Assembly: GCA_964016885.1 (NCBI GenBank)
Contig: OZ024745.1
Span: forward strand, 101,494,001-101,558,000
Length of the DNA stretch: 64,000 nucleotides
Direction: 5' to 3'
Source of the DNA: Eledone cirrhosa
Taxonomy: Eukaryota
A program made the position numbers and the translations under genes. A model generated the notes under the pieces. The model saw nothing but the letters and a program-made list of their open reading frames with translations. It did no database searches and had not been told where the DNA came from. This document shows, piece after piece, positions 1 to 64,000 of this stretch; the stretch's first letter is position 1, and every line of letters starts with the position of its first letter.

Positions 1-2419
1 TCACTCTAAACTGGGTTCAAATATTGCTGAGGTCAACTCTACTCTGACTTTTATCCCTTCGAGATCAATAAAAGAAAGTCCCAATCAAGTACATAGTTGA
101 TTTAACCCTTTCATTACAGTATTTCTAATGAAATATACTGCCAATGATTTTCATATAATTTTGAAAACGAGAACTTGATGGAATTTAGTAATATAAACTA
201 ACCATCTCGTTATTTATCTGTTTGGAACATAAAAGTTCCCACATGAAATTATGATGAACAATATTTAGATAAAGTGTAATTCAAAAGAAATTTGGGTGAA
301 TCTATTTGCAGCTGGAGTGACTGTGCCGTAGCTTCTGTCAATTTGTAAATTTATTCAAACAGGAAGTCTAATCCTGTATAAAACTCTGGTATTTGCTTGT
401 CTCATGAGATGAAGGATCTGCACCTATGAAGTCTTACTTCAGTCTGTGTTGGTAGACTGTGGTGAAATCTGCAGGGTCCTCTCCAGATCGCAGACCAGGG
501 CAAAGTTGTATGCAAAACCAGTAGTTGCACATTCAGTGGATCTCTATGTCAGTATTATTAAAGAGCAGTGCAAACATCAATACAGTTTGGCATCAGTGTC
601 ATTACAAGAATTGCCAGAACAATGGTGACAACAATGCTGGACTGCTTTAGAGTCCCTCAGCTATCAATCTATAATCAATTAAATCAACTAAAGTATTTGA
701 TTGGTAATTAGAACATTTTTCATAGACTCCAGAAAAATGAAAGCTAAACTTGACCTCATGGAGCTTGAAAGACGAACGTAAAGAATTGGAATATCATCAT
801 CATCATCATCATCATTTAATGTCTATTTTCCATGCTAGCATGGGTTAGATAAGTTGTCCTGTTAGAGGCAAGGTGGGTCAAGTGCCCATGTCTTGCTCAT
901 ACAAAACTGTATCTGGCTTGGTTTTCTATGGCTGGATGCCCTTCCTAATGCCAACCATATTTACAGTGTGGGCTGAGTACTTTTTGCTATGACACCTACA
1001 TGACCACATTTACAATGTGGGCTGGGTGCTTCAAAAAACATTTTGTATAACATGTTAACAATTCTGCCGTTAAACTAACACTTTGATATAACTGGTATCA
1101 TTATTGCTGGAAATTGGTTAGAGAAAAATAAACAAGTATCTTAAATATGACTATTATCCATCTAGTAATGTACAGTAAAATGTACTATCTGTATTCTAAG
1201 ACATTGAAGTGAGCAAGGCATATCTAATAATTTCTACCAGATCTACAGCTAAATGTTAGTAGAGGAAGGAATATTGGATACTGTAAACTATTCTCCATCC
1301 TATCTAATCCTATTCAATGCCATTTGCCTCTTTCAATCACAGAATCTGCTTTTTTTTTACTGAGACAGGGCAGACATAAATAATCTTAGTTTAATTAACA
1401 ATGAAGAGATAGTCATATTATCTCGAAGGTAGATGCATTACTGCTTGCTATCTTGACAACTTGAGATAAACTGCAGAAAATCCCCAGCTAAACAGATTAC
1501 AAATAATACTTGGTCAATCTATAGATATCTTTCCCTTTTCTATCCCTCTCACTATTCCAGCTTCTTCAACCTTATTTCCTATCCCATTTCTCAAAACTTT
1601 GAATAGGAAGGTAGGAGTAACTATGTTTTCATTTATTTTCAGACAAACAAGAAATATGTTACCCTTTTCTCTAATTGTTCTTAATTCTAGGAATGGAATA
1701 TTCCCCCTCCCCCCTCTCTATATATGGCCTCAGCCGGGTGGCAGGAAGAGGTAAAAAGAGTAATATATATATATATACATACAATGTTTCTACTTTTGGC
1801 ACAAGGTCAGCAATTACCCCAGTGCATTACTGGTGCTTTATTTTATCGACCCCATAAGGATGAAAGGCAAAGCTAATTTTGGCAGGATTTGACCTCAGAA
1901 AGTAAAGGGCCATTACTCTGCAACACAGTGTCTGATGCTTTACTGATACTGCCAAACCACAACAATAAAGACACGCACACTTCAAACAAATACTGCTAGG
2001 AAAAATAATGACAATTTCTTCAAATTCTAAAATCTTAACAATTAAAAATATTTATCAGATTCACAATCTGAAGATAATATTAAAAAACATTTTTCCAAAA
2101 TTATATAAGATAGTTGAAATTTCAATTGCCAGTGCAGAGTAAAATCCCATTGTAATCTTTAATAATATTGGTGGTGTATATAACATGACAACAACAAAAG
2201 TAGTAAAGAAAGAAATATAATATAACAATCATATGATTTAAAAAATGAGACTGTTTGAAAGATTTAATTTTTCTTGTTGATCAAATTTATATAAAATGCC
2301 AGCACCAACAGTTTCCCAAGAGATGTCAACACGAATGGACCTGTTATATTTCTCTAAAAACCTTTTCTTTTCAGATTCTGCTCCACCCGTCCCTTCAATC
2401 TTTCTAATTTCTCATTCTT

Positions 2420-2455
2420 TCTTCTGATGAAGGACTAGCATCCAAAACGTTAAGA
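2420..2455 (+). ncRNA. Degenerate minimal type I hammerhead ribozyme (Penelope-type relic)
   Basis: TCTT-CTGATGA-A-GGA ctagca TCC-(A)AAA-CG-TT-AAGA. All elements are present except for G12 to A. Confidence 0.65.
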
Positions 2456-3842
2456 CGCTTTTCCTGCTATATCAAGCATTAACCTAATATATTCCTTCCA
2501 TATACTGTACTGATTGTGTTGTTATTTATGTTTACCTTTTACATACATACATACACACACATATATGTATAACATACTGTCACACATTTCCTATCTACAA
2601 ACTTTTACTCACATAGCTTTGTTCAACCTGAGTCTATAGAAGATGACACTTGCCTGAGGTGCCACTCAGTGGGATTGGACCCAAAACCACATGTTTGCAA
2701 AAGAAATTCATTAACTACACAGCCAAGCCATGTTTTTAATCACAACAGTGTTTGTAATAAAAGGAATAATATACACAATGTAACATTAGTAATTGTGAAG
2801 GATAGTTTCATCCTTTTTATTGGAGATTGCATTGATCTGAAGAAAACATATTATAACTAAAAAATTTCAAAATATCAAACCTAAGTTTCAAAGCAACCTG
2901 GGAGATCAATAACCTTTTTTCTAATGAGTCTGTATGCATATGTGTGTGTGCATATGTCTATTCATATCCATGAATGTATGTGTATATACTTGCATGATAT
3001 AGATTAAATGAGAAAAGGGATTGAAACAGAAAGAAAAAAATGAAAAAGTATGTGAATGCATGTGTAATGTGATCATAATATGATTGGTCAAAACTCTTCA
3101 GTAGTTTTAAAAGTATACTATAATAAACTTTATTTATTTTTTCATGAATTTCTACTCCAGGGAAAAAATATAACCACAATCTGATATCACCTCCCAGCTG
3201 GTTTCCACAATTACAAATTTCTTCAAAGCACAAATTTAATCTTTTTTTTTTTTTAAATTTGATATCTGATAAAAAAAAAAAAAAAAAAAAAAGTGTTTTC
3301 TTTGTTTTTATAAATAGCATGAAAAACTAAAGTTTGGGTAAAAAAAATAAGACAAATTAATTTTCAGCTAACTTTAATGAAAACTAAGAATGATATATCT
3401 TATATGAGTTTGTTAAATGCTACTTTTTATACTTTTTATATTCAGAAAAATGTAATGGATTATCTACAGGTTTCAACAATGAGCATTCAGCTGTTTAAAT
3501 TTTTGTGTAAGTGGGTGAGTATGTCGACCCATAAACATCATGATACCATGTGACAATGCTGAGGATCACTCCTGGCAACTTCACATATGTAATATAGTAA
3601 AGAGTTTTAATCCTAAAGACTATAACAATTTTCTTCATCAACTGAAAATATTTCAGCTCTTGATTAGTTGCTGATCCTTTTACAAAGCTCAAGTGAGATC
3701 CAGAATGGAGTACTGCTCCCACACCTGAGACAGTATTTCAGTGACACAGACTAATATCGTAGACAACAGAAGACCACCCAATAAATAAGCAATCACTCAC
3801 TCACAAACACACTACATTTTCTGCACTATCATCATTACTTCT

Positions 3843-4120
3843 GCATGTGGCTTTGAGCTAGAGAATTCAGCTCATAATCGTAAGGTTGTGAGTTTGATTC
3901 CCAGCAGCATGCTGTGTCCTTGAGCAAGTCACTTTATTTCATGTTGCTCCAATTCACTCAACTGGCAAAAATGAGTAGTTCCTCTAATTCTGTGTCACAC
4001 CAAGTCTCCCTGAGAACTATCTTAAGGGTATGTGTGTTTGTGGAATGCTCAGCCACTTGCATGTTAATTTCACGAGCAGGCTGTTCCATTGATCAGATCA
4101 ACTGGAACACTCGTCGTCAT
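3843..4120 (+). mobile_element. Degenerate tRNA/CORE-like SINE
   Basis: GAGTTTGATTCC B box followed by GTCCTTGAGCAAGTCACTT. Confidence 0.7.
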
Positions 4121-4586
4121 AACCACTTGTGGTATTTATTCCAGCTCTTTGTATTATAAGTTCAAATCACATTGAGGTCAACTTTGCTTTTGTCCTTTTG
4201 GGGGTCAATAAATAAAATATCAGTCCAAAGTGAGGGAGTAGCTGAATTATTAGAGCAACAGATGGGATACCTTGTGGCATCTGTTCCAGCTTTGTGTGCA
4301 CTGATTTCAAATCCTACCAACAGAAAGATATTGACATGATAGGACTGGGGTCTCCTATCTTTAATCTATTAGAATTTAAACTGGTCATATCTGGTCAGAA
4401 TTCTCTCACCCCTTTCTGTTCAAACTGGCAGCTCATACCTACATTAAGGTATTATTCTCAAAATTTCATAGATTCGATATTATGTGAGATAAAGTCTTTA
4501 CAATGAAAATAGAACAGCATATATAGAGTAATGTAAATGCTAAAGGGTTAAACTACCCAAGAAGCATAGAAAGAATATGTAGTCAC

Positions 4587-5443
4587 AGTATATCTTATAT
4601 ACAATAAACAAAACTTCTCTAGATAGTATAATTAACCAGTATATCTTATATACAATAGTTACAAAACTTCACTAGATAGTATAGCTAACCACCATTTCTT
4701 ATATACAATAGTTACAAAACTTCACTAGATAGTATAGCTAACCAGTATATCTTATATACAATAGTTACAAAACTTCACTAGATAGTATAGCTAACCACCA
4801 TTTCTTATATACAATAGTTACAAAACTTCACTAGATAGTATAGCTAACCACCATTTCTTATATACAATAGTTACAAAACTTCACTAGATAGTATAGCTAA
4901 CCACCATTTCTTATATACAATAGTTACAAAACTTCACTAGATAGTATAGCTAACCACCATTTCTTATATACAATAGTTACAAAACTTCACTAGATAGTAT
5001 AGCTAACCACCATTTCTTATATACAATAGTTACAAAACTTCACTAGATAGTATAGCTAACCACCATTTCTTATATACAATAGTTACAAAACTTCACTAGA
5101 TAGTATAGCTAACCACCATTTCTTATATACAATAGTTACAAAACTTCACTAGATAGTATAGCTAACCACCATTTCTTATATACAATAGTTACAAAACTTC
5201 ACTAGATAGTATAGCTAACCACCATTTCTTATATACAATAGTTACAAAACTTCACTAGATAGTATAGCTAACCAGTATTTCTTATATACAATAGTTACAA
5301 AACTTCACTAGCTAGTATAATTAACCACCATTTCTTATATACAATAGTTACAAAACTTCACTAGATAGTATAGCTAACCACCATTTCTCATATACAATAG
5401 TTACAAAACTTCACTAGATAGTATAGCTAACCACCATTTCTTA
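4587..5443. repeat. 53-bp minisatellite, about 16 copies
   Basis: Unit CTTATATACAATAGTTACAAAACTTCACTAGATAGTATAGCTAACCACCATTT. Confidence 0.97.
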
Positions 5444-5849
5444 ACCTTTAAGGGGGGTCTCATGAAATCTTTCCTCAGAGACACATACAGAGCAAAGCTA
5501 AAAGGAGAAAATAGAGGGAAAAATTAAAGAAGAAAAAAATAAAAAAATTATAGAAGAATGGGAAAATAGTTTCAGTTTAAACCAATTGCAAAATGTTTGG
5601 AGTGACAATGAAAATTATAAAGAGGAACTAATAAGAAAATATATCACCAAAAACAGTTCTGTATGTATAAATATATATATATACACACAGGAGAAATTAC
5701 ACACATACATATATATACATCTCTATATGAACATATACATAAGCATACATTGTAGTAATAGAATTAATATATGCATATAGATAGATATACAAATGCACAC
5801 ACTCTAGAACAAACATATATCTCTACATGCATACACACGCATAGACATC

Positions 5850-5880
<31 letters not shown>

Positions 5881-8214
5881 CGTGTATGTGTGTGTATGTG
5901 TGTGTATGTGTGTGGGTGTATGTGTATATACATATGCATATTCCCAAACACAACATAAATACGAGACAGATGGAAACAATTTTCCATGAAAGTGAACAAA
6001 AAAGACTCTAGACTGTTGATAAATGGAAAAACAAAATAATACAAGCTAAAATGAGTAACAAACAACAACAATAAAACAAAAACAAACAATGTAGTGGTGG
6101 ATGAAAGAGGCAGGGGGTGAGAATAAAAGCCAAGACAATGACAACAACAACAACAACAAACTTACTTATGGTGAGTACAAAACCAGTCCTTCAGCAAAAA
6201 TGTAGTTTATTTGAAAATTCTCAAGTTAGTAATTTTTATGAGTGATTTGAGGAGCAGAATTTGTACATGTCAACATTTATTAGATAAATTTTATTTGGGT
6301 TTGCATAGTAGATGAAAATACTGAAGATGCTTCTAAAATGGACATCACTTTGCTCTTCCAAATATCAGAAGTTCTAAATTATACTCCTTTGAAATGAATA
6401 AATATTTAAATAAATGAATAAACTTTAAGTCTTATTGTTTTATGTTACGTCCCTTTAAATCCTGAATTCAAACCCTGCTGAGGTTAGCTTTGCCATTTAT
6501 CCTTACAAGATCGATAAATAAATTTATTTAGTAACGCACTGGGGTCAATTTGATTGACTTTCCCCTTCCTCCTCCTGGCTTTAGCAGTGAAGATAGCTTT
6601 AAAATGCTTCTAAATTATGACAAGTCAACTATGGTGCTTCTTTGTACTCACTCAATCTGTTAGGAATAGTAGCTAAATCTCACTCAAATCACAGCCTACA
6701 TCTTTGAAAAAGAACACATTCGATAATATAGCACATAGGAAATAAATGGGATGGTCCTCTACTGGAATATTTTTTTAATCATATGTCTGCTTCAGCAGGA
6801 TTAACTTGGGGCTGTACAACATCAACAACAAGAACAACTTAAATGGTAAGCCAAAGAGAAAGCCTCTTTACATGGTTACTTGACTTGCTAAAAAAAGAAT
6901 AAGACAAGATTACAATGATTTCATAGCCTTTGGTCATTGAACTACTGGATCTGGGTTGGCTAAACAACAACAACTTAAATGGCTGCAAAGAAAACTAATT
7001 TTTCATTTCTGGTTATTTATAGTTGGGGTTTTACTAATACCTAAAATAATCACATGAATTCACTACCATCATCATTTAATGTCCACTTTCCCAGCTAGCA
7101 AGGATTAGATGGGTTTTAACAGACTGAGTCAGTACTGAAGCAGGGCTACTGACTTTCCAGACAAGCTGGGGGTTTGCATCTCATCTACATTCAGTCCCAT
7201 GTTCTACTGAGTGCATTTTATCTTGGCACCAACACTAGAGAGCTTGTCATGTCTTTGACACAACTGAAGATCCTCCCAACCCTTTGTTTGGCAAGCTTTC
7301 TATGGTTGGATGCCTTTCCTATCAACAGCCACTTTACAGCATGTACTGGGTGTATTTATCATGTAGATCACCAACACGAGGAAGATTGACATGTCCTTGA
7401 CACAACTAAAGAGTCCTCCCAGCCCTTCCAATTTTGGATTAAAACAATGCTGACAGTCGAAGAATGTTGAATCAAAGCCATTCATAAAATGGTTCAAGTT
7501 GAGCTTCATGAGAATGTTACAAAATAAAATAAAAACAAACAAGTAGATAACCTAACATAAAATAATACACTGTTTAATTTCTTGAACCAACCCCCTACTC
7601 CCACAAAATTACTGCACTAAACATCTTCACCCACTTATTCCTGAGAGGGTCATGGGAGCAGAGTCCTCAATCACTCCTTCCAGCAGGTCCTGTTAGAAGC
7701 AACCGTCTCCAATTGATCTGGCTGTATCCTCAAGCTCATGGTAGCCAAGCTCATGGATGTTATCCAGTACAATTGAAGGATGATAGGTAAAGTTACCTGA
7801 CAGTATTTAAATACAGAACTTAAATGGAGATAATAGTGTTAGTGATGTGAAATAGCTACTTTAAGTTACAAATACTTTTTGCTGGGAGCTTACCACTTTA
7901 TAGTAATGGTAACAACTCCAGGAGAAACAGTCAGAAGAAAGAAACAGGACAATATGACAAGAGAGAAACATCACAATACAAGCACTGTAAAAAAGACATA
8001 CAAATATATATTTAGTTTTAAAAAAAAAAAAATCACAATTTAAGGCTGTTTTCTCTGCTAGAACAGTGGTTAGCCTTGCGGGTCCCACAACAGGCTTCAT
8101 ACTTATCATGGAGTCTTTTTTTTGTGGCAATGTTTTACAGCCAGATGCTCATTGGAAGATCCAACCTTTTTAGTTGACTCTTTTTGTTTTATCACGTTAA
8201 TTGTTTATGTTATT

Positions 8215-8982
8215 TAAAAGGATCCTCGACTCAGTGAGACATATTACTGTAGTTTGACATATTGAGGTGTGGATTCTTAAAATGTCTTTGACTGAGTGAG
8301 ACATAATACTATAGTTTGAGGTGTGGATTCTTAAAATGTCTTTGACTGAGTGAGACATAATACTATAGTTTGAGGTGTGGATTCTTAAAATGTCTTTGAC
8401 TGAGTGAGACATAATACTATAGTTTGAGGTGTGGATTCTTAAAATGTCTTTGACTGAGTGAGACATAATACTATAGTTTGAGGTGTGGATTCTTAAAATG
8501 TCTTTGACTGAGTGAGACATAATACTATAGTTTGAGGTGTGGATTCTTAAAATGTCTTTGACTGAGTGAGACATAATACTATAGTTTGAGGTGTGGATTC
8601 TTAAAATGTCTTTGACTGAGTGAGACATAATACTATAGTTTGAGGTGTGGATTCTTAAAATGTCTTTGACTGAGTGAGACATAATACTATAGTTTGAGGT
8701 GTGGATTCTTAAAATGTCTTTGACTGAGTGAGACATAATACTATAGTTTGAGGTGTGGATTCTTAAAATGTCTTTGACTGAGTGAGACATAATACTATAG
8801 TTTGAGGTGTGGATTCTTAAAATGTCTTTGACTGAGTGAGACATAATACTGTAGTTTAAGGTGAGTATTCTTAAAACGTCTTTGACTCAGTGAAACATAA
8901 CACTGTAATTTGAGGTGAGGATTCTTAAAATGTCTGAATCGGAGAGACATAATACTATAGTTTGAGGTTTGGATTCTTAAAA
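8215..8982. repeat. 54-bp minisatellite, about 14 copies
   Basis: Unit TTTGAGGTGTGGATTCTTAAAATGTCTTTGACTGAGTGAGACATAATACTATAG, with an identical core and diverged edges. Confidence 0.97.
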
Positions 8983-9582
8983 AGTTATCAAAGAATTTAG
9001 TTTATGACGAGATTGGAATTTCAGTATTTTCACTTTTTAAAAAATCTTTATTGCTATAAATTACTTTTTTCATGGTAATTAAATAAAATGTGACATTTTT
9101 CCAAGCTAAAAGTGTGGCTTATTTCCATTCACCACTTTTTACATGTTTTCTCTCTAGCACACCTGATTACTTTTATAGCCAGTTTTTCCCAGTTCACCTA
9201 TGCATGCGTAGGTGTATGCATGCATGTGTTCATGTGTGTATAGAAACAATTTTTCTGTTTTAGGTGATTTTAATAATTGGCAAATTTTAACATCTGCATA
9301 TCATAAGACCAATTATTTTTTACAGCTGACTAAGACTACCCTTGTTACCTCTAATCACTCAACTGTGTAACAAAAGTGGAACCTATTTGCCAGCCAAGTA
9401 GCCTAAGAGCAGCAGTTATGCCCCACATCCAAGAGCATAGCAAAAAAAACGTTACAGTAAGGTTTAAAATAATGGCTTTCAACTACTAATGATGTGAGTA
9501 GTCCAATATCTAAACTTCACAGCTGTTAAAAGATGATTCTACTAAAAGAAAACAATAGATGAAAGAAAAAAATATAACTGAC

Positions 9583-10616
9583 CTGTAGACATGGTATCTT
9601 CAGGAGATAATAATGGTTTAATATCATCTTCCCAAAGTAATTTGAGAGATGAAAGTGTATTTTGTTCTTCCACCTTTTCTTTTTCCATTATTTCTTTGTA
9701 CTCTGACCAATTTTTAGCATCCTTTTTCGGTTCGACAGTTGACTTTTTGAAAGAATATTTCAAAGGTTTATTCCTGAATGAAATGTTTTGGGTAGAACGA
9801 AAATATTTATGCTGACACATCACAGTGTCCCGGTATTCTTGGACATTAAAAGTATACTCTGTTGATTGTAAAGGTTCTCCTAAAAGTGTTGTTATTATAT
9901 CTTCATTTGGCAGTGACAGATACATAAATGTCTGGCCAGCTATGTTAGGTATGTTATATTTACTAAAATCCCATTTAGGTCCAGTATTTACACCTGTAGA
10001 ATGAAAATAATTTATGTCGTCAATATATCCCTGATACAAATTCCTCCGTAGTTGATGTTCCTCAACAGGTGACTCTTTCAAATTCTGTGAAGGGATCAAA
10101 TCCGTGCATTCTTTTCTGTTGACCAGATTGCTTTTATTTTCTATTGTTAATGACTCAATGTTCTCAACAACATCTCCATTTTCACAATTTTCATTTACCT
10201 TGCTTTGTTCATTATCCTTCATGTTGATATCCTTATTTTCTGAACTATTTCTCAGACAAACTAAATTCTTTTGCTGTATAATCTTCTCAGAACATAATCC
10301 AGTCTCAGAATCCTTAAGTGAGCTTTCTTCAAAACAAGATGTATTTTCTTTAGCACTGACATTCAAGTTAGGCAGTACAACATTTAGTGACTTATCCTCT
10401 TTCACTGTAAACTTTACATCTGCATCATGTTCTTTAGATTTATCAAGTGAATCAATACACCGCATTTTCTTAGCATGATTTGATTTCAAAATTGTTTCAT
10501 GCTCTTGCAAGTCCTCTTCCTCCGAACTTGAAATATATTGTTTATTATAATATTTGCGCTTATTTTTAACATATTGGTTAATATTCAAACACCTTTCATA
10601 TGGTGTAAAATCTGAA
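9583..10616 (-). CDS. TSEN54: TSEN54 exon 6, large 1034-nt exon
   Basis: tttccAG acceptor, G|GTCAGT donor, stop-free (ORF 9542-10588). Conserved islands TPYER.LN, WDFS...PN, NWSEYKE and LW...IKPLLSP are separated by low-complexity sequence. Confidence 0.9.
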
Positions 10617-12290
10617 CTGGAAATAAGTAAGAAGACACAATATTAGTAAATACTATAGATTAAAATTTAGGTATATTACTTTCACTTCTTTATAACAAAA
10701 ATAGATCTAGTAAAGACTACGTTAGTGCTGAGGGAGGAAAAGCACATGTGTGACCTAACATAATACTAAATGACCATAAACAGTGATTATCACTGAAGAA
10801 GCCAAAAGAGCGCAAAGTGGATAAACTAATTTCTCCATAGATATTTCTCTGTCAAAACATTGATAAAATAGTACTGCTAACCGTAAAAAAAATCATTATC
10901 ATCATTATCATTGTTTAACGTCCATTTTCCACACTAACATGGGGGTTAGACGGGTTGTCCCATTTGAGGCAAGTTGGGTCAGGTGACCGTGTCTTGCCCA
11001 TACAGAACTGTTTCTGGCTAGGTTTCTACGGCTGGATGCCCTTCCTAACACCAACCATATTTAAAGTGTGTGCTGTGTGCTTTTTATCATGACTCCTACA
11101 TGACCACTTTACAGTGTAGGCTGGGTGCTTTCTGTTGTGACACCTACACAACCATTTTGCAGCGTGAGCTGGATATATTTTGTTTACAGTGTAAGGGTGG
11201 TGTGGACAGTAGTGGATGGGTGGTGGTATAGTTGTTAAGAGGTGCCTACTAGATGTGTTTGAGTCAATGCGCATGGGAAGTCGTTTCTTCTGTATTACTG
11301 AAAAATACACACAATTATTTCCATAATAAGTTAGGTAGCTTCTTTTGGCTAATGTTGGACAGTAGCAGTAAAATAGCAAATAAAGTTCACAAAACAGTAA
11401 ATGAGTATATTGAATATAAGGGCAGGAACCTTCATCATAGATTGAGGTGTTTTGTGAGGAGAAAATCATTTTTATTCACAGAAGAGCTCTGTTTGGAATA
11501 TTAGGATTCTCTTATTACAGTATACAAACTTATTATAATTTGGAAACATTATAAAGGAAAGAATCTATCTTGTCTGGTATAGTAGAGAGAGGGTAGATGT
11601 AGAAAGAAGGAGCCTGACATTGTGTTAAAAGAAATAAATGATTATAAACAGAAAAAAAGGACATCCAGTAAAAGATATAAACAGTAAGTTAGATGCAAAA
11701 CAAATCCAGTAAGGGACAGCAGAACAAGAAGAGAAAAATAAATTATACATAATACAATAGACATCAACAAAATTACTGGTTCCAATCAGATAGAACAAAG
11801 AAAAGGAATAGAAAGAAATATATAAACAACAATAACAAAAAAAAACTGACAGCAGTAGAGGGTGGGGACGTTACTAAAAAGATTTATGATGATAACAACT
11901 GTTAAATGTGAAGAGATAAACTGGTAAGGGAGTGCAGTAAATTAACTATATCCTCAATTCTTTTTTTACAAATGTCAGAAAAGCCAGCATTGTTCTTGTA
12001 GAAGGCCAAGCTGTAACTTGAGCAAGAAATAGTATTGGGCATTCTTGTTAGCAACATTCTAGAATGTAATGGCATGATATGTGGCCAGCTAGGAATTAGA
12101 AAAATAAACTTGATTCTTCTAATATTACAGGGAGTCACTAGAACAATCTCTCAATACCTGTTATGATTATTTTCATTGCATTCATTCTTCTTTCCATTTC
12201 TTTCTTTGCTTCTACATTGATAGGATTTGGTTGGATCAGTTAGCAAGGATCAATATTTAGGTGTAATCTAAAAATTGTAGTTATACCTAC

Positions 12291-12582
12291 GTGGGGGGCA
12301 CGTGGCCTAGTGGTAAGGGTGTTGGACTTACGATCATAATATTGTGGGTTCGATTCCTGGGTTACGTGTTGTGTTCTTGAGCAAAACACTTCATTTCATG
12401 TTTCTCCAGTATACTCAGCTGGAAATATGAGTACCAGCAATAGCTGGGGGTTTAACCCTGCGATGGACTGGCATCTTGTCCAGGGGGTAGTCTTGTACTC
12501 TCAGTCGCTTCATGCGATGAAACCGGGATAATCACCAGCCAAATGAGCCTTCTGGCTTAAGACAGACTTTAGACTTTTTTTT
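12291..12582 (+). mobile_element. Full-length tRNA-derived SINE with TSD
   Basis: A box TGGCCTAGTGG, B box GGTTCGATTCC, CORE-like GTTCTTGAGCAAAACACTT, (AGACTTT)n tail, TSD TAGTTATAC(C/T)TAC. Confidence 0.88.
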
Positions 12583-14917
12583 TAGTTATACTTACATAAT
12601 ATTTATGTTAGATTTTCTAATATGTGCTGTGTTGTACATATTCTAAGAATCCCTATACTCCTCCACTATTGAAGATTACTCCAACTCTGACCCTTTGTTT
12701 CCTCACATCATCATCTTTGTCATACACCAGTCACTTTATACGTGTCATCTATTTTATCCTGCCATGTTCTCATCCCTAAACATGGTCCACTCTCCTCCCC
12801 ATATCCCACAACCAGACAACCTGTCTAACCCATGCTAGTATGGAAAAATGGATGTTAAACAGTAATGATGATGATGATGATGATGATGATGATATATATA
12901 CATGGTATTAGCAATACATTAAGAAAATTACTAGTTTTATAGGTATTACGAATTTCCCATTATGAGAATTTGCATGTGAGTCACGTAGATAAATCATTAG
13001 TTATTACATCCCACCAAATTCTTGAATATTTTCAAAATTATTTGCAAATAATAAGGAGTGCCATCCATTAGAAATATGGGAACTGAAGGGTTAAATATCT
13101 ATTACTCAAATATACTTCTGGAATAAGTATTTATAGTTGAATTTTATTTCCAGTTGCTGTTAAAACAATGAAATGTTACTACTATCAATTTTCTAACATA
13201 TCCACAGTATTTGAATTTGTGAAGTGAATATCAAGTATCGCCTCTGAAAGTTAAATAACAATCTTGGATTTGATTCCGAGGGCTAATAAACTCCAGTTCA
13301 TTTTCCACAGCAAGAGCGACAAAGGAGTGTCTCATGTTTTTCAGTCTTTTGCCAATATACATTTGTAAATGATATACACAAACATATATATATATAGGTG
13401 CCGGCATGGCTGTGTGGTTAAAGTTCACTTTGCAACAACCTTGACTCAAGTTCAGCTCTACTGAGTGGCACATTGAGCAAGTCTTTTCTACTAAAGCCTC
13501 AGGTTGATTAATGCCTTATGAATGAAATTTGGTAGATAGAAACAGTGCAGAAGTCTGTCATATGTGTGTTTACATTTACTATTTGTTTATGACTCATAGT
13601 AGAGATCAATAAAATAAATACCAAATTGAAAAAATAGCTACTGGGGTCAATATGATCAAACATAGTGGGATCAAACCCTAAACCACAGAGTTGTGAAGCA
13701 AACATTTTACCCAAACAACCACAAAGCATATATTTTGATGTTGTGTGTGTGTGTATGTGAGAGAGAGAGAGTGACTGTGTTGAATGCACCAAAAGTACTT
13801 TATTGTCTCAAAACTTTCATTGTAGCTAAACTAAAACTTTATCACAAGAAATCAATGACAGAACCCCTAGGCAGTCACTTGACTAACTAGTATTAACAGT
13901 CAAATCTCCCTAAAAATCACAATTTTCAGTTACTCAAATTATGATCCAACTAACATAAACTCAATAAAATGTGTACTGTTTTATAAATAGGGACTACATT
14001 TGTTTTCCTTATTTCATAGAAAGGATTTTTAAAGAAAGAAAGAAAGACGCCGCCCCTATCATCTTTCAGTAACATTAACTTAAATTTAAAGGATTATCGT
14101 TAAGCTAATATTTTTTAAGTTGAATTTAATACACTTTCAGAACCACATGCATAAAAGGGAGGGACCTATATACAATCACTCAACTTGCTATGCTAGATAA
14201 ATAGCATACAATTCTACTTCACACCACACCTCCATCATCATCATCATCATCATCTTTTAAAGTTGCTTTATCTATGCTGGCATGGGCTGGATGAGTCAAC
14301 ATGGTTCAAAATGAGACAGTTCATAAGTTCAATTTTTGTCATGATTTCTACAGCTGCATGCCAACCATTTTTAAGATTGTACTGGGTATATTTTAATATG
14401 TTGCTAGCACAACTAATTTACAGAGTGCACTGGGTGCATTTTATTATGGCAGGAGTACTGCATCATCATTGTCACTATTATCATCATAGTTTTATGCCTG
14501 ATTTTCATGCTGTCATGGAATGGATGGCTTGCCATGCCTTCAGACTAGACAGATCAGATGAATATGTCTTGCTCATACAGCCCATTTTGGCATGGTTTCT
14601 ATGGTTGTATGACCTTCCTAGTGTCAATTACTTTATAAAGTGAACTGGAAGCCCTTTATTGTGGCACCAGTACTACCACTTTAGAGAGTGTAGTGAGTCA
14701 CACACCCCATACCCACTCTATATATTCACCTATCTTATAAGTTGAACCCCCCCCCCCCCTCTCACACACACACACAACCACCCACTTTGAGCTGCCAGAT
14801 ATCTTTCCTTCTTCCGAAGGTCAGCTCCACTAACCAACACTTGTTCTCACTCTCCTTTCTTTCCTTCTCCCACATGTAGCTGCCATTGTCACCCCCCTTC
14901 CCACTACCTATTATCTT

Positions 14918-41070: not shown

Positions 41071-41583
41071 CAGTCTTAAGCAACCCTTGTGGTACGTGAT
41101 TGTGTGTAGGGTCTGCTCACTCCTTTTATTCTGCTTTATTTTATTTATACAAGTAGATGTAATTCTTACTATATTTTACAACTCATTCTATACCTGCATA
41201 CTTTAAAAATATAGCATTAGGGAAACCGAATTTAAAGGGCAGTTTAAACAAGTCTTGTGTAAAGGGCTATTTAAACAGGTCTTGTATAAAGGGTTATATA
41301 TCAAATCTTGTATAAGGCGCAAAACAACAATATATAACTGAAATAAACCAAACTCCCTAAAATCCCTCCCCACCAAAACAAAAAAATAATTACTTTCCAG
41401 AATGTCATCCAATTCATTAAATGATCCGAGTAAAAGCTTCGAGAATCTTCAAGTTATATATATAAAGAATACATAGAAACAAATTAAAGTAATATTTACA
41501 ATAACTTTTAGCAAAGAGCCATTACATTTTAAACATGTGCGCTGACAAAATCTGATGCCGACAATTAATGAAATAATATTTAC

Positions 41584-41642
41584 CTTAAAAGAAGGTTAGG
41601 CTTAACATATTTCTTAAAATCTTGTTCAACTTCACTTTCCAT
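41584..41642 (-). CDS. TSEN54: TSEN54 coding exon 1 (MESEVEQDFKKYVKPNLLL-S)
   Basis: ATG at 41642, 59 nt, ends AG|GTAAAT in phase 2 and joins exon 2 in frame (AG+T=Ser). Size and phase are similar to the recalled vertebrate exon 1, but sequence conservation is weak. Confidence 0.7.
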
Positions 41643-44099
41643 AATTTCCTGTAACGTTTGAAAGTTCGAATCGAATGTTTTAGTTTCCAAATGAATATGT
41701 AAATCGTGTTTATAAAATTAAAATAGATGAATAGTTAATGAAATAAAATCTTATATTCAACAAGGCGGCTTCTTAAGCAATGGCAGCTAATAATTCAAGG
41801 TTTGCTGACCATAAAGCATAGCATGTTTTTTAAAAAGCAGCATCAACATTGGTTTATAATTAATATAAGGAATTTTGTTAAATATTAGTGTTACGAAGGA
41901 ACACATGTACTATTTTTTGCTTGGCGGTGATCAAAATATCATTTACCCTCAAATATATTACATTGTTAAAAAAAGTTATCACATTGAATAAAACAACAAA
42001 CTGTTTTCACTCTGAAAATATATACAAATCCTTTGACAGTTGAAAAACACAATCACATATATAAAATATATATTTATATGTATGTATTTACATAAAGTAG
42101 AGAGACAGGTGGGAGTAAAACAAAACTACGAGAAATAGTAGATCTGAACACGTCAAAAATTTATAAGGAACTTTGAAAAGAATGTCACCGGTAATCTGTG
42201 GCTTCTAGTTTCTCCTGTTGCTATTACCACCAGCGTTAGTTCTGTTTATGTTGATACACTTTTAAAATAGCCGTATCCAAATGTGTCTCTACTTGTCTGG
42301 TGCTACGGAAATTTTATTTTTTATGTGACAAACAAGTGGAACTAACACCCATTTCGAAAACAAATATTCGAACTAAAAATTCTCACAAATGGAGAGTAAG
42401 TAGCAAGACAAACTTTTCATTCATTTCTTCACGAAGTTTCTTAAGCTTTTCAATTTGATGTTATTATTTTTCTTCTTATTTCTCCATCCCTCCTTCCATA
42501 TATATTTGCTGTATGACTTCCTTGTCGCGTCATATATATAATTTTGTTTTATATTAATATTCAGAAAATAAAAATAACAATTTTACAAATAAAGAATCGC
42601 AAGAAAGGTCCGTTTTATAGAGAAATAATTCAATTCTTTGTAAAGTGCATCTTCTACCTGTAGAACAGACAACCCACGTTAAGAATTCAAAGTTTTACTC
42701 TCACATTCTCCCCACTTGATATTCCATTTGGAATTTTTATTTTATTTGTGAACTGGTTTATTTCGCTATTAACAGAACATTTAAAATAATATATCAACGA
42801 ATTCTTGCATTTACATAAATATAAAATATAATTGACTTAAAAACATAATTGATAAATGCTTTAATACTACTACTTTCTTAATTTTGACAGTAACGGGTCA
42901 TGAGTTCTTGGACTATAGGCGTTAGCAACATTCTTAACTCTCCTTTTCAAATGCTCCATTCATAAGGATTATTGGCGATTATTGCCAGTAAGCTCCCGGC
43001 GAAGCAGGTTCGAGACTCAAGTTCTGTTGGCAGTTGGATATATATATATATATATATATCAATAACACCCTTATTTCATTCTTATGTGAAACAAAAACAA
43101 TGATTTTGTATAAAAATACAGAATTCTTGCACAGATGAGGTTATAGTTCATTGAATCGGTGCCCAGTATCTGGCTGTCTTTTTTTTCTTTTCTGTTTTTG
43201 TTATTTTTTAATCGACTCTGAAAAGAGAAAAAATGTTGACCCCAGCGGGATTTGAACTCAGAAGTTATAGGGATGAAACCAAATCCTGTAAAATATTTAA
43301 TCCGGTGTTCTGCTGTTTCTGCGAACTCACCATTATGATAATAATGATGCTGAATTGATTTTTTATGGGAGATAAATTTCCTAACTTAGAATTACTGTAC
43401 AAGAAAAATTGAGGAAGCCTTAGTAACAATGTGTAAACGTGTGTAAATCCCTGTTTCCACAACCAACTAGCTACGAATCCTTGCATAGTTATTCGAAATA
43501 GACACTATTTCAAAACTACTAATTTGATCTGGCATAACAAATACATGACGATATGAATAAAAAGAATCGTTATTGATAGCTTGCTTATGATAAATTATGA
43601 ATTATTTTTGTTCCTAATATTACTTATTTCCAATCGATTCACTAGTTATCAACTAATCGATCTTACAGATTTTATTTTTTTTATCGATTTTGTCTGAGAT
43701 AACACTGAAGCAGACGGTAATTTTCAGTAGCAGACTAACTTCATTGATTTCTAGACACCTGAACCGGTCGCTTCAGATCTTCATACGTTAGGGTTTTCGT
43801 CTTTCTACTTATATAAGCCGTAGTAAATCGATCCAAACTCGAAAGCATGTTGATTTGATTGACAGAAAATGAAATAAAACTCAATCAAGCACTGACATGT
43901 CTCAACGTTTTCGTTTCTAGAATATTTCTTTTTTAATGGCGGTAAATTTTAACAATTATATATATATATATATATAAATGGAAAACTATATTTATAATAT
44001 ACTCCAAATATTTGTCGAGTGCTTTTATATCAGTTATATATATATATATATATATATATATTACATGATAGAAGGAATAAAAAATGTACATCTATTTCT

Positions 44100-44910
44100 G
44101 GTGATTTTACTGACCTCTTATAGCCAAGGTTTTCCACAACGCACCAGAGCCTATTATGATAGAGGTGACCCATGCGACTTGGAGCCAACTTGGCCTTCAT
44201 TCAGTGGACGTTCAATTTCCCCAATGCATGGGGAACATAATCCAGCGTGGCAAAGCTTCTGATAGTCTCGTGCACCTGTTTGACCAGCACCGTCTGGCAT
44301 GTTTCTGCTCTGCTACACAACCCCATAACATACACTAACTGGTACTCAGCTGGACAGTGACTCTTTGTATCTGTGATTTCCCCGAGGCCTGGCCTACAAA
44401 ACTGTGAGCAACACAAATGCCACTGTGTGTGTGTGTGATGGGGGAGGGGGAACATTTGGCCTTCACTCACTGTCATATTGTCACAATGCCAGTCACCTCC
44501 TCTGCCATGTTGCTCTCAACGAGATCATTAAACATGGCTTCCCATTGCAGCTTGAGCTAGTGGTAAAAGGTCAGATAGCATCAGAATTTTCCTATTCTGG
44601 AGTGGTGAGCCCCTCATCTGAGATATGACATCCAGTAACTTGTTAGATTCGGGTTACAAACCCAGCTTTTGTTGCATGGCAAGCTGAAGATCACAAGCCA
44701 TTGAAGTATAGGCCTCTTTCCAGTTGGTTTTTTCATTGAACCTATAGCAGTGGAAATTTCTGGTGTTTTGGGTCTCTGAATCACCTACCTACTTACTGAT
44801 CTCAGAACAGAGTTGGCCACCTGTAGGGGTGAGACCAGTGACTGGCTAGTTCAATGTGTCTCCCTCACTATTCTCCAGACCAACACTTTCTCTATTCAGT
44901 CTGATGGGAC
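44100..44910 (+). mobile_element. Degenerate CRE-like non-LTR retrotransposon fragment
   Basis: C.C...GLHSLS.C...HVALNEIIK zinc-knuckle remnant, then AEDHKPLKY, EPIAVEISG and WLVQCVSL. Confidence 0.68.
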
Positions 44911-45783
44911 TATGAGGCAGCATGTGCCTGGTGTTTTACGCACTGGAGAACATTGTCCAAGCATATATCATTGTGGTAGCAATGGTGGTGGTCTGTGTAT
45001 TCTTCTTAGTTATCTTTGTATCATTGAAGATGAGAGACTATTAGCCCTGTATTAAAACCTTTTATTGACTTTTCTCTTGTTCTGGGCTTATTTAGCCGAA
45101 TAGTGTTGGTGAATTTATTCAGTATTATCCATCCTTTACCTAACTATTAGTCTACAATATTTTTGAATCATTGTTGTCCTTTCATACACTCTATAATTAT
45201 TTCTACCACTAAATATATGTCTATACTTGCCAAATTTATTTTCTTGTAGTACTTACTTTACCACCCAAAGAGTGTATGTTCGTACATCATCTATTTATAA
45301 TATAATCATTAAATAAAAATAAGAAAGATGAATTAATGAATGCTTATAATTTAAGGCTTTTCATCGCTTTGGCAACAGAGCCGGATGCCGCTGCCAGCAA
45401 AAGATGACTTAACAGGAATCAACTGACCGTTTCCTTTTCATATCCGAAACCATTGGGACATCCAGTGTTCTTGTTCCCCAGACTGTTTAACTTCAGCAAA
45501 TTGCAACAAGGGTATCATGCCTGAGGAAGGAGTTCTACAAGGGAGAGTGGCTGATGCATCAGATAATGCTGGCAATGCCTTTGCTATTTTGTCCACAGGC
45601 TGCCGCTAAGATATTGCCACCTAGCCATGAGTGTAGAATTTTCTCTTTCCCTATTTCTCCCTTTTTCTTTCTATTTTATTATTTTATTTTTTTTTTGCTT
45701 TTCACCATTATGATATATTACTCTTTTACCTGTTCCAGCCATCCGGCTGAGACCCTGCTGGGGCACCACCCTTGAAAGGAATT

Positions 45784-45896
45784 GTTTATAGCACTTAGGT
45801 TTCCCAAGCGGTCACCCATCTAAGTACTAACTGGGCTCGACTTAACTTCAGTGATCAGATGAGAGCCGGTGTTTTCAGTGTGATATGGCCGTAAAC
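45784..45896 (-). pseudogene. 5S rRNA pseudogene
   Basis: Minus strand reads GTTTACGGCCATATCACACTGAAAACACCGG...GAAGTTAAG...GTTAGTACTTAGATGGGTGACCGCTTGGGAAACC...GCTATAAAC. About 113 nt, with an approximately 5-nt deletion after box A, CpG-decay substitutions and no oligo-T terminator. Confidence 0.9.
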
Positions 45897-45977
45897 TTAT
45901 TTTTATATAAAACTTTAATGCTTATATAATGATTTGTAAGTAATTTGATGAAGTCTTTATAATACTAGGACATTGTG

Positions 45978-46498
45978 ACCTAAGTTGTTATATATTTAAC
46001 ATTTCCTTAAAGAAGGTGAGGTTCTAAATTGGAATGACTGGTACATAAAATGAACAACTGCGTTGTTTCTACTTAATCTATGTACTACTAAAACTCTGTG
46101 ATTGTGTGCTTGCCTGTAATTTAATACAGTTGGGTCATGGGTAGTCTAGTTGTCACCTGTCTTAGCTAAAATATAAATACTTACTATACACAGCAAGGCG
46201 GGATCTCTTCCTGTCTGTCTTTTCACTAAGGCTTTTCAGAAATGAAACACAACGGTAAGTCCACTAGCAATCTGATTGGTTATCACGGAACTGTTGGCTA
46301 TTTATGAAGGTACCTGGAAAAAACCCATATCTCGGGAATGTTTTGACTGTATTAAATTACAGACAAGCACACAATCACAGAATTTTAGTAGTATATAGAT
46401 TAAGTAGAAACAACAACTGTTCATTTCTATCTCCCAGTCATTCCAATTTAGAACCTCACTTTCTTTAAGTAAGTGTTAAATGTATAACTACTTAGGTT
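45978..46498. mobile_element. MITE/foldback element with about 150-bp inverted arms
   Basis: 45978-46131 is the reverse complement of 46346-46498 (e.g. GTGAGGTTCTAAATTGGAATGACTGG). Confidence 0.8.
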
Positions 46499-46533
46499 AT
46501 CTGCCATACCTGTTCATTTCTATCTACCAGTCG

Positions 46534-46786
46534 TTGTGTTGGTATCATGACAAAAAGCACCCAGCACACACTGTAAAATGGTTGTGCAGGTGTCACTACA
46601 AAAAGCATCCAACACACACTATAAATGTTGTTGGCATTAGGAAGGGCATCCAGCTGTAGAACCAAGGCCGGAAACAGTTCTGTATGAGCAAAACAAGGTC
46701 ACTTGACCCAACTTGCCTCGAATAGGACAACCTGTCTAACCCATGCGAGTGTGAAAAAGGAACATTAAATGATGATGATGATGATG
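46534..46786 (+). mobile_element. RTE-tail retroposon with TSD
   Basis: GGAAGGGCATCCAGCTGTAGAA block, (GAT)n tail, TSD TACCAGTC. Confidence 0.8.
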
Positions 46787-47825
46787 TACCAGTCATTCAA
46801 ATTTAGAACCTCACTTTCTCTCAGTAAACGTTAAATTACTTAGATTATCTGCTATGTTTGTATAACCAGGATTCTTTCATATTCACTATATACACAGCTC
46901 ATTCTTCGCAATTTCTCAAAGTGTCCCCCCCCCCCCCTCCCCCCAAAAAGGTGCCTGCACTCCTGTGAGTTAAAGTCGCTTAATAGTTTATTATATATGT
47001 ATTTTAATGAACAAATTTGCTCTCTCAATTTTTATGTCATTTGGTTTTAGTATCTTATTAAAATTAGGGCTCCAGGGGTGGTCCATATAATATAAATATG
47101 GGTTCTGCAATTTCTGGATAGATTCTGTGACACCCTGCTTTAAACTATACCTATTTCTCAAATTATTTCACATTCATCCTGTTCCTTTTCAAAATTAGAG
47201 GATCAGTCTTAAATTGTGTCTCGTGAGTATTCTGTGCAAAACATATTCTTTATACAGTATCATAATTGTTAATTTGGTAAAAGAGTTGAAACCACTTTGT
47301 CTTCTGTGCAATAGCTTCAAGAGATTTGAAAAAGAAAAAAAACAAAACAATTCCTATATATTTGAGATAATATGGTAATACAAACCCCATGTATAAGCCA
47401 AGCCATTATGTTTAGATGGCATGGTTTTGAAATTCTCACGAGTAGAGATTATATTTACGAAGGTTTAATATTTTGATATTTAAAATGTTTTAAATGTCAA
47501 AGTATAGTTTTTGCTTCACAATTCCATTATGTAATGATTTTTTACCATTTTGGCCACTCATATACTTAAATTATTTGGCTTATTTTTAGCATACAACACT
47601 AGCGCCAACTCCCTCATGTAACAGATTTTTATTTAATAAACACATCAAATGAAATGCGGGCCTTAAACAACTTGTAAATCATTTAACATTGTACAAATAT
47701 TAAAGCTTCATGTAGATTTTTATAATTACACCCTTCTTGTGCCAGCACGCCTCCTCACTCATTTAACTACATGACAAATAATTTCCAATCATTTTGCAGG
47801 CCATATTCATTCAAAATATCTAAAA

Positions 47826-48165
47826 CAGGGGTGTGCAACATATTCCATTGGTAGGACACTTTTGAACATTGGAACAACTATTAGGGCCATTAATATTTAT
47901 TAAGCACTATTCCAAATATTCACCATAGCTTCTTTCCATAACATCGAACTAGGAAATTATAACACACATAACCCTATTAGTGAAGCTGATAGGGTTATGT
48001 GTGTTATAATTTGGTATAGGTCAACTAACAGAAAATTGTATTATGGTTATGAAAAAAATTCTAAATAAGCCTCCAAGGTAAAAAGTAAAAACGGTTATGG
48101 CGGGCGACTCTGACTGGTCTGGCAAGCCAGATTGTGGCCTGCGGGCTGCCTGTTGCACGCCCCAG
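47826..48165. mobile_element. hAT/Charlie-type MITE
   Basis: TIR C(A/T)GGGG(T/C)GTGCAACA; perfect 8-bp TSD ATCTAAAA. Confidence 0.88.
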
Positions 48166-48882
48166 ATCTAAAACAATAGAAAAAACAAATTTTACCTCGA
48201 AAGTGAAACTGTTGTAATATTTGTCTCCAAATTAAATCACAAAAGAAAAACATTTGTAGTGTTATGCACGGGATAGGGGATATTCATATATCAAAACGTT
48301 TAAATTATAGACATTTGTTAGGAATGTTCTCAAGGGAATGTCTAAATAACACTCATGATGATGTAGTAAATGTAGACAGTGTTTCATTGTAAAATAATCA
48401 TTCCAGATATTTTAGCACCTTATTTAGGTAGAATTTCAAGTTGGTGAAAATTGGCAAATTGAATATAAGCCAACCCTCATTTTACCATTTTTTTACCATT
48501 AATTCTTTTTTTTTTTTGTATCATATTTCTTGGCTTGTATACAAGTATATACAATAAAAGTCTTATGTTGAAGAGTAAATGGAGATGGACCCAGCTTGGT
48601 GGCCATTTATTTCAGATTATCACTGAGAACATTGTCATTCCTTGACATTTTGTTGTATTTGAATAACTAAAGTTGTTACACCTGATTGTTGTGAAGCCCT
48701 GAATTAACCTCTGTTGTTACCATATTTCTAATGAAAGACACTGCTATCACTTTCAAATTATTTTGAAATAATCGAGAATTTGGCGGGATTTAGTAATATA
48801 ACTTACTTTCTCATTATTAAGTCTGTGTTTGGAATATAAATTAAAAAGGCTCCTACATAAAATTATGATGGAATCCTTTTAA

Positions 48883-49102
48883 TCCTTTAGCATTTCCATT
48901 ACTCTATATATACTATTGATTTTTGTGGTAAAGGCTTTATATTACATACTTATCTCACATATTATTGAATCTTTGAGATTTTGATCTTATTTATCCTGAG
49001 AACAATACCTTAACGTCAGTATGAGTGGCTGGTTACAGCCAGTTTGAATAGAAAGAGCTGAGAGAATTCTGGCTGGATACGGCCGGTTTAAATGCTAAAG
49101 GG
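48883..49102 (+). mobile_element. piggyBac-type MITE
   Basis: TTAA-flanked member of the same family. Further degenerate copies at about 4364-4547 (-), 28569-28735 and 54844-55053. Confidence 0.85.
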
Positions 49103-49418
49103 TTAAACAAACATAAACATTTGAAAACAAAATATATTCTCTTCATAGAGCAATGGCTAGTACAGGGTTTGCAGGTGTAGACACAGTATGGATGATAAGA
49201 TGAGGAGAGAGACATATCAAGATTGTCCGAGAGGAAGAGAGGTCACTGCAGTAGCAGGTATGGAGAACTGTACATCTGTGGCTCAGAGGTTGAAATATGT
49301 TCTTGACTGACTTCCTGCTTATTAGTTGGGTAGATTTTGATTAAATTCAAGTTAGCCACATTAGCCACTATTAGCCACATTGTCATGAGTTTAAAATTAA
49401 CTACATCTGCTAAGTTAA

Positions 49419-49639
49419 CCCTTTAGCATTTACATTACTCTATATATACTATTACGTTTTCGCAGTAAACACTTTATCTTACATAATTATCTCGTATAAT
49501 ATTGAATCTATGATATTTTGATATTATTTATTTTGAGAACAATACCTTAACGTCAGTATGAGTGGCAAGTTATGGCCGGTGTGAACAGAAAAAGGTGAGA
49601 TATTTCTGGCCGGGTATGGCAGGTTTAAATGCTAAAGGG
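49419..49639 (+). mobile_element. 221-bp piggyBac-type MITE
   Basis: Perfect TIR CCCTTTAGCATTTA with TTAA on both sides. Confidence 0.9.
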
Positions 49640-49830
49640 TTAAGCAAATGTATTTTTCTTTGTGTGTGTATAAGCTCCTTTTCTATTTCACGAACAAGTG
49701 GTTAAAAACAATAACTCCAGTGCCTAAATATTTTATCTTCTGAATAATTCATATATAATTCTTGTTACATATTTATTTATTTATCTGTTATTTGCTTATT
49801 CTCAATTATTTATCCACTTTCCAGATATTA

Positions 49831-50930
49831 GTCACTACACTCTCTTTTCCCCCTTCTCCCACGTAGCCTTCATCACTACACACTCTTTTTCCCCCCTCTC
49901 CCACAACCGTTGCCTTCATCACTACACACTCTCTGTTTCCCCCTCTCCCACATCTGTTGCCTTCATCCATCACTACACACTCACTTTTTCCCCTCTCCCA
50001 CATCTGTTCCCTTCATCACTACACACTCTCTGTTTCCCCCTCTCCCACATCTGTTGCCTTCATCACTACACACTTTATCCTCCTCTCCCACAACTGTTGC
50101 CTTCATCACTACACACTCTCTGCTACCCCCTCTCCCACAACCGTTGCCTTCATCACTACACACTCTCTTTTTCCCCCTCTTCCACAACTGTTGCCTTCAT
50201 CACTACACATTCTCTTTTTCCCCCCTCTCCCACAACCATTCCCTTCATCATACTCTCTTTTTCCCCCTCTCCCACATCTGTTGCCTTCATCACTACACAC
50301 TTTTTCCTCCTCTCCCACAACTGTTGCCTTCATCACTACACACTCTCTGTTACCCTCTCCCACAACCGTTGCCTTCATCACTACACACTCTGTTACCCCC
50401 TCTCCCACAACTGTTGCCTTCATCACTACACACTCTCTGTTACCCCCTCTCCCACAACTGTTGCCTTCATCACTACACACTCTCTGTTTCCCCTCTCCCA
50501 CAACCGTTGCCTTCATCACTACACACTCTGTTACCCCCTCTCCCACAACTGTTGCCTTCATCACTACACACTCTGTTTCCCCTTCTTCCACAACCGTTGC
50601 CTTCATCACTACACACTCTCTGTTACCCCCTCTCCCACAACTGTTGCCTTCATCACTACACACTCTCTGTTACCCCCTCTTCCACAACTGTTGCCTTCAT
50701 CACTACACCCTCTCTGTTACCCCCTCTTCCACAACTGTTGCCTTCATCACTACACACTCTGTTACCCCCTCTTCCACAACTGTTGCCTTCATCACTACAC
50801 ACTCTCTGTTTCCCCTTCTCCCACAACCGTTGCCTTCACCACTACACACTCTCTGTTTCCCCCTCTCCCACAACCGTTGCCTTCATCACTACACACTCTC
50901 TTTTCTCCCTCTCCCACAACCGTTGCCTTC
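49831..50930. repeat. 45-47-bp pyrimidine-rich minisatellite, about 24 copies
   Basis: Unit CCACAACTGTTGCCTTCATCACTACACACTCTCTGTTACCCCCTCTC. Confidence 0.96.
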
Positions 50931-51618
50931 AATATCCTCTCTGATTGTGGTATTCATCCTTCTATTAAAGTCAGAAGCCATGCTTTCCAGCATAGTTACA
51001 TCCCTTTACAGTCTGAGTTCAAATCCCGCTGAGGTTAACTTTGCATTTCATCCTTACGGGGTAGATAAAATAAAGTACCAGTAATGCACTGGGTAATTGC
51101 TGGCCTTGTGCCAAAAGTAGAAACAATTATTCATTTTATTACTCTTGTTATTATCTCCAATACATAATAGCGGAGGGGATGGGGTGGGGCGATTATTTGA
51201 GACCCAAAAGTAATAGAATTTTAGAGATAAAAATTTAAGAGAAAGAGGAATAGAGAAAGACACTCACATTAAGAGAGAGTGAGTGAGTGAGAGAGAGAGA
51301 GAGATGTCGTTAAAAATTAGAAGGAAGTGACTTATTAAAAATTAGAACCAGTATTAGTGCTGCTCAGAAAACAATCAAATTTCCTTTGTATTAAGTTTTA
51401 TATATTTCCAGCAAATGTAATATACTAACACATGTTAATACTATATTGGTTTCCAATTTCCTAATAATGTATATTTAGAAGGATTCCAGTGGCCAGTTAT
51501 TATAGGAGACTTTCCCTTTTCTTTCACAAAAACATTTATGGATTTTTCCCATTCTTTTGCATGTGTGTGAATCATTATTAATTTTAATGGCCTGGTCTCA
51601 CTTGTGTGTGTGTGTATG

Positions 51619-51659
<41 letters not shown>

Positions 51660-52047
51660 CATCATCATCATTTTATTTTACGTGCGCTTTTCCCTGCTTG
51701 CAAGGGTGGGACGGGAACTGATTCTGGCTTGATTTCTACAGCTGGATGCCCTTCCTAACACCAACCTCATTTACAGTGAGTGGTGGGTGCTTTTTTTCCA
51801 TGGCGCCTACACGTCCACTTTACAGTGTGGGCTGGGTGCTTTTTTGTCGTGGCACCTCCTCGACCACTCTACAGTGGAATGACATGGACCCCAGTCCCTA
51901 TCATCTCATTTCTACAGCTGAGTAAACTGGAGCAATGTGAAATAAAGTGTCTTGCTCAAGGAAACAACACATCACCCGGTCTGAGAATTGAACTCACAAC
52001 CTTTCGATTGCAAGGCCAATGCTCTAACCACTAAGCCATGTGCATCC
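51660..52047 (-). mobile_element. Same SINE family, with an internal duplication of about 40 bp
   Basis: Collinear with 39171-39513, flanked by (TA)n. Confidence 0.88.
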
Positions 52048-52142
52048 TTTATATATATATATATAACGAAGGAAATGTGGTAAGGAACCAGGTGGACCAT
52101 AACGCACCAAAGTATTCAATACTTAGGGTAGTAGAGTGGGTA

Positions 52143-52259
52143 ATAGGAACGAGTAGGACCCCGACGGCTGAGCTCAAGCCGTTGCGACGGCTAATTCTGG
52201 TCCAGAATTAGCCGTCAAAACGGCTTGAGCTCAGCCGTTGGGGTCCTACTCGTTCCTAT
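52143..52259. repeat. 117-bp near-perfect palindrome
   Basis: 58-bp arms around T52201 with 3 mismatches. Confidence 0.95.
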
Positions 52260-53248
52260 ATATATATATATATATATAAATAAACGCATGTGTGTATGTA
52301 GCTATATGTACTTTATATAATTGTAAAGCAACAGATACACGCACACACATAGAAATGAGAAAACTCATCGCTGGAACAGCTGTAGGACAGAAACCAGCTG
52401 CCAGGGTCAACAGAGAGACAATCCACAATTTAGCTATTCTAGCAATGAATTTTCTCATTTTTTTATGTATTCAAATACACACTCACTTCATCTCGATTAG
52501 AGACAACATTGTTTTAGTTATATATATATATATATTGATTCTTGAATCATATATTTAATGGGGTGGTGAGGAGATTGGTAGTTATTATGTTGTAGTAGTA
52601 TTAATGATGAGTGAAGTTGGTGAGTTGAATGAGTGAGTGTTTGGTTGAGTCCATGTGATAAGTGAGCAAAGTGTCTCAAAGAATCAAGAGAATCGTTGCT
52701 GTGATGTTTTGCCATAGTTGATGAAACCAGTGGTTGTAATTGCTTGTTGAGGTGATGTGATGTTAGTGTGGGGAAAATAATTTTCCCAATCACATTTATA
52801 TGAAGAAAACCACAATATCTGCTAAATAAATATTTTTTATTTGTTGACATAAATTCCACTGAAATCATGTGATAAAATAGAAAGCAAAAAGAAAGTATTT
52901 TGAATGAATGCAATGAGTGTTGTGCTTAGTGTGTAAGGCAGTGGATGTTAGCATTTTTGTGAATTGTATTGGAAATGAATACAGATATTCTGAATGAAAT
53001 TTGGTAGATCTGGTTGATCTGTTGTAGTCTGTATTGAGACCACATTTGATTTTACCTTATATAATGTTTTCCTGAAAATATGACACTAGACCACACAAAT
53101 ATTGGTAAGCACCTATTGTCCTCAGACATTGGACATTTTTACCTATTGTTGATTTCACTGAACTTATAGGTAGGTCAGCATGCTGATGGTGTCATTATTT
53201 TCAAAAATCAATAGAAAAACTTTCCTCTGGTGCCAGATTTCACTTATA

Positions 53249-53514
53249 TCATCATCATCATCATCATCATCATCAACGTTTAACGTCCGTGTTCCACGCT
53301 TGCATGGGTTTGGACGGGGGTTTTCCCACTTGAGGCAAGAGTGATTATCTTGCTCGCATAGGACTATCTGGCGGGTTTTCTACAGCTGGATGCCCTTCCT
53401 AACACCAACCACATTTACAGTGTGGGGCTGGGAGGTTTTTACCGTGTTGCCTACACAGCCACATTACAGCGTGAACTGTGTGTTTTTTTGTCGTGACACC
53501 TACACGACCTCATT
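53249..53514 (-). mobile_element. RTE family B 3' UTR fragment
   Basis: Near-identical reverse complement of 53997-54260. Confidence 0.9.
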
Positions 53515-53534
53515 TATATATATATATATATATA

Positions 53535-54272
53535 TGTGTAATAGTAATATACGTGAACGGCAATGTGTAATAGTAATATACGTGAACGGCAAAGCATTAA
53601 CGAACTAAGGGAGAAATTAGAAATAAGAGGGATCAGATGTTGTTTACTCGAGAGAAGGCTGCGTTGGTATGGTCACGTGATGCGCATGAAAGACGACAGC
53701 TGTATAAAAAAGTGCAGGGCAATAAAAATAGACGGTAGCCACGGAGTAGGCAGACCCAGAAAAACCTGGGACGACTTGATAAATTCCGACCTCACACACT
53801 TACACCTCTCCAAGACAATGTCACTGGACCGAGACCTTTGGCGGTACTCAGTAATAGAGAAGACCCGCCTTACCTAAATACAAAGTAAAACCTACTACAG
53901 TCAGTAGGCACCTCTAACAAAATACACCCCTGTCCCCATCCACACTGCCCCTTTCAATGTAAAGTTATGTTGGTGCCACAACATCCAGGCTGAAACAAAT
54001 GAGGTCGTGTAGGTGTCACGACAAAAAAACACACAGTCCACGCTGTAATATGGCCGTGTAGGTAACACGGTAAAAACCTCCCAGCCCCACACTGTAAATG
54101 TGGTTGGTGTTAGGAAGGGCATCCAGCTGTAGAAAACCCGCCAGACAGTCCTATGCGAGCAAGACAATCACTCTTGCCTCAAGTGGGAAAACTCCCGTCC
54201 AAACCCATGCAAGCGTGGAATATGGACGTTAAACGATGATGATGATGATGATGATGATGAGGATGATGATGA
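53535..54272 (+). mobile_element. RTE family B 3' fragment
   Basis: ORF 53563-53877 (RLRWYGHV, GRPRKTW) plus 3' UTR and (GAT)n. A 29-bp duplication sits at the 5' junction. Confidence 0.9.
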
Positions 54273-56685
54273 TATATATATATGCATATATATGCATGAC
54301 TTAGCAACCCACTTCGAACACTGGATTAACCCCTTTACTTTCCCCAGACAAAGAGATATTATCTCGAAATATCAGGATATATGAATAAATTAAGGTAAAA
54401 GACTAATTGTCAGCGTTATCTTTTACATTTATATTCTATATCCAAACCTGCATTGTTCTGGCCTTATAACTTCAAACGTTTATACCTCACTACACAATGC
54501 TTCAAGTAAACTACCAATTCCTTCATATATATATATATACGATATTAATAAATGGGAACTATATTTATAAAACCATATCTATTTCATTATACATATTTCA
54601 GGGATACCAAATTAAATTATGGTATGCCTTCATCAGACAAAATACAATATATAACAGTTTTACAAATAAGCTTTGACGTACCCTTTTAAAATGCGACCAT
54701 TATATATATATATATAAGTTGTTTGACTCTGGATCACCATTTATCTAATGTAATTCAGTTGGATGCAGTTTAGAAGTGACCCCTCTATTTTCTCTTTTTG
54801 GTAGTGGTGAGTATTATAGACACATTATGCTTCCCAATTTGACCATTTAGTATTTACATTACTCTATATTTACTATTGTATTTTTGTGGTAAATGCTTTA
54901 CTTTACACAATTACCTCACATAATACTGAATCTACAAGATTTTGATGTTATTTATTTTGAGAACAATACCTTAATATAGGTATGAGTGGCCAGTTTGAGC
55001 AGAAAGGGGTGAGAGAATTCTGGCCAGTTACAGCCAGTTTAAATGCTAAAGAGTTAACATTAACTAGTCCATGTGAGTTTTTAGACCAGTCGAATGGCAC
55101 AGGATACTCATGACCTTACGATGCACTGGCATACTCTATATTTTCCTACTTCCCTAGATGCCTAAGACTAAAACTAATTCCTTTGGACAATTCTTCTTCT
55201 TTAGTATATATATGGTTATTATTCAACTCCAGGCTATCATGTTATTTGTTAATAACATGCTAACAGTTTATCTTATTCCTCCCTGCAAATCTCTCAACTC
55301 GTGTCTGTAGTTCATCTCTGATGTCCAGCTACACTCTTTACTCAAATTTCCTTCAGGAAGGTGGTGCCTGTGCATTTGTACATTCCATTCTCCCCTCCAC
55401 CCTTAGAGAGATTATCAACAAAAACATCTTCCAAGGTTTCCCTCCCCTACTCCTTCAAGCACATTGACTACTACTGCTCTGAACTCCTCCAACCACTAAC
55501 AACTCTTCAACTAAATCTTGCTGATATACTGGCTTATATATCTGGCTTATATACTTCGCAGTTGATAAAATGTGTACCAGTTTTGTACAAGATCAATATA
55601 ACGCCCACCCAGGTTTGAGACCTTGTGTCTATCTTAGAAATCAATAATTTCAAAGAGAACCATTAAAAAGTTAATCATAATTATTTTGGTGGGGTGGCTG
55701 TTGCAGCATGTGTTGCTGACCTTTGTCCTCAGGAATGCTTTTGTGGTTTTGTCTGCAGGGCACAGCCCCAATACTAGGCCTAGAGACCATCACCCTCATC
55801 CTTCTCCCTCTCCACTCTTCTGTGAGCCCCTGCCTTTCCCTTCTTTTTCCGTTTTCAACCACAAAATGTATCTGGAATTTTTACAATAAAGAAATTTATT
55901 CCAATTATGTTATTTTGATATGTTAACGATAACATTGGATAACACATTTTTTATTTTCATCATTGTTGTTTAGTCTCAGATCAGCTCTAATCTAGCAAGC
56001 CTGTGATCAAACCATTACAGTTGTGATCGACAATATTCAATATATCCTTCCATTTTTAAGATAGTCAGGTGTGGTTTTAAAGGAATCTGGCTGTTATTTC
56101 TAGCAATTCAACAACCATGTAGAATTCCCCTTCTTTATTTTCATCTCATGTGTAGTACACACATTAAAATTCTTATCTTAAAAGCTTTTATTGTTGCCAG
56201 TGATCTTTATGCTACTTAAGTTGTGTGCCTGTTCCAATGAAAATGAAACTAATAAATAAATTAAGAGAAAAAATGTCAAAGGAGAGCTAGGAAGCTAGGA
56301 GACATTACCATATTTCTAATGAAAAACATAGCCTCTGATTTTCAAATCATTTTGAAAATAATCAAGAATTTGGAGGGATTTAATAATTGTTCTACGTTTG
56401 GCACAAGGGCAGCAATTATCTCAGTACATTACTGGTACTTTATTTTATCGACCCCCGTAAGGATGAAAGGCAAAGTTAACCTCGGTGGGATTTGAACTCG
56501 GATCATAAATGGTCGTAACTCAGATCATAAATGGCCGTAACAAGTCTGCAATGTCTTTTATTTAGTCATAATGGGTTTTAGGAATTCATTTTTTTTATAC
56601 TTCCATCATTTTTTTATCCCTTTCATTACCATATTTCTAATGAAAGACATTGCCTATGATTTTCAAAATTTTGAAAATATCCTCC

Positions 56686-57047
56686 AAAGGGTCTTTGGAG
56701 TAATGATACTCGATAAAGTGTGTAACTCGGAGATCAGATCAGAGAGTCGTTCCATGTAGAGCCACTACTTCTCCGAATTAAGAGATCACAGCTCTGATAG
56801 TAGGGTATGTGGGTAGAATGTCTAAGGAAAGAAATGCTGAACAGATTTTACTGGCAAAACCAACCATCAAGAGACCCAGTGGTAGACCCTGAGCAAGACG
56901 GTTGGATAACATCCATGAGCTTGGCTGGTCATGCTTGGGGATCCAGCTGGATAAATTTGAGATGGTTGCTTCTGACAGGACCTGCTGGAGGGAGTATTTG
57001 AGGACTCTGCCCCCACGACCCTCTCAGGAATAAGTGAGCGAAGAAGA
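56686..57047 (+). mobile_element. 3' end of a Rex3/Expander-like RTE LINE
   Basis: Same sequence family as 31726-32106; ends CTCTCAGGAATAAGTG..GAAGAAG. Confidence 0.75.
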
Positions 57048-57184
57048 ATTTGGAAGGATTTAGTATTATAACTAACATTCTAATTATTATGCTGATGTTT
57101 AGGAGATAAAGGTTCTTTCAAAGTTTTTAACACTAAATCCCTCCCCTGTGAAGAATGCACCTCCCAACATAGCCTAGTAGTTAG

Positions 57185-59190
57185 TGACCTCATAGTCGTA
57201 GTATAATAAGTAAGGCAATCAAAGATATGAAGACAGGCAAGGCAGCTGGGCCTTTGGAGATAGTTGCTGAGATGTTGAAGGCATCTGGTATGGTGGGACA
57301 CACTATGGTCACCCGTATAGTTAACCAAGTAATACAGAATGGAGTCATACTGAAAGACTGGCGTAGCAGCATCATCATTAACTGCTACAAGGGTAAAGGA
57401 GATGCACTAGATAGGGGAAACTATAGAGGCATTAAGTTAGTTGACCAGGTCACGAAGGTCACAGAAAGAGTTATAACGCAACTAATCAGGGAGCGAATTG
57501 ATCTAGGTGAAATGCAGTTTGGGTTTGTGTCAGGTAAAAGTACCACAGACACTCTTTTCCTTGTACGACAACTACAAGAGAAGTACCTAGCTAAAAGTAA
57601 ACCCCTCTACTTTGCTTTTGTAGACCTGGAGAAAGCTTTTGACAGAGTCCTCCGCTCCATTATCTGGTGGGCTCTCAGAAAACTAGGTGTAGATGAATGG
57701 CTTGTGAGAGCTATACAAGCTATGTATAATGAAACGGTCAGTAAAGTTAGAATTAACAATGAATATTATGAAGAATTTAGTGTAAAAGTTGGTGTTCATC
57801 AAGCCCTCTTATTTATTATTGACCTTCTGGCTATAACAGAGGAGTTCAAGACCGGCTGCCCATGGGAACTCCTATACGCAGATGATCTAACGCTCATAGC
57901 TGAATCAATGGCTGATCTAGAGAAGAAATTCCAAACATGGAAGCATGGCCTAGAATCAAAAGGCCTTAAAGTTAACTTGTCTAAGACTAAAGTTCTAGTT
58001 TGTAGAAAGGACAATAGGGCACAGGTGCCCTCAGGGAAATGGCCATGCTCAGTGTGTAGGAAAGGAGTAGGCAGAAATTCCATTTTATGTCCCAAATGCA
58101 AAGTATAGGTACATAAAAGATGTAGTGGGATCACAGGTAAACTATCTAAGAACGTAGACTTTATATGTGGCCGATGCTCAGGTGCAATAAGTAGCAAGTG
58201 TCCAAAGGATACTAGCTCCTTCTATTGCCCAGATGGTTCTATAGAAATAGTAGACACTTTCCGTTACCTGGGTGACAAAATCAGCAGTGGTGGAGGGTGT
58301 TCTGAAAGTACAGTAGCCAGTCAGAACGGGATGGAAAAAGTTCAGAGAGCTTATACCGCTGTTGGCCACAAAAGGTTTCTCTCTAAAAATGAAAAACAGA
58401 TTGTATGATGCCTGTATACGAACAGCAATGCTACATGGCAGTGAGACATGGGCATTACGTGCAGAGGACCTGCGTAGACTGGAAAGGAACGAAGCATGCA
58501 TGCTCTGTTGGATGTGAAATAGTAATATACGTGAATGGCAAAGCATAAATGAACTAAGTGAGAAATTAGTAATAAGAGGGATCAGATGCTGTTTACTTGA
58601 GAGAAGACTACGTTGGTATGGTCACGTGATGCGCATGAAAGACGACAGCTGCATAAAAAAGTGTAGGGCGATCAAAATTGATCGTAGTTACGGAGTAGGT
58701 AGACCCAGAAAAACCTTGGATGATCTGATAAATTCCAACCTCACACACTTACATCTCTCTAAGACAATGTCATTCTACCGAGATCTTTGGCGCTATGCAG
58801 TAATATAGAAGACCTGCCTTGCCTATGTACAAAGCGAAACCAACTACAGTCAGTAGGCACCTCTTCACCAAATATACACTCCAAATCACTACCCCTACCC
58901 TATCCTCCCACTCACACCAACAGCACGAGAAAATGAGATCGTGTAGGTGTCACGACAAAAAACACACAGACCACGCTGTAATGTGGCCGTGTAGGTAACA
59001 CGGTAAAAATCTCCCAGTTCTACAATGTAAATGTGGTTGGTGTTAGGAAGGGCATCCAGCCGTAGAAAACCTGCCAGATAGTCCTATATGAGCGAGACAC
59101 GGTCACCCGACCAGCCTTGCCTCAAGCGGGACAACTCCCGTCTAACCCATGCTAGTGTGGAAAATGGACGTTAAACGAAGATGATGATGA
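57185..59190 (+). mobile_element. 5'-truncated RTE LINE, family B (RT through 3' UTR)
   Basis: ORF 57227-58108 (NYRGIKL, QFGF, DLEKAFD, YADD) and downstream disrupted frames. The 3' UTR ends GGACGTTAAACGAAGATGATG. Confidence 0.95.
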
Positions 59191-60139
59191 GGATTTTAAA
59201 ATTTAGTGTGTCATAGAACCATAAGCAGTTTCAGCTGGTTCTGTATCAAAAGGGTTAAGACATGTGAATGAAGATTTGACAGTTATTTCTTGCATGTCAA
59301 GTGACCTCTTTGACTTGTATTTCGCCAAGGTGCAGTCTAATCTGGGTTGCATACTACAAAGCCATTTAGATAAGATATATACTAACTACCAAACTATCTA
59401 GGGTTATATTTGACATAAATTGGGATATAAATGTTGATTCAAAGTCTAAGAAACTAAAAAGAAGTGGTTAGTTATTAATTCTGACTCGTATGTGAAGTTC
59501 ATCATCATTTCATTCCACTTTCCATGCTGGCAAGGGGTAGACGGGTTCTTACAGTTGTTCCAGATTGAAGTTGCTGTCCTCCTTGATAGGGACCATCACT
59601 TGTACATTTTAATTTTGGCATAATATTTTGGCCTGCATGCCCTTCCAATGATCTACAACTCTACAGAATGTACTAGGGGCATTTTATCATGGCATCAGCA
59701 TTAAAAAAATGACCTCTCCACCTTTCATTATCTTTGTTCATTTTCCAACCACTTTACAGAGTGTACTAGGTGCATATTATGGTACCAACATGTTCAATAA
59801 TTACTGTATATACTTGAATATATTCAAGTATACAGGGTAGGTAAAATTCCTGTTCAGAAATGATAAATGTCTAAAAATCAAAATATAAAATTTCTTCCGC
59901 TTTTAAAAAAAAAATCCAGTTAATCAATTGACAGTTCTTTTAATTATTGCAGTTAGAAATACACATCATTAACTTCTCAAAAGCCAGAGTAAATCTTAAT
60001 TACCTTATGATGCCTTCTGAAAATGCAAGAATATCGCGCTTTGCAGCAATCAATGAAGCCGACAGAGGAGTACTTTCAAAGAAAGATATGATCACATGAA
60101 ACAGTTCAACAAAGCGAACAACACAGTTGCCCTTTAACA

Positions 60140-60839
60140 GCAAATGTTTCTCCTATAGTGTGGAACTTCCCGGTCTTTGCGACCAGTAATGCAATATTGT
60201 ACGATGCAATCTTAACGTCATTTTCCTGTACAGTTGCTTCCCTAAACACCGTGTTCAGTGTTTTCCGCTTTTCGAAAGAGGCCTTAAGTTGCCAAAAATA
60301 TGACAACGGTTTGTCTTTTTTGTCAGAATGCTTGGAATCAAAATGATATTTCAAGCGTGAAGGTTTCATGGCTTCATTGCTCAAAGTTTGCTGGCATAGA
60401 AGACACATGGGTAATTGGCAGTTCTGAGGAGAAGCAATAAATCCATATGATAAATAATCAATGTTGTACTGGCGACAAGTTTTCTTTACCGGAGGCATCA
60501 GAGAAGTTAAAATTCGAAAAAAGAATTCATAGAGGCGGAATCGTCGAAGGCAGAAATTCACGATGTGCGACAACAGCAGTGTTAACACGTTTTGCCGTTG
60601 GTCTTGCGCCATCACCTGTTTTAGCTTACTCGGATGTATGCATGCAGATGTGTGCGCGTCTAATGCAAGCTGTCCATGTGAGCTGTTCGGCAGCTGTAAA
60701 CTGCTAGACATGAATCAATAACATACTTAAATACTGAAAATCTTTTGTTGCCCACCAAAATTTTAGATCGCCCACCATTTCCTAAAAATTTGTTCATTGC
60801 CCACCCAATAGTTGAAATCACGCAGGTTGAGAAACCCTG
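60140..60839 (-). mobile_element. hAT (Charlie/Buster) transposon left end with transposase N-terminus
   Basis: Terminus CAGGGTTTCTCAACC at 60839. ORF from ATG 60498 reads RQYN.DYL.YGF, PMCLLC..LSNEAMKPSRLKYH...KH (BED finger), ASY.IA..AK.GK.HTIGE, then is truncated. Confidence 0.88.
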
Positions 60840-61317
60840 TACTATATGAAACAATAATATTGAAACATCTTATTACTATCTATATTGAAGAAGTGGAATG
60901 TAATGACTCAACAGAATCCATACTTTACAACAATTGACTAAATTAGATTGATATTTTACGGAACTCTTTGAAATTGTCTTATTGTATTAACATTCTCAAC
61001 TACCAACTACTGCAAGTTTTCTTGAGATGTCATTACAACAATGATTTAAACAAATTTTATATTTAGTCTACTTGATCAATACTGACTTAGGTCTACACAA
61101 CTACATGTTTATCTTTTTTGAAGTGGCTGATAAAATCATCCAATGTGATTCACTTGGTGTTTGATGTTTTGAAAATAAACTAGTAATTGATTTTTAGTTT
61201 TCTATCTTTCTTTACTACGCAAATTCTAATTGATAGTTGCAATAATAGCCAAAAAATTGTGTGGTTCATTAATGCCAAACACACTCCACAGGGAAAATAG
61301 CATATTATTCAGTCAAT

Positions 61318-61808
61318 ATATATTATATCTCCAAGCCTGCACCACAACACCTAGCTTAATATATGTATGTATATTATATCTCCAAGCCTACATCACAACC
61401 CCTAGTTTAACATATATATATTATATGTCCAAGCTTATATCACAACACTTAGTTTAACATATATAGGTATATTATATCTCCAAGCTTACATCACAACCCC
61501 TATTTTAACATATGTAGGTATATTATATCTCCAAGCCTACATCACAACCCCTAGTTTAATATATGTATGTATATTATATCTCCAAGCCTACATCACTTCT
61601 CCTAGTTTAACATATGTATATTATATCTCAAAGCCTGCATCACAACCCATAGTTTAACATATATATATATATTATATCTCCAAGCATACATCACAACCCC
61701 TAGTTTAACATATGTATATTATATTTCCAAGCATACATGACTACCCCTAGTTTCACATATGTATATTGTATCTCCAAGCCTGCATCCCTTCCCCTAGTTT
61801 AACATATG
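61318..61808. repeat. Approximately 48-bp minisatellite, about 10 copies
   Basis: Unit TATTATATCTCCAAGCCTACATCACAACCCCTAGTTTAACATATG. Confidence 0.93.
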
Positions 61809-61859
61809 AAGGTATATCTCTATGTAACCAGTATATCTCAATGTAACATTGAAGTTTGG

Positions 61860-62440
61860 ACACAAGAATCCTACAATCAGCTCTTCAGTCTAAGAGAGAA
61901 ACCTTGGGTTACCAGCAGAGATGATAGTTCCCTGAAGTTTTTCCAATGTGTTCCTAATTTAGCTACAACGTTTTTCAAACACTCACCTCCACTACTAATT
62001 AGGGCAACTAAATAACAAATAGTATAAACTACTTCTATAGAGCTGTTCAAGCATTTCAGAGAATCTATTTAACTTGAGCTTTTAGTGCTTACTGCTCTTG
62101 TGCATCTGCCATACACAAAGTCTATATTTTTCATGGGTCTTTCTCTGATCTCACTACACCTCTTTGTGTCCATAGTTTACTGTGGGATCACTGTTTGGAA
62201 TTTCTACTTACTCTTTTTCTGCATATCAAGTATAGCCATTTCTTTGATGGTATCAGGTTACTCACTTCTTTCCTACTTACTAAAACTTTAGTCTTTTCTA
62301 AGTTTACCTTGAAACCTTTCAATTTCAGGTTTCATTTTCATGTTTGGAATTTTTTCTCTAAAACTACTAGAGATTCAGCTTTAAGAAATAGATCATTAGC
62401 CTATATGAGTTCCCACAGTCTTAAACTCCTGTTATAGCCT
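61860..62440 (-). mobile_element. Old degenerate RTE LINE fragment
   Basis: Recognisable similarity to the YADD-PHD-FRYLG region of families A and B, with many stops. Confidence 0.7.
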
Positions 62441-62550
62441 AGAGAACTAGGGTATTTAACTATATATATATAGTGAGAGAGTGTATGTGGTGGTGAGACC
62501 ATGGAGACCATTAATCATGGAAAAGGCTTGCTGAACACGCACCAAAACCG

Positions 62551-62654
<104 letters not shown>

Positions 62655-62759
62655 AACTCGTGAAGATTAGGTCCCAAATTTGATTCCTCTTACATTCTGG
62701 AGATATAGTCAATATTGGGCCTTGAAACCTTAGGTAACACTTTTGTTCCATGTATGAAC

Positions 62760-62811
<52 letters not shown>

Positions 62812-64000
62812 CTAAGGAAGCTAGTCTGGTCATGGAACTGTTGTGACATTAGTTGCCAAATGATTATATCATGAGATGCACACACACACATAGATATAGA
62901 TATGTGCTGTATAAAAATGGCTGCATCCAAAATGACTTTACCTTTCATTTCAAATGAGAGTAATAAAATAAATATCAGGCAATGTACTGTGCTCAGTATA
63001 ATTGACTTAACCCTAAAAAGGCTGTGCCCTAGCCTGGCCACTGTAGAATGACAAACCAATAAAGGAACATACCTAATTTAAAAAGTACTCTTTTTGTTTT
63101 CCTTTATTTACCAAGTTAAGGAAGGTTCAACCTTCCAGGTATTCATTTGAAAGTGAACATGCTTATTCAGCACTTAGGAAATTAGTTTAGGTTCATTGTG
63201 AATTAACAGGAACAATACTCATCTGTATTCTGACTAACGTTTGTAAAGACTTGATTAGAATTCAAAGAATCACAAGATGAACTCTGTGATTGGTCCCAAA
63301 GGCAGATCTATGAAATATTTAATGAGTTGGTTTTGGTTTTATTCATTGTTTTGTTTTTAATCTCTTTCTATTCTATAACTCAATTTCCATTTCGGATTAA
63401 TTTTGAAACAAACTGACTTTCTCAAGTTTAATATGTTACAGCGTGTACAGGTGAACTCATTACTTAAATTAGTTACAGGGGAAGTTTTAAAGATTGTGTT
63501 TTGTTTAATTACAATGAAACACCAAGATACAATGTTAACTTGATGATTTCTGTAAAGTATTGATGGTTAAATTCCCAAGTTTGCTATTTCAAATGATTCA
63601 AAGTAATTGTTAACGGAGGCAATTATTCTGACACTCGAGTAAATCACTGTTTTTCTGAATGATAATCTGTGGGATCACAGACAGGCTAATGGTGAAGATA
63701 GACTTCGTGTTTAGCAAATGCACAAGAGCAGTGCGCACTAAAATCACAAGTTAAATAGATTCTGTAAAATGTTTGAACAGCTCCATAGAAGTAATTTATA
63801 CCATTTGTTATCTAGATGACCTAATTAGATAACAGTAGAAGTTGTGGTTCAGGCAAGGAAGTCATTACAGTGTGACCCAACCTGCTAGAAATAACAGCTA
63901 AATTTCCTTCAACCCACACTTTAAAAGACCCTCCATCTTGAATGGTTTGATTGTGAAGAGACAGTCTGGGAAAGATAGGCAAGTTAACCATGGCAGGAGT

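What the first reader, a model, noticed from the sequence alone, without database searches (positions are those of the whole stretch)
52066..52259. 117-bp palindrome that appears to be a folded-back hammerhead ribozyme
Seen: a CpG-rich island between (TA)n tracts ends in 58-bp inverted arms with a 1-nt loop and 3 mismatches. The consensus of the two arms reads ...AATTAGCCGTC-GAAA-CGGCT-tgagctc-AGCCG-TC-GGGG. That is the 3' half of a hammerhead: GAAA box, a 6-bp helix III, a GUC cleavage triplet and a helix I strand. The symmetry centre is a long hairpin positioned exactly as helix II. Where CCCC-CUGAnGA should be, there is instead the inverted copy. Two of the three mismatches are CpG transitions. 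Known: Penelope-like elements carry hammerheads in their pLTRs and often leave inverted pLTR pieces. Inference: reverse transcription snapped back at the ribozyme's own helix II, converting a ribozyme into a genomic palindrome that could act as a dsRNA or cruciform source.
Basis: partly seen in the sequence, partly recalled or inferred. Interest (0 to 1): 0.8.

Follow-up and report, generated by a model that had tools for sequence, protein, structure and literature searches.

The report
Retroelement stub joined at transcript cap
This 194-base piece is one of tens of thousands of stubs of a Penelope-like retrotransposon, and its palindrome was likely made by copying the capped start of the element's RNA twice and joining the two copies head to head, not by a ribozyme folding back on itself.

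Summary
The palindrome is real (58-nt arms, 3 mismatches) and is the 3' half of a hammerhead. It is a minimal insertion of a (TA)n-targeting Penelope-like element with Hydra-clade motifs: at least 25,144 tail-bearing ends and a full pLTR-ORF-pLTR parent. The parent core is UUGAnAA (U3-A8), not CUGAnGA (0 of 100 listed); helix II covaries. Snap-back is not supported. In 162 sampled copies, 98 main arms start in one 12-nt window, and the tail-less partner is the longer arm in 29 of 105. 3,045 arms carry a G before A(-56) that 0 of 80 long copies have, sometimes on both arms: the known mark of a copied mRNA cap. Best reading: the promoter starts RNA inside helix II's loop; two internal priming sites give two cDNAs that run off the cap and are joined. 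A smaller pile-up at the predicted cleavage site may record ribozyme cutting in vivo. No RNA data were available. New variant of a known kind.

The parts
52050..52065 (.). (TA)n target, left side; its last bases (TAT on the minus strand) are shared with the element's second priming site
   Evidence: parent context; TA repeat follows the tail in 159 of 162 sampled copies
52066..52142 (-). 77-bp 'tail' (element positions +5 to +81; 0 = first C of the CCTAT after helix I), present on one arm only
   Evidence: tail defined in PMC8557442 and PMC11167929
52143..52200 (-). Main (tail-bearing) arm, element positions -53 to +4: 3' strand of helix II, GAAA box mutated to GCAA (52185-52182), helix III, intact GUC triplet (52165-52163), helix I 3' strand (52162-52158)
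   Evidence: alignment to long copy L243; structure
52201..52259 (+). Inverted tail-less partner arm, element positions -54 to +4: GAAA box mutated to AAAA (52217-52220), helix III (52220-52238), triplet mutated to GUU (52237-52239), helix I 3' strand (52240-52244); ends in TAT shared with the target
52200..52202 (.). Head-to-head junction, 2-3 nt short of the inferred capped start A(-56) on each arm; this copy has lost the initiator-like motif and shows no extra G
   Evidence: (363 copies of this centre)
52260..52279 (.). (TA)n target, right side

Best explanation
The piece is a minimal insertion of a (TA)n-targeting Penelope-like retrotransposon, and its palindrome was likely made by two separate reverse-transcription events that each ran off the capped 5' end of the element's RNA and were then joined head to head. 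Shown: the parent element, its hammerhead with a U3-A8 core, two fixed 3' ends 80 nt apart that both end in TAT, a 5'-end pile-up at -49 to -60, and a non-parental G before A(-56). Inferred: an internal Pol II promoter in the pLTR starts capped RNA at A(-56), in a T(T/C)AGT motif in the loop region of helix II, so the mRNA begins with only the 3' half of the ribozyme and carries a whole ribozyme only at its 3' pLTR. The enzyme would nick both strands of a (TA)n repeat and prime each on a UAU site (+4 and +84). Priming in the 5' pLTR gives 61- and 141-nt run-off cDNAs. End trimming, A-tailing and microhomology joining then give a roughly 120-bp palindrome plus tail. Priming in the 3' pLTR gives the rarer long copies. 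The stub is predicted to be catalytically dead as a single RNA (no UUGAnAA half).
For: Parent: L121, cores 3,564 bp apart around an RT-EN frame with RWR, DKT, YRDD, CxCX5C, CxxC, CxH. 162 distinct tail-bearing copies from contig C1: main-arm starts 98 at -49..-60, 8 at -61..-99, 16 beyond, 40 nearer; stop rate 0.095/nt in the window against 0.006 and 0.005 on either side. 105 have a short inverted partner, all called tail-less. The partner is longer by over 3 nt in 29, shorter in 29, within 3 nt in 47. Base before A(-56): G in 3,045 of 6,571 non-T arms genome-wide; G 48, C 44, A 8 in the first 100 (hand count); G in 0 of 80 called long arms (86 examined). Of 48 G-arms read, 30 have a G the partner cannot explain, three of them directly on (TA)n (L342, L354, L366). 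Both arms carry the G in L350/351, L355, L363 and in 8 pairs among 100 rows (hand count). Control one base further in: G only 16 of 100 (hand count). An extra G marks capped full-length L1 insertions (PMC11702581, passages). A TSS in the pLTR is known for Penelope and Chlamys. Two internal RT starts that define the tail, with both strands extended, were shown in vitro for PAc (PMC11167929). Subfamily tags of the two arms agree within 1 nt in 72 of 76 called (21 not called), against 13.5% identity by chance.
Against: No RNA evidence either way. This copy lacks the extra G, so it is explained by its family, not by its own junction. 18 of 48 G-arms could take the G from the partner. Many arms appear to reach -57 to -60; I read these as A-tailing or microhomology (next bases T or A; A-runs after the cap-type C in L363) but did not prove it, and weaker upstream starts are possible. 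Two copies have a tail on the inverted side (L101, L151), missed's end pattern. The sample is the first copies on one contig, chosen by an exact tail pattern. The initiator consensus is recalled; the passage read did not give it. No clear DPE at +28 to +32 by eye. In PAc priming was reported as non-homologous, whereas here both sites share TAT with the target.
Confidence: 0.8

Rival explanations
1. One reading: one cDNA stalls at helix II, snaps back and copies itself, giving the inverted arm.
For: The pile-up does lie in the helix II region. Arms share subfamily tags. Snap-back after full-length cDNA is documented for R2 proteins (PMC11371274, passages) and may account for a minority of copies.
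Against: A self-copied arm cannot be longer than its template, yet the tail-less arm is longer in 29 of 105. It could not carry its own cap-type base, yet both arms do in several copies. It has no reason to stop at +4, which long solo ends also use. Stops fall beyond the paired 3' strand, not at its base (-39 to -48: few), and RNA starting at -56 has no helix II.
Confidence: 0.07
2. Two cDNAs, but the RNA 5' end at -56 is made by processing (nuclease cut or splicing at the (T/C)AG acceptor-like site), with the G added by RT terminal transferase or left from a 5' exon.
For: The motif also reads as a polypyrimidine-(T/C)AG splice acceptor. Penelope has an intron ending at its hammerhead (PMC4209133).
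Against: No shared sequence lies 5' of the G in 48 junctions, so there is no common upstream exon. G excess is specific to -56. Long copies keep the unspliced sequence.
Confidence: 0.09
3. The 194-bp unit is a non-autonomous element (MITE-like or a master-copy SINE) that spreads as a ready-made palindrome.
For: The 40 best hits are all near full-length, 96-100% identical; 363 copies share this exact centre. Some re-amplification of a master stub cannot be excluded.
Against: Those hits were ranked by likeness to the query. Unbiased copies have many different junctions; 363 is 1.4% of 25,144. The inverted repeats are not terminal on the tail side, and the sequence is the pLTR of an RT-encoding element. 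Both centre bases occur relative to the tail, as recurrent formation predicts.
Confidence: 0.04

Closest known systems
Hydra clade of C-terminal EN+ Penelope-like elements (Craig et al. 2021, PMC8557442; section 11 and passages read)
   Same: RWR for RWK, DKT, CxCX5C linker, CxxC and CxH around the EN end, no two cysteines between the GIY- and YIG-like motifs, (TA)n targeting, inverted 5'-truncated copies, tail.
   Different: Described there as generally under 3 kb with canonical hammerheads. Here the period is 3.56 kb, the tail 77 bp rather than 30-40, the core U3-A8 or C3-A8, helix III 5-6 bp, and most copies are stubs.
PAc, Poseidon element of Anolis (Frangieh et al. 2024, PMC11167929; parts 1-2 of 4 read)
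   Same: Two internal RT start sites bounding the tail, AT-rich target, both strands extended; ribozyme cleavage not needed for insertion.
   Different: PAc starts lie inside the ORF and are non-homologous to the target. Here they lie 5' of the ORF (ATG at +175) and share TAT with it. The parts read do not describe run-off at a cap or how inverted ends form.
U3-A8 hammerheads of Schistosoma Cercyon PLEs (PMC4209133, parts 1-2 of 4) and natural U3-A8 cores (PMC3088659, passages)
   Same: Type I topology, U3-A8 covariation (reported active in vitro in other ribozymes), palindromic sequence in loop 3.
   Different: Those PLE motifs are minimal, lacking helix III. This one has a 5-6 bp helix III, a single G10.1-C11.1 pair before a 2x1 internal loop, a long helix II and a 33-37 nt loop holding the inferred start site.
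Penelope internal promoter (Schostak et al. 2008, PMC2377424; passages)
   Same: TATA-less promoter and start site inside the pLTR.
   Different: In Penelope the start is upstream of an intron that ends at helix I, so the 5' UTR holds the whole ribozyme. Here the inferred start splits the ribozyme.
L1 twin priming and cap-derived extra G (PMC11702581; passages)
   Same: Second cDNA primed from the other target end gives an inversion; extra G at full-length 5' junctions.
   Different: In L1 the two cDNAs cover adjacent parts of the RNA. Here both cover the same 5' 60 nt, so the product is a palindrome.
Non-LTR retrozymes (bioRxiv 10.64898/2026.07.22.740005; part 1 of 5)
   Same: Short non-coding PLE-derived repeats linked to type I hammerheads.
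   Different: Retrozymes are head-to-tail tandems with whole ribozymes. These stubs are head-to-head and hold half of one.

Membership tests
Penelope-like element (insertion) | Parent with one RT + C-terminal GIY-YIG-type ORF between pLTRs | tested here: met
   L121; its frame is broken in this copy. Pfam gave no hit on the two pieces; 1 of 3 homologues scanned had a weak GIY-YIG hit, E 0.04; 247 longer homologues found.
Penelope-like element (insertion) | Inverted 5'-truncated copy and tail at one end | tested here: met
   105 of 162 with a short inverted partner; kb-scale inverted pairs too.
Hydra clade | RWK, DKT, CxCX5C, CxxC and CxH motifs; no CCHH cysteines | tested here: met
   against section 11 of PMC8557442; RWR in place of RWK.
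Hydra clade | (TA)n targeting | tested here: met
   159 of 162.
Hydra clade | Placement in the clade on an RT tree | not tested
   No named reference PLE proteins were at hand; membership rests on motifs.
Hydra clade | Canonical hammerhead core | tested here: not met
   0 of 100 listed cores are C3-G8. The paper gives this as a common trait, not a diagnostic one; hence 'variant'.
Type I hammerhead (parent) | Core boxes and three helices | tested here: met
   19 copies: 90.4% of cells paired; 3 helix II pairs change on both sides; N7 varies, A9 and GAAA do not. Helices I and III show no double changes. MFE gave the three-helix fold in 2 of 4. Rfam gave no hammerhead hit on the window or the parent pLTR.
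Type I hammerhead (parent) | Self-cleavage after GUC | not testable with these tools
   Indirect only: excess of arms starting at -14 to -16.
Type I hammerhead (window copy) | Complete core | tested here: not met
   5' half absent; both GAAA boxes mutated.
MITE / DNA transposon | Terminal inverted repeats and fixed unit | tested here: not met
   Repeat is sub-terminal on the tail side; junctions vary.
Non-LTR retrozyme | Head-to-tail tandem units each with a whole hammerhead | tested here: not met
   the one 257-bp tandem seen (L038-L040) lacks the core's 5' half.

The most novel reading that the evidence does not exclude
This family is a genome-wide record of the Penelope-like insertion reaction: its promoter fires inside its own hammerhead, so the mRNA is born with half a ribozyme; inverted ends arise from two cDNAs made on one transcript; and a second pile-up of ends at the GUC site is evidence that a PLE hammerhead cuts in the germ line. 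The by-product is on the order of 15,000 or more near-perfect 60-bp hairpins scattered through the genome.
Probability: 0.45. Interest if true: 0.72.

Novelty: new variant of a known kind. Interest (0 to 1): 0.55.

Why it matters
How PLEs make their inverted ends, and whether their hammerheads cut in vivo, are named as open in PMC8557442 and PMC11167929. Here thousands of young junctions can be counted: double-G junctions speak for two independent cDNAs, the extra G maps a start site to the base without RNA data, and starts at -15 may record cleavage. The same reading can be applied to any PLE-rich genome. It also shows that CUGAnGA searches miss this family. If transcribed inside host genes, the hairpins would be substrates for editing or silencing; that is untested. 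The single copy in the window is an ordinary, decayed stub.

Tried and rejected
Rfam: no hammerhead hit on the window (only a generic miRNA-hairpin match far below threshold) or on the parent pLTR. A canonical CUGAUGA hammerhead upstream of one copy (L041) first looked like the parent's; rejected because it belongs to another family that also occurs alone (L005). Pfam blank on the parent ORF; PDB sequence search gave only weak T-cell-receptor matches, taken as noise. Earlier findings: nothing by sequence or words. Ungapped arm mapping was replaced by a gapped one. Splice-acceptor and MITE readings were rejected as above. A DPE was looked for by eye and not found. Literature: eight searches were answered; none listed a paper on cap-marked palindromic PLE stubs, but the library lacks most subscription papers and Repbase, and the supplements of PMC8557442 (Hydra family list and hammerheads) were not read, so the family or its core may already be catalogued.

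Full report
Observation. The palindrome is at the stated place: arms 52143-52200 and 52202-52259, 58 nt, 95% complementary, between (TA)n tracts, folding far below shuffles (z -17.4). The mismatches are at 52163/52239, 52184/52218 and 52185/52217. Neither arm of this copy has an intact GAAA, but the family does: of 29 other copies, 23 read GAAA and 26 keep the GTC triplet on the right arm. Positions below count from the first C of the CCTAT that follows helix I (0); the GAAA box starts at -38 and the predicted cleavage base C17 is -16.

It is a repeat. The 194-bp unit gave 3,637 candidates in the 3.0-Gb genome, and the 40 scored were near full-length at 96-100%. An exact 26-mer at the arm-tail junction occurs 25,144 times, the window's subfamily tag 9,281 times, and this exact centre 363 times. 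All are lower bounds. The centre varies among copies chosen without regard to it.

The parent. Copies that extend further 5' lead to a full element: in L121 two hammerhead cores lie 3,564 bp apart around an RT-endonuclease frame, broken in this copy. It has RWR, DKT, YRDD, a CxCX5C linker, a GIY-YIG-like IY...YIG without two inner cysteines, CxxC and CxH. These are the traits given for the (TA)n-targeting Hydra clade (PMC8557442, section 11). No tree was built, Pfam was blank on this ORF, and only 1 of 3 homologues scanned had a weak GIY-YIG hit. The host looks like a cephalopod to me; that is recalled and untested.

The ribozyme. Of the first 100 of 5,824 core matches, 75 are U3-A8, 23 C3-A8, 2 U3-G8 and none C3-G8 (hand count); position 7 takes all four bases. 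U3-A8 is known from Schistosoma PLEs (PMC4209133) and is reported active in other hammerheads (PMC3088659, passage). In 19 copies across subfamilies and a sister family, 90.4% of cells pair and three helix II pairs change on both sides; helices I and III show no double changes, so they are supported by conservation only (related sequences inflate such scores). Energy folding gave the three-helix form in 2 of 4 copies; the other two prefer a hairpin that hides GAAA. Rfam did not detect it. In the window's own subfamily about 7 of 11 long copies have C3-A8, predicted to be impaired, which fits the report that cleavage is not needed for insertion (PMC11167929).

Where copies begin. I mapped both arms in 90 consecutive tail-bearing copies and 100 consecutive copies of the window's subfamily on contig C1, 162 distinct. 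Main arms start at 0 to -39 in 32, -40 to -48 in 8, -49 to -60 in 98, -61 to -99 in 8 and beyond in 16: a stop rate of 0.095 per base in the window against about 0.006 on either side. 105 have a short inverted partner, 78 of which start in the same window. All 105 were called tail-less; one search showed two copies with a tail on the inverted side that the later pattern missed. Long copies also end at either +4 or the tail. Both ends finish in TAT, shared with the target.

Why not snap-back. A strand copied from the tail-bearing cDNA cannot be longer than it, yet the partner is longer by more than 3 nt in 29 of 105, shorter in 29. A tail-less cDNA cannot template the tail. Two cDNAs are needed, which matches the two internal start sites and two-strand extension shown for PAc. 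The arms share their subfamily tag within one base in 72 of 76 called, so they come from one RNA or one source.

Why at -56. The window sits on a conserved T(T/C)AGT island in an otherwise variable loop, which resembles a Pol II initiator (recalled; one search did not give the consensus). Long copies have T or C before the A (G in 0 of 80 called). Among arms with a non-T base there, 3,045 of 6,571 have G; the first 100 split G 48, C 44, A 8 (hand count; C includes a templated subfamily and partner ends). Of 48 G-arms read, 30 cannot take the G from the partner and 18 can; three sit directly on (TA)n; three junctions carry it on both arms, as do 8 pairs in 100 rows. One base further in, G precedes only 16 of 100. 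An extra G is the known mark of a copied cap in L1 (PMC11702581, passage), and PLE start sites lie in the pLTR. Apparent starts at -57 to -60 are followed mostly by T or A and are best read as A-tailing or microhomology; that step is inferred. The window's copy starts at -53 and -54 and has no G of its own.

Possible cleavage. Of 55 stops between -11 and -48, 12 fall at -14 to -16 (binomial p 0.001). Among 55 distinct places where the arm lies next to TA repeats (first 100 of 155 rows), 21 start exactly at G(-15), against at most 7 in any other class (hand count). Caveats: about 9 of these have a T that could be a decayed C(-16), the pattern favours shorter arms, and RT stalling at the base of helix III would give nearly the same ends. 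I put cleavage in vivo at about 55%.

Comparison and verdict. It works like PAc in priming and like L1 in cap copying; it is a member of the PLEs and, by motifs, of the Hydra clade. Known already: pLTR hammerheads, U3-A8, inverted ends, tails, pLTR promoters. Not found in eight searches: a start site inside the ribozyme, and cap-marked double run-off as the main product; supplements and Repbase were not seen. No RNA holder was listed, so expression, hairpin RNA and cruciform roles are untested. Papers seen: PMC8557442 (section 11, passages), PMC4209133 and PMC11167929 (parts 1-2 of 4), the retrozyme preprint (part 1 of 5), PMC2377424, PMC3088659, PMC11371274, PMC11702581 and PMC8384218 (passages). 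New variant of a known kind; interest 0.55.

Noticed in passing
L219, L231, L255, L291, L300, L305 (long copies); one search list: A successful lineage has a C3-A8 core (23 of 100 listed cores), a mismatch at a pair normally required; 20 of the 23 read CUGAGAA, which could also be a core lacking N7 with an extra base before helix II. Unexplained.
   Followed up: partly
L041, L043, L005, L030, L003, L027, L029: Other families in this genome carry canonical CUGAUGA minimal hammerheads, several ending in (TA)n; L003 and L027 hold tandem units of 310 and 467 bp.
   Followed up: no
L370-L399: Sister family with the same core, helix I and tail, a different helix II, and the same T(T/C)AGT island in register.
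   Followed up: partly
L037-L040 (G000:C1:27009483-27010054): Three head-to-tail 257-bp units running from about -60 through the tail into the 5' end of the body, with an inverted partner in front.
   Followed up: no
L285, L299, L335, L345, L362: Junctions with short duplications of the arm's own end, suggesting re-priming before joining.
   Followed up: no
window 45783-45896 (-): 5S rRNA match, 77 bits, with a 5-nt gap; a pseudogene or 5S-derived repeat.
   Followed up: no
window 51981-52038, 39447-39504, 14919-14976: Weak tRNA-like matches, probably heads of a SINE; one lies directly beside the finding.
   Followed up: no
window 53248-53515 and 53997-54264: 268-bp inverted pair, 96% complementary, 481 nt apart; a related copy at 51723-51865.
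   Followed up: no
window 9542-10642 (-): 366-codon open frame ending in a splice-donor-like context, possibly a host exon; whether the finding lies in an intron was not determined.
   Followed up: no
window 25345-26217, 32959-33900, 57188-58108, 60106-60714: Fragments of a LINE-type reverse transcriptase (three) and of a DNA-transposon-like protein; family labels recalled, not tested.
   Followed up: no
window 4593-5443, 8262-8982, 17184-20584, 29487-31727, 49837-50931: Minisatellite arrays of 53, 54, 18, 54 and 47 bp.
   Followed up: no
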